64,000 bases of DNA from an uncultured Thermoplasmata archaeon (GTDB taxonomy: Archaea; Thermoplasmatota; Thermoplasmata; RBG-16-68-12). Under the pieces are notes generated by a model, which had not been told where the DNA came from, made no database searches, and saw nothing but the letters and a program-made list of their open reading frames with translations. The DNA lies in the NCBI GenBank assembly GCA_963768855.1, contig CAVYJM010000011.1:192001-256000 (forward strand). Direction: 5' to 3'. This document shows positions 1-64,000 of this stretch, piece by piece. Both the position numbers and the translations under genes were made by a program. Each line of letters begins with the position of its first letter. Position 1 is the first letter of the stretch.

Positions 1-2
1 AG

Positions 3-65
3 ATTAAGCGGGGCGGCACGCTGAGTTCCGTGCTTGAGCTCGAGAAGTGGGAGCAGGTCCGCTGA
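3..65 (+). CDS. 3' end of an upstream gene (partial)
   Basis: Open frame IKRGGTLSSVLELEKWEQVR* ending just before the larB RBS; product not identifiable. Confidence 0.35.
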   Translation: MKRGGTLSSVLELEKWEQVR

Positions 66-72
66 GGTGGGC

Positions 73-819
73 ATGGATCGCAAGGCAGTCGAAGCCCTCC
101 TGCGCGACCTGAAGGACGGCAAGGTCACTGTCAAGGAGGCCATGAGCGCACTCCGCGCCCTGCCCTACGAAGACCTCGGGTTCGCGAAGATCGACTCCCA
201 CCGCGACCTGAGGCGGGGCATCCCCGAGGCGGTCTACTGCCCCGGCAAGACGACGGACCAGATCGTCGCGATCGTGACGCGAATGGTGGCGTCCCGCTCC
301 CTCGCACTCGCGACGCGGGCGACCCCGGAGATCCACGCGCGGATCCAGGAGAGCCTCGTCGGGACGCCCGTCACCTACCACGAGAAAGCGCGCATGGTCG
401 TGGCGGGGAAGCCGCCTGCCGCGCGGCGCGGGCGGGTCCTCGTGGTCACCGCGGGGACGAGTGACATCCCCGTCGCCGAGGAAGCGGCGGTGACCGCCGA
501 GGTGCTGGGCAACCGCGTGACCCGCCTCTACGACGTCGGCGTGGCGGGGATTCACCGCGTGCTCGACCACCGGGACCTCCTCCAGGGGGCGAAGGTCGTC
601 GTCGTCGTGGCGGGGATGGAAGGCGCACTCCCGAGCGTCGTCGCGGGCCTCGTGGACGTCCCCGTGATTGCCGTGCCCACCTCCGTCGGGTACGGCGCGA
701 GCTTCGACGGCCTCGCCGCCTTGCTCGGAATGATGAACGCGTGCTCGCCCGGGGTTGCGGTCGTCAACATCGACAACGGGTTCGGCGCAGGCTACCTCGC
801 CAGCGTGATGAACCGCTGA
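73..819 (+). CDS. larB: Nickel-pincer cofactor biosynthesis protein LarB (AIR carboxylase-like)
   Basis: Motifs DLGFAKID..R..RRGIPEAVYCPGKT, AGTSDIPVAEEA, VAGMEGALPSVV, VVNIDNGFGA; ATG at 73 after GAGGTGG. Confidence 0.9.
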   Translation: MDRKAVEALLRDLKDGKVTVKEAMSALRALPYEDLGFAKIDSHRDLRRGIPEAVYCPGKTTDQIVAIVTRMVASRSLALATRATPEIHARIQESLVGTPVTYHEKARMVVAGKPPAARRGRVLVVTAGTSDIPVAEEAAVTAEVLGNRVTRLYDVGVAGIHRVLDHRDLLQGAKVVVVVAGMEGALPSVVAGLVDVPVIAVPTSVGYGASFDGLAALLGMMNACSPGVAVVNIDNGFGAGYLASVMNR

Positions 820-825
820 AGGCGC

Positions 826-1548
826 TCAGATGAAGAGGTAACCGAGGTACGCTCCTGTCCCCAGGATTCCGAGCGTTACGGCGAGGATTCCGACCCACAC
901 GCCCTTGTTCCAGTGCCACACCTTCGCTCCGTCTAGGGGCATCACGGGAATCATGTTGAATCCAGCAAGGATGAGGTTCACGGACGCAGCGTACTGGAAG
1001 AGGAAATACACGAGGAACGCGAGGTACACGGTCTCGGCGAGGGGAGCGATGAGCACGACCGCGGCAAAGAACCCGAGGCCGAGCACGATATTGGTGACGG
1101 GACCGGCCGCGCTGATCCGGCCGTTCTGCTCGGGCGTGACCATCCCCGAGATGTACGTCGCTCCGGGAGCCCCGAAGATGAACCCGAGGAAGGCGAAGAC
1201 GAACGCCATCATGAGGCCCTGCAGGGAGTAGCGGAATTCGGCCCAGTGGCCGTAGCGCTGCGCGGTGATCTTGTGCATGATCTCGTGCAGGCCGACCCCG
1301 GATCCGACGGAGACGAGCGCCGCAAGGAAGAAGTAGCCGATGCCCACGGCGGGGCTGGAGAACAGGTCCAAGTATGCCATCCCTCCGTAGAACGGGTTGA
1401 GGATGACCACCGTGAAGGCCGCGCTCAGGGCCAGGATGGCGACCCCGAGCTGGACGAGCTCCGTCCGGCTGAACCGGACGCCAGGAGTCGGCGGCTGCGG
1501 GACCACATAGATCGGAGGCGCCGCGTACTCGGAATAGGGAGGGCGCAT
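826..1548 (-). CDS. M50-family (site-2-like) membrane metalloprotease
   Basis: HEIMH (HExxH), AAGPVTN and FNMIPVMPLDG motifs with transmembrane segments; start chosen at ATG 1548. Confidence 0.85.
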   Translation of the reverse strand: MRPPYSEYAAPPIYVVPQPPTPGVRFSRTELVQLGVAILALSAAFTVVILNPFYGGMAYLDLFSSPAVGIGYFFLAALVSVGSGVGLHEIMHKITAQRYGHWAEFRYSLQGLMMAFVFAFLGFIFGAPGATYISGMVTPEQNGRISAAGPVTNIVLGLGFFAAVVLIAPLAETVYLAFLVYFLFQYAASVNLILAGFNMIPVMPLDGAKVWHWNKGVWVGILAVTLGILGTGAYLGYLFI

Positions 1549-1592
1549 GCGAGGACCCCACGCCCCATCCGTATATAGGATTGTGCTCCGCC

Positions 1593-2444
1593 TTAGACGA
1601 ACTTCGCGCCGCAGTTCTCGCACTGCTCCGCCGCAGGCGGCAGGCGAACGTCGCAGAGAGGGCAGCGGAACTGGCCCCGTTCCGCCTTCTTCAGGATCTG
1701 CGCGCGGATCAGGCGCACGCTCCGCTCGCGGAACGCATCGAGGTCCGTCGCCAGGAGCGCCTCGAGCGGGGCGACATCGAACCCTTTCTCCCGCCAGGCG
1801 TCGATCTGTCGGCGGTACTCATCCCGGACCACGTCCTCGGGGCTCAGGCCGCCGAAGGCGTCGAGCAGCTCGAGACGCACGTCCTCGGGCATCTCCCGGA
1901 AGTCCTCGTCCTCGGCGAGGCCCACGAGCTCTCCCGCGACCTCCTGGAGCTTCTGCTCGACCGTCTCGACGGGAAGGTGGGCGGAGGCCGACCCGCATGT
2001 GGCGCACTGATCGGCGCCTGCGGGCCAGGCTGAGCCGCACACCGCGCACCGGTCGCTCGAGGCGGGGCGGTCGATCTTCGGGGCGAGGTCGGCCAGGAGC
2101 GCCCGCCGCGCGATCGCATGGTGCAGCCCCTTCTGGACGTCGCTCTCGGGGAGGGCGAGTCGCACGATGTCGGAGAAGTCCCGGTACCCGCGGGCCACGA
2201 GGGCCCGGGCGCGCTCGGGCGAGATGCCCGGGACGGACGCGAGAAGCCGAACGGCCTCCTCGTCCGCAGGGCCCTGCGGCTCGGGACCTAGGTTCGCCCC
2301 GCAGGCGTCGCAGAGTGCGATCCACCCCGAGAAGAGCTTGCCGCACTTCGGGCAGATCGCCTGGCCTCGGAGGAGGATCGTGTTGCAGCGCGGGCAGACC
2401 GCATTGTCCGACTTGAACCCGCAGACGGCACACCGGCGGGCCAC
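1593..2444 (-). CDS. Multi-zinc-ribbon protein with helix-hairpin-helix motif
   Basis: Repeated CxxC pairs at the N-terminus, middle and C-terminus; LASVPGISPERARAL is HhH-like. Confidence 0.75.
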   Translation of the reverse strand: MARRCAVCGFKSDNAVCPRCNTILLRGQAICPKCGKLFSGWIALCDACGANLGPEPQGPADEEAVRLLASVPGISPERARALVARGYRDFSDIVRLALPESDVQKGLHHAIARRALLADLAPKIDRPASSDRCAVCGSAWPAGADQCATCGSASAHLPVETVEQKLQEVAGELVGLAEDEDFREMPEDVRLELLDAFGGLSPEDVVRDEYRRQIDAWREKGFDVAPLEALLATDLDAFRERSVRLIRAQILKKAERGQFRCPLCDVRLPPAAEQCENCGAKFV

Positions 2445-2526
2445 GGGGGCGGACTCCGGTGGGCGTTACTTAAGGCGTCGCCTCCGATTATCCGCTGCGA
2501 GCCGCGTCCCGGAGAGAGGCCGGGCA

Positions 2527-2970
2527 TCACGGGTCGACGTATCGTTCCGGCAGCAGGTCCGCGGCCCTCCGCCGGACCACGGTCCCTTTGGGACCCGCCA
2601 GGAGGACCGTGAGCTTCGGCGCGTAATCGTTGAACATCTCGCGGCACACACCGCAAGGCGGGACGATGCGGCCCCGTGGGCTCCTCGCGCCCCGTCGCCC
2701 CCGCTGCACGGCCACGATCGTTTCGAGCCCCTTCTCGCCCGCGGCGATCGCCATGCCGAGCGCGATGGCCTCCGCGCACACGTCGACCCGGCCGACGTAT
2801 TTCGCGTTCAGGTTGACCGCGGTGTAGATCCTCCCCGACCGACCGCGGAGCGCGGCCCCGACCGAGTGGATCCCAGGTCGGAACCGCCGTGCGAGCACGG
2901 AGCGGGCCGCGTCCAGGAGGCGCCGGTCGTCGACGGAGGTCTCCGCCGCCTTCCGACTGCGCATCGCCAT
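2527..2970 (-). CDS. cdd: Cytidine deaminase
   Basis: VGAALRGRSGRIYTAVN, CAE and PCGVCRE zinc motifs. Confidence 0.85.
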   Translation of the reverse strand: MAMRSRKAAETSVDDRRLLDAARSVLARRFRPGIHSVGAALRGRSGRIYTAVNLNAKYVGRVDVCAEAIALGMAIAAGEKGLETIVAVQRGRRGARSPRGRIVPPCGVCREMFNDYAPKLTVLLAGPKGTVVRRRAADLLPERYVDP

Positions 2971-3109
2971 GCACGTAGCGGCACGGGTTCGTGGGGCATG
3001 AACCTGAGCCTCGTCGTCCCATCCGAGGCATTTGGGCTCGGACCTTTCACAGTTGTTCCACAGACCTCATATGTCCGTCTGCGGTAGAATCGGCCGGGAA
3101 GCGAACCGG

Positions 3110-3457
3110 ATGGTCGATGCACCTGCATGGGATCTGCGCCTCCTCGTGTCCGGTCTTGCGATTGGCTTCATCGCGATGGCTGTCGGCGTCGCCACGGCGA
3201 ACCTGCCGGGCTTCCAGACGACGGTCGTGTCCCAGGGCCGCAGCGCGGTCGTCGTCACGCCCCCGGGTCTGATGGCGCTCGACGTACTCGTCGTCGGTTC
3301 GTTCTTCCTGAGCGTGGCGGGGATCGGGCTTGCGGGTCGGTCGACGCGCAGCGAGGTCCCAGGCCGTGCGCCCGCCGCCGTCCCGACCCGGAGACAACGT
3401 GAGCGTGCGTCGAAGCCCTGGCTCACCGGCCGCCGGCACCCACGGCGGACGGCGTGA
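3110..3457 (+). CDS. Small two-TM membrane protein
   Basis: Two hydrophobic stretches; ATG at 3110. Confidence 0.5.
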   Translation: MVDAPAWDLRLLVSGLAIGFIAMAVGVATANLPGFQTTVVSQGRSAVVVTPPGLMALDVLVVGSFFLSVAGIGLAGRSTRSEVPGRAPAAVPTRRQRERASKPWLTGRRHPRRTA

Positions 3458-3542
3458 GGGTTCGTCACTTTCGCTCCCCTCTCCTCCACAACGCTTCATA
3501 TCCCCTGGCCCGTCGCTGGGCCTTGCGGCCCGAAGGTAGTTG

Positions 3543-5432
3543 ATGGAGCAGCTTGCGGTCCCAGAGGCGTCCCCCTCGGGGGCGGAGCGCGTGCCGTGGC
3601 CCTTCGACCGCGTGCGCCCGGGCCAGGCCGAGTTCCTCGCGGATGCCCGACGGGCGATCGCGGAAGGCCGGCATCTCCTGGCCCACGCCCCCACGGGGAT
3701 CGGGAAGACCGCCGTGGCGCTCGTCGCCTCCCTCGGGTACGCCCTCGAGACGGGGAAGACGGTCCTCTTCCTGACCGCGCGGCAGAGCCAGCACCGGATC
3801 GCCATCGAGACCCTCCGGCGCCTGGAGGCGAAGGGCGCCCGCGTGCCCGCGGTGGACGTGATCGCGAAGCAGGACATGTGCCTCCAGTCGGACCGGCCCG
3901 AGTTCGGACGCGCCTTCCACGAGTTCTGCGAGCTGAAGGTCCGGACCCATGCCTGCACGTTCTTCAACCGCGATGACGGGGTCGTCGTGACGGCGGTCCT
4001 CCAGCGTGCCCTCCACGTGCAGGAGCTCGTCCAGGCGAGCTCCGCGTGCCACGTGTGCCCGCACAAGGTCGCGATGGACGCGGCGGAGCGCGCGAGCCTG
4101 ATCGTGTGCGACTACAACTACGTCTTCAGCGACATCCTGAGCTGGACCCTCGAACGCCTCGGGAAGGGGCTCGAGGACCTCGTGCTCATCGTCGACGAGG
4201 CGCACAACCTCCCGGACCGCATCCGTGCGCACCTGGGCGGGGACCTCTCCCTCACGGACGTCCTGCGCGCGGTGCGGGAGTCCCGCGACCTCGACGCGGA
4301 GACCTCCCACCAGCTCCTCGGGGTCGCGAAGGCCCTCGAGCGGTTCCTCCTCGGCCTCCCGGCCGAGCGGATCGCGAAGAAAGAGGAGTTCATCGAGGCC
4401 GTCGAGGCGGGGCTCCGCCATGGCCTCGGCCGTCGCGTGAACTATACGGACCTCGTCGAGCTCGTCTCCCACGCCGCGGAGGAGGGCGTCCGCCGCGGAC
4501 GGTCCACCTCGCTCCCCCAGCTCGAGGAGTTCCTGCGCCGGTGGCGGGACCAGGACGAGGGTATCCTGCGCCTCGTCGTCCCGGGGAACGAGGGCAAGTT
4601 CGCGTTCCGCCTCATGGACCCGAGCGTCCTGAGCCAGCCCGTGTTCGACCGCGTCCACGCCAGCGTGCTCATGTCGGGCACCCTGTACCCGGCCGAGATG
4701 TACGCGGACCTGCTGGGAATCAGAGACGGGCGGCGGTGGATCCGCACCTATCCGTCGCCCTTCCCCCCGGAGAACCGTCTCCTCCTCGTGCACCCGATCG
4801 CTACCACGCTCTACGCGAAGCGGTCCAAAGGGATGCACGACCTGATCGCCCGGGAGGTCGTCGCCGTCGCGGCGGGCACCCCGGGGAACGTCGCGGTGTT
4901 CTTCCCGTCGTACGAGCTCCTGAAGGAGGCGGAGGGCCGCATCCGCCCGGCGGGATTGAAGAAGAAGCTGCTCGTCGAGCATCCGACGTGGAACAAGGCG
5001 AAGCGCGACGGGGCGCTCGAGGCGCTTCGTCTCGCGCGCGGCCAGGGCGGGGGCATCCTCCTCGGAGTGCAGGGTGGCTCTCTGAGCGAGGGCGTGGACT
5101 ATGAGGGCAACCTCCTCCAGGCGGTGGTCGTCGTCGGGCTGCCGATGAGCCCGCCGAACCTCGAGGTCGAGTCCCTGAAGGACTACTACATCCGGAAGTT
5201 CGGGCCGTCGAAGGGCTACGACTACGCGTACGTCTTCCCGGCGGTGAACAAGGTCCTCCAGGCCGCGGGGCGCCCGATCCGGAGCGAGCGGGACCGGGCC
5301 GCGGTCGTCCTCCTGGAGGGCCGCCTCCTGGCGCCGCGGTACCAGAGGTGCCTCCCTCCCGAGTTCGCGCCCCACTCGAGCTCGACTCCCTCCCACGAGG
5401 TCCGCCGGTTCCTCACGGTCCCGGCGGCATGA
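3543..5432 (+). CDS. xpd: XPD/Rad3-family Fe-S ATP-dependent DNA helicase
   Basis: APTGIGKT, Fe-S cysteines, CPH, CDYNY, DEAH, SGTL, SEGVD and QAAGRPIR helicase motifs. Confidence 0.9.
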   Translation: MEQLAVPEASPSGAERVPWPFDRVRPGQAEFLADARRAIAEGRHLLAHAPTGIGKTAVALVASLGYALETGKTVLFLTARQSQHRIAIETLRRLEAKGARVPAVDVIAKQDMCLQSDRPEFGRAFHEFCELKVRTHACTFFNRDDGVVVTAVLQRALHVQELVQASSACHVCPHKVAMDAAERASLIVCDYNYVFSDILSWTLERLGKGLEDLVLIVDEAHNLPDRIRAHLGGDLSLTDVLRAVRESRDLDAETSHQLLGVAKALERFLLGLPAERIAKKEEFIEAVEAGLRHGLGRRVNYTDLVELVSHAAEEGVRRGRSTSLPQLEEFLRRWRDQDEGILRLVVPGNEGKFAFRLMDPSVLSQPVFDRVHASVLMSGTLYPAEMYADLLGIRDGRRWIRTYPSPFPPENRLLLVHPIATTLYAKRSKGMHDLIAREVVAVAAGTPGNVAVFFPSYELLKEAEGRIRPAGLKKKLLVEHPTWNKAKRDGALEALRLARGQGGGILLGVQGGSLSEGVDYEGNLLQAVVVVGLPMSPPNLEVESLKDYYIRKFGPSKGYDYAYVFPAVNKVLQAAGRPIRSERDRAAVVLLEGRLLAPRYQRCLPPEFAPHSSSTPSHEVRRFLTVPAA

Positions 5433-5483
5433 GCCGGCGGCCGCCGGGGAAGGTTTTTCCCGCAGCACGGGTTCGCGCGGGAC

Positions 5484-6095
5484 GTGTGGCTGAAACGGGG
5501 AGCCGAGGCCGAGCTGCGGAAGACGGAGTTCCTCGGTCGCGCTGCGGTCGAGAAGTTCCGGGTGCCGAAGGCCTACCGCCTGGCCGCGCTAGACGAGGAG
5601 CTCCGGCGCACGCGCATCCGCATGGAGGCGCGCCTCATGTCGGAGGCCCGCGCGGCAGGGGTGGCCGTCCCGATCCTGTATGACGTCAACCTGGTCGACA
5701 ACAAGATCGTCATGGAGTTCATCGACGGACCGACCGTGAAGGAGGTTCTGGACCGCGGCGGCCCCGCGGCCCGTGAGGCGGCGAGGGAGGTCGGCCGGAT
5801 TGCGGGGCGGCTGCACAAGGCAGGGATCATCCACGGCGACCTGACGACGTCGAACATGATCCTGCGCGACGGGCGGATCGTCATGATCGACTTCAGCCTC
5901 GGAGGGAAGGGGGGCACCGCGGAGGAACGTGGGGTGGACCTGCACCTCCTGCGGGAGGCTCTCACGAGCGCGCACAAGAACGCGGCAGGCTACTACCGCG
6001 AGGTGCTCGCGGGGTATCGCGAGGTCCTGGGCGACGCCGCGAGCGAGACGATCGCGAAGGTCAAGGAGATCGAGGGGCGGGGGCGGTACACGTGA
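5484..6095 (+). CDS. bud32: KEOPS complex kinase Bud32
   Basis: GAEA, K..VPKAYR, IHGDLTTSN, IDFSLG, GVDLHLL, RGRY C-terminus. Confidence 0.92.
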   Translation: MWLKRGAEAELRKTEFLGRAAVEKFRVPKAYRLAALDEELRRTRIRMEARLMSEARAAGVAVPILYDVNLVDNKIVMEFIDGPTVKEVLDRGGPAAREAAREVGRIAGRLHKAGIIHGDLTTSNMILRDGRIVMIDFSLGGKGGTAEERGVDLHLLREALTSAHKNAAGYYREVLAGYREVLGDAASETIAKVKEIEGRGRYT

Positions 6096-6652
6096 CGATC
6101 CAGTTCATCACGACGAACGCGGGGAAGTTCGCGGAGGTCTCCGGGAAGCTCGACGAGGTGAACGTCAAGCTCGTCCATCTGGACCGCGGCTACCCGGAGA
6201 TCCAGACGGACCGCCTCGAGAAGGTCCTGAAGTCCGCGGCCACCGGCCTCGACGACGAGGTGAAGGGCGACTACCTGATCGACGACTCGGGGCTCTTCAT
6301 CGAGGCCCTCGGGGGCTTCCCCGGCGTGTACTCGGCGTACGCGCAGAAACGCCTCGGGAACCGGGGGATCCTCAAGCTCATGGCCGGGGAGACGTACCGC
6401 GCCGCGACGTTCCAGACGGTCTTCCTCCTGCGGCAGGGCGACGAGCACGGGGTCTTCCACGGGGACTGCCCCGGGACGATCACGGAGGCGGAGCGGGGGA
6501 AGAACGGTTTCGGGTACGATCCGATCTTCATGCCGAAAGGCGAGACGCGGACGTTCGGCGAGATGACCCTGAAGGAGAAGAACGCGATCTCCCACCGGGC
6601 CCGCGCCGTCGAAGCCCTCGTGGCGCACCTGACCCGAACGAAGGAACCTTGA
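6092..6652 (+). CDS. rdgB: RdgB/HAM1 non-canonical purine NTP pyrophosphatase
   Basis: TTNAGK, DDSGLFIEALGGFPGVYS, GFGYDPIF, KNAISHR. Confidence 0.93.
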   Translation: MTIQFITTNAGKFAEVSGKLDEVNVKLVHLDRGYPEIQTDRLEKVLKSAATGLDDEVKGDYLIDDSGLFIEALGGFPGVYSAYAQKRLGNRGILKLMAGETYRAATFQTVFLLRQGDEHGVFHGDCPGTITEAERGKNGFGYDPIFMPKGETRTFGEMTLKEKNAISHRARAVEALVAHLTRTKEP

Positions 6653-6677
6653 AGTCGCGGGCCCCCATCCCTCGCAC

Positions 6678-7658
6678 ATGGCGCAGGAGCGCGTCGTCAT
6701 CACCGGCGGAGCCGGCTTCATCGGGAGTCACCTGGCCGACGCGCTCGTCCCCGATGCGGACGTGAAGCTCGTCGACAGCTTCACGGCCGGCACCCGAGCG
6801 AACGTCGCGGACGCCGTGCGCGCGGGCGCGACCGTCGTGCGCAGGGACTTGCTCCGCGGCGACCTGGCCCCGGTCCTGCGCCGCGCGGACGTCGTCTACC
6901 ACTTCGCCGCCAACCCGGACGTGCGCTTGAGTCGGGAGGGCCCGAAGGCCCATATCGAGCAGAACGTCCTCATGACGTACCGCGTCCTGGAGGCATGCCG
7001 CGCGAACCACGTTCCGCGGATCGTCTTCGCGTCCACCTCGACCGTGTACGGCGAAGCGAAGACGGTCCCGACCCCGGAGGATTACGGTCCCTGTGAGCCG
7101 ATCTCCCTGTACGGCGCCTCGAAGCTCGCCTGCGAATCCCTCCTGTCCGCGTACGCGCACACGTACGGCCTCCAGGCGGTCGTCTTCCGCATGGCGAACG
7201 TCGTGGGCGGCCGGAGCGGCCACGGCGTGGTCCACGACCTCGTCGAGAAGCTCGTGCGGAATCCGAGGCGCCTCGAGATCATCGGCGCGGACCCGGGAAC
7301 CTCGAAGTCGTACGTGCACATCGAGGACACCCTCGCGGGCTACCGCGCGGGACTCGCCGCCGCCCGCGCGCCGTTCACGGTCTACAACCTCGGCAGCTCG
7401 GACGCGATTAGTGTGCGCGCCCTGGCAGACGCGATTTGCCGCGAACTCGAGCTGGCGGACGTTGAGTACGCCTGGACAGGCGGTTCCGGATTGGGGCGAG
7501 GCTGGGTCGGCGACGTGCGGACGATGGCCCTTTCGATCGACCGACTCAAGGCGACCGGGTGGCGTCCCTCCCTGATGAGCGAGAAGGCAGTGGCGCGGGC
7601 CGCGCGCGAGGCGTACGACCGCATGGCGCGAAAGCCCGCCCGCCGGCAGGCGCGGTGA
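6678..7658 (+). CDS. NAD-dependent epimerase/dehydratase (GalE-like)
   Basis: TGGAGFIGSH, HFAANPDV, ASTSTVYG, YGASK. Confidence 0.9.
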   Translation: MAQERVVITGGAGFIGSHLADALVPDADVKLVDSFTAGTRANVADAVRAGATVVRRDLLRGDLAPVLRRADVVYHFAANPDVRLSREGPKAHIEQNVLMTYRVLEACRANHVPRIVFASTSTVYGEAKTVPTPEDYGPCEPISLYGASKLACESLLSAYAHTYGLQAVVFRMANVVGGRSGHGVVHDLVEKLVRNPRRLEIIGADPGTSKSYVHIEDTLAGYRAGLAAARAPFTVYNLGSSDAISVRALADAICRELELADVEYAWTGGSGLGRGWVGDVRTMALSIDRLKATGWRPSLMSEKAVARAAREAYDRMARKPARRQAR

Positions 7659-7669
7659 GAACTTATTTA
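7659..7669 (+). promoter_or_regulatory. TATA-like box of tRNA-Pro
   Basis: GAACTTATTTA about 30 bp upstream of the tRNA. Confidence 0.5.
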
Positions 7670-7698
7670 GCGCCGCAGCCGATGGCGCGCGCGACCGT

Positions 7699-7776
7699 GG
7701 GGCTGTGGGGTAGCTTGGTCCATCCTTCGGGCTTTGGGAGCCTGCGACGGCAGTTCAAATCTGCCCAGCCCCACCA
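7699..7776 (+). tRNA. tRNA-Pro(TGG)
   Basis: Acceptor GGGGCTG/CAGCCCC, anticodon arm CGGGC-TTTGGGA-GCCTG, T-loop GTTCAAAT, encoded CCA. Confidence 0.95.
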
Positions 7777-7851
7777 CCTCGTCCGAGCGATCCCGGAGGG
7801 TAGTCCACGCCACCGTCACGACGACTGACGGAGCGCGAGTGGCACCGCAAG

Positions 7852-8283
7852 ATGGCGGCTAGGGAGTTCAACCTCGTCTGGTCCCTCCTCGAGAAGAGGC
7901 ACCGCAGCGCGGACGAGGAAGACCGGATGATCCATGCGGCCCACTCCTCGCGGTACCACTGGGGAATCGTGGGCAAGCCGATCCACCGGGCGATCGGCGA
8001 GTGGCAGATCTCCCACGTGTACGCGGTCCTCAAACGCCCGGAGCCGTCGCGGTACCATGCGCAACGGTGCTTGGAGATATGTCGAAGGAATCGGATCGGG
8101 GACTTCCCGCTCGCCTTTGCCTACGAGGCCCTCGCCCGCGCCTCGGCAGTCGAGGGGAACTCCGCCGCGCGGGACCGTTACGTCCTCCGGGCGCTGAAGG
8201 CCGGGGAGCGGATCCGCGACCGCGAGGACCGCGTGCAGTTCTTCGCGGACCTGAAGACAATCCCCCGCACCCGGCGCCGGTGA
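7852..8283 (+). CDS. Conserved hypothetical helical protein
   Basis: FNLVWSLLEK..RS..EEDRMIHAAHSSRYHW-type sequence with coding-like codon usage. Confidence 0.75.
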   Translation: MAAREFNLVWSLLEKRHRSADEEDRMIHAAHSSRYHWGIVGKPIHRAIGEWQISHVYAVLKRPEPSRYHAQRCLEICRRNRIGDFPLAFAYEALARASAVEGNSAARDRYVLRALKAGERIRDREDRVQFFADLKTIPRTRRR

Positions 8284-8284
8284 G

Positions 8285-8974
8285 TCAGGCTACCGGCAAC
8301 GGCGGCTTCTCCTCGAGGTGGGCCTCCTTCACGCTCCAGCTTCCGGCGGCACCCTCCCACAACGCCTCGGCTCGATCGACGACGATCCGCTTTCGGAAGA
8401 ACGGCGCGTCGAGGACAAGGGTCTCGAACTCCCCCCCTTCCCCGCACGGGTGCACGCCCCGCGTTTCCGCGAGCCGGAGGAGGTCCGCGACCGCGGCGGC
8501 GTCCCAGGCGCGTCCGAGCCAGGTGCGGTCGAACCCATCCGCGGAGACGCTCGAGAAGACGATCCGCAAGCCGGCGTCGAGATAGTCGTGGACGAGCTGC
8601 CGCGGGTCCTGCCGCCAGAGCGGAGCGAAAATCCGCAGTCCGAGTTCATGGGCGACGCGGTTCACGCGGCTGTGTTGGTAGTCGGAGGCGATGGCGCCGA
8701 CCACGATGCCGTCCGCATCGGCCTGCCGGAAGGCGCGCCGCAAAGCGTCGAGCTCGCCGGCCTCCCCCGGCTCGGCTGCGACCTCGATCCGAGGGAGCCC
8801 CATCGCTTCTGCCTGCTGCTCGGTCAGGGAGAGATTCGGCACGTGGAACATCATCGATTCCGGATCTGCGGGGCGGATCGTGAGCAGGGAGGCGATCTCC
8901 CAGCCGCGCTGCATCGCGACGTAGGCCGCGTAGGTCGAATCCTTCCCGCCGGAGAAGAGGCAGGCGACGCGCAC
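8285..8974 (-). CDS. dph6: Diphthine--ammonia ligase
   Basis: LFSGGKDS, SMMFH, GAIASDYQ, HPCGEGGEFETLVLDAPFF. Confidence 0.92.
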   Translation of the reverse strand: MRVACLFSGGKDSTYAAYVAMQRGWEIASLLTIRPADPESMMFHVPNLSLTEQQAEAMGLPRIEVAAEPGEAGELDALRRAFRQADADGIVVGAIASDYQHSRVNRVAHELGLRIFAPLWRQDPRQLVHDYLDAGLRIVFSSVSADGFDRTWLGRAWDAAAVADLLRLAETRGVHPCGEGGEFETLVLDAPFFRKRIVVDRAEALWEGAAGSWSVKEAHLEEKPPLPVA

Positions 8975-9056
8975 GGGCCCGAGACCGCCGGGCAGCGGTA
9001 AAGGGCTTTCGAGTCATCCGGGGTGGGGCCGCCGCGGTCGACTCCCTGCATTGGGA

Positions 9057-9082
9057 AAGTCAACCTTAAACAAGGTTGACTT
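9057..9082. promoter_or_regulatory. Perfect palindromic operator AAGTCAACCTT-AAAC-AAGGTTGACTT overlapping a TATA-like TTAAA
   Basis: 11-bp arms with 4-bp spacer; 18 bp recur identically at 42844-42861. Confidence 0.75.
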
Positions 9083-9134
9083 GACCACCGCGTGCGCGCG
9101 AACGGTTTATGGCCGCCCCCGCGCTTCCCGCGGC

Positions 9135-9836
9135 GTGCGCCTCGACGAGTGGACCTCGGAGGAGTTCGCGAAGAATGTGGGAGCCGACACGGTCATCATC
9201 CTCCCGGTGGGCTCCGTCGAGAAGCACGGGAGCCATCTTCCCCTCGGCTCGGACCTAATCCAGCCCCTCCATGTCCTGGAGGCGGTCTGCCGGAAGACCG
9301 GGGCGGTCCTCGCCCCGCCGATCCCCTATGGCGTGATCACGACGACGCGGCATTATCCGGGCGGCATCGGCATCTCGTACGACTCCCTGCGCGCATTCAC
9401 GAGGGACGTGCTGCGCGACCTCGTCCGGAACGGCGCGCATCGCGTGATGATCGTCAGCGGCCACGCGGCCCACGACCACATGGCCGCCCTGCGGGCCGCG
9501 GCCCAGGACGTCGTCGACGAGGGCACGCTCAAGGCCACGGTCCTCTCCGACTACGACATCATCTACGCGCAGAAGGACCTCCCGCCCAAGGAGGGCCATG
9601 CGGGCATGATCGAGACCTCCCGCCTCCTCGTCCACCGCCCCGACCTCGTGAAGGGTCGCAGCCCGCCCGGAGCGAACCGCCTCCCTCCCTACGCGGTCGT
9701 GAAAGACGCGAAGCCGTATTGGGACGGGGCCACGGGCGATTCCTCGAAGGCGACGGCGGCCTACGGGGAGGCGCTCGACCGGGTCGTCGTGGAGGAGCTC
9801 GTGAAGCTCGTCGAGGAACTTCGGGGGCGGGCGTGA
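9135..9836 (+). CDS. Creatininase/creatinine amidohydrolase family protein
   Basis: LPVGSVEKHGSHLPLGSD, SGH, GHAGMIETS; GTG start at 9135. Confidence 0.88.
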   Translation: MRLDEWTSEEFAKNVGADTVIILPVGSVEKHGSHLPLGSDLIQPLHVLEAVCRKTGAVLAPPIPYGVITTTRHYPGGIGISYDSLRAFTRDVLRDLVRNGAHRVMIVSGHAAHDHMAALRAAAQDVVDEGTLKATVLSDYDIIYAQKDLPPKEGHAGMIETSRLLVHRPDLVKGRSPPGANRLPPYAVVKDAKPYWDGATGDSSKATAAYGEALDRVVVEELVKLVEELRGRA

Positions 9837-9837
9837 C

Positions 9838-10530
9838 ATGGCCACGGACGACCTGAAGCGGGCTGCCGCGGACGCCTCCCTGAAGTACGTGAACGACGGG
9901 ATGATCCTCGGGCTCGGGACCGGATCGACGGCTCGGTACGTTCTGGAGGGCCTGGCGCGCCGGATCGCGGAGGAAGGTCTCCTCGTGAGCGGCGTGCCGA
10001 CCTCCCTGGCGACCGCGGAGGCGGCGAAGATGCTCGGAATCCCACTCACTTCCCTGGAGGAGCACCCCGTGCTCGACCTGGCGATCGACGGCGCGGACGA
10101 GGTCGACCCGAGGATGGACCTCATCAAGGGGCTGGGAGGCGCGCTCTTCCGCGAGAAGATCGTCGCCGCATCCGCGAAGAAGTTCGTCGTCGTCGTGGAG
10201 GAGTCGAAGCTCGTGCCCCGCCTGGGGACGAAGGCGCCCGTGCCCGTCGAGGTCCATCCGTTCGGGCTGCGGTCCACCCAGACGCGGATCGAGGCGCTCG
10301 GTGCGAGGGCCCCGCTCCGGATGCGGGGCTCCGAAGTGTTCCGGACGGACAACGGGAACCACATCCTCGACGCCCGGTTCGGGCCGATCAAGAAGCCGGA
10401 CAGGCTCGCGGAGAGCCTCGAGGCGGTTCCCGGGGTCGTGGGCCACGGCCTCTTCCTCGGGATGACCGATCTCGTGCTCGCCTCCTCGACGGAGGGCGTG
10501 CGGATCCTGCGTTCTAGGCGAAGGACTTGA
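9838..10530 (+). CDS. rpiA: Ribose-5-phosphate isomerase A
   Basis: GLGTGST, DGADEVD, IKGLGGALFREKI. Confidence 0.95.
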   Translation: MATDDLKRAAADASLKYVNDGMILGLGTGSTARYVLEGLARRIAEEGLLVSGVPTSLATAEAAKMLGIPLTSLEEHPVLDLAIDGADEVDPRMDLIKGLGGALFREKIVAASAKKFVVVVEESKLVPRLGTKAPVPVEVHPFGLRSTQTRIEALGARAPLRMRGSEVFRTDNGNHILDARFGPIKKPDRLAESLEAVPGVVGHGLFLGMTDLVLASSTEGVRILRSRRRT

Positions 10531-10879
10531 GCTTCTTGCGGTTCGCCTCGATCCGCTCGAGCCGGTTCTGCTGATCGCGGTCGAGCTGGGCCAGGATGTC
10601 GTCCCAGCGGGTGCTCAGGCGGTAGGCGTGCACGGGACGGCCCTTGCCCTCCTTCTTGATGTCGCGCTTCTCGACCCAGCGCCGCCGTCGGAGTTCCTGC
10701 ATCGCGATGCTGACCTCGGGCTGCCGCAGTCCCGTGGCCTTCTCGATCTCCACGGAGGTCGTCTCGTCGCGCTTCGAGAGGAACACGAGGGTTTTCGCGA
10801 CGTTCTTGGAGAGGCCGGTCTCGATCAGCAGGTCCACCAGGGTCTCGTCTCGGCGGCTGAGGCGGACGTCCCGGCCCAT
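10514..10879 (-). CDS. Winged-HTH transcriptional regulator (TrmB/ArsR-like)
   Basis: [34 protein letters not shown]; ATG at 10879. Confidence 0.85.
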
Positions 10880-11066
10880 TGTATCTCCCCAGCAATTATT
10901 AATTTCGCCATATATATTTCTTGTCCTCATCTTCCGCGGCGCGAGACGAGCCGCGTCGTCCGCTCGTTCGAACGCGTCGCGCGACGCGTGGCGGACGAGT
11001 CGGCCGCGCGCACCTCGTAACCCTTTAATAGCAGTTCCTCTGTCTAACGCTGCCTGGTTCGTCTCC

Positions 11067-11354
11067 ATGAAGGTGCCCCAGATAATCCGCGGCTACTGCC
11101 CCTTCTGCAACAAGCATGTGGACCTGGAAGTCGAGCGTGTGAAGAACCGCCCGAGGTCCGAGCTTCGCGCAGGTCAGCGGCGATTCCGCCGCGTCACGGC
11201 CGGGTACGGCGGATTCCCGAGGCCGAAGCCTGAGGGACGCGAGAAGCCGACCAAGAAGATCCATCTCCGCTACCGATGCAAGGTGTGCAAGAAGGCGTAC
11301 CAGCGGGTGGGAATCCGCGCCAAGAAGTTCGAGATCATCGAGGTGCACAAGTGA
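11067..11354 (+). CDS. rpl44e: 50S ribosomal protein L44e
   Basis: [39 protein letters not shown]. Confidence 0.95.
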
Positions 11355-11530
11355 TTCCCAAGCCGGAGAGCCAGTTCCTCAGGGTCAAGTGCGAGGATTG
11401 CGGGAACCAGCAGATCGTCTTCGACCGGGCCGCGAGCGTGGTCCTCTGCCAAGTGTGCGGGGCGACTCTCGCCAAGCCGACGGGGGGGAAGGCCGCGATC
11501 CGAGGCGAGGTCCTGGGGGTCCTCGAGTAG
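11351..11530 (+). CDS. rps27e: 30S ribosomal protein S27e
   Basis: [32 protein letters not shown]; GTGA overlap with rpl44e. Confidence 0.95.
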
Positions 11531-12316
11531 ATGGCCAACCGCGGGTACGACTGGCCCGAGGAGGGCGAACTCGTCGTCTGCTCCGTGGCCAACGTCAAGA
11601 ACTTCGGGGCCTTCGTCACCCTCGACGAGTACGAGGCCAAGGAGGGCTTCATCCACATCGCCGAGGTCTCCTCCGGATGGATCAAGTACATCCGGGACTA
11701 CGTGCGGGAGGGGCAGAAGGTCGTCTGCAAGGTCCTCCGCGTGGACCAGGACAAGGGTCACATCGACCTCTCTCTGAAGGCCGTCAACGAGCACCAGCGC
11801 CGCGACAAGATCCAGGAATGGAAGAACGAGCAGAAGGCGGAGAACCTCCTGGGGATCGTCGCGAAGCGCCTCGACAAGACGCCGGAGGCGTGCTGGGACG
11901 AGTTCGGGTACGACCTCCTGGACGCCTTCGGCACGCTCTACCGCGCCTTCGAGGAGTGCGTGATGGACGATCACGCCCTCGAGGAGGAGGGCTTCAAGGG
12001 TGCGTGGATCAAGGCGTTCGTCGAGGTCGCGCGGGAGAACATCGTCCCGCCCTACGTCACGATCGACGGGTACCTCGAGGCCACGGACTACGCGCCCGAC
12101 GGCGCGAACCACCTGAAGGACGCGCTCACGAAGGCCGCCCGCGAGGACGGCACGGTCACGGTCAAGGTCCAGTACATCGGCGCCCCCCGCTACCGCCTCG
12201 TCGTCCGCGCCCCGGACTACAAGACCGCAGAGGACGAAATCGAGAAGGCCGCGGCGCGCGTCTCGAAGGCCCTCGAGGCGACGGGCGGCGAGGCCAAATT
12301 CCACCGCAAGGATTGA
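11531..12316 (+). CDS. eif2a: Translation initiation factor 2 subunit alpha
   Basis: PEEGELVV, S1 domain EGFIHIAEVSSGWIK, YIGAPRYR. Confidence 0.95.
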   Translation: MANRGYDWPEEGELVVCSVANVKNFGAFVTLDEYEAKEGFIHIAEVSSGWIKYIRDYVREGQKVVCKVLRVDQDKGHIDLSLKAVNEHQRRDKIQEWKNEQKAENLLGIVAKRLDKTPEACWDEFGYDLLDAFGTLYRAFEECVMDDHALEEEGFKGAWIKAFVEVARENIVPPYVTIDGYLEATDYAPDGANHLKDALTKAAREDGTVTVKVQYIGAPRYRLVVRAPDYKTAEDEIEKAAARVSKALEATGGEAKFHRKD

Positions 12317-12325
12317 GGCGGTCCC

Positions 12326-12505
12326 ATGCGTTCCCTCATGCACAAGTGCCGCGCGTGCGGGCGGTACACCCTGCAGGACGTCTGCCCGGCGTGCGGCGCG
12401 GCCGCGGGGAACCCGATGCCGCCGCGCTATTCCCCCGAAGACCGCTACGGGGTCTACCGCCGACGGCTGAAGCGGGAAGGTGAATCGCCATGGAAAACAT
12501 CGTGA
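12326..12505 (+). CDS. nop10: H/ACA RNP protein Nop10 (not in ORF track)
   Basis: Translates to MRSLMHKCRACGRYTLQDVCPACG...PPRYSPEDRYGVYRRRLK; conserved operon position. Confidence 0.92.
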   Translation: MRSLMHKCRACGRYTLQDVCPACGAAAGNPMPPRYSPEDRYGVYRRRLKREGESPWKTS

Positions 12506-13278
12506 TCCGGTACCTGGAGAAGCCCAAGCTCGAAGACCCCATCTTCGTCGAGGGCCTCCCCGGGATCGGCAACGTGGGGAAGCTCGCGGCCGAACACTTG
12601 AAGGACGAGCTGAAGGCGGTCAAGTTCGCGGAGATCTTCTCGAAGTACTTCCCGCCCCAGGTCCTCGTCCAGGACGACGGCCAGATCAAGCTCGTGAACA
12701 ACGAGATGCACTACGTGAAGCGGGGGAACGGCAAGGACATCATCTTCCTCACGGGCGACTACCAGGGCCTGACGCCGGAGGGGCAGTACGAGCTCAGCGA
12801 TTTCATCCTGAAGGAGCTCAAGACCCTCGGCGTGCGGCGGATCTTCACCCTGGGCGGCTACGGCCTCGGACGGATGATCACGAAGCCGCGGGTCCTGGGC
12901 GCCGCGACGGACGCCGCCCTGGTCAAGGAGATGGAGAAGGTGGGCGTCGTGTTCTCCCGCGGCGAACCGGGCGCGGGCATCGTCGGCGCGAGCGGCCTGA
13001 TGCTCGGCCTCGGGCGGCTCTACGACATGCAGGCCGTGTGCCTGATGGGCGAGACGTCCGGATACTTCGTCGACCCGAAGAGCGCGCAGGCGGTCCTCGA
13101 GATCCTGACGAAGGTCCTCGACGTGACGATCTCCTTCACCGAGCTCGAGAGCAAGGCGAAGCAGATCGACCAGATCACCTCGAAGCTCCGCGACATCGAG
13201 AGGGCGATCGTCAGGACGACGCCGATGAGGGGGACGGACATCCCCTCCCCGTTCAGGAAGAGGGCCAGGAAGCTGTAG
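12490..13278 (+). CDS. PAC2-family proteasome assembly chaperone, C-terminus apparently replaced
   Basis: EGLPGIGNVGKL, TLGGY, GIVGASGL, CLMGETSGY, DPKSA; the last about 25 aa are antisense to an MFS fragment. Confidence 0.88.
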   Translation: MENIVIRYLEKPKLEDPIFVEGLPGIGNVGKLAAEHLKDELKAVKFAEIFSKYFPPQVLVQDDGQIKLVNNEMHYVKRGNGKDIIFLTGDYQGLTPEGQYELSDFILKELKTLGVRRIFTLGGYGLGRMITKPRVLGAATDAALVKEMEKVGVVFSRGEPGAGIVGASGLMLGLGRLYDMQAVCLMGETSGYFVDPKSAQAVLEILTKVLDVTISFTELESKAKQIDQITSKLRDIERAIVRTTPMRGTDIPSPFRKRARKL

Positions 13279-13710
13279 TACACATTGATCAGGGCGTAGA
13301 AGACGACGACGAGGTAGATGGTCCGGAGGAACCGCGGATCCCGCAGGTGTCCCGCGAGGGTCGCCACCTGGGCCCGGAAGGGCGCGGCCAACGGCTTCGG
13401 GACCTCCTTGAGAGACAGCGTCACCACGGCCAGGGCCGCGAGGCTCGTGCCGCTGAGGACGTAGAAGGGCAGGACGAACGACACGAGGGAGATGAGGCCC
13501 CCGACCAGAGGGGACAGGGCGGATGCCAGGTCGTTCATGTCCGAGAAGAACCCGACCTCCTTGCCGGTCACCTTCGCGTCCGCGTAGCTGAGGACGTAGG
13601 CCCAGGACGTGAGCCAGAGGAACGACGAAGCGATCCCCCGCGCGACGGACAGCAGGAGGAGGGGCAGGAGGGCGTTGGCCTGGGGATAGAGGAGCGCAGG
13701 ACGCCCAGCC
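13198..13710 (-). pseudogene. Internal fragment of an MFS transporter
   Basis: Frame reads LLLLSVARGIASSFLWLTSWAYV...SPLVGGLI...YLVVVFYALINVYYSFLALFL..GVVL, with no proper start, and runs into antisense PAC2. Confidence 0.65.
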
Positions 13711-13805
13711 CGAGACGCCAGAGAAGCGCGAGGACCTGGGATACATCGGATAGTCTTGCCGGAAAACCTCTATACCCCGGCCCGGGGATACCGTCCCTGC
13801 AAGGG

Positions 13806-14498
13806 ATGGGCGAAGACGAGTTGCGCAAGGCCTTCCTGAAGGGCTATGAGGAAGGCCTGAAGGCCGCATGGCGCGAGATCGGGCTGCTGACCACCCGCGG
13901 GTACTCCTCCACGGAGCTCAGCGTCATGTCGAAGTCCAAGATGGCTGTCCTCTACCGGGACGTTGAATCGATGGCCGCGCGGCTCGCGGAGGAGGAGCCG
14001 GCGACGATCGGACCGAGCGTCCCCCAGCGGGACCTCGGAGGCCGCGGGTCCTACCTCGTGCGCGAGCCGAAAGCAGAGCGCATCTTCGACCTGTTCGCCG
14101 ACCTCCTCGGCGCGGGCGCCCGCGGGCTCTGCATCACCCGCACCCACCCGGATGACCTGCGCTCCCGGTACCGGCTCGAGGAATCGGGCTTCATCTGGCT
14201 GTCGAGCACGCCGGGGAAGAAGAGCAAGGGCATGGCGGTCGTCTCGCCGACGGGGCTCGTGGACATCGCCTCCGCGATCTCCGAGTTCGCCGCCCAGGGA
14301 GGCAACGCGGCCGTCCTCCTCGAGGGCGTGGAGTACATGATCGGCCAGAACGGCTTCTCGTCCTTCCTGCGGTTCCTCCAGAAGGTCAACGAGAAGATCG
14401 TCCTGAACAACTCGTACCTCCTGATCTCGGCGAACCCCGCGGCGCTCAAGGAGCAGGAGTACAAGCTCCTCGCGCGGGAGATGGTCGGGGAGATCTGA
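13806..14498 (+). CDS. DUF835-domain (RecA-like, degenerate) protein
   Basis: GLCITRTHP, FIWLS, VLLEGVEYMIGQNGF..FLRFL pattern; ATG at 13806. Confidence 0.85.
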   Translation: MGEDELRKAFLKGYEEGLKAAWREIGLLTTRGYSSTELSVMSKSKMAVLYRDVESMAARLAEEEPATIGPSVPQRDLGGRGSYLVREPKAERIFDLFADLLGAGARGLCITRTHPDDLRSRYRLEESGFIWLSSTPGKKSKGMAVVSPTGLVDIASAISEFAAQGGNAAVLLEGVEYMIGQNGFSSFLRFLQKVNEKIVLNNSYLLISANPAALKEQEYKLLAREMVGEI

Positions 14499-14504
14499 GG
14501 CGGC

Positions 14505-15140
14505 TCAACGCCCCGCGACGGAGAGGGCGGCACGCTTGAAGCTCGCCCAGTTCAGCGTGTGGTCATCCCGCATCAGCGAGACGAGCATGACGACCGTGAG
14601 TCCCTCCACGAGCTTCGAAACGATCCACAGGTCGTAGACGTTCTCGACCTCGGATAGGGGCCAGATCGGCACGACGAGGGAGATCCCGGCGAGGACGATG
14701 AGGAACACGGGCCATCCGAGGAGGTAGGGGTCGTACTTCGCCGGGAGCCGCGTGATCAGGATCCCGCAGGCGATCTGGACGGGGCCGATGATCGCGAAGA
14801 AGACCGCCTCGATGAGGGACTCGTTGATGTGGTCGTTGAAGGCGAACAGGTGCAGCGCGCCATCGAGGATGAACAGCGCCTGGATGAGGTACCGCTTCGA
14901 GTACACCGGGTCGTTCAGGAACCGGTTGTGGTTCTCATACACCGCGCCTCCGGCGGCGAAGAAGAGCCCGAACAGGGTGAAGAACAGGCGGTTGATCAGG
15001 CTGCCCGCGCTGTGCCCGCCCGTCGCCACCTCCTGGAGCACGATCAGGCCGATGTAGTCCGAGGCCCAGCCCAGCAGGATGATCAGCAGGCCGGAAATGA
15101 GGAAGACGTTCTCCGTGGTGAAACGGATCTTCCACTGCAT
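14505..15140 (-). CDS. Multi-pass membrane protein
   Basis: About six TM segments; DGALHLFAFNDH; ATG at 15140. Confidence 0.7.
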   Translation of the reverse strand: MQWKIRFTTENVFLISGLLIILLGWASDYIGLIVLQEVATGGHSAGSLINRLFFTLFGLFFAAGGAVYENHNRFLNDPVYSKRYLIQALFILDGALHLFAFNDHINESLIEAVFFAIIGPVQIACGILITRLPAKYDPYLLGWPVFLIVLAGISLVVPIWPLSEVENVYDLWIVSKLVEGLTVVMLVSLMRDDHTLNWASFKRAALSVAGR

Positions 15141-15190
15141 CGGCCCGCCCATGCGCAGGTCCGCCAAGAAGTTTCGCGCGGGCGAGAGCT

Positions 15191-15207
15191 CGCAAAAGCC
15201 TTTATGG
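15191..15207 (+). promoter_or_regulatory. BRE/TATA of tRNA-Glu
   Basis: CGCAAAAGCCTTTATGG about 30 bp upstream of the tRNA. Confidence 0.6.
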
Positions 15208-15232
15208 GCCTCCGAGCTAACCGGCCTCCCGC

Positions 15233-15307
15233 GCTCCCGTAGTCTAGTCCGGTCAAGGATCGGGGCCTTTCGAGCCTCAGACGCGGGTTCGAATCCCGCC
15301 GGGAGCA
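15233..15307 (+). tRNA. tRNA-Glu(TTC)
   Basis: Acceptor GCTCCCG/CGGGAGC, anticodon arm GGGGC-CTTTCGA-GCCTC, T-arm GCGGG-TTCGAAT-CCCGC. Confidence 0.95.
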
Positions 15308-15377
15308 TGATATTTTTTAGCACGGTGATGCACCGGTAGCATCATGTGTTGGTCAGTGACGAGCTATCTACTGGGGG

Positions 15378-15433
15378 ATAGCGCGATCTTCACTGCGCCG
15401 TCGCTCCGCCGAGCGGCCCGAAGGGCTATGCCG
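15378..15433 (+). repeat. Hairpin repeat copy 1
   Basis: CCGTCG-ctccgc-CGAGCGG-cccGAAGGGCTATGCCG; outer pairs CTTC/GAAG and ATAGC/GCTAT. Confidence 0.8.
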
Positions 15434-15512
15434 AGATGGCAAGTCGGGAAGCTTCGCGAATGGCCAAGGTCCTTCTAAGGGTCCGCCTTGGGCGGGAGCA
15501 GGCGCATCCAGC

Positions 15513-16271
15513 ATGGTCTCCGTGGTGATCGATTCCCGGTTCCAGGGGCTCAAGGACATCGCCCTCGGCGGCTACGTCGGCGGCGTCCTGGCGGGCGGAC
15601 GGGCCGCGGAGGTCCGCTTCCTGCGACCCGCGCCGGTCGGACGCCCGTTGCAGGTCGGGGACCGCGCGGACGGAACTACGGCTCTCTTGGACGGGAAGAA
15701 TCTCTTGGCCCTCGCACAGCCTGCGGACGTGGATCTAGACGTGCCCGCGCCGGTCACGGCGGAGGAGGCTGCGGCGGCCACCCAAAGCTACCCCGGGCTC
15801 GATCGCCACCTCATCCCGGCCTGTTTCGTCTGCGGCCCCGGACGGCGTGAAGGCGACGGCCTGCGAATCTTCCCTGGCCCCGTGCCGGAGCGTGACCTTG
15901 TCGCCGCGCTGTGGACGCCGGATGTCTCCCTGGGCGGCCCAGATGGATGCGTCGCTCCCGAGTTCGTCTGGTCCGCCGTGGACTGCCCGAGCATCTGGGC
16001 TCTGGTTCACCGAGCGCCGCCCGACTCCAAGGAGCGGGTCGTGACCGCTCGCCTCGCCCTCCGGCCCGTGGCGCCGCTCCGCGTGGGCGAGTCCTGCGTG
16101 GTGACGGGATGGGCCGTCGGCGGAGACGCCCGGTTCCAGGTAGCCGGCGCGGCCGTGCGTTCAGCGGAAGGTCGTCTCCTCGCCGTGGCGCGGCACACCC
16201 TCGCGTCGACGGACTGGGGCGTGCCGCTCGGCCTTGACAAGTGGGGGACCGATTCGCGCCAACCCGCGTGA
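15513..16271 (+). CDS. Double hotdog-fold (thioesterase-like) protein
   Basis: FQG....GGYVGG, LRPAPVG, CFVCGP, VWSAVDCP, VTARL. Confidence 0.7.
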   Translation: MVSVVIDSRFQGLKDIALGGYVGGVLAGGRAAEVRFLRPAPVGRPLQVGDRADGTTALLDGKNLLALAQPADVDLDVPAPVTAEEAAAATQSYPGLDRHLIPACFVCGPGRREGDGLRIFPGPVPERDLVAALWTPDVSLGGPDGCVAPEFVWSAVDCPSIWALVHRAPPDSKERVVTARLALRPVAPLRVGESCVVTGWAVGGDARFQVAGAAVRSAEGRLLAVARHTLASTDWGVPLGLDKWGTDSRQPA

Positions 16272-16381
16272 GAGTGCCTCCGCTTCCACGCTGTATGCCG
16301 CCCTGCTCCTCGTCGCCTCCCGGAGAAGAGCGCGAGTTGCTCGAGCGGGAGTCCAGCTATTCCTTCTGGATGCGCTGCGCG

Positions 16382-17362
16382 TCACCTCAAATGCTTCTGC
16401 AGGAACTCACGCTGCCGCTGGCTCGCCCGGTCAAAGACCGGACTTGGATGGTGGAGAAGGCCGAAATGACCTCCCTCCACCTCCACGAGTTCCTTGGGTC
16501 CCGAGGCCCGGTCGAAGGTCATCCGGGAGATGACGTCGCTTGCCCCGGGCATCTCGTCCCCCGGGGCGACCATCACGAGGAGGGGGACCTCGAGATGAGG
16601 GGTGCAGAGGGCGGGGTGCAGCGGGACCGACACAGCGGGGCCGCCGACAGTCGCCCAGTTTTCCCATCGGGTGCCGAAGCGGCCTCCGTACTCGATGAAC
16701 CATCGGAACGCCGTCAGCGGGGTGAGGAGCGAGGGAGCCCTGTGCTGGTCCGCGGAGACTACAGGCAGTGGGCCGGTCGTGGTCTCGGGCATGGTACGCA
16801 GGTCCCCGTGGAGGAGGGTCCCCTTAAGAGCTGCGAACAGCGAGCCGTTCGCGTCGGCGGGAGGCGGACCATCCCCGCAGGCGGGCACCTGCGCAACCAC
16901 CGCCTTCACACGAGCGTCGAAAGCCCCGACGACAAGAACCTCCGCGCCGCTCATGCTGTCGCCCCAGAGGGCGACCCGGTGGATGTCCACATCCTGTCTC
17001 TTGGCCAGGAAGTCGAGGGCATCGCGGTAGCCGCGAGCCTGCACCCACTTGTTGAGCTCCTGCCGTGGCTCGCCGCCGCTGATTCCGAGGTTGCGGTGGT
17101 CGTAGAGCAAAACCGCGAAGCCTGCCCGGTGGAAGACATCCGCGTAGGCATCGGCGACCATGCCCTGGATCGTTGCGGAGAAGCCGTGGGCCATGATGAC
17201 CGCGGGCGCGGACTCAGTCGCTCCCGCAGGGACATACAGCCTACCTCGCAGGGTCGCGCCTTGCGAGGGGAACTCGACTGCCTGGAACGCTGATTCCTGC
17301 GTCGGTCCTGGCGTCGGAGTCGTCCGATTTGGATGTGTCTCTCGCGGCGTCCTGCCTTTCAT
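16382..17362 (-). CDS. Alpha/beta hydrolase
   Basis: MAHGFSAT, YDHRNLGISGGEPR, WGDSMSG nucleophile elbow, GGHF; ATG overlaps the upstream stop. Confidence 0.85.
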   Translation of the reverse strand: MKGRTPRETHPNRTTPTPGPTQESAFQAVEFPSQGATLRGRLYVPAGATESAPAVIMAHGFSATIQGMVADAYADVFHRAGFAVLLYDHRNLGISGGEPRQELNKWVQARGYRDALDFLAKRQDVDIHRVALWGDSMSGAEVLVVGAFDARVKAVVAQVPACGDGPPPADANGSLFAALKGTLLHGDLRTMPETTTGPLPVVSADQHRAPSLLTPLTAFRWFIEYGGRFGTRWENWATVGGPAVSVPLHPALCTPHLEVPLLVMVAPGDEMPGASDVISRMTFDRASGPKELVEVEGGHFGLLHHPSPVFDRASQRQREFLQKHLR

Positions 17363-17814
17363 TCCAGCGCGCCTTCCCGGAGCTCCCAGAGGGCGTTGAC
17401 GATCAACCACCGCCTCTCCCCGAACTTGGCAAGATGAAGGTAGTCCACATACTGAGGCGAGACGCATCGGGCCGTGGCGACGTGGCGGAAGACATGGAGA
17501 ACATCAATCTGGTAGCCTCGCTGGGACGCGGGGACCTCGGTGCCGCCTCCCTGCCGAGTCGCCTCGACCATACCGTCGAAGGTGCTGGGACGCCTCAACT
17601 GCCAGGTCCCAGGCTCAGCGCCCGGGACGATTGTTCGCTTCACGAGATCCGGATGGAGGCAGCGGCGCATGCGTTCAGGGTCACCGTCGTACCACCCTCC
17701 GACGTAGTCCCGGATGGACTCAACGATGGAATCGTAGTCTTCCTGGGCCGGGAGCCAGTTTCCGCTCTCGGTGGACTTCTTCAGGTCATCGCCCCCCCGT
17801 TGAGAGGGCGGCAT
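17359..17814 (-). CDS. NTF2/SnoaL-like (lumazine-binding family) protein
   Basis: IRDYVGGWYDGDPERMRRCLHPDL, YVDYLHLAK..RWLIVNALW. Confidence 0.8.
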   Translation of the reverse strand: MPPSQRGGDDLKKSTESGNWLPAQEDYDSIVESIRDYVGGWYDGDPERMRRCLHPDLVKRTIVPGAEPGTWQLRRPSTFDGMVEATRQGGGTEVPASQRGYQIDVLHVFRHVATARCVSPQYVDYLHLAKFGERRWLIVNALWELREGALE

Positions 17815-18060
17815 ATTGTTCGGCCTTAACTCTTTTCCTCTTTAGCGTGGAAGGGGAAAGTGCCCGCACTTGCGGGTGGCTACCGGCACTGGCCGCATCG
17901 CGAGCAGTGCCACCGGCCGTTTTGCGGAATCTGGGCGAGGGATTGACCGCAAAGACTACAGCACGGCGGCCCGGTCCAAGGACCCTCAACCGTAGGACCG
18001 ATTCCCACCGGATGATCAGCGGGGATCGCTCGATACACGCGTGAGGCCACCTTTCGGTCC

Positions 18061-18145
18061 CGAGGAAGGTGTCCTGCCTCCGTCGCCCCCTCGCGGCCGG
18101 AAGGGCTTTGCCCGATGAGGTTCGAAGCCACATGACTTCGAACCA
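18061..18145 (+). repeat. Hairpin repeat copy 2 plus 11-6-11 palindrome
   Basis: GAGGAAGGTG..CCGTCG..GCGGCCGGAAGGGCTTTGCC, then AGGTTCGAAGC-CACATG-ACTTCGAACCA (18118-18145). Confidence 0.85.
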
Positions 18146-18194
18146 CTGTGGAAATGAAGGCCCGACGGAGAGCCATCGGACCTCTTGGGCCAGG

Positions 18195-18450
18195 TTACGT
18201 GCGTGCAGGCACTGGGATAGCTGGTTGGATTCCCGCGAGCATTCTGTCAACGACTTCCTGGAAGTCACGCAGGGAGCGTAGCTCGCCGGCTTCCATGGCG
18301 CGACGGCCATAGGCCTCCATGAGCTCCGTGTCACGCCCCACGAGGATTGCTTCGGCCTCCGGAAGGAGTTCCTCCTCGAGCTTGATGTGCTCGCGCTGCA
18401 TCGTCAGGTACGTGTGCGCGGCCTCGAGGAAGGCTCTGCCCGCGGATGGG
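18195..18450 (-). pseudogene. C-terminal fragment of a hemerythrin-like protein
   Basis: FLEAAHTYLTMQREHIKLEEELLPEAE resembles HI..E hemerythrin helices; upstream part is low-complexity. Confidence 0.5.
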
Positions 18451-18647
18451 TCCGTTGACCCGAGCCCGAGTCCGTCGCCCACCTTGGGCGTGTCTCCCTC
18501 GCTCCCTGCCCTTGGACGGTCTGTGGGAGCCCGCGGTGCGCCCCAGCCGAGCGTCTCGCATGACCCTCCCTTGAGGTTCTCCGAAAATTGCAACCCGGGT
18601 TTCGAAACCTTCTTAAACGCCGCGCGTCGCTACCACTCGGAAGGCCG

Positions 18648-19208
18648 ATGTCATTCGAAACGGAGGACTGTCAGCACCTCGTCGCGGACGCGGGAGCCAT
18701 CCTGGATCGGGACGGCGTGACGGAGGCGAGCTTGAGGGCCGTCGGCTCGCGGATGCAGCGTATCGCGGGCGCCTTCGAACCTCGCACGGTCGCGGGCCTC
18801 AAAGCCCTTCACGGGACGGGGTCCTCGTCCACGGTCCTCCACAGCGAATCCGTGGACGGGCTCACCCTCGCTCTATCCCGATTCCCCCCAGAGGCCGCGA
18901 CCCCGGTCCACAACCACGGGACGTGGGGCGTCGCCCTCGTGATCGAAGGCAGGGACCACCACATCCACTGGCGCCGGATGGATGACGGCTTGACCCCCGG
19001 GCGCGCCAGGCTCGAGATCGATGCCGACGAGATCGTCCCGGGGGGCGAGTTCGTCTCCTGGCTCGGGCCGCCGGGAGACATCCACAGTCAGCAGGGCGTC
19101 TCGGGGCCGGTGTACGAGCTCGTCCTCTTTGGCCGTAACGTGATGGTCCATCCCCGCCTGTATTTCGACCCCGCCGCGGGGACGGTCCGCGAGCGCTTGC
19201 CCCAATGA
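18648..19208 (+). CDS. Cysteine-dioxygenase-like cupin
   Basis: TPVHNHGTWGV, PPGDIH; TTCTTAAA box about 30 bp upstream suggests a leaderless transcript. Confidence 0.8.
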   Translation: MSFETEDCQHLVADAGAILDRDGVTEASLRAVGSRMQRIAGAFEPRTVAGLKALHGTGSSSTVLHSESVDGLTLALSRFPPEAATPVHNHGTWGVALVIEGRDHHIHWRRMDDGLTPGRARLEIDADEIVPGGEFVSWLGPPGDIHSQQGVSGPVYELVLFGRNVMVHPRLYFDPAAGTVRERLPQ

Positions 19209-19215
19209 CGGGGGG

Positions 19216-19257
19216 CCCCGCCCCCTCGCTCCCGAGCGGCCGGAAGGTTCGTATCCC
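19216..19257 (+). repeat. Hairpin repeat copy 3
   Basis: CCCCGCCCCCTCGCTCCCGAGCGGCCGGAAGG, 8 bp after the cupin stop. Confidence 0.85.
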
Positions 19258-19271
19258 CTGCGGATGATACT

Positions 19272-19607
19272 ATGTCGGAGCGGGTGCGTGTGAGAACCCC
19301 CCAGAAGGTGGGTGTGCTCGGCATCGTGCTGATTGTCGTAGGGGCATCCTTCACGGTTCTCCTTCCGTGGAGCGGGACGACGCTCAGCGGTGCCTCGTAC
19401 CCCGTAGGAGTCGCCTTCTTCGCGCTCGGCGGAGCCCTGTTCTTCGTCGGTGTTATCTGGGCATGGGTGGTCGGGTTTGCGAACGCCACACGGGCATGGG
19501 ATACGGTTCGACGGCCGCTGTTTTGCCCCGCGTGCGGCCAGCGGTATCCGGAGGAGCAGGGACACACCTGCCCGAAGGATGGCTCGGAACTGAGACCCGT
19601 GGCGTAG
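19272..19607 (+). CDS. Two-TM membrane protein with C-terminal zinc ribbon
   Basis: Two hydrophobic helices; CPACG...TCPKDGSEL. Confidence 0.75.
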   Translation: MSERVRVRTPQKVGVLGIVLIVVGASFTVLLPWSGTTLSGASYPVGVAFFALGGALFFVGVIWAWVVGFANATRAWDTVRRPLFCPACGQRYPEEQGHTCPKDGSELRPVA

Positions 19608-19613
19608 GTGACT

Positions 19614-19637
19614 CCGAGTCGGCCGGAAGAGCTACGC
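19614..19637 (+). repeat. Truncated hairpin repeat copy 4
   Basis: CCGAGTCGGCCGGAAGAGCTACGC, 6 bp after the stop. Confidence 0.6.
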
Positions 19638-20384
19638 ATTGCAACCCTTTGGGCATCGCCAAGACCCGTCGCCACCATCGTGCTCGTCGAGGGACTCGAT
19701 GTCCGGGAGCCACGCCTGACCGCATTTTCGACATTGGACGATGATGCGCTGGGAACCAACGATGTCCACGACTTCGAAGAAGGCGGAAGCAGGCGGCCTC
19801 ACGCCTGAACGAAGAAAGAACCGCGGATAAGGTCTTGCAGCCGGGGGGGCGGATATGAGGAAAGGGCCGAGGTCCGCAATGGACCCCGGCGTGCAGGGGA
19901 ACAGGGCGTCGGCTAACGAAGCACGAGGAGCGTCTCGATAGCATTCTGCTAAATTGCCCGGCTCAGGCCTATCATCCCGAGCATAGTGTCAAAGTTCAAT
20001 CCTCGCTGATTGAAGTCCCTGGCACATCGTTTTCTCTCCATATGGAAGGCAACTCGCTATGGGTCCGGACGGACCTGTTCTCTCCATTAAGTCAGTCTAA
20101 GGGGAAAGTGAGGCGACCGGGGGTGCCCAATCGCCTCATGCGGGGACAGTAGACCAGACGACGAATCTCGCCTCCACGCGCTGATTGATTCCGGTTTGAA
20201 GGATTGACCACGAATCCGCACGACGGCGCTCCACCCATACGCCCGGTGCAGATTTGGCCTGTACCTGTCGTCAAGGTACCGACTAGACTCCCGTGGCACC
20301 TTTCCCCTTCATGCTGCGCCCTCGCGGGCGCGGCCCCTTCCGGGGCAAACAACGACTAAGTGCCGGGAGCTGCATCTCGCCAGC

Positions 20385-20579
20385 ATGGCTCTCAAGATGA
20401 GCGCGACGGGGATCATTGAGGTGTTCGTCTTTCTTGGCGTGGCAACCGTCGCCCTACTGCTGGTTGGGGTCGCGTCGAGCATGGAACAAGTCTTTCTTCT
20501 CGGCATTGGAGTTCTAATCCTAACTGGCATCATGGCCGGGGTTGTGGTCCTCTACAGGGCGCTCTCCAGCCCGGAGTAG
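20385..20579 (+). CDS. Small two-TM protein
   Basis: 64-aa hydrophobic ORF. Confidence 0.5.
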   Translation: MALKMSATGIIEVFVFLGVATVALLLVGVASSMEQVFLLGIGVLILTGIMAGVVVLYRALSSPE

Positions 20580-20597
20580 GCGGTCTCGAGCACGGGC

Positions 20598-20951
20598 ATG
20601 CTCGTGTTCGCCGCGATGTCGGGCTCGAGACCTCGGCTGCGGCGGTGGGGAGCCCTCCTCGGCCTCTTGGCCTTCGTCCTCGCACTCGTTGCGCTCCTCT
20701 ACGTCCTGGTGCTGCTCCCAGGAGCCGCGACTCAAGACATCGGGGCTCCCGCCATTCTGTACTCGGGCTTCTGGGGTTCCGGAGACTACTCATTCATGCA
20801 TGGAGGTGCAACCGTCACCTGGGGAGCAGGATGGGCCTGGTACGCGCTCATGGCCGCGGCCGTCCTGTCTCTGATTGGCGTCATCGTCCTGTTCCGCGCG
20901 CGGGCACCATCCTCCATGCAGGCCGCTCCGCAGGCAACACAGCAGCCGTAG
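20598..20951 (+). CDS. Small membrane protein
   Basis: TM segments around TWGAGWAWY; Gln-rich tail. Confidence 0.6.
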   Translation: MLVFAAMSGSRPRLRRWGALLGLLAFVLALVALLYVLVLLPGAATQDIGAPAILYSGFWGSGDYSFMHGGATVTWGAGWAWYALMAAAVLSLIGVIVLFRARAPSSMQAAPQATQQP

Positions 20952-20955
20952 TCCA

Positions 20956-21041
20956 GAGGAGAGTGCCCCCGCCCCGTCGTCCCCCGAGCGGCCGGAAGGG
21001 CTATGCCTCGAAGAGGTTCGAAGTCACATGGATTCGAACCC
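20956..21041 (+). repeat. Hairpin repeat copy 5 plus 11-6-11 palindrome
   Basis: GAGGAGAGTGCCCCCGCCCCGTCG..CCGAGCGGCCGGAAGGGCTATGCC, then AGGTTCGAAGT-CACATG-GATTCGAACCC (21014-21041). Confidence 0.88.
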
Positions 21042-21130
21042 GCCGGGTCACGGTCCCCTCTAGGCTGGGGGAGGACCCTCGGGCCTGCCTCCGCTACAGT
21101 TAAGCGGGGACATCCCTTGGGCCGGCCCTG

Positions 21131-21967
21131 GTGACGCCCATGGTTCCGAGGACCGCGGGGGATGCCTCTCAGCTCTGGACCGCCTTCCGCCACCAGTCTC
21201 TCTTCTACTTGCGGACGAACCGGTTCCTCGGGCTCCTCGCTGTGACTGTCGCCTTGGCCGCCGTTTTCCTTGCTTTTGAGCTGTATGCCGGGACCGCCTC
21301 GGTTTTGGCGACGAACCCGACAGCTTCCTCCTATCTCGCAGGGTCCCTTGGAAGCGTGGGGTTCAGCGTGGCCCTCACCGCCGCGTTCTTCGGAGGCGAT
21401 GCGATCGCGAGGGACTTCGGGAGCGCCACGGGGTACTATGTCCTCGTCCTTCCCGTGCGTCGGAGGGTCCTGCTCCTGGGACGGTACCTCGCAGCCTCCC
21501 TGGTCTCGTTCGGGGTCTTGCTCTCCTACTACGCCATCGCGGCGGCGGGCACCTGGTACTTCTACGGGGGCCTCCCCATGACCCTGGCGGCCTCCCTCGG
21601 ACTCGGGGCGCTTCTCACCCTCGCGACCGTGGCCTTCGCGTTCTTCCTGAGCTCCCTCTTTCGGAACCCGTCCGTGAGCATGATCGTGACCGTCCTCCTC
21701 CTCTGGATCGCCCTGCCTACCATTACCAGCGCTGTTGGCGAATTCGGCGGCATCGAGCCTTGGCCGTCTTTGTCCTACGGCAGTAATGTCGTCACCTTGG
21801 TCTTCGCAGGGAGCTACGCTCACGACTCCCTCATGACGATTGGCCCCCTAACGTTCCATGTCTTCCAGCCCTACATCTGGGAGGGGATCGCCATCATGAT
21901 CGCGTACCTCGTGATTTTCCTCGCAATCGCGGGCCTCCTGTACCGTTACAAGGAGGTCCGCGGATGA
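21131..21967 (+). CDS. ABC-2 type transporter permease
   Basis: Six TM segments; GGDAIARDF..TGYY..VLPVRR..LLLGRY. Confidence 0.85.
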   Translation: MTPMVPRTAGDASQLWTAFRHQSLFYLRTNRFLGLLAVTVALAAVFLAFELYAGTASVLATNPTASSYLAGSLGSVGFSVALTAAFFGGDAIARDFGSATGYYVLVLPVRRRVLLLGRYLAASLVSFGVLLSYYAIAAAGTWYFYGGLPMTLAASLGLGALLTLATVAFAFFLSSLFRNPSVSMIVTVLLLWIALPTITSAVGEFGGIEPWPSLSYGSNVVTLVFAGSYAHDSLMTIGPLTFHVFQPYIWEGIAIMIAYLVIFLAIAGLLYRYKEVRG

Positions 21968-22902
21968 CGTCGGGACCGAGCCTCGAAGCGGCCGACCTCA
22001 GCAAGGCCTACGCCCGCGTACTCGCGCTCGACGGCGTGTCGTTCCGGTACGAGGGGCCGGGGGCGATTGGCTACCTCGGGCCCAACGGCGCGGGCAAGAC
22101 GACGACCCTCAAGCTGTTCACGAGCCTCCTCCGGCCGACTCGCGGGCGGGCGTTCGTTGACGGCATCGACGTTGCGAAGAATCCGAAGGCGGCCCTCGCG
22201 GATGTGGGCGCATTGATTGAAACCCCCGAGCCCTACCCACGTCAGAGCGTGGAGGAGGCCCTGCGGATGGTGGGGGAGTTCCGGGGCATACCAGCTGAGG
22301 AACTCCGGGAGCAGATTGGGAAGTACGTCGAGGCTTTGGATCTTCCGCCCCTCGACGCTCGGATTGGCAGCCTCTCGAAAGGCCAGAAGCAGAGGGTCGT
22401 CTTCGCGGCGACGCTCCTCGGGGACCCACGACTGCTCCTCCTCGACGAGCCGACGAACGGCCTCGACCCGGCGGAACGGGTCCGGGTACGCGAGGTGCTG
22501 CGGGACCTCAAGAAGGACCGCCTCATCTTCATGAGCTCCCATCTGCTCCAAGAGGTCACGGAGGTCTGCGACCGCGTGATGTTCCTGAACCGGGGCAAGG
22601 TCCTCCTCGAGGACTCTGTCGCTCACTTGGCGGATCGGTTCAAGGCGACGCGGGTTGATGTGGAATTCAGTGCTCCGGTCGCCATGAATCGCCTCAGCCC
22701 GCTGCAAGGCCTAGCCCTAGGGGTCATGGCCCTCTCGGACCGCCGGCTGCGGATCGAGTTCGACGGATCCACGGAAACCCGCACGAAAATCCTCGTCGCG
22801 TGCCAGGCCGTCGGCGCCGTCGTCTCCTTCAGCAGCGCCGGCCTCGCGCTTGAGGATGCGTACCTCCAGCTGCTTCAGGGTTCAGCCAACGGCGGCCGTT
22901 AG
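21964..22902 (+). CDS. ABC transporter ATP-binding protein
   Basis: GPNGAGKTT, LSKGQKQR, LLLDEPTNGLDP, SSHLL. Confidence 0.92.
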   Translation: MTSGPSLEAADLSKAYARVLALDGVSFRYEGPGAIGYLGPNGAGKTTTLKLFTSLLRPTRGRAFVDGIDVAKNPKAALADVGALIETPEPYPRQSVEEALRMVGEFRGIPAEELREQIGKYVEALDLPPLDARIGSLSKGQKQRVVFAATLLGDPRLLLLDEPTNGLDPAERVRVREVLRDLKKDRLIFMSSHLLQEVTEVCDRVMFLNRGKVLLEDSVAHLADRFKATRVDVEFSAPVAMNRLSPLQGLALGVMALSDRRLRIEFDGSTETRTKILVACQAVGAVVSFSSAGLALEDAYLQLLQGSANGGR

Positions 22903-22961
22903 CCCCAGCAGGCAACCCACCGGGCGGGCCGCTCCAAACGCAACCCAGCAGCTGTAGCCAA

Positions 22962-23049
22962 GAGGGAAGGTGCCCTCGCCCCGTTCGCCCCCGAGCGGCC
23001 GGAAGGGCATTATCCCCGGTGAAGTGCGAAATCACATGGAATCGAACCC
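22962..23049 (+). repeat. Hairpin repeat copy 6 plus degenerate 11-6-11 palindrome
   Basis: GAGGGAAGGTGCCCTCGCCCCGTTCG..CCGAGCGGCCGGAAGGGC, then AAGTGCGAAAT-CACATG-GAATCGAACCC (23022-23049). Confidence 0.85.
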
Positions 23050-23186
23050 ACGAGTTCGCTACTGATGTGTCAAGGGCGTCTTCGATGGCCGCCCACGCTA
23101 CTCCGACCTGAATCGGATGGCTCACGAGGTGCTAGCCGAACCTCGTGACGACGACCGCGACGGCAATCCAGAGGACGGCCGCTTTG

Positions 23187-24173
23187 TCAGGTTCTGTCGT
23201 TGTGTTCCAAAGTTATGACCACATTTCCTTTTTTGCGTCCTGTTTCGACATACCTGTGGGCCTCGGCGGTCTGCTCCAACGGATAGCGTCTGTCGATGAC
23301 CGACCTGATCTTTCCCGCCTCAATGAGCTCTTTGAGGGCGGTCAGATTCTCGGTGCTGAGGGGCGCTGCCCCACCGACTATTCTCTTGCCGCCTGTAACC
23401 GAAGTCCATCGCCCTCGAATTCTTGTTGACAGCGAAGGGTTACCCAAGAGTAAGATTCCTTCTTCCTTCAGTGATCCTACGCAACCCGAAAACGAACCCT
23501 TGCCTATCACGTCAAAAATGACATCATAGGTCTTGCCGCTTTTGGTGAAGTCTTCTTGAGTGTAATCAATGACATGGTCTGCACCAATGGAGCGCAGCAT
23601 GTCCAATTTCCCCGCGCTGTCCACGCCCGTCACCTCAGCCTCGAATGACTTGGCAAGCTGCACCGCAATGGTGCCTATGCTTCCACCCGCACCATTAATC
23701 AGAACCTTCTGTCCGCTCTGGATCCTTCCCTTTCGAAGAAAATGCAAGGCATTGAGTCCTCCGAGAGGAACGGCGGCAGCTTCCTCATAGGTCATGTTGG
23801 CTGGCTTCAGTGACACGCTTTCTTCAGGCAGACATGCGTACTCAGCATAGGCGCCAAAATGAAAACCGGTAGCAGCAAAGACCTGGTCACCTTTCCTAAA
23901 GCGCCTTACCTCTTTGCCTACTGATTCGATCTCCCCGGCTAGCTCCTGCCCCAGGATGGTTACTCTCTTTGGTCTTCTGAGACCCGTATACATTCGCATG
24001 AGGAGCCGGAACAAGATGGCGAGTCTGAGACTTCGCATCTCACAGTCCCCTGCTGTCACCGTTGTCGCGTGCACTCTTATCAGTGCTTCATTGTCCTTGG
24101 GATTCGGTCTTTCGACCTCTTGGAGCTCAAGACCATCCGGTGGTCCGTATTTTGTCCACACGATCGCTTTCAT
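23187..24173 (-). CDS. NAD(P)-dependent alcohol dehydrogenase / quinone oxidoreductase (MDR family)
   Basis: [42 protein letters not shown]; visibly lower GC than neighbours. Confidence 0.9.
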
Positions 24174-24261
24174 GGGTCCCCTCCAAGAGGGCCTTGATCC
24201 GACCATCTTTCCATGTAGTTCTAAAATCTATCCCACGAGTTTGCCGGACCTAACCACCCAA

Positions 24262-24500
24262 GTTCTGTTGGGGCGGGGTCTCGCCCGCAGCCCCGGGTGG
24301 AAACCCCGAAGGAGCCGCCGAACGCCGTGAATCCTGCGGAGGGCGGGAACTCCGGCACCGGGAATTGCCTGCGCTCCCGAGGAACTCCGGAGGTCTCGGG
24401 TGGGGAACACAGTCTCGGATTCGCTATCGGGAATCCGGCGAGAGGCGCTAAGAGTGCGATTCCCACATACTCCGAGCGTCCGGTGGGAAACCGGCACACA
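24262..24500 (+). other. Highly structured GC-rich leader upstream of the Hsp20 gene (candidate ncRNA)
   Basis: Hairpins GGGCG/CGCCC, GGGT-GGAA-ACCC, CCCGAG/CTCGGG, GGATTC/GAATCC, CCGGT-GGGAA-ACCGG. Confidence 0.35.
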
Positions 24501-24526
24501 CGACAGAAGAGAAGGGAGGGAAGACA

Positions 24527-25267
24527 ATGGAGTACCGTGCGAGTGGTTCGAACGAGCATATGATTGGAGAGACGAAGCTTTGGCGTTCCTCGGAGGCGCG
24601 CCTGCTTGAACCGCCAGCCAGCGAACTCCAGTTCGCCTTGGCGCGTGGGGCCGGGGAGCTGAGAGACCTCGAACGACGGATTCAGCGCATCCAAGCCTCG
24701 ACGGAGCGCGTCCTCGCCTCGAGCCGCGGGCTTCTGCCCGCCTACAGTCCGCTCGCCGCCGAGATCGCGGAGGCGGCACAGGAAGCTGAGCAGGCCCAGC
24801 GGCAGATTGGATCGACCCGGGCGTTCTTGGAGAACTCGACGGGACCCGTGGGCGCGGCCGGCGCATTCGCGGCGCTGGGCGCGGTCGCAGGTCCGGCCTC
24901 GAGCATCCAGGGCTCGCGAGGGAGCGAGTTCCCGAGCTCCCACGTCCGGCTACCTTTCGTGGAGATCCGGGACAACGGCAAGGAGTTCCTCGTGCGAGCG
25001 GAACTCCCGGGCATGTCCAAGGAAGACATCGAGGTCGAGGCTACGGAAGGCTCCCTCCGCGTCCTTGCGGAGCAGGAGGACAAGGCGACGGAGGCGGGGC
25101 AGCTCATATCCGGCGAGCGCCTTGCGAAGCAGTTCGAGCGGACCGTGGCATTGCCCGAGTACGTGGTGCCGAGCAAGGCCATGGCCGCGTTCCGTGACGG
25201 CATCCTCGAAGTGACGCTGCCGAAGAAGCACCCGGGAGAGCCCGCGCAGAGGTTGATCCTCAAGTGA
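24527..25267 (+). CDS. Hsp20/alpha-crystallin protein with long N-terminal extension
   Basis: VEIRDNGKEFLVRAELPGMSKEDIEV, FERTVALP, AAFRDGILEVTLPK. Confidence 0.88.
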   Translation: MEYRASGSNEHMIGETKLWRSSEARLLEPPASELQFALARGAGELRDLERRIQRIQASTERVLASSRGLLPAYSPLAAEIAEAAQEAEQAQRQIGSTRAFLENSTGPVGAAGAFAALGAVAGPASSIQGSRGSEFPSSHVRLPFVEIRDNGKEFLVRAELPGMSKEDIEVEATEGSLRVLAEQEDKATEAGQLISGERLAKQFERTVALPEYVVPSKAMAAFRDGILEVTLPKKHPGEPAQRLILK

Positions 25268-25485
25268 TCCACGAGGATCGGTACATAGTTCGCCGGGGTT
25301 GAGAGGCCTCTGCCTGCAGGGACAGGACATCGGTAGGCGTCGGCCTTGAGTCCTGGCAACTACCCGTCCATTGACTCGGATTTCAGAGGTATAGAGCAAA
25401 TCCGCACGACGGCAAACCTTGAGAACATGCAGAAAAGGCCGGGGCTTCGCTGCCACCCGTCGGAGACCATGTGCACAGAGGCTCT

Positions 25486-25645
25486 CCGCCGGGAGCACTC
25501 TCACACGAGGTCCTTTTTCCGGTAGCAGATGGGAAGGCCAACGGTAGCAACCTAACACTAGGTCGATCTTCCGGTAGCAGATGGGCCGGGGCTTATCCCG
25601 CTTCCACCCCATTTCCGCTCGCCGGAGCGGCCGGAAGGGCTATGG
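25486..25645 (+). repeat. tRNA-Glu 3'-end copy plus about 160-bp arm (direct repeat with 35944-36105), ending in hairpin copy 7
   Basis: CCGCCGGGAGCACTCTCACACGAGGTCCTTTTTCCGGTAGCAGAT identical in both; three CGGTAGCA boxes; CCGCTC-GCCG-GAGCGG hairpin. Confidence 0.88.
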
Positions 25646-25677
25646 CGTGACCGGTCGATGCGGCTGCAGGGGGTGGA

Positions 25678-26037
25678 GTGATGCAACCGAATACGACAGA
25701 AAGCGGTCCGTCCGAGACACCATGCCGCGCTTGCGGCTCATCTGCGCGGTTGGTGGGGACCGAGCAATTTCGTGTAGGAGGCACGTCCGGTGGCTGGAAG
25801 CTGCTGTTCGGTGAATGGGCCGAGCTGGGCGAGGAGATGATGCCCCTTGAGATGTGGGTGTGCCCTTCCTGCCGTCGAGTAGAATTCCGAGTCCCCGTGG
25901 GCTACAAGCGACCGGATGAGGTCGCGCGGGGACTGCGATACGCATGTCCAGGATGTGGCGGCGATGTTTATCACGGTCAGACCGCGTGTCCCGAGTGCGG
26001 CTACGTGTTGAAGGATTCCCCCACGTCAGAGGGGTAA
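25678..26037 (+). CDS. Double zinc-ribbon protein
   Basis: CRACG...VCPSCRRVEF, CPGCG...CPECG. Confidence 0.75.
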   Translation: MMQPNTTESGPSETPCRACGSSARLVGTEQFRVGGTSGGWKLLFGEWAELGEEMMPLEMWVCPSCRRVEFRVPVGYKRPDEVARGLRYACPGCGGDVYHGQTACPECGYVLKDSPTSEG

Positions 26038-26086
26038 GGTCCCCCGCCCCGTCGCGCCCGCAAGCGGCCGGAAGGGCAATGCCGGG
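26028..26086 (+). repeat. Hairpin repeat copy 8, overlapping the upstream stop codon
   Basis: GAGGGGTAAGGTCCCCCGCCCCGTCGCGCCCGCAAGCGGCCGGAAGGGCAATGCCGGG. Confidence 0.85.
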
Positions 26087-26183
26087 ACGGGCGAAGGGAG
26101 GATGGCGCGTCGCCGAACAACGACGAAGAAGGAGGAGGGAGGCTTACGCATGTTTAAGGTCTAGGGCGACGTCCACTCGGTTT

Positions 26184-26525
26184 ATGGCTAGACAAAAGCA
26201 CTCTGAACCCGCCCACGTTAGTGTACTTCGTGATGTACCTCCGGAGAATGCGTTCTACTTCTACGAAGGGATCGGTCAACCGACCGGTGTGGCTTCCAAG
26301 AACCTGGCTGAGTTCCGCGACCAGACGAAGGGCGCCAGTCCCACGTCCATCGAGTTTCACCTCGAGCGAGGCGATTTCGAGAACTGGTTCCGAATGTTGG
26401 GCGACGAGTCGCTCTCGCATCAGGTGGCCAATCTGAGGAAGCGAAGGCCCGCGGCCGACCAACTGCCCAGTCGTCTCTCGAGCCTTGTCGACTCGCGAAT
26501 CCGCCAGCTGCGGAGATCAGGGTAG
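26184..26525 (+). CDS. DUF5752-like protein
   Basis: LRDVPPENAFYF, SIEFHLERGDFENWF; family recalled from glucan-metabolism loci. Confidence 0.7.
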   Translation: MARQKHSEPAHVSVLRDVPPENAFYFYEGIGQPTGVASKNLAEFRDQTKGASPTSIEFHLERGDFENWFRMLGDESLSHQVANLRKRRPAADQLPSRLSSLVDSRIRQLRRSG

Positions 26526-26881
26526 CCAGGAGCATTCGTCCTCCCGCAGGCAATGCAGCGTTTTCTCGGACTTCCTCCTGCGGCAGAGAATGCGCACCGA
26601 CGCGAAACGTCAACCGAGCCTGCAGCCCACGCTCGGTCAAGCGGGTCACCCTGCAAGATCCTGGCACACGATGCGAGCCGCTCTGGATCAATCCTCGGGT
26701 CCGACTCCTGGCCAACTCTCCTCCGTGCGGGTGAGCGCGCCAAGGACGAGGCGTTCCCGCGAGGCACCCCGGGGCGGCTCATTCCCGGGAGTCTGGCCCT
26801 TCGTGTCGCGCGGAGGGACGTCACGGCACAACCCTAAAATACGGAGGCCTTCATCGACGGGCGTCCCCTGCAGGCGTCCCC

Positions 26882-27868
26882 ATGCCCGAACTCCGGAAGG
26901 ACTACGTGACGGACACCTGGGTGGTGTTCTCCCCGGCCCGCTCGAAGCGGCCCACGGACTTTCACACCCAGACGCGGCCCACCGACAAGGCGAAATGCCC
27001 CTTCTGCCCGGGCCACGAGGCCATGACGCCGCCGGAGATCCTCGCGTACCGGAAGGATGGCTCTCCGAACTCCCCCGGATGGTGGATCCGCTGCATCCCG
27101 AACGCCTACCCTGCCCTCGAAATCGAGGGCGAGCTCCACCGACACGTCACCCAGCTGTTCCACAGCATGAGCGGCATCGGCGCCCACGAGGTCATCGTCG
27201 AGACGCCGGAGCACGCGGCCAACCTCTCCGCCCTGAGCGACTTCCAGATGCAGGAGGTGATCACCGCCTACAAGCAGCGGTACGTCGACCTCACGCGGGA
27301 CAAGCGGTTCAAGTACATCCTCATCTTCAAGAACCACGGAGAGCGCGCCGGTGCGTCGATCTCGCATCCGCACTCGCAGCTGATCGCGACCCCCATCCTC
27401 CCGCGCCATCTCCTCGAGGAGGTGAACGCGCTCCACCGGTTCTACGAGGCCACGGGCGGCTCGTGCATCTACTGCGAGATCGTGGAGACCGAACTGGAGG
27501 AGAAGCGGCGGATTGTCTCCGAGAACCGATCGTTCGTCGCGATCTCGCCCTACGCCGCCCGTTTCCCCTTCGAGACGTGGATCCTCCCGAAGTCCCACGA
27601 GAACGCCTTCGAGGACATCACCGACGAGGAGCGTGCCCCACTCGCCTCGATGATGAAGGACGTGCTCGGTCGCCTGTACCACGTCCTGGACGATCCCCCC
27701 TTCAACTTCTACATCCACACCTCGCCCTGCGACCGCAAGGAGGTCAAGTTCCACTGGCACGTGGAGATCACGCCGCGGCTCACGGAGACGGCAGGCTTCG
27801 AGCGCGGAACCGGGTTCTACATCAACCCGGTGATGCCCGAGGACGCGGCCTCGATCCTGCGCGGCTAG
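26882..27868 (+). CDS. galT: Galactose-1-phosphate uridylyltransferase family (GalT/HIT)
   Basis: ELRKD, CPFCPG, GAHEVIVETP, FKNHG..GASISHPHSQ, FHWHVEITPR. Confidence 0.93.
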   Translation: MPELRKDYVTDTWVVFSPARSKRPTDFHTQTRPTDKAKCPFCPGHEAMTPPEILAYRKDGSPNSPGWWIRCIPNAYPALEIEGELHRHVTQLFHSMSGIGAHEVIVETPEHAANLSALSDFQMQEVITAYKQRYVDLTRDKRFKYILIFKNHGERAGASISHPHSQLIATPILPRHLLEEVNALHRFYEATGGSCIYCEIVETELEEKRRIVSENRSFVAISPYAARFPFETWILPKSHENAFEDITDEERAPLASMMKDVLGRLYHVLDDPPFNFYIHTSPCDRKEVKFHWHVEITPRLTETAGFERGTGFYINPVMPEDAASILRG

Positions 27869-29334
27869 ACGGCCACGGCGGACGGCCCGCCCGAGACGAT
27901 CGTCTTCAACCTCGAGCCCCACGCGCCCCGGGACCGCTCGTACCAACGGACGTACTGCGCCGCGGAGCTCTTCCAGGACAAGTCGGAGGCCATCGCCCTC
28001 TGTTGCAACGCCTTCCAGCCACGCCGCCCGCGGTAGAACTCCACGGCCCGTCGGGTCGTGTCCAGGAGGGCCTCTGGTGCGTAGTCCGAGAACACGAAGC
28101 CGTTCCCCTTCTTCGGGTCCCGGGCCACGTCTGTGACGGTGTCCACGAGTCCGCCCGTCGCGCGCACGATGGGCACGGTCCCGTACCGCAGGCTGATCAT
28201 CTGCCCAAGTCCGCAGGGCTCGAACTTCGAGGGCATGAGGAAGAAATCCGAACCGGCGTAGATCCGGTGCGCGAGGGCCTCATCGTACTTGAGGTAGGCC
28301 ACGAGGTTGTTCGCGTCCTTCGCGAGCTCCGCGAGGGGGTCCTCGTACTTCTTCTCCCCCGTGCCCAGGATGACCACCTGGGCGCCCAGCTCCAGGATGC
28401 GAGGGAGCGCGGGAAGGAGGATGTCGAGCCCCTTTTGTTCCGTGATCCGCGTGACCATGCCCAGCAGCGGGGCCTTCGGGTCCGTCGGGATTCCCGCCTC
28501 CTTCTGCAGCGCGTGCTTGTCCTCCGCCTTCCGGTCGATCGTCGATCTCGTGTACGTGCGGGGAATCTGGGCGTCCTGGGCCGGGTTCCACACGTCGTAG
28601 TCGATGCCGTTGAGGATGCCCGAGAGCTTCAAGCCGCGAGAGCGCAGGAGATCCTCGAGGCCGTACCCATACTCCTTGGTCTGGATCTCCTTCGCATACG
28701 TGGGGCTGACCGCATTGACGAGGTCCGCGTAGACGATGCCCGCCTTCATGAAGTTCAGCTTTCCGTAGAACTCGACGCCCTCGGGCCCCCACGACTCCGT
28801 CGGGAAGCCCATCCATTCGAACAGATCCCGGCCGAACAGTCCCTGGTGCTGGAGGTTATGGATCGTGAAGGCCGTGCGGATGCCGCGGTAGCGCTCGTCG
28901 CCCGCATACAAGGTCCGGAGGAACGCCGGGGTCATGGCAGAATGCCAGTCGTTGCAGTGAATCACATCGGGCCAGAAGTTTGCGGCAGGCAAGAGGTCGA
29001 GGAGCGCCTTGCAAAAGAAGCCGAAGCGCTCGCCGTCATCTTCGTATTCATAGACCTTCGGTCGGTCATACAGCTCCGGCTTGTCCACGAGGTACACTGG
29101 GACGCCATCAATGCTGGAGGTGAGCAAGTGCGCCTCGTCGGTCCTGCCTCCGATGCGTACCGGAAAGGCACCCAGGTTCTCCTGCGTGCCACGGATCATT
29201 CCGTAGCGGGGCAGCGCGAGCCGGACATCGTGGCCGAGGGACCGGAGGGCCTTGGGCAGGCTCCCCGCAACGTCGCCGAGGCCGCCGACCTTCGCAAGGG
29301 GGTAGGCCTCCGCTGCTGCGAACAGGACTTTCAT
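27865..29334 (-). CDS. glgA: Glycogen synthase (GT5)
   Basis: KVGGLGDV, HCNDWH, TIHNL, PSKFEPCGLGQ, TGGLVDTV. Confidence 0.95.
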   Translation of the reverse strand: MKVLFAAAEAYPLAKVGGLGDVAGSLPKALRSLGHDVRLALPRYGMIRGTQENLGAFPVRIGGRTDEAHLLTSSIDGVPVYLVDKPELYDRPKVYEYEDDGERFGFFCKALLDLLPAANFWPDVIHCNDWHSAMTPAFLRTLYAGDERYRGIRTAFTIHNLQHQGLFGRDLFEWMGFPTESWGPEGVEFYGKLNFMKAGIVYADLVNAVSPTYAKEIQTKEYGYGLEDLLRSRGLKLSGILNGIDYDVWNPAQDAQIPRTYTRSTIDRKAEDKHALQKEAGIPTDPKAPLLGMVTRITEQKGLDILLPALPRILELGAQVVILGTGEKKYEDPLAELAKDANNLVAYLKYDEALAHRIYAGSDFFLMPSKFEPCGLGQMISLRYGTVPIVRATGGLVDTVTDVARDPKKGNGFVFSDYAPEALLDTTRRAVEFYRGRRGWKALQQRAMASDLSWKSSAAQYVRWYERSRGAWGSRLKTIVSGGPSAVAV

Positions 29335-29446
29335 GGAATCCGGCAGTCAGAAGAAGGGTCGCGTATTCAAATGTGTGTAGCGGCTTTCCCGCCAGGCCCG
29401 CACAGTCTCGGGAGACTAGCGGCGCGAGCGTTCCTTGGGTGACAAG

Positions 29447-31138
29447 ATGGCCGACAAGCCGATGGGATCCGTCGTCTTCGTGCTCCACACTCATCTTCCC
29501 TGGGTCCTGGGCCATGGTCGGTGGCCCCACGGGGAATCGTGGCTCTACGAGGCCGCCGCGGAATGCTACGTGCCGCTCCTGCGGATGCTCGACCGTCTTT
29601 CGAACGAGACACCCGACGTCCGCCTGACGTTCGGCATCACGCCCGTGCTCACGGAGAGCCTGGCCTCCCCGAGGTTCCGAGACGGCTTCCTGGCGTACCT
29701 CGAGGAACGGCAGGGCCAGGCCGAGAGGGACCGCGAGGACTTCCGAGCGCAAGGGGACGCGCCCGCGGGACGCCAGGCCGTCGCGTGGTCCGCGTTCTAT
29801 CGGACGATCCGGACCCATTTCGAGGGACCGCTCGGGAGCGATCTCCTTGGGGGATTCCGCCGCCTTCAGGATTCGGGCCTCATCGAGATCATCACCTCCG
29901 CCGCGACCCATGGATACCTGCCGCTCTTGGGCCGCGACGAATCCGTGGCCGCGCAGATTCAATGCGGCATCTCCTCCTACCGCCGGCATTTCGGGCGTGA
30001 CCCGCGGGGGGTGTGGCTCCCCGAATGCGCGTACCGGCCTCGCGGTCCCTGGTCGAGGCCGGTCGGACCAGCGCGGTCTTGGACTCGGCCCGGCCTGGAA
30101 GACGTGCTCGCCCGTCACCACTTGCGGTACTTCTTCGTGGACACGCATCTCGTGGCCGGCGGCGTCCCTCTCGGCACGTACGACGATCGCTTCGAGGAGA
30201 GGCGCCTCGACGCGACGGCTCCCGCCCGAGGGTCCTCGCCCAACGAGGCGCACGCCCTCCTGGCGGACGGCGGCCGTCAGCGCGTCGCCGTCCTCGCCCG
30301 CGACCCAGGCACCAGCGTCCAGGTCTGGAGCGCGGACTACGGCTACCCGGGCGACGGGGCGTATCTCGAGTTCCACCGGAAGAAGAGACCCGGTGGGCTG
30401 CGCTACTGGCGGATCACGGATCGGCGCCTGCCGCTCGAGGCAAAGCTTCCTTACGAGCCCGAGGATGCGGAGGCTCGGGTGCGGGCCCACGCGGAACATT
30501 TCACGGGGCTCGTGCGGCAGACCCTGGCGGACCACCGGGAGCGCACGGGACGCTCGGGGGTCGTCGTCGCGCCCTTCGACACGGAGCTCTTCGGGCACTG
30601 GTGGTTCGAGGGCCCCGCGTGGCTCGAGGCCGTCCTCCGTGACTTGCGAGGCGACCTCGACACCCGGACCGCCTCCGAGTATCTCGAGCACCATCCCCCG
30701 AGGTCCGTCGTCAGCCTCCCAGAGGGTTCCTGGGGACAGGGGGGCCACCACTGGGTATGGTTGAACGATGGGACCCGCTGGGTGTGGGAGCTGATCTACC
30801 GTGCGGAGGATGCGTTCGCGGAGGCTCTGGGTTCTGGCGGCGACGCGCCCGATGCCTTGAGCGAGCGGATCCTGAGGCAGCTCGCTCGGGAGCTGCTCCT
30901 CCTCGAGTCCTCGGATTGGCCCTTCCTCATCACCACGGTGGCAGCCCACGATTACGCCGAGGCGCGAGCGCGGCTTCACTTCGAGACGTTCGAATGGCTC
31001 CTGCGCATGTCGAGACGCACCGCAGAGGGTCCGATCTCCTCCGAGGACCTCGCTCGGCTTTCGCAGCTCGAGGAGCGAGACTCCCTCTTCCCCGAGATCG
31101 ACCTGCGGTGGTGGGCGGGGGAGCCCGCGAGCCCATGA
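29447..31138 (+). CDS. GH57 1,4-alpha-glucan branching enzyme
   Basis: LHTHLPWV, ATHGYLPLL, WLPECAY, PFDTELFGHWWFEGP, PEGSWG, SSDWPF. Confidence 0.9.
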   Translation: MADKPMGSVVFVLHTHLPWVLGHGRWPHGESWLYEAAAECYVPLLRMLDRLSNETPDVRLTFGITPVLTESLASPRFRDGFLAYLEERQGQAERDREDFRAQGDAPAGRQAVAWSAFYRTIRTHFEGPLGSDLLGGFRRLQDSGLIEIITSAATHGYLPLLGRDESVAAQIQCGISSYRRHFGRDPRGVWLPECAYRPRGPWSRPVGPARSWTRPGLEDVLARHHLRYFFVDTHLVAGGVPLGTYDDRFEERRLDATAPARGSSPNEAHALLADGGRQRVAVLARDPGTSVQVWSADYGYPGDGAYLEFHRKKRPGGLRYWRITDRRLPLEAKLPYEPEDAEARVRAHAEHFTGLVRQTLADHRERTGRSGVVVAPFDTELFGHWWFEGPAWLEAVLRDLRGDLDTRTASEYLEHHPPRSVVSLPEGSWGQGGHHWVWLNDGTRWVWELIYRAEDAFAEALGSGGDAPDALSERILRQLARELLLLESSDWPFLITTVAAHDYAEARARLHFETFEWLLRMSRRTAEGPISSEDLARLSQLEERDSLFPEIDLRWWAGEPASP

Positions 31139-32898
31139 CGACAATCTCGTTTCACTTCCATGGCTACCAGCCTGGGGACATCGTCCGATGGCGGGAGCCC
31201 GATCCCCTGAGGCCCCAATCCTGGGAGGAGCGCGTTTCGCCGGTGTCCCATGCAGTGGGAGCCGACCGCTTCTCCGGACGCAACTGGACGGATGCGGTGC
31301 TCCAGACGTACGGCCGGCTCCAGACGGTCCTGGACCGGGCCGCGGGAGCGGCGTCGGTCGACATCGAGCCACAGACCCTCGTGTGGCTCCTCCAGCGCGA
31401 CCCGGACGCCTTCCACCGGGTCCGCGCCTCCTTCGAGCGCGGGTCGGCGTCCTTGGCGCTCACGCCTCCGTTCCACCCCATCCTCCCGCACCTCCATCGG
31501 TTCGAGCGAGAGGTCTTGTTCGACCTGATGATTGATTTCCATGCGCCGCTCCTCCGTAGGCGCCCCGAGGCCCCCACGGGCCTCTGGCTGCCGGAGGCCG
31601 CGTTCTCGCGTGAAACGATCGAGGACTACCTACGTGTGGCGCGGGCAGCCTCCATCGGACAGGAAGGCCTCTCGGACTTGTTGCACGCGGTGCACCTCCT
31701 CTTGGACGCGCGGCAGTTCTCCGACCCGGGCAAGGCCGCCAGCGCCTGGGCGGCGGTGGACGGCACGCCGGGGATCGCTGCAGTGGGGCGGGACCATCCC
31801 CTCAGCTCAGAATTCGCTTTCGGCCCAACGGGGGCCCCTGACTTCTGTCGTGCGGCTCTGGCCCGAGGGAACGGGCACGTCTTCATCGCGAGCGATCTGG
31901 AGTCCCTCCTCGCGAATCCGGCCCAGGCGGAGCGTTTCGAGACCATCGTGCAGGCGCTGCGTGCGCAGGGAGCGGAGGTCCGTGCACCCCGGCCCCCTTC
32001 GGGGCTGGAAGTCGTCCGTGTGGTCGAGTTCTCAAGCTGGTCCGACTACGACGAGTACCTGCAGGCGGGGCACACCTCGGACACCCGCTGGACTGGGTTG
32101 CTTCGCCAGGGCGGACTCGTCGTCCCGCGGATGCACCGCGGCCGGCGGATGTCCCAGCTGTGGAAGCACGCCTTCACCCTCGCCTCGGAGCGCATCGAGA
32201 CCGTCGTGCGGCGCGCCGGGCAGAAGGTCCTCACGGAGAAGGGCGTCGCGAAGCCGCGGGAGACGCTGCGTCATCTGTCGGTGGCCTACGGCCGGCACCT
32301 CTTCCGACCGTATTATCTGGCCTGTGGGACGTCCGGTGCGGAACTTGACGTGGAGGCGGCGATGAGCGCGATCCTCGGAGGCCGGGTGGATCTCGAGCTC
32401 GCGGGCTACGTGGCACGCGGCTACCTCTTCATGCTCATGGGCCTCCGCTCAGACCCTCGCTTCTGGGACAATCCCGACACGCGGGTGACCTTCCAGAACG
32501 TCGCGTGCCTCGCACACTCCCTCGTGGACATGGCCGAGGCGTGCCGCCGTGCAGGGGATGATGCGACCGCCACGCGCCTCCTCCGGCTCCTGCGGGCGGC
32601 CCTGATTGAGTTCGCCGAGGGGTTCGCGCGGTGGGGCTTTGGGGACCTGCAAGGCCTCGAAGGCTGGGAGACCACGGAGGAAGCGTGGTTCGAGTCTCTC
32701 CAGTCCGAGGTCCCGGACCGTTCGGGCTACGACGTAGTGAAGCGTGCAACGCTCTTCGCCGTCGGAGAGCGCCTTCCCCGGAGCATCGACATTCCCACGC
32801 CCCGTGCGGAGGCGGTGGTCGCGGACACAGGACATATCGCGGGGGAGGCCCACGGCCAGTGGGAGAACCCTGCGTGGTGCGAGCATCGGTCGTCCTGA
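31135..32898 (+). CDS. Divergent GH57-family glycoside hydrolase/transferase
   Basis: Recognisable GH57 regions HFHGYQP, FHPILPHL, GLWLPE, ASDLE, SSWS; C-terminal half unrecognised. Confidence 0.7.
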   Translation: MTTISFHFHGYQPGDIVRWREPDPLRPQSWEERVSPVSHAVGADRFSGRNWTDAVLQTYGRLQTVLDRAAGAASVDIEPQTLVWLLQRDPDAFHRVRASFERGSASLALTPPFHPILPHLHRFEREVLFDLMIDFHAPLLRRRPEAPTGLWLPEAAFSRETIEDYLRVARAASIGQEGLSDLLHAVHLLLDARQFSDPGKAASAWAAVDGTPGIAAVGRDHPLSSEFAFGPTGAPDFCRAALARGNGHVFIASDLESLLANPAQAERFETIVQALRAQGAEVRAPRPPSGLEVVRVVEFSSWSDYDEYLQAGHTSDTRWTGLLRQGGLVVPRMHRGRRMSQLWKHAFTLASERIETVVRRAGQKVLTEKGVAKPRETLRHLSVAYGRHLFRPYYLACGTSGAELDVEAAMSAILGGRVDLELAGYVARGYLFMLMGLRSDPRFWDNPDTRVTFQNVACLAHSLVDMAEACRRAGDDATATRLLRLLRAALIEFAEGFARWGFGDLQGLEGWETTEEAWFESLQSEVPDRSGYDVVKRATLFAVGERLPRSIDIPTPRAEAVVADTGHIAGEAHGQWENPAWCEHRSS

Positions 32899-32968
32899 AG
32901 GAGGGGGTGAGACCGCGAACCTGGCGCACCGGAATCTTCATCGGCGCTCAGCCGGCTTACGTCCTGGG

Positions 32969-34114
32969 ATGAAGGCCACCGTCCTCACCTGGGAATACCC
33001 GCCCAACATCTACGGCGGGGCCGGCGTCCATGCGAAATACATCACGGCTTCCCTGGCGAAGCTCATCGACGTAGAGGTACGGACGATCGAGGAGGGGCCG
33101 CCGCCAAACATCCCCGGCGTGCGCGTGCGACGCTACCGCCCGACCCTCCGTGGACTGGGGTCCCCCGACCCGCGGATTGCGAAGGCCCTCGAGATCTTCT
33201 CCCTCAACGCGAACATGGTGGCGGACCCGATTGATGCCGATGTGGTCCACACCCACACCTGGTATACGAACTTCGCGGGTGCCCTCGCCAAGCGCATCTA
33301 CGGCTGCCGACTCGTGGCCACCGTCCATTCCCTCGAGCCCTTGCGGCCCTGGAAGCGAGAGCAGCTCGGGGCGGGCTACGAACTGAGCTCGTGGATGGAG
33401 AAGGAAGGTCTCGAGGCGTGTGACGCCGTCGTGGCCGTGTCCCGGGAGATGAAACGGGACATCCTGAAGTGCTACGACATCCCCGCCTCTCGAGTCGCCG
33501 TGATTCACAACGGCGTCGATCCGCAGAAATACCACCCGCAGGATGGGAGCAGGACCGTCTCGAATTTCGGGATCCGGACGCCCTTCGTCTTGTTCGTCGG
33601 CAGGCTCTCCCGGCAGAAGGGGGTGTTCGACCTCCTGGAAGCCATGCACAGCGTGCCCGAGGATACGACCCTGGTCCTCGTGACCGGGAAGCCCGACACC
33701 CCCGCGATCGAGGAGGAGGTCCGGCGCGCCCTCTCGGGCGTGGGGCACGTGACCTGGATTCCGGAAATGCTCCAGGATCCCGATCTCGTGGGTCTTTACA
33801 ACGAGGCCGCCGTTTTCGTCTGTCCCTCGATCTACGAGCCGTTCGGTATCATCAATCTCGAGGCCATGGCGTGCGAGACGCCCGTGGTCGCGACGCGGGT
33901 GGGCGGCATCAAGGAGGTCGTCGTCGACAAGGAGACGGGGTTCCTCGTCCCTCCTGGAGACCCCGTGAAGCTCGGACGCGCGATCACGAGGTTGCTCGAA
34001 GACCCCCCGCTCGCCGCCCGAATGGGGAAGGAAGGCCGACGCCGCGTCCTGGAACACTTCACCTGGGACCGGATTGCGGCGAAGACCCTCGAGCTGTACC
34101 GGTCGCTGACGTGA
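32969..34114 (+). CDS. glgM: GT4 GlgM-like alpha-maltose-1-phosphate synthase (actinobacterial glgA type)
   Basis: LTWEYPPNIYGGAGVH, HSHTWY-like HTHTWY, HSLEPLRPWKREQLGAGY, PSIYEPFGIINLEAMAC. Confidence 0.85.
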   Translation: MKATVLTWEYPPNIYGGAGVHAKYITASLAKLIDVEVRTIEEGPPPNIPGVRVRRYRPTLRGLGSPDPRIAKALEIFSLNANMVADPIDADVVHTHTWYTNFAGALAKRIYGCRLVATVHSLEPLRPWKREQLGAGYELSSWMEKEGLEACDAVVAVSREMKRDILKCYDIPASRVAVIHNGVDPQKYHPQDGSRTVSNFGIRTPFVLFVGRLSRQKGVFDLLEAMHSVPEDTTLVLVTGKPDTPAIEEEVRRALSGVGHVTWIPEMLQDPDLVGLYNEAAVFVCPSIYEPFGIINLEAMACETPVVATRVGGIKEVVVDKETGFLVPPGDPVKLGRAITRLLEDPPLAARMGKEGRRRVLEHFTWDRIAAKTLELYRSLT

Positions 34115-35670
34115 TGCCGCCTCGGTTCGAGGACGCGGTGGGTATCCTCGAAGACGCCGTGCGGCGCTCGGCCGCCTTCCGTGTGTGGCTCCGTTCCCGC
34201 CGGTGGTGTGGCGAGACCGTCGGGATGCGCTCGGAACTGGTCGTGCGGGACTCCGCCCTGCTCGCTGCGTCGGGCACCGAGATGTTGGTGCTCATCCTCG
34301 TTCTCGCGAGGGAAGGCCCGTCCTCGGTCCTGCTCCATCTCCCGCTCTCGGTGGCTACCGCGCGGCTCGATCCCGAGGCCTTCGAGCTGTCGAGCGGAGC
34401 CGAGCGGTGGTACGTTGTGGAGGCGGAGCGGCGAGAGAGCTATGCGCGGTTCCTCACGGAGGGCCTGCGAAGGGGACTCCGGCTCCCCACGCGCGCGGGG
34501 GACAGCCTCCACTTTCGAGGGGAATCCGTCGGCGCCTTCCAATCCTTCGAGCCCGGGACCGAACGCGACAGCTCGAACCTCCTCGTCCATGTGGCCACCG
34601 CGGGCCTGGAGGTCGTGTTCAAGAGTTACAAGATCCTCGACCCCCAGAACCGGGAGCCTCGGATCCTGGAGCGTCTTCGCCGGCGAGGCTTCGCCCAAAC
34701 GCCGCGTTTCCTCGGCGAGGTCTCTCTGGGGCAAGGGGAGGCGCGCCTCGTCCTCGGGGTGGCGACGCAGAAGGTCGAGGCGGAGGATTTGTTCGCCTAT
34801 CTCGCCGGACGCTGGCGGGAGGAACTGGGACGGTCATCCCCGGTGCCAACCGACCTCGACCAGGTCACGCTGAGCCTTGCGGACGGGCTAGGCGAGGCGA
34901 CCGCGGCCCTCCACGACATCTTGGTTGATCGCAAGCCGGGCCCCTTCCAGGCGGAGCCCTTCACGCGGGAAGACGCCCAGGCGGCGTATCGCATCGCGGC
35001 ACGGAATCTCACGGATTCAGCCCGGCTCCTCGCGCGCCGGCACCAGGAGGGACGCGGGCTCCCGTCGGATCTGGCCTCCGAGTGCCGGGAGCTCCTCCTC
35101 GACCATCGGAAGGAGATCGAAGGGGTGCTTGGCTCTCTGGAAGCCTCTGTCGGCACGGTGAAGACCGTGACCCACGCGGACCTCCACCTCGGTCAGGTGC
35201 TTCGCTCGCGACAGGACGGATCCCTTTTCTACATCGACTTCGAAGGCGAGCCGGAGCGGTTGCCTGGCCAGCGCTCCGTGAGACTGCCGCCGCTCCGGGA
35301 TGTAGCCACGATGGCCCGTTCCTTCGCGTACGTGAAACACGGCGCATGGCGCGACTGCCTGGGGGGAGACCCTCGCGCCGCGTTGAAGGCCATGCGCCCG
35401 CACGATCTCTCCCCCGGACTGCGGGAGGTGCTGGGGCGACTGCAAGCATGGGAAGACGCCGCGGTCCGGCGTTTCTCGGGGCGATACCTCGCCCGCACCA
35501 GCCTGTATCCCGAGATCGACCAGGCCATGGCCCAGCGCATCATTTGGGGCTGGACGATGGAGAAAGCCCTCTACGAGCTCCGTTACGAGCTGAAGCACCG
35601 GCCCGCGAACTTCCTCATCCCGGTCGAAGGGATTCTGTCTCTCGCAGCCCCGCAGGTTCAATCACACTGA
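34114..35670 (+). CDS. Maltokinase (Mak/Pep2-like)
   Basis: SSNLLV, FKSYK, THADLHLGQVL, IDFEGEP, LRDVATMARSF, KALYELRYEL. Confidence 0.85.
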   Translation: MPPRFEDAVGILEDAVRRSAAFRVWLRSRRWCGETVGMRSELVVRDSALLAASGTEMLVLILVLAREGPSSVLLHLPLSVATARLDPEAFELSSGAERWYVVEAERRESYARFLTEGLRRGLRLPTRAGDSLHFRGESVGAFQSFEPGTERDSSNLLVHVATAGLEVVFKSYKILDPQNREPRILERLRRRGFAQTPRFLGEVSLGQGEARLVLGVATQKVEAEDLFAYLAGRWREELGRSSPVPTDLDQVTLSLADGLGEATAALHDILVDRKPGPFQAEPFTREDAQAAYRIAARNLTDSARLLARRHQEGRGLPSDLASECRELLLDHRKEIEGVLGSLEASVGTVKTVTHADLHLGQVLRSRQDGSLFYIDFEGEPERLPGQRSVRLPPLRDVATMARSFAYVKHGAWRDCLGGDPRAALKAMRPHDLSPGLREVLGRLQAWEDAAVRRFSGRYLARTSLYPEIDQAMAQRIIWGWTMEKALYELRYELKHRPANFLIPVEGILSLAAPQVQSH

Positions 35671-35943
35671 GCTGGCGGGCGGTTCGAGTGGTCTTCCTTC
35701 CGACCCGGCGGCTCGCCCGTGCGTGCATCGAGGACGAGGTCGTTCGCCTGCGCAAGAGTATCACCGAACCCATCCGCCCGCTCATGATTGAGCAGGTCCG
35801 GGAGGGGATGGAAGGGGTTCGCATTCGTCGATTCCCGTCCCTGATGCGCGCCCGAAGTGCGGCTTCAAGTCTCAGGATGAGGCCATGCAACCTGCACACA
35901 TTTTGGAGAGCCAATCGGGATTGGGTCTTGGAGTGCCCACTCA

Positions 35944-36105
35944 CCGCCGGGAGCACTCTCACACGAGGTCCTTTTTCCGGTAGCAGATAGGAAGGACCGC
36001 GGTAGCAGCCTCACACTAGATCGATTGTCCGGCAGCAGAGGGGCCCGGGGGCTATCCCGCCTCCACCCCGTTCCCCCTCGCTCTGAGCGGTCGGCAGGGC
36101 TTTGC
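35944..36105 (+). repeat. tRNA-Glu 3'-end copy plus arm (direct repeat with 25486-25645), ending in hairpin copy 9
   Basis: See the 25486 copy; ends GAGCGGTCGGCAGGGCTTTGCC. Confidence 0.88.
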
Positions 36106-36177
36106 CGGGACGGGTTCCGAGCGGCATGTGCGAAATCTTTGAATCCCCGCAGGTCGATGTCAGTCCGAGGTGGAGAG

Positions 36178-36651
36178 ATGCGGAAGGATGTCCTCGGAAT
36201 CGTCCTGATGCTTCTCGGCGCGGGCTACCTCATCGGAGCTGCGCTCAGCGTGGTTGGAAACACAGCTTTGGGCAATCCTATCCAAGACGGGTTCCTCTTC
36301 GAGTTGCTGGCGTGGGGGTTGGGCGGAGCCGCGGTGTTGGTTGTGGGACTCGTCGTGCTCCTTCGGAGTCTCCGGCGTCCCGTATCCCCGCAACCTCAAC
36401 CGATGCCGAGGATGGTCGGTCCGCCGTCGATGAACGAGTACAGGACTCCGTGGTCGGCGATTGCGTTCCTCCTCGTGCTCTTGCTCCTTGCCGCCCTGTA
36501 TCTGGTGTTGGTTTTCGTGTCCGCCGGGATAGCTGGGGTGTTGCTCCAGTTTGTCTTCTTCCTCCCCATCATCGCCGTCCTCCTCGTCCTTGCCCGCTGG
36601 TGGTCGAGGTTGGCGAGTCCCTGGAACGAACCTCCGACCTCCCTCCGGTGA
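36178..36651 (+). CDS. Four-TM membrane protein
   Basis: Hydrophobic segments; ATG after GAGGTGGAG. Confidence 0.7.
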   Translation: MRKDVLGIVLMLLGAGYLIGAALSVVGNTALGNPIQDGFLFELLAWGLGGAAVLVVGLVVLLRSLRRPVSPQPQPMPRMVGPPSMNEYRTPWSAIAFLLVLLLLAALYLVLVFVSAGIAGVLLQFVFFLPIIAVLLVLARWWSRLASPWNEPPTSLR

Positions 36652-36658
36652 GGTGCGC

Positions 36659-37084
36659 ATGGAACCAAGGATTCCGTCTTGGCTTGCCCAAATTGTCAGC
36701 TTGGTCCTCATGCTCGTGGGATTCGGTCCCATGGCCGCCGGGGTCCTGTACCAAGTGATTTCCGGGGGTCCTCCCAACTTCGCCTTCTACCTGCCCTATG
36801 CTTCTGCCTTCGTCGCTGGGCTGGTCGTCTTGTTCTGGGACCGTCAGAGGCAACCGTCGGAACCGCATTCGACCGGGACGGCGTCAAGGGTCCTCTACTC
36901 CCGGATGACACTGGCCTTTCTCGGTCTTCTCGTCGTCGCTCTCGCCGTCGCTGTCGTATGGTCAACTGAACTTCAGGGGAGCATCGTATGGTACTTGCTC
37001 TCGGTGTTCGTAACCGCCGGGTTGTGGGGCTCCCTGTTCAGCGGGTGGGGCTGCTACAAGGCCGGCGGCCGTCTCCGCGCGTAG
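36659..37084 (+). CDS. Four-TM membrane protein
   Basis: Hydrophobic segments; ATG after GAGGTG. Confidence 0.7.
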   Translation: MEPRIPSWLAQIVSLVLMLVGFGPMAAGVLYQVISGGPPNFAFYLPYASAFVAGLVVLFWDRQRQPSEPHSTGTASRVLYSRMTLAFLGLLVVALAVAVVWSTELQGSIVWYLLSVFVTAGLWGSLFSGWGCYKAGGRLRA

Positions 37085-37093
37085 AGGTTCTTG

Positions 37094-37140
37094 GCCCCGC
37101 CTCGTTCTCGTGCCCAAGGGTCGGCCAGAAGGACTTGCCG
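37094..37140 (+). repeat. Degenerate hairpin repeat copy 10
   Basis: GCCCCGCCTCGTTCTCG..GGGTCGGCCAGAAGGACTTGCCG, 10 bp after a stop. Confidence 0.55.
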
Positions 37141-37287
37141 CCGGCGAGTCGCCCAAGTTGCCTCTAGAATGCTCGCCAAGTCGCCTAGAAAGCCCTAGAA
37201 TCGGTCCGGACCGAAAAGCCATACCCAGGGGTGGATTTGTATTTCTTCAGCACACCCTTGGGAGCAGAGCCTACCGCTAGTTGGCAC

Positions 37288-37300
37288 CCCGCCGGGAGCA
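37288..37300 (+). repeat. 13-bp copy of the tRNA-Glu 3' end (att-like)
   Basis: CCCGCCGGGAGCA equals tRNA 15295-15307. Confidence 0.7.
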
Positions 37301-37366
37301 CTCCTTTCGGGTTCTGGATCTGTGGGTTCCGGACCCACCCTGCGTCTCATCGACCCGGAGCCAGGT

Positions 37367-37402
37367 CCGTCGTCGTCCCGATCGCGAGCGGTCCGCGGAA
37401 GG
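37367..37402 (+). repeat. Degenerate hairpin repeat copy 11
   Basis: CCGTCG..CGAGCGG..GGAAGG about 67 bp after the att-like copy. Confidence 0.55.
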
Positions 37403-37436
37403 CGACCGAGGGCGCTTCGGTGCAGCCGGCTTCCGC

Positions 37437-37649
37437 GTGAGGCCCGCAAAGACGCAAAGGACAAACCCCTCGCCGTACCTCTGGTGGCTGATCATGCTGC
37501 ACCTCGCGGACCGGGACGGAAACGCATTCTGCGGAGCGACGGACGGCGCTCGCACGTTCGAGTACGAGCGAATCGACTGCCCGGATTGCATCCGGATGAT
37601 CCGGCAGGCCGAGCTGCAGGACCGTCGAGACGGAAGCGGTGGAGGATAG
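37437..37649 (+). CDS. Small putative zinc-binding protein
   Basis: H..D..G..FCG...IDCPDC; start uncertain. Confidence 0.45.
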   Translation: MRPAKTQRTNPSPYLWWLIMLHLADRDGNAFCGATDGARTFEYERIDCPDCIRMIRQAELQDRRDGSGGG

Positions 37650-37805
37650 ACCGAAACCCGTCGCATCCCACCCTGTTCGGGTCAATGGGGAGGGAGCGGG
37701 TACCCGCACAACGCGGTGGCCCATCTTGTTCGCGACCTTCTCTGGCCGCCCCTGGTTCCGAAACCTTTCAATCCTGACGACGTGGTGCAACCCTCGGCGG
37801 CAAGG

Positions 37806-38006
37806 ATGGTATCCTACAAGGTGGAGGTCGTGACGCCCACGGGATGGACATCGGCCCAGGTGATCACCAAACAGGTCCAGGCGAGGCTGGATGCGTTCGT
37901 GGCCGGAGGATGGCGTCTGTCGGGAATGGCAGGCCTCGCGGGGACCGGCGGATTTCTCGGAGGTGCGATGAACCCGTACCTGGTCCTGGTCTTCGAACAC
38001 GAATGA
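37806..38006 (+). CDS. DUF4177-like small protein
   Basis: SYKVEVV...LDAFVAGGWRL...LVLVFE. Confidence 0.6.
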   Translation: MVSYKVEVVTPTGWTSAQVITKQVQARLDAFVAGGWRLSGMAGLAGTGGFLGGAMNPYLVLVFEHE

Positions 38007-38133
38007 CGGCCCGATGCGGGGGGAGGAGACCTCCTCCCTCTTCTCGACCCGAGGGCGACCGAGCCTCTACGATGAGGTCGTCCTGGCCGGGCGCGAGGAA
38101 GGTTCGCAGCGGCTCCAGCGACGGGTGCCGCGA

Positions 38134-38898
38134 TCAGCCCAGGCGTTGCGCGACGGCCATGGGGAGCGGGTCGTCCCGCCGCAGCGAGTGAAGTCCCGAT
38201 CCCTCGTCCGTGCTGTACGCCCCGACGAGGACCATCCCGGCGCGGGCGAGGAGCCTCCGGAGGACGGGCACGGAGAGGACGCGCGTGGAATACGTGTTCA
38301 CGAACGTCCGCCGGACGCGATCCCCGTCGAGCGCGAAGAAGCGGTTCTGGGCGGTGAGGAGGTGCCGCCGCGGGTCGAAGGCGAGATCGTAGAGCCAGAT
38401 GATCCGCATGGGGGCGTCGTGGTAGATCCAACCCGGGCCCTCCGTCTCCCGCTCCAGGGCCTGCGCGAATTCGAAGACGTACGCCCCACCCGGGCTCAGG
38501 TGCCGGCGGACCGTGCGGAGGTGTCCGAGCAGGTCTCGCTCCGTGAGGAGGTGCGTGAACGCCCCGTCCATGCAGACGGCTGCGTCGAACGTCCGTCCGA
38601 GATCGAAGCGTCGCATGTCCGCGCGAACGAACGTGAGGCTCGGGCGTCCGCGCGCTTTCGCCCGCGCGACTCGGAGCATGCCCGCGGAAGAATCGATTCC
38701 CGTGACTCGGTATCCGCGCGTCGCGAGGATGAGGGCGTGGTTTCCGGTGCCGCATCCGAGATCGAGTAGGGAAGCGGGTTGGCGAGGGAGGAATCTCGAG
38801 AAGACCGTCTGTAAGAGGGAGCACTCCGCAGGATAGTCGACGTCATCGTGGAGGACGTCGTAGTACTCCGCGATCCGATCGAAGAGGTTCCCCGTCAT
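38134..38898 (-). CDS. Class I SAM-dependent methyltransferase
   Basis: LDLGCGTG, GIDSS..ML, ADMR..FDAAVC. Confidence 0.88.
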   Translation of the reverse strand: MTGNLFDRIAEYYDVLHDDVDYPAECSLLQTVFSRFLPRQPASLLDLGCGTGNHALILATRGYRVTGIDSSAGMLRVARAKARGRPSLTFVRADMRRFDLGRTFDAAVCMDGAFTHLLTERDLLGHLRTVRRHLSPGGAYVFEFAQALERETEGPGWIYHDAPMRIIWLYDLAFDPRRHLLTAQNRFFALDGDRVRRTFVNTYSTRVLSVPVLRRLLARAGMVLVGAYSTDEGSGLHSLRRDDPLPMAVAQRLG

Positions 38899-39141
38899 GG
38901 CCGCTCGTCCGCCTGGCACGCCTTTCGCCGCGGACGGTCTCCCGGGCGGAGGCATGGCTCAGCAGGTTTTCAGGGTATCTTCGGGGGGAATCCTGATCGG
39001 AGCGTTCGTGATGCTGCTCCTCAAGCGCCGCAAGAGCGAGCCGGGGAGCGGGAACCCGCCCAAGGGGCGAGTCCCCCTGAGGGATCTGCCTCCCGGACTC
39101 AGGGCGAGGGTTCTTGCCCCGAGTGCCCTTTTCCTTCCCCG

Positions 39142-39918
39142 ATGCTCGCGCACGACGCGTTCGGACGGGAGGGCTCGCCCGCGGTTGCCCTCCTGCACGG
39201 CTGGCCCCTGGATCGGACGATGTGGTCCGAGGTCGCACCCCGCCTTGCGGATGCGGGCTTCCGCGTCCTGTGTCCCGATCTCTCCGCCTTCGGCCAGAGC
39301 CCCGCGCTCCCCGAGGATCGATGGACCGTCGAAGCTTACGCCGAGGAGGTCGCCGCCTTCCTGCACGGCGTCGGCGCAGGGCGAGTCGCGGTGGCCGCGC
39401 ACAGCTTCGGGGGGTACGTGGCCCTCGCCCTCGCGCATGCGGATCGGGACCTCATCGCAGGGCTCGGCCTCGTCTCCTCGCGGACCACGGCGGACACGGA
39501 GGCGGGCCGCGCCGGACGACTCGCGACGATCGAGAGAGTCCGAGCGCAGGGATCCCAGGCGCTCCTCCCGGACCTCGCGGGGAAGCTCCTGGCTCCCGCC
39601 GCCCCGGACGAGCTCCGGGTCCGGGCGACCCAGATGATTCAGGCCGCCCCCCCGCGGGCGGTCATCGCCGGACTCGCCGCGATGGCGGCGCGCCGGGACC
39701 GCACGGTCGTCCTGGAGTCCCTCCCGCGGCCCCTGCTCGTCCTGCACGGCGCCGCGGACCAGCTCATCCCGGTCGCGGAGGCCCCCAAGCCCTCGCGCCA
39801 GGCCGGCCCGCTTGACCGTATCATCCTCCCGGGGATCGGCCACATGCCGATGTGGGAGGCGCCTGCCAAGACGGCGGAGGCTCTGCAGGCCTGGGCCCGC
39901 TCCGCCCACGGTGTGTGA
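39142..39918 (+). CDS. Alpha/beta hydrolase
   Basis: LLHGWP, AHSFGG, LHGAADQLIP, GIGHMPMWE. Confidence 0.88.
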   Translation: MLAHDAFGREGSPAVALLHGWPLDRTMWSEVAPRLADAGFRVLCPDLSAFGQSPALPEDRWTVEAYAEEVAAFLHGVGAGRVAVAAHSFGGYVALALAHADRDLIAGLGLVSSRTTADTEAGRAGRLATIERVRAQGSQALLPDLAGKLLAPAAPDELRVRATQMIQAAPPRAVIAGLAAMAARRDRTVVLESLPRPLLVLHGAADQLIPVAEAPKPSRQAGPLDRIILPGIGHMPMWEAPAKTAEALQAWARSAHGV

Positions 39919-40020
39919 GGCCGGCCGTCTCCCGGAACGGCGCGTTCGCCGTCGCTGCCTTCCGGATGCGGTCAATGGGCACGAAAGAGCTAAGCCCCCG
40001 CAGACCCCCTGCGTCGTTGG

Positions 40021-41208
40021 ATGCGCATCGCGATCCTCGGCGTCGGGGGACTCGGTCGCACCCTCGCTTCCGAGCTCCGGACCGATCCTCGGGTCAGCGG
40101 CCTGCTCCTCGCCGACCAGAGGGGTGAGCGCGCGCGGATTCTGACCGCGATCCGCGGACGCGTTCCGATCGAGGCGCGCCAGATCAACATCGAGGACACC
40201 GAGGCCGTCGTGCGCGCGGTCCGCGGCTACGACGCGATCGTCAACACGGCCCTGCCGAAGTACAACCTGTCCCTCATGGAGGCGGCCCTCCAGGTGGGGA
40301 CGGACTACCTGGACGTTTCCGCGGCGGGGCCGCGCGTGCGGGGTGGCAAGCCCGGGATCTTGGAGCAGCTCGACCTCGACGACCGGTTCAAGGCGGCGGG
40401 ACGGACTGCGCTCCTGTCGATGGGCGTCGATCCCGGCATATCGAACGTCCTGGCGCGGGACGCGGCGGACCACTTCGATACGATCGACAGCATCCGCGTC
40501 CGCACCGCGAGCCTCAACAAGGAGGGACGCGTCCAGCCGTTCCCCGTCTACTCCCGGGAGGCCTTCCTGGCCGACATCCTGATCCCACCGACCGTGTGGC
40601 TCGACGGGAGCCTGCAGGAGCGGGAGCCCCTGAGCGAGGAGGAGGAGTTCCCCTTCCCGCCGCCGGTCGGGCGCCAACGGGTCTTCATGGTGTCCCACGA
40701 GGAGACGAAGTCGCTCCCGCGGTTCCTCCGCAAGCCGGTCCGCCGAGTCGACTACAAGGTCGCCCTCGAACCGAACCTCGTCCGCGCCCTGATCGCGCTG
40801 GACCACCTCGGCCTCCTCGAGGACTCCCGCATGATCCGCGTGGGGGAGCAGATGGTCCCCTTCCGCCGCACGCTCCTCGCCGCCTTCCCGGAGACCTCGG
40901 CCCTCCTCCTCCCGCTCGATGGCCTCGAGGCCCTCGCCGTCGAGGTCGAGGGCACGCGCGGCAGCGATCGCCTCGTGCGGCGCGGGGACATCGTCTTCTC
41001 GCATCAGGAGGCGAACCGTCGGCGTAGCACGACGGCGGTGTACTACCTCACCGCCGTGGGCGCGGCGATCGGCCTCGAGCTCCTCGGCGAGAAGGCCGCG
41101 GGAGGACCCGGCGTCGTCACCCCGGAGGCGCTGGACCCGGCCCGCGTCTGGAAGGAGTGGTCGGCGAGGCAGCTGCCGCTCGTCTGGTCGGAGAGACCCG
41201 CGGCCTAG
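40021..41208 (+). CDS. Saccharopine dehydrogenase / carboxynorspermidine synthase-like oxidoreductase
   Basis: ILGVGGLG, NTALPKYN..LMEAAL...DYLD, MGVDPGISN, HEE. Confidence 0.8.
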   Translation: MRIAILGVGGLGRTLASELRTDPRVSGLLLADQRGERARILTAIRGRVPIEARQINIEDTEAVVRAVRGYDAIVNTALPKYNLSLMEAALQVGTDYLDVSAAGPRVRGGKPGILEQLDLDDRFKAAGRTALLSMGVDPGISNVLARDAADHFDTIDSIRVRTASLNKEGRVQPFPVYSREAFLADILIPPTVWLDGSLQEREPLSEEEEFPFPPPVGRQRVFMVSHEETKSLPRFLRKPVRRVDYKVALEPNLVRALIALDHLGLLEDSRMIRVGEQMVPFRRTLLAAFPETSALLLPLDGLEALAVEVEGTRGSDRLVRRGDIVFSHQEANRRRSTTAVYYLTAVGAAIGLELLGEKAAGGPGVVTPEALDPARVWKEWSARQLPLVWSERPAA

Positions 41209-41235
41209 CCGAGGGCGGACGCATCCTCGAGGGGC

Positions 41236-42741
41236 TCAGCTCGGATCGCCGAACGTGATGTAGTGCCACGGCTTGCGGACCGCGTCGTTCAGGTCCACGT
41301 ACACGTGCTTGACCTGAGTGTACTCCTCGAGGCTGTAGATCGAAAGGTCCTTGCCGAACCCGGACTGCTTGTACCCGCCGTGGGGCATCTCGCTCACGAG
41401 GGGCAAGTGCTCGTTGATCTCCGCCGCGCCGAAGCGCAGGGCGTTCGCGACGCGGAACGCGCGCTGCACGTCCTTCGTCCAGACGCTCGAGTACAGGCCG
41501 AAGACCACGCCGTTCGCGATCTCGAGGGCGTCGGCCTCCGTCTTGAAGGACATCGCGGTCACGAGAGGCCCGAAGACCTCCTCGCAGGAGATGCGCATGT
41601 CCGCGGTCGCCCCGCTGAACAGGGTGGGCTCATAGTACCAGCCCTTCTCGAACTGCTTCCCGGCCGGCCGCTTCCCGCCCGTCTCGAGGCGGCAGCCTTC
41701 CTCCTTCGCGAGGCCGGCGTACTTCTCCACTTTCTCCCGCTGCCGGTCACTCACGAGGGGCCCGAGGTCCGTGGACCGCTCGAGCGGGTCGCCCGGGCGG
41801 ACGTCCTTGAGCCGCTTCGCGAACTTCTGAATGAACTTCGGGTACGTCTTCTCCTGGATGACGAAGCGGCACGCCTGGGTGCAGTCCTGCCCGCCGTTGA
41901 CCATCGATGCGGCGACCGCGCCCTCGACGGCGGCGTCCAGGTTCGCGTCGTCGAAGACGATGAACGGGGCCTTGCCTCCGAGCTCGAGGTGCAGCCGCTT
42001 CACGTTGTTCGCGCCCGCGCGCATGATCTCCTTCCCCGTGGCCGTGTCGCCCGTGAGGGAGACCATGTCGACCTTCTCGGACGAGGACAGCGCCTCGCCG
42101 AGGACCGCGCCGGGTCCCGTAATCACGTTCACGACGCCCTTCGGCAGCCCGGCCTTCTCGACGAGCTTCCCGAGCTCGATGGACGTGAGCGGTGTCAGGG
42201 ATGCGGGCTTGAGGACCGCGCAGTTCCCGGCCGCCAGGGCGGGGGCCAGCTTCCAGATCGCCATCATGAACGGGTAGTTCCACGGGGTGATCGACCCGAT
42301 GACGCCGACGGGCTCCCGGCGGATGATGCTCGTCGCGCCGTAGGCGTATTCCATCGACGCGGAGCCCGTGAGGGTGCGCGCGGCTCCCGCCATGAAGCGC
42401 AGGTTGTCCACGCTGAACGGCAGGTCCCCGTCCCGGGCCTGCTTGATCGTCTTCCCCTGGTTCTTCGATTCCAGGATCGCGAGGCGGTCCATGTCCGCTT
42501 CGATGAGGGCGGCGAGCTTGAGCAGGGCGGCCGCGCGGTCGCTCGGCGTCATCTGGGGCCACTTGCCCTTGTCGAACGCCTCGCGCGCCGCGTCGATCGC
42601 GGCCTTCGCGTCCGGCTCGCCGCCTTTCGGGACGTCCGCGAGCTTCGATCCGTCCGCGGGGTTGATGACCTTGTAGGTCTCGCCCTTCTCTGCCCCGACC
42701 CACTCCCCGTTGATGTAGTTCAGGTACTCCAGCTTGGCCAA
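41236..42741 (-). CDS. Aldehyde dehydrogenase (aminobutyraldehyde dehydrogenase-like)
   Basis: ITPWNYP, LELGGKAP, GQDC, EEVFGP, HGGYKQSGFGKD. Confidence 0.9.
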   Translation of the reverse strand: MAKLEYLNYINGEWVGAEKGETYKVINPADGSKLADVPKGGEPDAKAAIDAAREAFDKGKWPQMTPSDRAAALLKLAALIEADMDRLAILESKNQGKTIKQARDGDLPFSVDNLRFMAGAARTLTGSASMEYAYGATSIIRREPVGVIGSITPWNYPFMMAIWKLAPALAAGNCAVLKPASLTPLTSIELGKLVEKAGLPKGVVNVITGPGAVLGEALSSSEKVDMVSLTGDTATGKEIMRAGANNVKRLHLELGGKAPFIVFDDANLDAAVEGAVAASMVNGGQDCTQACRFVIQEKTYPKFIQKFAKRLKDVRPGDPLERSTDLGPLVSDRQREKVEKYAGLAKEEGCRLETGGKRPAGKQFEKGWYYEPTLFSGATADMRISCEEVFGPLVTAMSFKTEADALEIANGVVFGLYSSVWTKDVQRAFRVANALRFGAAEINEHLPLVSEMPHGGYKQSGFGKDLSIYSLEEYTQVKHVYVDLNDAVRKPWHYITFGDPS

Positions 42742-42843
42742 CGTATCCTCCCCAGGAGGTTGGCTAAGGAACGCGGGAGGGCGTAAGTAGGTTTCGCGGG
42801 GTCCCCGGAGGCCGCGTGCCGGGGCCGGCGCAAGCGTCCTGCA

Positions 42844-42861
42844 TCAACCTTAAACAAGGTT
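42844..42861. promoter_or_regulatory. Second copy of the AACCTT-AAAC-AAGGTT operator, upstream of ALDH
   Basis: TCAACCTTAAACAAGGTT identical to 9060-9077; minus strand reads TTTAAG (TATA-like) about 105 bp before ALDH. Confidence 0.72.
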
Positions 42862-42908
42862 AACCGGCGCCCGATGCGCGCAGGTCGTCGGGTGGGGCCG
42901 ACTCCGGC

Positions 42909-44006
42909 TCACGCGCGGAGCGCGCCCATGACCTCGGGGAACGCGGTCGCGAAGCGCTTCGCGTCTTTTTCCGGCACGGTGAACGAGACGCGGAAGAACT
43001 TGCTCCCGTTGAGCTTGGAGAGGTAGGAGCCTGCGCGGCCGTGGACGAGGTGGTCGTGGAGCAGCTTCTCCTCGAGGGCCTCGGGGTTCACGCCCGTCGC
43101 GCTCACGTCGATCACGAACATGTTCGCCTTGGAGGGGAACACGGGCAGGGACGCTCCGTCGACCTTGTCCACCGCTCCCTTGATCGTCCTCTGGTTTGTC
43201 TCGCAGGTCTTGCGGATTCCAGGCAGCCACTCCTTCTTCGTCTGCAATGCGGCGAGCGCGGCATGCTGCGCGAGGACGTTCACGCCGAGCGGGTTCGTGT
43301 CGAACTTCTTGATCTGCCTCATGAGCTCCATCGGCCCTAGGATCGCGCCGACCCGCATCCCCGCGAGGCCGGGCGCCTTGCTGAAGCTGTACGACAGGAG
43401 GGTCTTCTCCGGGTAGAACTCGGAGGCGAGCACGTGGTCCGGGTTGAAGTCGCGGTAGGTGATGTCGTCGATCAGGACGAGGTCGTGGTCCCTCGCGACC
43501 TCCGCGACCCCCTTCACCTGGGACCGCGTGTAGCCGGAGCCCATCGGGTTGTCCGGGTCGATGAGGAACACCGCCTTCGTCGCCGGCCCGACGGCCTCGT
43601 TCGCCCACTCCGGCGTCAGGACGTATGGCTTGCGGTAGATGTCGACGGCCTTCGGCCGGGCGCCGCACATCTCGATCTGCGCGTGGATCGGGAGGAAGGC
43701 GGGGTCCGTCGAGACGACCTCGTCGCCCGGCTTCAGGAGCGCGCGGGTCGCGAAGTACTCGCCCTCGATGCCGCCGTTCGTCAGCACGAGATCGTAGCCC
43801 TCGAGCCCGAGGTCCTCGAGGATCGCCTCGGGCAGGCCGAAGATCCCGCGCTTGAACGGGTAATTGTTGAACTCCCGTTGCTCGAAGCTCGTCCGGATCG
43901 CGTCGAGGATCGCGGGATGCATCGGGAGCGTGTTCGTGTTCTGGGACATCCAAGCGACTTCGCTGCGGTGCTGGTGGGCGTACTCGAAGTTGTCAATCGA
44001 GGCCAT
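42909..44006 (-). CDS. Class I/II PLP-dependent aminotransferase
   Basis: DPDNPMG, IDDITY, SFSKAPGLAGMRVG. Confidence 0.9.
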   Translation of the reverse strand: MASIDNFEYAHQHRSEVAWMSQNTNTLPMHPAILDAIRTSFEQREFNNYPFKRGIFGLPEAILEDLGLEGYDLVLTNGGIEGEYFATRALLKPGDEVVSTDPAFLPIHAQIEMCGARPKAVDIYRKPYVLTPEWANEAVGPATKAVFLIDPDNPMGSGYTRSQVKGVAEVARDHDLVLIDDITYRDFNPDHVLASEFYPEKTLLSYSFSKAPGLAGMRVGAILGPMELMRQIKKFDTNPLGVNVLAQHAALAALQTKKEWLPGIRKTCETNQRTIKGAVDKVDGASLPVFPSKANMFVIDVSATGVNPEALEEKLLHDHLVHGRAGSYLSKLNGSKFFRVSFTVPEKDAKRFATAFPEVMGALRA

Positions 44007-44085
44007 GGGACCCCTCCGGTGGGTGCGACCACGGCGACCTTCCTCATATCGGTTGCGGTCGATTCCATTCGGGCACCGTCGCGGA

Positions 44086-44436
44086 ATGATATGTTCGGCA
44101 CCTTCTTCGGGAGCCGCGGTCCGTGGCTCGTGGGGTGTCCCGTTGACGTGCTGCGAGGATCTGCACAAGGCGTTCGATGCGAAGGCGAACCGCGATATTC
44201 AGGTCGGCGAACTCCCGACCGGCCTGCATGTGAACGGCCGGGTCGCATGGTACGTGTACCAGGGTTCCTACGCGGACCTGTCCGTCAAGGGCTGGGACGT
44301 GTTCTGGAAGAAGTTCGCGACGTCGGGCCTGAAGATGGAGGGCGCTCCCGGGGACGTGTACGCCTGCAGCCCCGGCTGCCACACGGAGGACCACCAGGCC
44401 AAGATGCTCACGATCATGTGGGCGCCCGTGGCCTGA
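44086..44436 (+). CDS. GyrI-like small-molecule-binding protein
   Basis: VAWYVYQGSYADL..GW..F, PGDVY; start uncertain. Confidence 0.6.
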   Translation: MICSAPSSGAAVRGSWGVPLTCCEDLHKAFDAKANRDIQVGELPTGLHVNGRVAWYVYQGSYADLSVKGWDVFWKKFATSGLKMEGAPGDVYACSPGCHTEDHQAKMLTIMWAPVA

Positions 44437-44440
44437 CCTC

Positions 44441-44454
44441 GGAAAGACTTAAAC
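44441..44454 (+). promoter_or_regulatory. BRE/TATA of tRNA-Val
   Basis: GGAAAGACTTAAAC about 28 bp upstream. Confidence 0.55.
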
Positions 44455-44480
44455 GGAATCAGTCCTTAGGCGGCGGGGCC

Positions 44481-44553
44481 GGGCTCGTGGTCTAGTGGTT
44501 ATGACGTCACCCTGACATGGTGAAGGTCACCGGTTCGAATCCGGTCGAGCCCA
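44481..44553 (+). tRNA. tRNA-Val(GAC)
   Basis: Acceptor GGGCTCG/CGAGCCC, anticodon arm TCACC-CTGACAT-GGTGA, T-arm ACCGG-TTCGAAT-CCGGT. Confidence 0.95.
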
Positions 44554-44589
44554 CTTACCTTCCGGTTCGAAATCTATATCCCCTGGCGC

Positions 44590-45933
44590 GTGAATCCCGT
44601 TCTCGTGGTTCGAGTCCCAGGGAGAGGCGGGCGCGGGGCGAAGTACGTCAGCCTCCTGGCCGATCCCTCCATGGAGCGATGGCATCGGAACGTGGCCCGC
44701 GGATCCCAGATCACCGCGGACGTGTACCTTCGGCGACTGGGTCATGTGTGCGCGACCCGCGGTACCTCGCCTGCCGCCCTTCTGACAATGAGTTCGAAGG
44801 AGCGGCGCGACTTCGCCGCGGACCTCGTCTCGGATATGGAAGAGGCGGGCCGCGCGGGGAGCTACGTCCTCTCCACCCTGCGTGCGATCAAATCGTGGCT
44901 CGCGTTCAACGGAGCCGCCCTGGAGCATCCGATCAAGGTCCGGGGTGCGCAGGCGACACCCACACTGGAGAAGGAACGCGTGCCCACGCAGGACGAGCTT
45001 CGGCGGATTCTCCTCGCCGCTTCGCCTCGGGAGCGATGCGCGGCCGCCCTGCTGGCCCACGCGGGTCTGCGGCCGGAGACCCTGGGGAACTACCGTGGAA
45101 CGGACGGGCTTCGCCTTGGCGACCTCCCGGACATACGGATCAAGGGCAAGATCGTGGCCTTCAACAAGCTGCCCGCCCAGGTCGTCGTCCGTCCGGAGCT
45201 CTCCAAGTCCGGCCGGAGGTACTTCTCGTTCCTCGGCCCCGAGGCCGCCGACTACCTGAAGGCGTACCTCGAGGAACGGATGCGGGACGGGGAACGCTTG
45301 AACGAGGAGAGCGACGTGATCGCCCCGGCGTGGTCCACGAAGGCCTTCCTGACGTCCATCAACGTGAGCGACGCGGTGCGGAAGGCGATCCGCGTGGCCG
45401 GCTTCCGCTCCCGGCCCTACGTCCTCAGGGCGTACTTCGACACCCAGCTCCTGCTCGCGGAGAGCAAGGGGAAGATGACCCACGCCTACCGGCAGTTCTT
45501 CATGGGCCACGTCGGGGACATCGAGGCTCGCTACACGACGAACAAGGGCCGCCTACCGCCCGACCTCGTCGAGGACATGCGCGACGCGTACCGGCGGAGC
45601 TTGTCGTTCCTTGAGACGACGAAGCCGACGGACCGCGAGGGGGAGCTCAAGGCGTCCTTCCGGCGGCAGATGCTCCTCGTCGTGGGCCTCGAGGAGAAGG
45701 AGATCGGGAAGATGGACCTCGACGGGATGAGCGACGCGGACCTCCAACGGATCGTCCGGGAGCGGCTCGTGGGCGCTTCCGGTGGCGCCGGCAACGGTTC
45801 CGTGAATGGGCCCCCGAATGGCTCACGCCAGACGATCGTCGCCCTGTCCGCCGTGGAGACTTACCTCGAGCGCGGCTGGGAATGGGTCGCGCAGCTGCCC
45901 GACGATCGCGCGGTGCTCAGGCACGTCGGTTGA
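44590..45933 (+). CDS. Tyrosine recombinase (site-specific integrase)
   Basis: Catalytic set GLRPETL (R), YVLR (Y replacing H in H-x-x-R), FMGH, ARYT (Y); N-terminal SAM-like domain. Confidence 0.9.
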   Translation: MNPVLVVRVPGRGGRGAKYVSLLADPSMERWHRNVARGSQITADVYLRRLGHVCATRGTSPAALLTMSSKERRDFAADLVSDMEEAGRAGSYVLSTLRAIKSWLAFNGAALEHPIKVRGAQATPTLEKERVPTQDELRRILLAASPRERCAAALLAHAGLRPETLGNYRGTDGLRLGDLPDIRIKGKIVAFNKLPAQVVVRPELSKSGRRYFSFLGPEAADYLKAYLEERMRDGERLNEESDVIAPAWSTKAFLTSINVSDAVRKAIRVAGFRSRPYVLRAYFDTQLLLAESKGKMTHAYRQFFMGHVGDIEARYTTNKGRLPPDLVEDMRDAYRRSLSFLETTKPTDREGELKASFRRQMLLVVGLEEKEIGKMDLDGMSDADLQRIVRERLVGASGGAGNGSVNGPPNGSRQTIVALSAVETYLERGWEWVAQLPDDRAVLRHVG

Positions 45934-46144
45934 GCAGGATCGTCCAGACCTCCATCTTCGCGAGGAACTCCGGGGGTGTCAGGACATCACGCTCGGCGAG
46001 GATCACCGAGCGGAGGGGATGATCGTCGGGGAGATGGGCGAGGACGAAGTCCTTCAGCCTGTGGATGGACACGGCGGAGATCCCGTGGAGGGCCGGCGGT
46101 GCCTCGACGGAAACGGATCGAGGTCTACGAGGTCCGCGGGGCAT
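45917..46144 (-). CDS. Small hypothetical protein
   Basis: LKDFVLAHLPDDHPLRSVILAERD..EFLAK..W. Confidence 0.55.
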   Translation of the reverse strand: MPRGPRRPRSVSVEAPPALHGISAVSIHRLKDFVLAHLPDDHPLRSVILAERDVLTPPEFLAKMEVWTILLNRRA

Positions 46145-46838
46145 CCTTCCGCATCGCCTCCTTCCTCGTGCTGCGTGATTTGCTCAATGAACAGCCCACG
46201 AGGCATAGGCGGCGCGCGGTCGTCCGTCCGACGCCCAGGGTCCGGGCCACCTGAGCCCAGGAACGTCCGCTCCGGCGCAGCTCAAGCGCCCTGGCGGGCA
46301 GACCGGGGTCCCGGGCCAGAGCGGAGACCCGGGCGCGTCCCCAGAGGAACGGCTTTCCGCGTCTCGCGGCCTCGGCACGGCGGGCCGCGATCCCCGCTGC
46401 GACGCGCTCGCCGATCGCTCGGCTCTCGAACTCGGCGGCCCACGCCAGCACGGCGAGGATGAGTTCCGCCGTAGGTGCGTCGGGATCCCACCACGTCTCG
46501 CAGACGGAGTAGACCCGAACCCCGGCACCTTGCAGCGTCTTGAGGACACGGAACATCTCCGCGATGCCTCCGCGCGTGAACCGGTCCAGGCGGAAGACGA
46601 TCAGGATTTGGAAGCGGTGCATCGCCGCGTCGTGGAGGAGCTTGCGGAGGACGGGACGATCCCGTCGTCGTCCCGAACCCTCCTCCTCGTAGACCGTGAC
46701 GCCGCGGAGGGAGAACCCGAGCCGCTCCACCAGCTCCCGGCACGCGTGGACCTGGGTCTCGAGACCGTGACCTTGGAGCTCTCGTCCCGTCGAGATGCGC
46801 GCGTAGATGGACGCGGAGCGCGCAGGTCGGTCGACCAT
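46125..46838 (-). CDS. Serine recombinase (resolvase/invertase) with C-terminal HTH
   Basis: IYARIST..Q, EEEGSG, LIVFRLDRFTR, FESRAIGERV..G, SWAQVARTLGVGRTT. Confidence 0.9.
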   Translation of the reverse strand: MVDRPARSASIYARISTGRELQGHGLETQVHACRELVERLGFSLRGVTVYEEEGSGRRRDRPVLRKLLHDAAMHRFQILIVFRLDRFTRGGIAEMFRVLKTLQGAGVRVYSVCETWWDPDAPTAELILAVLAWAAEFESRAIGERVAAGIAARRAEAARRGKPFLWGRARVSALARDPGLPARALELRRSGRSWAQVARTLGVGRTTARRLCLVGCSLSKSRSTRKEAMRKDAPRTS

Positions 46839-47107
46839 CAGCCCTCCCCGTGCCGCGAATCCGCGGGGTGTACAACCCCCGCGGGGGCCTGGGGGTCGCC
46901 CTCCCTGCCCGCCGGGGGCTCTGCGGGGTGTGAAACCCCCGCCCGGCGCATCTCGAGGCATTCCTGGAGGTATGCGCCCAGGGCCTTGGACAGGGTCGCG
47001 TACCCGCGGTCGATCATGAAGCGGGCGAGTTCGTGGAAGACCTCCTCGCTCACCACGCCCGCGATCCGGACGAATCCCTTCCTTAGACGACCCGTGGGCA
47101 TCAGCAC
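46838..47107 (-). CDS. Small ribbon-helix-helix-like DNA-binding protein
   Basis: FVRIAGVVSEEVFHELARF..RGYATLSKAL..YL pattern. Confidence 0.5.
   Translation of the reverse strand: MLMPTGRLRKGFVRIAGVVSEEVFHELARFMIDRGYATLSKALGAYLQECLEMRRAGVSHPAEPPAGREGDPQAPAGVVHPADSRHGEG
46863..46942. repeat. Two palindromes GCGGGGTGT(AC/GA)AACCCCCGC 60 bp apart
   Basis: Copies at 46863-46882 and 46923-46942; related palindrome at 48645-48662. Confidence 0.6.
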
Positions 47108-47207
47108 CGCCTTCGCTCAGAGAGGCGTGGCGTCCACGCGACGGGAACGGCGGGTGCTGATGTCGTGGTACTCATTCCCGGGCCGGGACGCCGTGGTGAA
47201 CCTTTAG

Positions 47208-47234
47208 GGTAGCGAAAACGCTACCTGGGTAGCG
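47208..47234. promoter_or_regulatory. Triple GGTAGCG box (direct-inverted-direct)
   Basis: GGTAGCG-AAAA-CGCTACC-TG-GGTAGCG directly upstream of the HTH gene. Confidence 0.6.
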
Positions 47235-47245
47235 GTGCTGATGTC

Positions 47246-47905
47246 ATGGAGCCCAAGAATGGAACCCGTCCGGATGCACGGCGAGATCGCGGCCTCGCGA
47301 TGAGGCGTAGGATCCTGGGATGGCTGCCCGTGGATGGCCCACCCCTGCGAAGCAACGACCTCTTCCGCCGTGCGGAGCGAGAGCGGATCGCGAAGACGAC
47401 GGTCTTGCGACACCTGCGCGAGGCAGAGAGGGAGGGAATCGTCCTCTCCCATCGGGCCGTTGCGAAAGGGAGGTCTGTCGTTGCTTACCGCCTGGATTTG
47501 GACTCCATGTTCCCCTACGGCAATCTCCGGAAGAAGCTTCTAGCGTTCGGACGGGACACACCGGGCGATCGCCGCGGGCTGTTCATCCCCACGCGGCGGG
47601 AGGACTTCGTCAAGTTCGTGCGGTTGCATACGGACCTCCTCGTCCTTCACCTGAACCGCCTCCTGGTCGATGCGACGGAGATGCCGACGGAACGGGGAGC
47701 CGAGGCGCGGGCCCAGCTCTTCGTGGACCACACCCTCCATCTCTGGCTTTCCTGGCTAGCGGTGGCTGCGTGGCGACGGCGGGATTTCGGCGAGGAGGCC
47801 ATCGATGAGGGGATGCGCGACATCCTCAAGGCGGTGGCCGGGGACGCGGACCGGCGCACGAAGGCGAAACCGAAGCCACCCGAGCGCGCGGGCGGCTCAC
47901 CGTGA
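47246..47905 (+). CDS. Winged-HTH-containing protein
   Basis: LRSNDLFRRAE..RIAKTTVLRHLREAE..G..V..YRL. Confidence 0.65.
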   Translation: MEPKNGTRPDARRDRGLAMRRRILGWLPVDGPPLRSNDLFRRAERERIAKTTVLRHLREAEREGIVLSHRAVAKGRSVVAYRLDLDSMFPYGNLRKKLLAFGRDTPGDRRGLFIPTRREDFVKFVRLHTDLLVLHLNRLLVDATEMPTERGAEARAQLFVDHTLHLWLSWLAVAAWRRRDFGEEAIDEGMRDILKAVAGDADRRTKAKPKPPERAGGSP

Positions 47906-48780
47906 CGAGCACCGGCGACGGGATGTCCTGGGGTTCCTAAGGATTCATTCGATCCGCAGAGCTCATTGGCGAAGGGCGACGCCCGCGACCGCGCTGTACG
48001 AACGGCAAGGCGGATTCGAAGCAACGAGGCAACGGTCGCGGTCGCGCTCGAGCGGGCTCGTGCGGCCTCGGGTATCCTACGTGGCACTTGGCGGAGGCGG
48101 TCTGTGCGCTGGCTTTGTGAAGAGTAAAACGACCTCCTATGCCAAAAAATCTGGGCCGTCGCACTCCGGTCCGACGCGAACCCGTCTCTTTAGGTTCCTC
48201 CGCGCGCCCGACCTAGGCCAAGCGCGTTGATCATCGACTGCGCGCAAGAGGGTTTGAGGAACATACGTTCCTGTTCGGGTCAGGTGGCATCGGAGCGGTC
48301 GGAACGAACCGTACCCGTTTTCCTGTTCAGTATTTGATCGTTTAGCAAGTGGATGTCCCGATCGTGCGCTCCGTTTTGGCCTCGGGTAGCTCGATACCGG
48401 AGGTATCGAGCGTATCTAGAGATTTACCTAACATACGAGGCTGGAGCCTGAAAAAAAGAAACAAGAGGGTCTCTCGCACGGTGGGTTCGAGCACGCGGCC
48501 CTCTATATGGAGAGAACGGGCTCCTGACGAGATCCGGATGAGCGCTCGGATGTGTCACGTACAGCCCGTTGCTATTTGAATCGTGATGCCGCGAATGCTG
48601 TGATCGCGTCGCTAATGCGCGGGCACCCGTGGAAGACCATCTCGGAGGGGTGTAACACCCTCCCGGGCTCTCTTCGCCGTGAGGGATCCGGCGGTCACCA
48701 ACGCATGTAGTGAGCTACTAACGCCCCGCCACCACAGGCACCCTCGAAGTCACCACGATGACTTCAGGTCGGAACGAGAG

Positions 48781-48819
48781 CTTCTTTGCTTGCTCCGTCG
48801 CCCCGAGCGGCAGAAGGGC
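48781..48819 (+). repeat. Hairpin repeat copy 12
   Basis: CTTCT..CCGTCG-CCC-CGAGCGG-CAGAAGGGC. Confidence 0.75.
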
Positions 48820-48853
48820 CCGAAGTCGCAGCCCTAGCAGGCCAAGGTTCTCT

Positions 48854-48881
48854 TGGTTCGCCGTCGACCGGATTCGAACCA
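48854..48881. repeat. 11-6-11 palindrome containing an inverted 17-bp copy of the tRNA-Val T-arm
   Basis: TGGTTCGCCGT-CGACCG-GATTCGAACCA; 48864-48880 is the reverse complement of 44532-44548. Confidence 0.75.
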
Positions 48882-49114
48882 CGGAATGGCTCGATTACGC
48901 TACCAAGGCAGAGGCCCCGGTTGAGAGCCTTGAGCTGAGGTTCGAAGGCTCCCTGGCTCCTCAGCGCGGGGCAGTAGCCCCGCATGGCGAGCCAATAGCC
49001 TCCCAGCATAATGTGTGGTGAGATGCTCGGCAGGCAACTCCTACCGCGCAGGGAAAGGCTTAACCTTCTTTGCGTTCATTGAACCGCGCGATAGCCTTGC
49101 GTGCGCACGGGCAA

Positions 49115-50122
49115 ATGGCTTCTGCACTGCTCCTGGTCTGCGCGCTCACGGTGGCCGTCACGTGGATCGTACCGGCCGGCGCGGACGTGGCCCTGCAAGC
49201 TTGGAGCGCTGGCGACTTCTGGGTGTACACGACCTTCGGACTCGGAAACTCGTTCAACATTCCCGACGGGACCAAGCTGAACTACAGCGTCGCAGGGCTC
49301 GATTCGATTGATTTTCGGGGAGTCTCGTACCCAACCTTCCACGTGACGATCTCGTTCCCTTCCCTTCAAAATGCGACATCGGGATCGACTTCCTTCAGGC
49401 GACTTGAGGGCGATGCGTGGTACAACGAGTCGGATCTGTCGCTCCTGCGGATGACGTACCGTGTCTGGCAGAACGGTGCGGGGGGTTGTTTGTCATGCTG
49501 GGCGAACGCCTCCGAGACTTGGACGGCGGGCCCGCCCTTGGCGCCCCGATTCCCGCTGAGGACCGGCTTTGGATGGTTCGCCTCGACCACCGTGAACATT
49601 AGGACCTTGGACCTCGACACGGGGGCGCTGGTCGCGGAGACGAACCAAAGCGCGTTCGGCACATTCACGGTTGGGTCCAACCTCAGCGTCGGGGTGCCGG
49701 CGGGCACCTTCACGACCACACCGATGACCGAGAACCTGACGAAGAACGGGCAGTGGGCTGGAATCGGAGCCAACCCGCTCCTCCCGCTAACCTTCGCGGC
49801 GAAGACGGTGGCCTTCTATTCGCCTCTCGTCGGTAATGCCGTCTGCGTGGCCGACGTCGGGTGGGGACAAGGGTGCGGTGGCGTCAGCGCGACCGACGGC
49901 TTTGAACTCGTGTCCTATGGCCATAGTGTTCCCGCAAGTGCGGGTAAGGTGTTCGGAATGTCGTACCTGGAATGGGGGATCATCGCTCTCGCCGTCGTTG
50001 CCGCTTTTGTCGCGGTGACACGGTTGGTCCGTCGGAGACCGCCGCGTGTCACCGAAGAACCCACGCAGGCGACATCCCCCTCCGAGACAACCACGGAATC
50101 CCACTTGGGACCCAAGGAATGA
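49115..50122 (+). CDS. Secreted, C-terminally membrane-anchored surface protein
   Basis: Signal peptide, WSAGDFWVY..., Thr/Ser-rich beta region, C-terminal TM followed by RRR. Confidence 0.7.
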   Translation: MASALLLVCALTVAVTWIVPAGADVALQAWSAGDFWVYTTFGLGNSFNIPDGTKLNYSVAGLDSIDFRGVSYPTFHVTISFPSLQNATSGSTSFRRLEGDAWYNESDLSLLRMTYRVWQNGAGGCLSCWANASETWTAGPPLAPRFPLRTGFGWFASTTVNIRTLDLDTGALVAETNQSAFGTFTVGSNLSVGVPAGTFTTTPMTENLTKNGQWAGIGANPLLPLTFAAKTVAFYSPLVGNAVCVADVGWGQGCGGVSATDGFELVSYGHSVPASAGKVFGMSYLEWGIIALAVVAAFVAVTRLVRRRPPRVTEEPTQATSPSETTTESHLGPKE

Positions 50123-50437
50123 GTCATCAGCAAGCTCCACCGGAGCATGCCTGGGCCCGTTTTCAGTGTGGTGCTGAGGGTCCCGGCTTCCGAAAGCGTC
50201 TGCGGCCGGGCAGCGCGTTTCCCAGGAGAGACGATGAGTGTGAGAAGGCATGCCGATTACCTCAGCGCAAAGAAATCGGCTCTTGCATGGAGGAAGGGTT
50301 TCGAGTAATGGGCTCGTCCGAATAGAGGCCCAATCGGCACGCTTCACGACCCGTCATCCGGGAAACCGCAATTCCGTTGACTTCACGTGATAGTCGCGTC
50401 ATGCGGGAGGCGCGGGGAGACCCTCGCTCGAGGAGGT

Positions 50438-51283
50438 TTACGCTCCAGCACTTCCAGAAGTCACTACCGAGGTTGGCCGCAGCTTCGCTGCCAGGAGATC
50501 AATTGCGTCATCCAGGGACATTGGAAGGTCTTCAACTGGATGGCCAAGCTGGCGAAGCAACCGATACACGCGGCCGATGGTCGGCACCTCCAGCTTCGCC
50601 TTCGCCATCAGATCGTCCCTCGTCATCACCTCGCGCGGGTCACCTTCGGCGACCTTCGTCACGTCAAGCACCACGAGTCGATCCACGAATCCAACCAAGT
50701 CCTCCACGTGGTGGGTCGTGATCAGCATCGTCGTCGACATTCCAGAAATCTTCTTGAGGAGTTCGCATCGGGTGGGATAGTCCAGCCCCGTCGTGGGCTC
50801 GTCGAGGAGGAGGATCTCCGGACTCATCGCCAGAACACCGGCCACGGCCACGCGCTTCTTCTGGCCATAGCTCAGCCGGTGCGGCGCCCTGTCCTCGAGA
50901 TCCTTGATGCGTAGTTCGAGCAGAGATCGGTCGACGGCCTCACGGACTTGGTCAGGAGACCACCGAAGGTTTTTGGGTCCGAAGGCGACGTCGTCCCAGA
51001 CGCGCGGCATGAAGACTTGGTCATCCGGGTCTTGGAAGACGAGGCCAAGATGCTTCCGAATCGTCCGCGCGGTCTCCTTGGTAAGGGCTTGTCCGAGGAC
51101 TTCTACCTGTCCGCGGAACGGAAAGCGGAATCCCGCGATCAGCTCGAGGAGCGTTGATTTTCCCGCGCCATTGGCACCCACCAGGGCCACCTTTTCGCCC
51201 TGTTCCACTCTCAGATCGAGCGCTTCCAAGGCGGTGACTCCGTCGGGATAGCTGTACGTCAGCCCGCGGGTCTCTAGGGCAAT
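50438..51283 (-). CDS. cbiO: ECF transporter ATPase CbiO/NikO
   Basis: GANGAGKST, VFQDPDDQ, LSYGQKKR, DEPTTGLD; start uncertain (ATT 51283 or GTG 51319). Confidence 0.88.
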   Translation of the reverse strand: MALETRGLTYSYPDGVTALEALDLRVEQGEKVALVGANGAGKSTLLELIAGFRFPFRGQVEVLGQALTKETARTIRKHLGLVFQDPDDQVFMPRVWDDVAFGPKNLRWSPDQVREAVDRSLLELRIKDLEDRAPHRLSYGQKKRVAVAGVLAMSPEILLLDEPTTGLDYPTRCELLKKISGMSTTMLITTHHVEDLVGFVDRLVVLDVTKVAEGDPREVMTRDDLMAKAKLEVPTIGRVYRLLRQLGHPVEDLPMSLDDAIDLLAAKLRPTSVVTSGSAGA

Positions 51284-52047
51284 CGCGGCACCACCCCCAA
51301 CGTGGCAGCGAGGAGCCACCCCGACACGACGAAGACGGGCACGAAGAATGCGACGTCGCGGGCCCCGACGTGATGACTGCCCTCCACGGGGAGATCCCCC
51401 GAGTACTGGCGGCTGAGCATCGCGCGGAACAGCGCCTGCGATCGGGCGTGGGCCCGCACGAGGAGCATGCCCGCGTTGTACGAGTACATGCGGAGAACCT
51501 CGCGAGGGAAGAAGCTTCTCTTGGGTTCGAATCCGCGGGCCGCCCTCGCACGCTCCATGGTCTCCGCCTCGTCCCGGAACAGGAAGAAGTAGCGATAGGT
51601 CAGGAGGAGGGTGTTCGTGAGCAGCTTCGGCAGGCCCAATCGGCGCAATGCATAGGCGAGTTCCGTGGAGGTCGACGTGAGCGCCATCGCCAGGAAGAAC
51701 GTCGTCGCGGTCAAGATTCGGAGGAACAGGATGAGGGCTGCGGGCGGACCGCGGAACACACCAACGGAAAGGGAGGCGAAGGCGGCGAGGAGGACGACGG
51801 ATGCGACGGGCCTCCGGATGTGGGACCAGCGGAGGCCACTGACGAGCATCGCGACGACGGCGACGCCGAGGGCAACGAGGACCATCACGAGATCGGTGAG
51901 GAAGGAAACCGCGATGGCGAAGGTAATCGCCGCGAGGATCTTCAGAGTCGGGTTGAGCGTGTGGCACCGGCAACCCGCGGCGACCTCGTCCGGGTCGCTC
52001 ACCTGGAGGTTATGGCCCACGAGGAGCGTGAGGAGAAGGGGATCCAT
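51274..52047 (-). CDS. cbiQ: ECF transmembrane component CbiQ/NikQ
   Basis: LLLTYRYFFLF, ARAARGF, GMLLVRA..RS..AMLSRQY. Confidence 0.88.
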   Translation of the reverse strand: MDPLLLTLLVGHNLQVSDPDEVAAGCRCHTLNPTLKILAAITFAIAVSFLTDLVMVLVALGVAVVAMLVSGLRWSHIRRPVASVVLLAAFASLSVGVFRGPPAALILFLRILTATTFFLAMALTSTSTELAYALRRLGLPKLLTNTLLLTYRYFFLFRDEAETMERARAARGFEPKRSFFPREVLRMYSYNAGMLLVRAHARSQALFRAMLSRQYSGDLPVEGSHHVGARDVAFFVPVFVVSGWLLAATLGVVPRLP

Positions 52048-52324
52048 GCTTGTTCCGCCGAACGCGAACGACGCGCAGAAGGCCGTACACCAAGAGGAGA
52101 ATCAATCCGAATCCGATGAGTCCGAAGAGGAACGTCTCGAAGGGGTTCGTTCCATAGGACAGGGGTGGCGTCCAGATGGGGTTGGGTGTGGGGTTCCCCC
52201 CGCCCTGGGACACGGACTGCTGCAGGCCGTCGTTCTTGCCGTAGGAAAAGTAGTAGAAGGCGGGGATGGCCACGGCGAAGGCTACGACGAGCACGACAAG
52301 GGCCTTGACGTACCGCCGTTTCAT
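52010..52324 (-). CDS. PDGLE-type (NikN/CbiN-like) accessory component
   Basis: Two TM segments with an NDGLQ motif, between cbiM and cbiQ. Confidence 0.7.
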   Translation of the reverse strand: MKRRYVKALVVLVVAFAVAIPAFYYFSYGKNDGLQQSVSQGGGNPTPNPIWTPPLSYGTNPFETFLFGLIGFGLILLLVYGLLRVVRVRRNKHGSPSPHAPRGP

Positions 52325-52983
52325 TCCGGCGCCCCCACGAAACGGATCTTCTTCGTCGCAATCACGTCCGGCGCGACCCGGTGCAGGTACGTGAGGATGC
52401 CCACAGTGATAACGGCCTCGCCGACTCCAATGAACGCGTGGTACAGCGCCATCGACGAGATCGCGACGATCGGAGGGATGCCATACGTGCCGTCGCTCAG
52501 TACGTAGCTCGCCCCGAGTTCCACGCCCGCCAGGACGGCCCCGAGGAAGACCGAGGCCCACGAAGCGAGGAGGACCGCCCAGGTCTCGTTCCGGCGCCTC
52601 AGTCCGCGGTAGGTGATCCATGCCACGAGGGATGCGACGACGCCCATGTTCAGGATGTTCAGGCCGAGCGCGAGGACGCCGCCGTCCCCGAACAGGAATG
52701 CCTCGATGATTAGGATCACGGTGAAGATGACGACGGAGGTTGCCGGTCCGAGCAGGATCACCGCCAGGGCCGCCCCTACGAGGTGGCCCGTGGTGCCTCC
52801 GATGATCGGGAAGTTGAGCATCTGGGACACGAAGATGCCCGCGGCGAGGAGCGCGATGAGAGGCATCTGCTCCTCCTCGACGAAACGGCCCACCTTGCGG
52901 ACCGCGAGTCCGACGGCGACGAGGGCGACGGCCCAGCCCGCAGCGAGGACCACCGGAGTCATCATTCCGTCCGGGATGTGCAT
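52321..52983 (-). CDS. cbiM: Ni/Co ECF substrate-binding component CbiM/NikM
   Basis: N-terminal MHIPDG, TTGHLVG, GDGG..ALGLN, HAFIGVGEA. Confidence 0.93.
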   Translation of the reverse strand: MHIPDGMMTPVVLAAGWAVALVAVGLAVRKVGRFVEEEQMPLIALLAAGIFVSQMLNFPIIGGTTGHLVGAALAVILLGPATSVVIFTVILIIEAFLFGDGGVLALGLNILNMGVVASLVAWITYRGLRRRNETWAVLLASWASVFLGAVLAGVELGASYVLSDGTYGIPPIVAISSMALYHAFIGVGEAVITVGILTYLHRVAPDVIATKKIRFVGAPE

Positions 52984-53160
52984 GAGAAGTGCCTCCCTAG
53001 GCGTAGTGTTACGCCTGGAACTGGAGTGTCACCCATGACCCCCAGCATATATAACGATTTGTCCGCGGTCGAGGCCTTTCTCGAGTCGGACTCCGCACCC
53101 GGTGCGAGGCCGATCACCGTGGATGAAGCGGGGTCCCCAGGAAAGTACGATCATCCATGA

Positions 53161-53568
53161 CTACCGGAGTCCCGGCGAAGTCATCACGGTCTCACAGAAC
53201 AGCACGCCCTTCACCGTCCGGATCCGGTCGCCCAGCGCAGCGATCTCATCGGAACGACCGTCCACGAGTAACACCTCGAGGCAGCTCTCCTCGCCCAAGT
53301 GGATGTGGGCGGTCCCGCGGATGACATCCAGGAAGTCGTGCTGCCGGTGGAGGATCCGGTGGGTCACCATGCCGACGTCGTGCCGGTACAGAATCGTCAC
53401 GGTGCCGACGGCCTTCCCCCCGGCTTGCACACGGCGGTGGGCGAGGGATCTGCGGATTAACTCCCGGAGAGCTTCGGAACGGCTCGCGAAGCCTTCTTCC
53501 TTGCGCAGTCGGTCGAACTCAGCCAGGAGAGGCCCTTCCAACGAAACACCAATGCGCGCGACGGGCAT
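53161..53568 (-). CDS. nikR: Nickel-responsive regulator NikR
   Basis: RIGVSL..LL.EFD, SRSEALRELIR, H..H, HIHL..SCLE. Confidence 0.92.
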   Translation of the reverse strand: MPVARIGVSLEGPLLAEFDRLRKEEGFASRSEALRELIRRSLAHRRVQAGGKAVGTVTILYRHDVGMVTHRILHRQHDFLDVIRGTAHIHLGEESCLEVLLVDGRSDEIAALGDRIRTVKGVLFCETVMTSPGLR

Positions 53569-54386
53569 GCTAAGCTCCCAACACGGGTAGGCGATCTGGG
53601 AGACTTAAGGGGAACGGCGCCCCACACGCCACGCTTTGCGAACTATGCTTGAAGCGGCGGGCAACAGAGGCCCGTTGGCCCAACGCTTGTCCTCTCAACA
53701 ATTCCAGTTCGAACTCGGCAGGATACGAATCCCTGGTATTCCTCCGCTGCGAATAACAGCCCTCTATTTGGACCAAGCTCGGTCTCGAATGTTCCCCTCC
53801 TTGCAGATGCTGGTTCTCGGTGCTAGGATAATCGGCACAGTCCCCATTGGTCAGTGGATCCCGGATGTCCACCGTTTCGGTTCCGGTCTTAGAGTGTCAT
53901 CCATCCTGAATTCCTCACGGCCGAACGCCCCCGGGAGCGGATCCTCACGGGCGCGAATCTAGCCGAGCCTACATCCGTCAACCCTCTATGGGCCGACTGG
54001 CATGGGAAGGGTCCTCCCATGGGGGCCAAGGACAAAAGGCCCGCGAAAAGACGCTCTCCCCGGATGTCCAAGGTGGGTTAGTCACCCGAACATGACGTCC
54101 CGTCTAGTTGGGCCATAGATGTGTCAGGGGTCGGCCAGCCGGGGCGGCAATTAGCCACCCGAGCCGCCAGCGAGTTCTGGCGCACACACGCCATTGTTCC
54201 TCGGGAGCCTTCGCAGGACCACTAGAAATGGGATTCCAGCGCGGTCAGGCCTTGCGGGCGCCTATCCCGCAGTCGGGTCCCGGAACGCCTAGGAACCCAA
54301 CCGCTGCGTGGCTACGGGCCAACGCCGGTGTCATGCCCAGGTTAGGTCAGGGCTTCGGTCTTCACAAGGCGGTCGTACCTACGCCG

Positions 54387-57314
54387 TTAGTCCCGGCTCA
54401 TTATGGCTCGCAGCGATTCAATCCTGGCCGCGAGGCGATCACAGAGCTCACCAACCCGAAGCTCCTCGGCGGAGGAGCCGATCGCCTTCGCCACGACAGT
54501 ATCGATTGCTGTCCGACCTTCAAAGTGGTTCTTGAGTTGTTCAAGGAGCGGAGGGAACGGAACCGACTTCCAGCGGTTATAGACGGTGAGGAGCTCGCGC
54601 TTCGCATCGTCGGACAAGGCTTTCGGGTTGAGCACCTGGAGCCCGACCAGGGTGTCCCGGAGCCACCCCATCCAAGATCCACGTACCTCCGTCCGGTTGT
54701 CCATGAGTTGTGCAAGGTGCAGGGTCGAATTCCACCAGAGTGCGAGGAGTCGCGCATCTTCAATCGAGCCCGTCTTTATCGACCAGAAACTCCAAGTCGG
54801 CGGTATTGGCACTGGAGATACGACCCCGAGGAAGTGGGTGCCTGGAGCTGCTAGGTCCACGTTGTTACGGCCTGCAGCAACGAGGTAGGCCTCCCGGCTC
54901 TCTAGGTGCGGCAGGCGTTTTTCAAGGATTGCGTCCGGTTTCGGATCATCCCAGAATGGTTCGTCTCCGTCAAAACGACCAATCACGATGTAATCCGGCG
55001 GGTCAAGGATTTCAAGTGTCTCCATCCCGGCAGCGGAGCGGATGGAGGGGCGGAGCACTGCCTTCGGAATCATGACCCTCGCTCCCGAACTGAGGCTGAC
55101 CGCTTCGAACTTGTCGCCCAAGTCGTTCTCGATGCGCCAGTTCATTATTACGTCAGCTGTGCGCGGCCTAGAGACTACGGTGTTCTTTACATCCACCCGG
55201 TCACTGTGTTTGTGGAATCGTATCCCCTGAACCACGCGAACGGCTACCTCCGCAAGAGGTGCAAGCGCGGGGGACGAGGGGAGTGTGTAGCTTCCAGAAA
55301 CTCGCTCCGGGAGGAGTCTATGCCAGTCTCTTGAAATGCGGAGAGCTTCCTGAGTTGTGGTTGACACGCGCAGCTTCATCTGCTCGGCGCTATCCCGGAA
55401 CGACTTCGATACCTGGCCGGCATGAGTAATGGCCTTGAGCAGGTTCGCAAGCGCATCAGCGTTTGCGTCCGTAATCATCTCCTGCACCGTTGCGATAACA
55501 CACGGTTGATCGGCTGTGCCGGGCCTCTTCTTCGAGGCGACGAGTAGTATTTCCCTGAAGGATGTACTCTCACTGAACGCGGAACGATAACCAGATTCAA
55601 TGACATATTCCACGTTGTATCGCTCGGAGAGCAGACGCCTCACGCCTTCAGAACTCAGTTGCTGCAGAACGGTGGAAGGCAATACCATCGCCATCCGTCC
55701 GCCATCGTTCAGAAATCTGTCCGCCAAGAAGACAAAGTAGCCGAAGAAGTTCTGTTCCCTGCTCGTATATCCGGCGTAGTCCTCAAATTCAGCCGTCAGT
55801 ATCTTGCGGAACTCCTTCTTGACATGCTGCTTCCGTGTAAATGGCGGGTTCATGATGACAACGTCGACGGGTCGTGCATCGAATCCCTTCCCTGCGCCAG
55901 CACCCGACACCGCACCAGCACGTATCTTGCGGTTCTCCGATTCACCCTCTGTAAAGTCTCGAATGGATGCCTGTCCTCGTGGCATCTCCCGCTGCAGTGA
56001 TCGAATCGCGGTGCCTGGTTTGAGGTTGGTCGAGTCGTACACGGCGACCCGGACCTTGTCGGTGAGATAGCCTGGGTTCCTCAGTGCGAGTTGAACCACC
56101 GCAAGGTGAGCCGCGAACGGCATGATGTCGATACCGGTTAGGTCTTCCTCCAAGAATCGCCGGTGAGTCTCCTCGTCCATCGGTTTGCCCAGGAGTTCCG
56201 CCTTGCGCTCGTAGGCTGCCATGAGCAAAGTGCCGGAGCCACAGGCGAAGTCAGCCACGCTGTCGGCGGAGGATTCGATTGCCAGCTTCGCAAGCAGGCG
56301 TCCGGCCATAGGATTTGTGTAGTATGCCGCGACGGGCTTCCGAACCTCCAGGGGAATCAGGGAGTGGAACATATTCCCGAGCAGATCACGGGTGAACTGC
56401 TCCGGCTGGAGTTCGGAGATGATTCGGACCATGTCCCGGATGTACTCAATTGCCTCCTGAGGAAAGAGGGACGCCACATCAAAGTCGAAGACCGCTTGGT
56501 AATCGTCCTTCAAAACTAGGTCGAAGTAGCTCTCCTTCAGGTCCGCAGGCCGCTGTAACGTCTCAGGCTTGATGGTGGGATACCCACGTTGTTCGAGGAT
56601 CCGATAGAAGACCATCTGATTGACCACCAGGTACGCTGCTGCACGGCGGGCGGTCTCCAATTCCCCTTTGTCTCGGGGCATTGTGGCGATGATGTGCTCA
56701 AATAGCGTTGGGAATTCGCCGTGGGCAGGAAGGAGGTCTGTGAGGTCACGGAAACTCATGTCACGCATCAACTGTACGAACTCGTTAGGGTCGGGCGGTT
56801 TCGGCTTTTCCATGGCCTCTTTGAGCCACTGAGGCAATTGCTCAAGCTGACCCCGAAAGAGGCTGGTGGGCCTCCCCTTGATCTTCAGCATCCCCCGGTA
56901 CTCAACGCCGCGCAGGAGGACCGCAGGGGACACTCGGTCGATTCGTCCTTGCCGTATCCGCGCTCTCAACGACTCAGGGTATCCGATCAGGAAGTAGCCT
57001 GAAGCACCCGAGATGTCGCCGAACCCAATCGCCTGGTTGTACCCGTCCACGTACTTCGAGTCCCACTCCCCTTCGCCGTAGAGGATCGCTCCGTTTCTCA
57101 ACTCGAAGTCGGGCTTGGTGCGTCTGTGCCCACGCAAACTTGATCGCGCACTGACTTGCGTGGTGATGCTCAGTTGCTGGTCCCGGAGGAACGAGGCCAT
57201 GAGGTCGTTGACTGTGTCCTCTGTGACCTCGGGCACGGCGCTGGAAGAGGTTTCGGTACTTAAGAACAACTCGCTTCCAATCGACTGGAAGAACACCTGG
57301 ATTCGGGCGTTCAT
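54387..57314 (-). CDS. Type IIG-like restriction-modification fusion (N6-adenine MTase with N-terminal PD-(D/E)xK-like domain)
   Basis: YYT.P, DFACGSGTLL (motif I), NPPF (motif IV); N-terminal KPD..EGEW. Confidence 0.85.
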   Translation of the reverse strand: MNARIQVFFQSIGSELFLSTETSSSAVPEVTEDTVNDLMASFLRDQQLSITTQVSARSSLRGHRRTKPDFELRNGAILYGEGEWDSKYVDGYNQAIGFGDISGASGYFLIGYPESLRARIRQGRIDRVSPAVLLRGVEYRGMLKIKGRPTSLFRGQLEQLPQWLKEAMEKPKPPDPNEFVQLMRDMSFRDLTDLLPAHGEFPTLFEHIIATMPRDKGELETARRAAAYLVVNQMVFYRILEQRGYPTIKPETLQRPADLKESYFDLVLKDDYQAVFDFDVASLFPQEAIEYIRDMVRIISELQPEQFTRDLLGNMFHSLIPLEVRKPVAAYYTNPMAGRLLAKLAIESSADSVADFACGSGTLLMAAYERKAELLGKPMDEETHRRFLEEDLTGIDIMPFAAHLAVVQLALRNPGYLTDKVRVAVYDSTNLKPGTAIRSLQREMPRGQASIRDFTEGESENRKIRAGAVSGAGAGKGFDARPVDVVIMNPPFTRKQHVKKEFRKILTAEFEDYAGYTSREQNFFGYFVFLADRFLNDGGRMAMVLPSTVLQQLSSEGVRRLLSERYNVEYVIESGYRSAFSESTSFREILLVASKKRPGTADQPCVIATVQEMITDANADALANLLKAITHAGQVSKSFRDSAEQMKLRVSTTTQEALRISRDWHRLLPERVSGSYTLPSSPALAPLAEVAVRVVQGIRFHKHSDRVDVKNTVVSRPRTADVIMNWRIENDLGDKFEAVSLSSGARVMIPKAVLRPSIRSAAGMETLEILDPPDYIVIGRFDGDEPFWDDPKPDAILEKRLPHLESREAYLVAAGRNNVDLAAPGTHFLGVVSPVPIPPTWSFWSIKTGSIEDARLLALWWNSTLHLAQLMDNRTEVRGSWMGWLRDTLVGLQVLNPKALSDDAKRELLTVYNRWKSVPFPPLLEQLKNHFEGRTAIDTVVAKAIGSSAEELRVGELCDRLAARIESLRAIMSRD

Positions 57315-57414
57315 GAGAGGTTCATTGAGGAGGTGTCGGTGGACTATTCCGAATACAATTAGGCTACAAGCAATTCATCCTGGGCCATAATCGGCACTTG
57401 CCAGAGCCTCGCGG

Positions 57415-58122
57415 TCACGGCGGTGCTGCCGTGGGGCACAACATCGGCTTGTGCCGATGTCCCACTGCTCCGGACACCAAGTTGCCCTTGGAATCGAGAG
57501 TCGCATCGAACGCTTCCACGCAGCGCTGGCACTCCTCGATAAGGAATTCACCCATGGTCATCATGTTCACCTCGTTGTAGCGATAGTTGACCGTTGCCAG
57601 CCATTGATTTCGCTTCGCGTTCGAAAGGTCGTGGGTCAAGAATAGCATGCAGTCGTGTTGTGACTCGTACAGCTCAACAGACTGGTTAACGATTTCCTCA
57701 GGGGTCTTGCCGCACTTGATGTGTCTATAGGCCGGCGTCGCGTGGAACATGTTGTTCCGAACATCTTGGATCATCCGCAGCACGTGGACCGCCTGATGCC
57801 CGCGATGGCATGGAACTATGAAGTCAGGAGTGGCCGTGACCACTGTCTGCATGGACGCCGTGTGAAGAACCTTCGCCGTGTACCTCTCAAGGGCCGCCTT
57901 CACCAAGCCTATCGAGCTTACCGTGACAGCCCTCAGCGCCGCGCTTCGAAGGTCTTTCATGTCGGCGAACGGTGAGGCCTTTCCCGACGCTTTCGCACCT
58001 GCAAGGGAAGCGGTGAGTTCCTGGTCATGATCCTTGAGATACGCAATAGCGAAGTCCACGATGTTAGCTTCAATGACTTCCCTCTTCAACTCATCGAGTG
58101 CCACTGTCACAGGCATCACCAT
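57415..58122 (-). CDS. Putative HEPN-domain protein
   Basis: All-helical ORF with RNNMFH (Rx4H); start uncertain. Confidence 0.55.
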   Translation of the reverse strand: MVMPVTVALDELKREVIEANIVDFAIAYLKDHDQELTASLAGAKASGKASPFADMKDLRSAALRAVTVSSIGLVKAALERYTAKVLHTASMQTVVTATPDFIVPCHRGHQAVHVLRMIQDVRNNMFHATPAYRHIKCGKTPEEIVNQSVELYESQHDCMLFLTHDLSNAKRNQWLATVNYRYNEVNMMTMGEFLIEECQRCVEAFDATLDSKGNLVSGAVGHRHKPMLCPTAAPP

Positions 58123-58966
58123 GCGCCTGCTCTTCAGCTCTAAGGCCGAGAAGGAGCCGGGCGAGGGACGCCACGATGCTTTCGGAGGAGCCGCCCCGGC
58201 GGTATGTTGGATGAACCACGGTGACAATCGTAGTGACCCCTTCGGAGCCACGGCTCCGATACAAGGCGGCAAACTTGTCTTCCGACTCCGCCATCTTCTC
58301 CGGGCTGGCGAGGGGCAGGTGCTCCAGGCCACTTTTCCCAAGCAGCAGCAGCCACTTGGGCTTGAGTATTCCCAGCTCGTGTTTCAAATATCGCTGCGGA
58401 CACAAGTGTTGCATGTTGTTTGTCGGCTCGGATTCGGGCCAATCCGGCGAGCACTTGACCATTTCCAGGAACGCCACCGACTCAAGAGTTTGTGCGAGGG
58501 TATCGGGGCTATCGAGCAGCCTTTGGCCCCCAACGAATACTTCATCGTCACGAAGCTCCCAATCATCCCGAACGACCAGCGCTGCGTAACACGCAAATCG
58601 GTGCCAGAAGACCGAGCCACTGTAGTCCTGGGGGTCATTTCCGAAGCGCGTTTTCTTCGCACCCGAAGCCAAGATGTATTGTGCGTGGAGAGTGAGTTCG
58701 AGGATTGCGGACAAGCCTCCGTCATGATTCAGGTTCAGACCCAAGGCGACCAGGCGCCTTGCGCTTGATTCGTAATCAGGTCCGATGTATGGGATTTGGA
58801 TTTTGTTCCAATCCGCTTTTCCATCGCTCCTTCCGTTCCAACATTGGAACCTGTCGGGGCAGGACTCGTGGAGAAGCAGCTCGTCCAGCTTCTGACCCGA
58901 ATCGTCGAGGACACCGTTCCGCTTGTACAGTCTTAGGAGCTCGGTGAACCTAGCCTCAGTCGGCAA
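58091..58966 (-). CDS. Uracil-DNA-glycosylase-like fold protein
   Basis: FLEMVKCSP, CPQRYLKHELGILKPKWLLLLGK, VVHPT. Confidence 0.65.
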   Translation of the reverse strand: MPTEARFTELLRLYKRNGVLDDSGQKLDELLLHESCPDRFQCWNGRSDGKADWNKIQIPYIGPDYESSARRLVALGLNLNHDGGLSAILELTLHAQYILASGAKKTRFGNDPQDYSGSVFWHRFACYAALVVRDDWELRDDEVFVGGQRLLDSPDTLAQTLESVAFLEMVKCSPDWPESEPTNNMQHLCPQRYLKHELGILKPKWLLLLGKSGLEHLPLASPEKMAESEDKFAALYRSRGSEGVTTIVTVVHPTYRRGGSSESIVASLARLLLGLRAEEQAHGDACDSGTR

Positions 58967-59211
58967 CGATTCTGACAGTGATCGCTCGCCCGATAAGGGT
59001 TCCGGGACCGGGTTGAACGGCTAACGATGCGTGGGGTTCTGTGGTGGAGGCGGGCCGGAGAGAGCCGCCGGCGCGTGTCGGGGGCAAAACGGAACAAGCA
59101 GCTATAATCCTTTAAGTACACAAATGGCCAATGTGGAGCAGCCGAGCTGTGGGCGGCGGAGGGATTGCGGTAGCCTGCGCGTCGCCGACTAGATAGGGTC
59201 AGTTGATAGAC

Positions 59212-59667
59212 ATGGGTTCGAGAAGTGGAGGGGACTTCGGGAAGTTCGCGGGGGCGCATGAGTCGAGCGCCGTTAGCACCGCGATTCAAGAAGTCGAAAC
59301 CACTCTATCCGACAACAAGTCTGCAAGGATTATCGTTGGTACCGCAATCGATGTCTTGGCGCTGTCCAACCCCGCGATTGGAACTCTTGTGGCCACCTAC
59401 AAAGTGTCGAAAGTGATCTACCAGATTGCATCCAAGGCCAGCGACGCGTACAGTGAAACTCGCGACGCGAACACGGCAATCAAGGCCGCGGCTGGCGAGG
59501 TGCTCCACATAGGTGTTGGAGCGACGAGGGACCAGGCCGTCGGCGGCCTGGTCGACGTCGGGTGGACAGTCATGAAAGCGTCAGCAGGCATCTCCACGAA
59601 CGAGATGGAGGACAGAATACTCACGAGCGCTGCGAAGAACACATTGTCGGAGGTGTTGCCAAAGTGA
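59212..59667 (+). CDS. Hypothetical protein with N-terminal MGSRSGG (QatB-N-like, inferred)
   Basis: ATG at 59212; first gene of a tightly coupled operon upstream of the QueC-like gene. Confidence 0.65.
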   Translation: MGSRSGGDFGKFAGAHESSAVSTAIQEVETTLSDNKSARIIVGTAIDVLALSNPAIGTLVATYKVSKVIYQIASKASDAYSETRDANTAIKAAAGEVLHIGVGATRDQAVGGLVDVGWTVMKASAGISTNEMEDRILTSAAKNTLSEVLPK

Positions 59668-59954
59668 GCGAGGAGGAAATCGAGCGCATAATGGCGGCAA
59701 ACTATGCCAACGTCTTTAGAGAGATGCTCCTCGCGAGTTTCAAGACCAACCCGGAAGTGAGTCCGGACTACCTTGCTCAGTCGATCAAGAAACAACGGGA
59801 GGTCGAGAAAGAGATATCGCGGCTCTCCAGTGAGATGGCCAAGGCACTTGTACTGAAACTCAAGACTGAGGGCTACCTCACCAAAGAACCACCGGAACCG
59901 AAGCTGACATCGCTGATCAAGGAAACGCTCGCTGAATTCAGGGTGGAACAATGA
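59664..59954 (+). CDS. Small helical hypothetical protein
   Basis: GTG after GGAGGTG; GTGA and ATGA overlaps with both neighbours. Confidence 0.7.
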   Translation: MSEEEIERIMAANYANVFREMLLASFKTNPEVSPDYLAQSIKKQREVEKEISRLSSEMAKALVLKLKTEGYLTKEPPEPKLTSLIKETLAEFRVEQ

Positions 59955-61321
59955 CTGGAGTCCGTATCGTTGGCGGTCACGCAGCGAAGGGAGTGGCCGA
60001 CTTCTTCATTAGAACGGAGGTGGAGGGGATTCGCAATGAATCGAGGATGAAAGTCGATTTTGGAGATCTGACTCGTTACCTATCTGCACGAGACATGGAC
60101 TTGGCCAGCATTGCCGCAGGGTTGTTCGAATGTGAGGGGTTGTTGAGGAACGAGCTAGTCAGTCTCGATGACGGCTTGGAGATTGTCCTATGCCAAGGGG
60201 GCCTAAGGAACGAGGAATTGTGTCGAACCCTCACCGATCTTCTCTCATTCACCCTGCGTCAACGACCCCACCTCGAACTTCTTCCGGCCAAGAAGGCCTG
60301 CGCTGCCGGATCGGGCACAGCCGAAACATCCTTGCGGAGTGTGTGCCTCTTTTCAGGCGGAATAGACAGTTTAGCAGGGATCCTGAGGGTTCAACGGGAT
60401 CTCGCCCCCACGGCGGGGATCTTCGTCTCGCACAGCAACAGCATGCTCGGCTGCGTGAACAATCTCCAGAGGGACTTTCTCAATGCAAAAGAATTTCCAA
60501 TTCACAGAGTGAGTATTCAGGACGGCCGTCTTGGTCTTCAGCAGATGAGGGGGTTTACGTACCTAGCAATCGCAGCCGTCGTGGCCAAGATGCACGGAAC
60601 AAACAACATCGTGGTTTCCGAGACAGGTCAAACCATGTTCCTGCCGCCCTTCGCAGCGCTCGACGAGATAACCATGACAACGCATCCGACGCTGATTGGA
60701 ATCACCAAGTCCGTGCTGCACGAATGCCTTGGAATCGACTTCAGTGTCTTCGAGCCATTTTCGAATCTGACCAAGGCAGAGGTTGTCTCCCTTTGTGAGA
60801 TGAAGGAAGCTATCCCCGCGACAAACTCGTGCAGGACGAGCCGCTGGGCCAGACAACGGTACTCACACTGCGGCACCTGCTATGGTTGTCTCGTTAGAAG
60901 GGTCGGATGTCTCGTTGCTGGGGTGAAGGATGCCCACTACGCAAGGGATGTTCTCGTCGAGGGCGTAGGACGGAAGGCGCTGGGGCGGCGGCCGGGCGAA
61001 ACCATCCAACCGCATAACCTCGCTGATCTCCAGGCATTGCTGAGGTTCGCGAGAGACGTGTTGGAGGATGAGCTCGATGAGACAACGCGTTTCAAGATTG
61101 AAGCGTTCAAGAAGGAAGACCTCTACAAGCGAGCCGCGCTCGACGTGCTGGTCGGAACATACCTGTTGTACGATGAGACCAAGCAAGGTCACAATCCCCT
61201 GGTTCGGAAGTTCTACGAGGAATGCAAAAACGACGGGTTGGTTAGCTCGGACACCGCCAACAATCGAATTGCGGAAGTCCGCGACCAAAGACGTCAGCCT
61301 GACTTTGACACGAAGCTTTGA
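59951..61321 (+). CDS. QueC-like PP-loop protein of the QatC type
   Basis: LFSGGIDS, LTKAEVV, TNSCR, HCGTCYGCLVRR; N-terminal DLASIAA..LLSF domain and C-terminal extension. Confidence 0.8.
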   Translation: MTGVRIVGGHAAKGVADFFIRTEVEGIRNESRMKVDFGDLTRYLSARDMDLASIAAGLFECEGLLRNELVSLDDGLEIVLCQGGLRNEELCRTLTDLLSFTLRQRPHLELLPAKKACAAGSGTAETSLRSVCLFSGGIDSLAGILRVQRDLAPTAGIFVSHSNSMLGCVNNLQRDFLNAKEFPIHRVSIQDGRLGLQQMRGFTYLAIAAVVAKMHGTNNIVVSETGQTMFLPPFAALDEITMTTHPTLIGITKSVLHECLGIDFSVFEPFSNLTKAEVVSLCEMKEAIPATNSCRTSRWARQRYSHCGTCYGCLVRRVGCLVAGVKDAHYARDVLVEGVGRKALGRRPGETIQPHNLADLQALLRFARDVLEDELDETTRFKIEAFKKEDLYKRAALDVLVGTYLLYDETKQGHNPLVRKFYEECKNDGLVSSDTANNRIAEVRDQRRQPDFDTKL

Positions 61322-61367
61322 GGGTATTGGACTGCAATCTTGCGAAGGGGAGGATGCCGAGGCTTCG

Positions 61368-61505
61368 GTGAGCGCCATTCGCGATTCGCACAGCCCGGAG
61401 GCGAAGGTCGTCCTTTTCAACGAGGGCGATCGGTATCGTCGGTTCAACCACGAGAGGTTCCGGGACCTCGTGGAGCGACTGAGAATGCGAGGAGTGCTTT
61501 GGTGA
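61368..61505 (+). CDS. Possible small protein
   Basis: 45-aa ORF between the QueC-like gene and DUF5131. Confidence 0.3.
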   Translation: MSAIRDSHSPEAKVVLFNEGDRYRRFNHERFRDLVERLRMRGVLW

Positions 61506-61625
61506 GGTATGGAAGAGGGACGAGCTGCTTCGTAACACGTTCCATTGCTGTCCGGATTCAGGCTTTCCACTCGTTTCATTCCCACGACAAGTCGTTATAG
61601 GGGGTTCGGACATTCGGAGGCAGAA

Positions 61626-62345
61626 ATGAGCGCGTCCTCGACGATAGAGTGGACGAACGCGACATGGAATCCGATAACTGGCTGCACCAAGGTTAGCCAG
61701 GGCTGTAAGCATTGCTACGCGGAGCGGTTTGCCGAGCGCTTCCGAGGCGTTCCAGGTCACCCCTATGAGCAGGGTTTCGACCTGCGCATGTGGCCTGACC
61801 GGTTGACTTTGCCTCTGCAATGGCCGGAGCCTAGGCGCATATTCGTGAACTCAATGAGCGATTTGTATCACGAGCGGGTCCCACTCGGTTTCATCACCGC
61901 TGTGTTTGACACTATGGTCCAAGCCCGGTGGCACACGTTTCAGATTCTCACGAAGAGGGCAACTCGTCTCGCGCAACTCGGTCCCACGCTGCCGTGGCAG
62001 TCCAACATATGGCAGGGGGTAAGCATCGAAAACATGGATGTGGCCTGGAGGGCAGACGAACTCCGGAAGGTTCCAGCCGAAGTACGATTCCTGTCGCTCG
62101 AACCGCTGTTGGGACCCCTTGACTACCTGGACCTGACCGGAATCCAATGGGTGATCGTAGGCGGGGAAAGCGGGCCGGGCGCGAGACCGATGAAGAAGCA
62201 GTGGATCAGGTCACTTCGCGACCGGTGTCGTCGAGAGGCAGTACCTTTCTTCTTTAAGCAGTGGGGCGGGCCGATCAAGAGTCGGACCGGTCGGATACTA
62301 GATGGAAAGACGTGGGACGAGATGCCTTCCGTGAATGCCTTCTGA
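61626..62345 (+). CDS. DUF5131 / phage Gp37-Gp68 family (three-Cys, radical-SAM-like)
   Basis: IEWTNATWNPITGCTKVSQGCKHCYA, FVNSMSDL, FLSLEPLLG, WVIVGGESGP, FFFKQWGG. Confidence 0.92.
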   Translation: MSASSTIEWTNATWNPITGCTKVSQGCKHCYAERFAERFRGVPGHPYEQGFDLRMWPDRLTLPLQWPEPRRIFVNSMSDLYHERVPLGFITAVFDTMVQARWHTFQILTKRATRLAQLGPTLPWQSNIWQGVSIENMDVAWRADELRKVPAEVRFLSLEPLLGPLDYLDLTGIQWVIVGGESGPGARPMKKQWIRSLRDRCRREAVPFFFKQWGGPIKSRTGRILDGKTWDEMPSVNAF

Positions 62346-63336
62346 CCTATCTGAGGACCTGCCGGTCGACAAAGTCGCAATTCACACTCGTCAGAAACAT
62401 GCCCTGCTGGAGGCATACCTCAGGGTTTGGACTCAGAATGTTGCGACCAACTGGGGACCGGATTCACCGAGCCTAGACATCTACGACCTGTTCGCGGGTA
62501 CCGGGCAGTGTGTTGAGCGTGAGTATCGAAAGGACCGCTGGCCGGGGACTGCCATTGTGTCGGCTGAGCAACTCAAGGTCTACCCAAGCAGGAGGAAATG
62601 CGTCCTGTTCCTGAATTCGTGGGCGGAGGACCCGATTGAGTGTTCGCGTAATCTCGATGCGCTCGTGCAACGGGTCCAGGCAACTGGCCTGGAGCGGCCC
62701 AATCGAAAAGTCAGACTGATCTCTGAGGAACTGGCTGCCGCTTTGCCAATCGCCCTAGAGGTCCAGTCTCCAAGGAGGAACTATCCGAGCCTGTGGATAT
62801 TGGACCCTTATGCAGCATCTGACTTGCCCTGGGAAGCTGTAGAGCTGATTGCGAACCAAGTCGGGACATACACGACCAAAGCCGGTGACTCAGTGAGTCG
62901 TCGCCCGGAACTCTTCATCAACTTCATGACCAGCTCACTACAACGAAACATCCACAACCTGCCCATGGTGACCCGTGCGCTCGGCTGTTCCGCGCCGGAA
63001 TGGGAGGATCATCTCCGCGAGGTGGAATCGTCAGGCGGGACATCCCTCGATGCTCTCACGACGTTCTATTTCTCCCAGCTGCAGGAACTCTATAGCCGGG
63101 ACCCGGAGGCCACGACGATCACGGGGAAAGACGGAAACCCTGTCTCGGTGGTGTTCCTCGCCGTCGAGCGGCCGGCTGCCTGGTACTCAATTAGGAGGGA
63201 ATCCATCCCTCGCTTCGAAGACTGGCGGGAGCACAAGTACGAACCTCGGAAGGAATGGGTCCGCAGGAGGCACAAGATTGACCGCAACATGCCGAAGGGG
63301 CAGAAACAAACCGAACTCGAAGACTCGTATACATAG
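62335..63336 (+). CDS. tcmP: Three-Cys-motif partner protein TcmP (methyltransferase-like)
   Basis: HT..KH.LL..YL, DLFAGTG, LDPY, ELFINF; coupled to DUF5131. Confidence 0.75.
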   Translation: MPSDLSEDLPVDKVAIHTRQKHALLEAYLRVWTQNVATNWGPDSPSLDIYDLFAGTGQCVEREYRKDRWPGTAIVSAEQLKVYPSRRKCVLFLNSWAEDPIECSRNLDALVQRVQATGLERPNRKVRLISEELAAALPIALEVQSPRRNYPSLWILDPYAASDLPWEAVELIANQVGTYTTKAGDSVSRRPELFINFMTSSLQRNIHNLPMVTRALGCSAPEWEDHLREVESSGGTSLDALTTFYFSQLQELYSRDPEATTITGKDGNPVSVVFLAVERPAAWYSIRRESIPRFEDWREHKYEPRKEWVRRRHKIDRNMPKGQKQTELEDSYT

Positions 63337-63720
63337 GTCACGCCTCGCGCAGCTGATGCTGCAAGGACACTGCTTGTGAATAGGGTCGGGGTCAGTCGTC
63401 GCTGCTGAATGCCCCGGCGACGGCGCTAACTACTGCACCGACTAGCGCCCCAATTGGCCCGCCGATGAAGAAGCCAATCGTCAGGCCGGGCACAGCGAAG
63501 AGCACCACTTTGTAGGCCATGTGAGCAGGATTTCCTAGTCACTTTAACTGGTGTTTCCATGGGTGAGTGAAAGTACTCGCCTGCTGAGCTATTGCTGGTG
63601 ACCCTGACGGCGGGGTGTCGGACCTTGCTGCCCCCACAGCGAGTCTCCGCTGTACTCCTTACAATCGGTACGTGGATTTCATCGCCCCGCAAGTGTTGCC
63701 TGACCGTGGGTTGAGGAAGG

Positions 63721-63948
63721 ATGCCTAGAATCTTCGGACCGATTGGTATCTCTCGAAGGGGAAAACTCTATTTCTCCTTTGGCTCGCTCTTCAGGAGCGC
63801 CTTCAAACCACCGCGTAAGTCGAAGCCTTATCGAGCGCGGTGCGCGGCTTTCACCAAGAATGGCAACCCTTGCAGGAACTATGCCTCGATTGGAGCTTTT
63901 TGCCGTATTCATGCAAGTAACTTCGCTTCGGGTTTTCGCGAGCGATAG
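63721..63948 (+). CDS. Small basic protein with CCCH-like motif
   Basis: RCAAFTKNGNPCRN....FCRIH. Confidence 0.5.
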   Translation: MPRIFGPIGISRRGKLYFSFGSLFRSAFKPPRKSKPYRARCAAFTKNGNPCRNYASIGAFCRIHASNFASGFRER

Positions 63949-64000
63949 CCTCCTTCGGAGGCCGCCCGAGCAGCACCACAGGAGAACGGTGCCCGCTCTT

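Follow-up and report, generated by a model that had tools for sequence, protein, structure and literature searches.

Five open reading frames form the subject of this analysis. They lie in the window, by which we mean the whole 64,000-nucleotide stretch of DNA from an uncultured Thermoplasmata archaeon that was analyzed. A check of the open reading frames in the window placed all five on the forward strand, at coordinates that agree with a preliminary description of this DNA. The genes are as follows.

s1, 59212..59667, + strand: 151 amino acids; ATG at 59212; the protein begins MGSRSGGDF
s2, 59664..59954, + strand: 96 amino acids; GTG start, with a GTGA overlap with the s1 stop
QatC-like PP-loop ATP pyrophosphatase of the QueC family, 59951..61321, + strand: 456 amino acids; ATGA overlap with the s2 stop
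DUF5131 (three-Cys motif, Gp37/Gp68-type), 61626..62345, + strand: PF07505; separate neighboring module
TcmP (three-Cys-motif partner protein), 62335..63336, + strand: TIGR04474; same module as DUF5131

The preliminary description held that the two small genes are translationally coupled to the QatC-like gene, and that a coupled DUF5131–TcmP pair follows on the same strand. Both arrangements are confirmed by the GTGA and ATGA overlaps among the first three genes (the trio) and by an 11-nt overlap between DUF5131 and TcmP. A longer, 130-amino-acid form of s2 starting at 59562 appears in the list of open reading frames; homologues favor the 96-amino-acid form. The start of DUF5131 is taken to be the ATG at 61626, given that the Pfam match extends from residue 32 of the longest open reading frame, and this ATG has its own SD-like GGAGG located 6 nt upstream. 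The gap between the QatC-like gene and DUF5131 is 304 bp. No terminator-like site was found there in a scan for sigma-70 promoters and terminators, which is of bacterial type and ill-suited to an archaeon. DUF5131–TcmP may be co-transcribed with the trio. A possible 46-amino-acid open reading frame within the gap (61368–61505) has no relatives in any of the fetched loci, and an Rfam scan of 58.8–64 kb detected no RNA families.

The trio and the DUF5131–TcmP pair both reside in a tRNA-Val-linked island that bears integrase/resolvase genes, and the earlier placement of the block in a defense-type island was borne out. QatA, QatD, and a cyclase are absent, as had been described. PADLOC matches neither QatA nor QatD among the neighboring genes, the genome (93.6% complete) contains no KAP NTPase or SMODS, its sole TatD is encoded 118 kb away, and no Cap10/TGT gene lies beside the trio. 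The window likewise holds no queC, queD, or queE, and the expectation that the precursor must come from elsewhere agrees with the presence of genes for a canonical QueC (262 bits), a QueE-like protein, and QueD in other parts of the genome. In a sample of 401 genomes from the phylum, only that of the window contains the QatC-like gene.

The QatC-like enzyme and its two small partners

The enzyme carries SGGIDS at residues 135–140 and CGTCYGC at residues 307–313, and both N- and C-terminal extensions surround its QueC core. It had been called QatC-type on the basis of SGGxDS, CxxCxxC, and an N-terminal extension, and this assignment stands, with the extension being homologous to that of QatC. 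When compared by hhalign with class III QatC proteins, among them L011 (198 bits on PADLOC QatC), residues 1–403 of 456 align with a probability of 100% (E = 1.4e-43). Matches were also obtained with PADLOC QatC (E = 1.5e-22), with the PDB QatC entries 9vlk/9zee (E = 3e-9), and with NCBIfam QatC (NF041925 equivalog; residues 97–331, E = 1e-24), where the score of 87.2 bits is below the curated cut-off of 280 bits.

The invariant residues of the enzyme are SGGxDS, E224xG226, T241xT243-H245P246, P269(x)4T274K275, C294, and CGxCxxC-RR. In 29 homologues, the PP-loop (S135–S140), the zinc site (C294 with C307/C310/C313), and R316 and R317 are invariant or nearly so. The motifs ExG, HP, P(x)4TK, and CGxCxxC..RR are specific to QatC (PMC13329287), and the window enzyme has the traits of the broad QatC family (Cluster 2 of PMC13329287): SGGxDS, a four-Cys zinc site ending in CGxCxxC..RR, ExG, two Thr before HP, and P(x)4TK. 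In QatC, two invariant Thr replace the Tyr/Asp of QueC (PMC13279940). Both are kept here, and T241/T243/H245/P246 line up with TRTTHP in 9vlk. The motifs D(x)4R(x)7WxR and DxW/YxxxF from the QatC N terminus are not kept, there being no Trp in residues 1–130. The N-terminal domain is still homologous to that of QatC, and hhalign places its invariant E62 opposite an Asp that is conserved in class III QatC.

No matches to s1 were found in Pfam, NCBIfam, PADLOC, PHROG, or PDB. Searches of PDB sequences by phmmer gave nothing meaningful for s1, s2, DUF5131, or TcmP, look-alikes of s1 in the Atlas gave no useful information, and its AF2 model (pLDDT 58) was too poor for a fold search. The protein begins Met-Gly-Ser-Arg, and its body is predicted to be all-helical. 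Orthologues are encoded directly 5′ of s2 and a QatC-like gene in 13 distinct loci, and G1 and R3 of the resulting Gly-x-Arg motif are invariant among them. A start codon with an SD-like sequence upstream immediately precedes this motif in 12 of the 13 loci; the codon before the Gly is ATG in five loci, TTG in six, GTG in one, and CTG in one. An [MVL]-G start is present in most family representatives (123 of 146). The s1 N terminus resembles the MGTS of QatB and the MGGS of CdnD. By analogy, s1 is predicted to be the acceptor substrate, whose N-terminal glycine would be exposed after Met removal.

The position of s2, a four-helix protein (AF2 model pLDDT 90.6), is conserved across all class I loci, as the loci with this trio are called below. 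Its model yielded no Foldseek PDB hits at E ≤ 0.001 and resembles only generic helical bundles (best VIA Z 7.8). Natural s1–s2 fusions occur in P0162 and P0192 (246 amino acids each), and at locus L202 a QueC-like gene comes after the one for P0162. A further protein, P0221 (729 amino acids), has an s1-like N terminus fused to a QatC-like enzyme and is encoded on a single 2.7-kb contig. Prediction of a complex of the enzyme, s2, and s1 (the scored partner) gave 0.91, compared with 0.80 for a control in which the enzyme was replaced; this is evidence neither way. Neither small protein matches PADLOC QatB; the Met-Gly start and the helical predictions are present. Descent of s1 and s2 from a split QatB has no support in the sequences, with hhalign giving <1% when each was compared with the MGTS partner proteins, and a functional and architectural analogy is all that is kept.

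Of 169 QatC-like loci surveyed, 13 distinct ones carry the trio with the same 4-nt overlaps, and their flanks are unrelated. Class I loci share no conserved downstream gene, and the next gene is mostly on the opposite strand. The trio is a self-contained three-gene cassette. In the enzyme tree, the class I enzymes group in a single clade (SH-aLRT 91) with class II as its sister, and the two are split deeply (100) from the MGTS-partnered QatC enzymes. Class II comprises 21 loci that encode a protein with three transmembrane helices, an MGGR protein of ~120 amino acids, a helical protein of ~93 amino acids, and a QatC-like enzyme. To our knowledge, these four-gene MGGR cassettes have not been described previously. 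Their hosts are Woesearchaeota, Aenigmatarchaeota, Acidobacteriota, and Eubacteriales. The three core genes are homologous to those of the trio and are arranged in identical order, with s1 related to the MGGR proteins (hhalign 94.4%, E = 9e-8) and s2 to the third small gene (hhalign 95.9%, E = 6e-9). Class II differs in that the MGGR protein lacks the ~25-amino-acid insertion of s1 and a membrane protein is added. The latter, whose three helices are predicted, is present in 20 of the 21 loci and suggests an effector.

Proposed chemistry and competing explanations

The trio resembles the QatB–QatC core of QatABCD in several respects. The enzyme extensions are homologous, and the QatC-type active-site residues are common to QatC and the window enzyme (PMC13279940, PMC13639016, PMC13376578). 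In the trio, as in QatBC, the putative partner, which begins Met-Gly and is predicted to be helical, is encoded upstream and is translationally linked. The two-component QatBC works without ATPase or nuclease, both of which the trio also lacks, and QatBC alone protects against lambda-vir (PMC13279940). In contrast, the QatABCD operon includes QatA (KAP NTPase) and QatD (TatD nuclease). QatB is a single protein of ~270 amino acids that begins MGTS, whereas the partner in the trio is encoded by two genes (151 + 96 amino acids), begins MG[ST]R, and has no detectable sequence similarity to QatB. The window enzyme also belongs with class II to a separate deep clade, and its host is an archaeon.

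In type IV CBASS, a QueC-family enzyme (Cap9) acts on the N-terminal glycine of its partner (CdnD), as is proposed for the trio (bioRxiv 10.1101/2025.04.06.647259). At ~185 amino acids, Cap9 is a minimal enzyme, and it keeps the Tyr/Asp substrate site of QueC. Type IV CBASS also includes a CD-NTase substrate and Cap10 (TGT-like), neither of which is found in the neighborhood. Gly2 is essential in the N termini of QatB (MGTS) and CdnD (MGGS), Gly2 of the partner enters the QueC-family enzyme's active site, and a QatB peptide carrying the NDG modification has been detected (PMC13279940, PMC13639016, PMC13376578).

We consider it likely that the trio forms a minimal module of the QatBC kind, in which an N-terminal glycine is modified and the partner is encoded by two genes, and that DUF5131–TcmP is independent of it and already catalogued. 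This explanation is based on what was observed of homology, of the order of the genes, of the conservation of the N-terminal glycine, and of the fusions, and on the finding that the pair is independent. We infer the catalysis, the acceptor, and the donor, and an antiviral role of the trio is suggested purely by its context. By homology, the enzyme would adenylate a carboxylate with ATP. This carboxylate would probably be 7-carboxy-7-deazaguanine from the host archaeosine pathway, for which a source is available because QueC, a QueE-like protein, and QueD are encoded elsewhere in the genome. The identity of the donor is uncertain because of the TxT substitution, as it is even in true QatC. The enzyme would then transfer the carboxylate to the alpha-amine of s1 Gly2 once the initiator Met has been removed. 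The s2 protein may be a structural partner of s1, the two together replacing the single QatB, and the modified s1–s2, or its complex with the enzyme, may restrict viruses through a downstream step.

An alternative is that the s1 N terminus is modified while the trio serves a purpose other than antiviral defense, for example as a maintenance or addiction module of a mobile element or as a regulatory modification. This would be consistent with the absence of a recognizable effector domain, with the location of the cassette in an integrase/resolvase island beside tRNA-Val, and with the ubiquitin-like conjugation operons that adjoin the trio in 3 of the 13 loci. However, QatBC and Cap9, the closest characterized relatives, are both immune modules. 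Moreover, the neighbors of class I loci include genes for R-M methylases, SLFN/AlbA_2, TIR, HEPN, SNF2+DUF1156, and MvaI/BcnI, and known defense genes are located ≤8 kb away in 7 of 8 distinct annotated contexts (the window counted). A non-antiviral role is regarded as unlikely.

It is considerably less probable that the enzyme serves in QueC-like biosynthesis, its substrate being a small molecule or nucleic acid, with s1 and s2 as accessory proteins and not substrates. Such a function would be in keeping with the QueC fold, the ATP-binding loop, and the zinc site, and the genome makes 7-deazaguanine precursors. Canonical QueC (preQ0 synthase) is recognized by a full-length Pfam/QueC match and by the catalytic motifs YxQxHxxE, VPxRN, and YPDC. 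For the window enzyme, PF06508 covers only residues 198–319 (27 bits), and the QueC motifs give way to QatC-type replacements (PMC13329287). QatC fails to complement a queC deletion (PMC13329287), and a canonical QueC is already present in the genome. This explanation also does not account for the conserved Met-Gly-x-Arg start or the s1–enzyme fusion.

The two remaining genes correspond to a catalogued pair. DUF5131 matches PF07505 (E = 2e-96, 322.7 bits), PADLOC PDC-M41B (E = 5e-109, 361 bits) and PDC-M30B (E = 4e-104), and phrog_2045 (E = 2e-94). TcmP scores 76.5 bits on TIGR04474 (cut-off 53), matches PADLOC PDC-M30A/M41A weakly, and is placed in a TcmP cluster of the Atlas at 0.94. PDC-M41 and PDC-M30 correspond to the NCBIfam TcmP/three-Cys-motif pair and have the same two-gene arrangement as the window pair, with no notable differences. 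These defense candidates, which come from a "guilt by embedding" prediction, are unvalidated experimentally (PMC10855318). The literature on DUF5131 yielded a single paper, a radical-SAM resource.

The preliminary description had united the trio and the pair as one new multi-step base-modification system, a proposal that is not supported. Both outcomes that had been named as refuting it were seen: the trio and the pair are not linked elsewhere, and the pair matches catalogued candidates. DUF5131 and TcmP are found at none of the 169 QatC-like loci, among which are 12 others that carry this trio. The closest DUF5131–TcmP pair, at L196, has the same order (69% and 62% identity, respectively), and the trio is absent within 14 kb. 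DUF5131–TcmP is an independent module and a chance neighbor of the trio, and the homology of the enzyme points to a protein N terminus and not to a DNA base. It is extremely improbable that all five genes form one system in which the QatC-like enzyme would act in sequence with DUF5131 (radical-SAM-like) and TcmP on DNA bases or a shared substrate: the modules are co-directional, closely spaced with no terminator-like site between them, and accessory genes of one island, but DUF5131 has its own SD-like sequence, the two genes are listed by PADLOC as a candidate that stands alone, and DUF5131 is present in 17 of 301 sampled genomes of the phylum versus 1 of 401 for the QatC-like gene.

A possible family of N-terminal glycine-modifying modules

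Modification of protein N termini by QueC-family enzymes in immunity, as seen with Cap9 and CdnD, is a recent finding (bioRxiv 10.1101/2025.04.06.647259). With slightly less than even confidence, we tentatively propose that classes I and II represent an undescribed family of immune modules in archaea and bacteria, in which a QatC-type enzyme would conjugate a nucleobase-like carboxylate to the N-terminal Gly of an MGxR protein unrelated to QatB. The cassette is smaller than QatABCD, occurs in archaea too, and has a partner, unrelated in sequence, that takes the form of one, two, or enzyme-fused polypeptides. It offers independent material on the group attached by QatC-type enzymes, on the recognition of a Met-Gly tail (with its invariant Gly-x-Arg), and on the role of the modified partner. 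The negative result also matters, since the proposed five-gene system consists of two chance neighbors and does not belong in a catalogue as one system. If our proposal is true, then N-terminal protein–nucleobase conjugation would be a general modular switch with exchangeable partners and effectors, membrane effectors included.

Gene content and genomic setting of the block

The preliminary description reported five co-directional genes, including a QueC-like gene, a DUF5131 gene, and TcmP. This observation is confirmed because the family assignments hold, as judged by ORF coordinates and by Pfam, NCBIfam, PADLOC, and PDB matches. The DUF5131 protein matches PF07505 with an E-value of 2e-96, and TcmP scores 76.5 bits on TIGR04474, which is above the cut-off of 53. 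The genes and their neighbors in the window are as follows.

54387–57314, strand opposite to the block: Eco57I/N6 methylase-type protein, 975 aa, upstream of the block
57415–58966, − strand: UDG-superfamily-like protein and a downstream ORF, adjoining the Eco57I/N6 methylase-type gene
59212–63336, + strand: block of five ORFs, all co-directional
59212–59667, + strand: s1, 151 aa; ATG-GGT start, giving MGSRSGGDF
59664–59954, + strand: s2, 96 aa; GTG start overlapping the s1 stop (GTGA)
59951–61321, + strand: QueC-like gene, 456 aa; ATG start overlapping the s2 stop (ATGA)
61626–62345, + strand: DUF5131; GGAGG 6 nt 5′ of its ATG
62335–63336, + strand: TcmP; 11-nt overlap with DUF5131
63743–64000, continuing into locus L195:743–2360, + strand: two more ORFs (398 and 124 aa) after TcmP, ahead of the first housekeeping gene

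The QueC-like gene is separated from DUF5131 by 304 bp. Within this gap lies a possible 46-aa ORF (61368–61505) with a GTG start and a C-terminus reading RLRMRGVLW, which has no relatives in the fetched loci and could be either vestigial or spurious.

An SSU rRNA score of 1494 bits on the archaeal model identifies the host as an archaeon, and its 2.87-Mb genome, in 24 contigs, is 93.6% complete. The stretch surrounding the block has a GC content of about 0.56 versus 0.63. It is bordered on one side, at 44.5–47 kb, by a tRNA-Val gene with a resolvase and a putative integrase ORF that lacks a Pfam match, and on the other by housekeeping genes ∼3 kb past the window end, the first of which after TcmP encodes an MFS transporter. 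The 398- and 124-aa ORFs have no Pfam, PADLOC, or PHROG matches, and the island's cargo probably ends with them. The UDG-like protein scores 24.2 bits on PF03167, just below the cut-off, and also has a faint Brig1 match; the ∼300-aa ORF downstream overlaps its gene and has no family match. Neither of these genes, nor the Eco57I/N6 methylase-type gene, is kept near the other cassettes of the type found in the window (class I).

Independence of the trio and the DUF5131–TcmP pair

Relatives of the QueC-like protein were collected at 160 loci from genome and metagenome collections, and exact look-up of close homologs supplied nine more. When these 169 loci were searched by tblastn with the proteins of the window, all close relatives had s1 and s2 directly 5′ of the enzyme gene. 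The cassette (∼150, ∼96, and ∼455 aa, with 4-nt overlaps) occurs at 13 distinct loci, counting the window, and at a 14th (L166) where the s1 N-terminus is frameshifted; because most of these loci are interrelated metagenome sequences, these counts do not represent independent events. The flanks of the cassette vary, the gene 3′ of it mostly lies on the other strand, and there is no downstream gene common to class I loci.

The same tblastn search detected neither DUF5131 nor TcmP at any of the 169 loci, nor did it detect the UDG-like protein or its neighbor. Among 301 genomes sampled from the phylum, 17 encode DUF5131, a scattered distribution. At locus L196, the closest DUF5131 relative is still paired with TcmP (69% and 62% identity), yet neither s1 nor s2 nor a gene for a QatC-like enzyme lies within 14 kb. 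The DUF5131 protein also matches phrog_2045, whose function is unknown, and the PADLOC candidates PDC-M41 and PDC-M30 (E-values of 5e-109 and 4e-104), to which TcmP matches are weaker. Both candidates are unvalidated predictions made by "guilt by embedding" (PMC10855318). Since the trio and the pair are unlinked at the other loci surveyed and the pair matches PADLOC entries, both of which the preliminary description had named as refuting outcomes, the proposal that the five genes form one system is rejected, and we regard it as extremely improbable. The DUF5131–TcmP pair is a candidate that is already catalogued.

Two further observations concern class I neighborhoods. At three of the 13 loci, the trio lies beside a Multi_ubiq/Prok-E2_E/ThiF (E1) operon (L163:10403–12206, L167:10284–12522, and L168:5113–7148), with an HFX_2341_N gene in between at two of them. 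This could be either a recurrent pairing of protein-conjugation modules or mere crowding in defense islands. Large + strand proteins 3′ of the trio at L081:5924–7603 and L001:3061–5895 are weakly similar to each other (21% over 304 aa, E-value of 7e-8), and the window holds no counterpart.

The QatC-like enzyme and its partner classes

The QueC-like protein matches PF06508 weakly, NCBIfam QatC with an E-value of 1e-24 (87 bits, cut-off 280), PADLOC QatC with 1.5e-22, and the QatC chains of PDB 9vlk and 9zee with 3e-9. A class I enzyme profile aligns with QatC enzymes that have MGTS partners, one of which scores 198 bits on PADLOC QatC, at 100% probability (E-value of 1.4e-43). Because this alignment spans residues 1–403 of 456, the homology to QatC includes both the N- and the C-terminal extension. 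Invariant among 29 homologs are SGGxDS, H161, R200, E224xG226, T241xT243-T-H245-P246, P269(x)4T274K275, C294, and a CGxCxxC-RR zinc motif. These motifs are QatC-specific signatures (PMC13329287), and the two invariant threonines stand in for the Tyr and Asp residues with which QueC binds the nucleobase (PMC13279940). Judged by its sequence, the enzyme is homologous to QatC along its full length but has diverged from it. It is not classed as a QatC equivalog because the N-terminal Trp-containing motif of QatC is absent and the NCBIfam cut-off is missed widely.

A scan of all loci for ORFs that begin with a start codon and Gly 5′ of the enzyme gave three partner classes:

Class I: partner of ∼150 aa starting MG[ST]R, together with s2
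Class II: partner of ∼120 aa starting MGGR, with a helical protein of ∼93 aa after it
Class III: partner of ∼187 aa with the QatB-type motif MGTS..P..W

By hhalign, the homologs of s1 and s2 in class II are the MGGR protein (94.4%, E-value of 9e-8) and the third protein (95.9%, E-value of 6e-9), respectively; neither s1 nor s2 resembles class III partners (<1%). The enzyme tree mirrors the partner classes: With a support of 100, classes I and II branch apart from all other enzymes, class III included, and those of class I form one clade (SH-aLRT 91).

All 21 class II loci (L003, L004, L005, L091, L094, L103, and 15 others) have one more gene upstream, whose product has three predicted membrane helices in 20. 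The resulting order is membrane-helix protein, MGGR protein, helical protein, and QatC-like enzyme (e.g., L094:2074–4527), in Woesearchaeota, Aenigmatarchaeota, Acidobacteriota, and Eubacteriales. We know of no previous description of this four-gene cassette. In class III, the partner (MGTS..SP.TP.W) is preceded by ∼303- and ∼1074-aa proteins (L011:5061–11176; similarly L009, L017, and L127). All three lack matches to PADLOC QatA, QatB, and QatD, and these loci are another QatC architecture lacking QatA and QatD.

A profile search with s1 and the MGGR proteins yielded 173 clusters among 1.84 billion representatives, and 123 of the 146 newly listed representatives start with [MVL]-G. Two proteins, P0162 and P0192, are 246-aa s1–s2 fusions, which gives a partner of QatB size; the s2 portion of P0162 matches at 94.9%, and at L202 a QueC-like gene comes after P0162, in defense-rich surroundings. 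In addition, P0221 (L203:496–2685) is a single 729-aa ORF in which a QatC-like enzyme (29% identity, E-value of 4e-45) follows an s1-like N-terminus with MGSR. This fusion may be an assembly artifact, since it is seen on one short 2.7-kb contig. Such natural fusions connect the functions of the three gene products. We consider it very unlikely that the enzyme instead serves small-molecule biosynthesis.

Predicted modification of the s1 N-terminus

Residues G1 and R3 are invariant in the s1 alignment. Among 13 loci, the codon directly 5′ of the invariant glycine is ATG in five, TTG in six, GTG in one, and CTG in one, this start codon is preceded by an SD-like sequence, and residues further upstream are unconserved. 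The predicted structure model of s1 is poor. In QatB (MGTS) and CdnD (MGGS), Met1 is removed and Gly2 enters the enzyme active site, a G2D mutation abolishes defense, a QatB N-terminal peptide carrying the NDG modification has been detected, and QatB and QatC alone defend against lambda-vir (PMC13279940, PMC13639016, PMC13376578). s1 appears to bear the same hallmark of a predicted acceptor substrate.

The cassette is likely, in our estimation, to be a minimal QatBC-like module that modifies an N-terminal glycine. In the mechanism we propose, the enzyme would adenylate a carboxylate donor and then ligate it to Gly2 of an s1 molecule carrying bound s2. By default we take CDG to be the donor, and the TxT site is compatible with others, as in QatC itself. 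For CdnD, the adduct reported is 7-amido-7-deazaguanine, which would correspond to +175 Da. In the host genome, the canonical QueC gene adjoins a QueE-like radical SAM gene and a QueC paralog adjoins QueD; therefore, a 7-deazaguanine precursor would be available. The two QueC-family genes outside the window are at positions 78724–80190 of contig 11 and 266752–268238 of contig 6, and the match of the one beside QueD/PTPS runs across a TGA. KAP NTPase and SMODS genes are absent from this 93.6% complete genome, and its sole TatD gene is 118 kb from the block.

Most class I loci lie near defense genes (R-M, SLFN/AlbA_2, TIR, HEPN, SNF2+DUF1156, and MvaI/BcnI), and a sample of 401 genomes from the phylum contains the QatC-like gene in just one. 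A protein-modification module with a role outside defense is an unlikely but appreciable alternative. Compared with QatBC, the trio is of the same type, with a predicted N-terminal glycine modification, and is a new variant in which s1 and s2 together would form the partner. Because its characterized relatives are immune modules, defense genes are found near most class I loci, and the gene is very sporadic in the phylum, the cassette may, by analogy, have an antiviral role.
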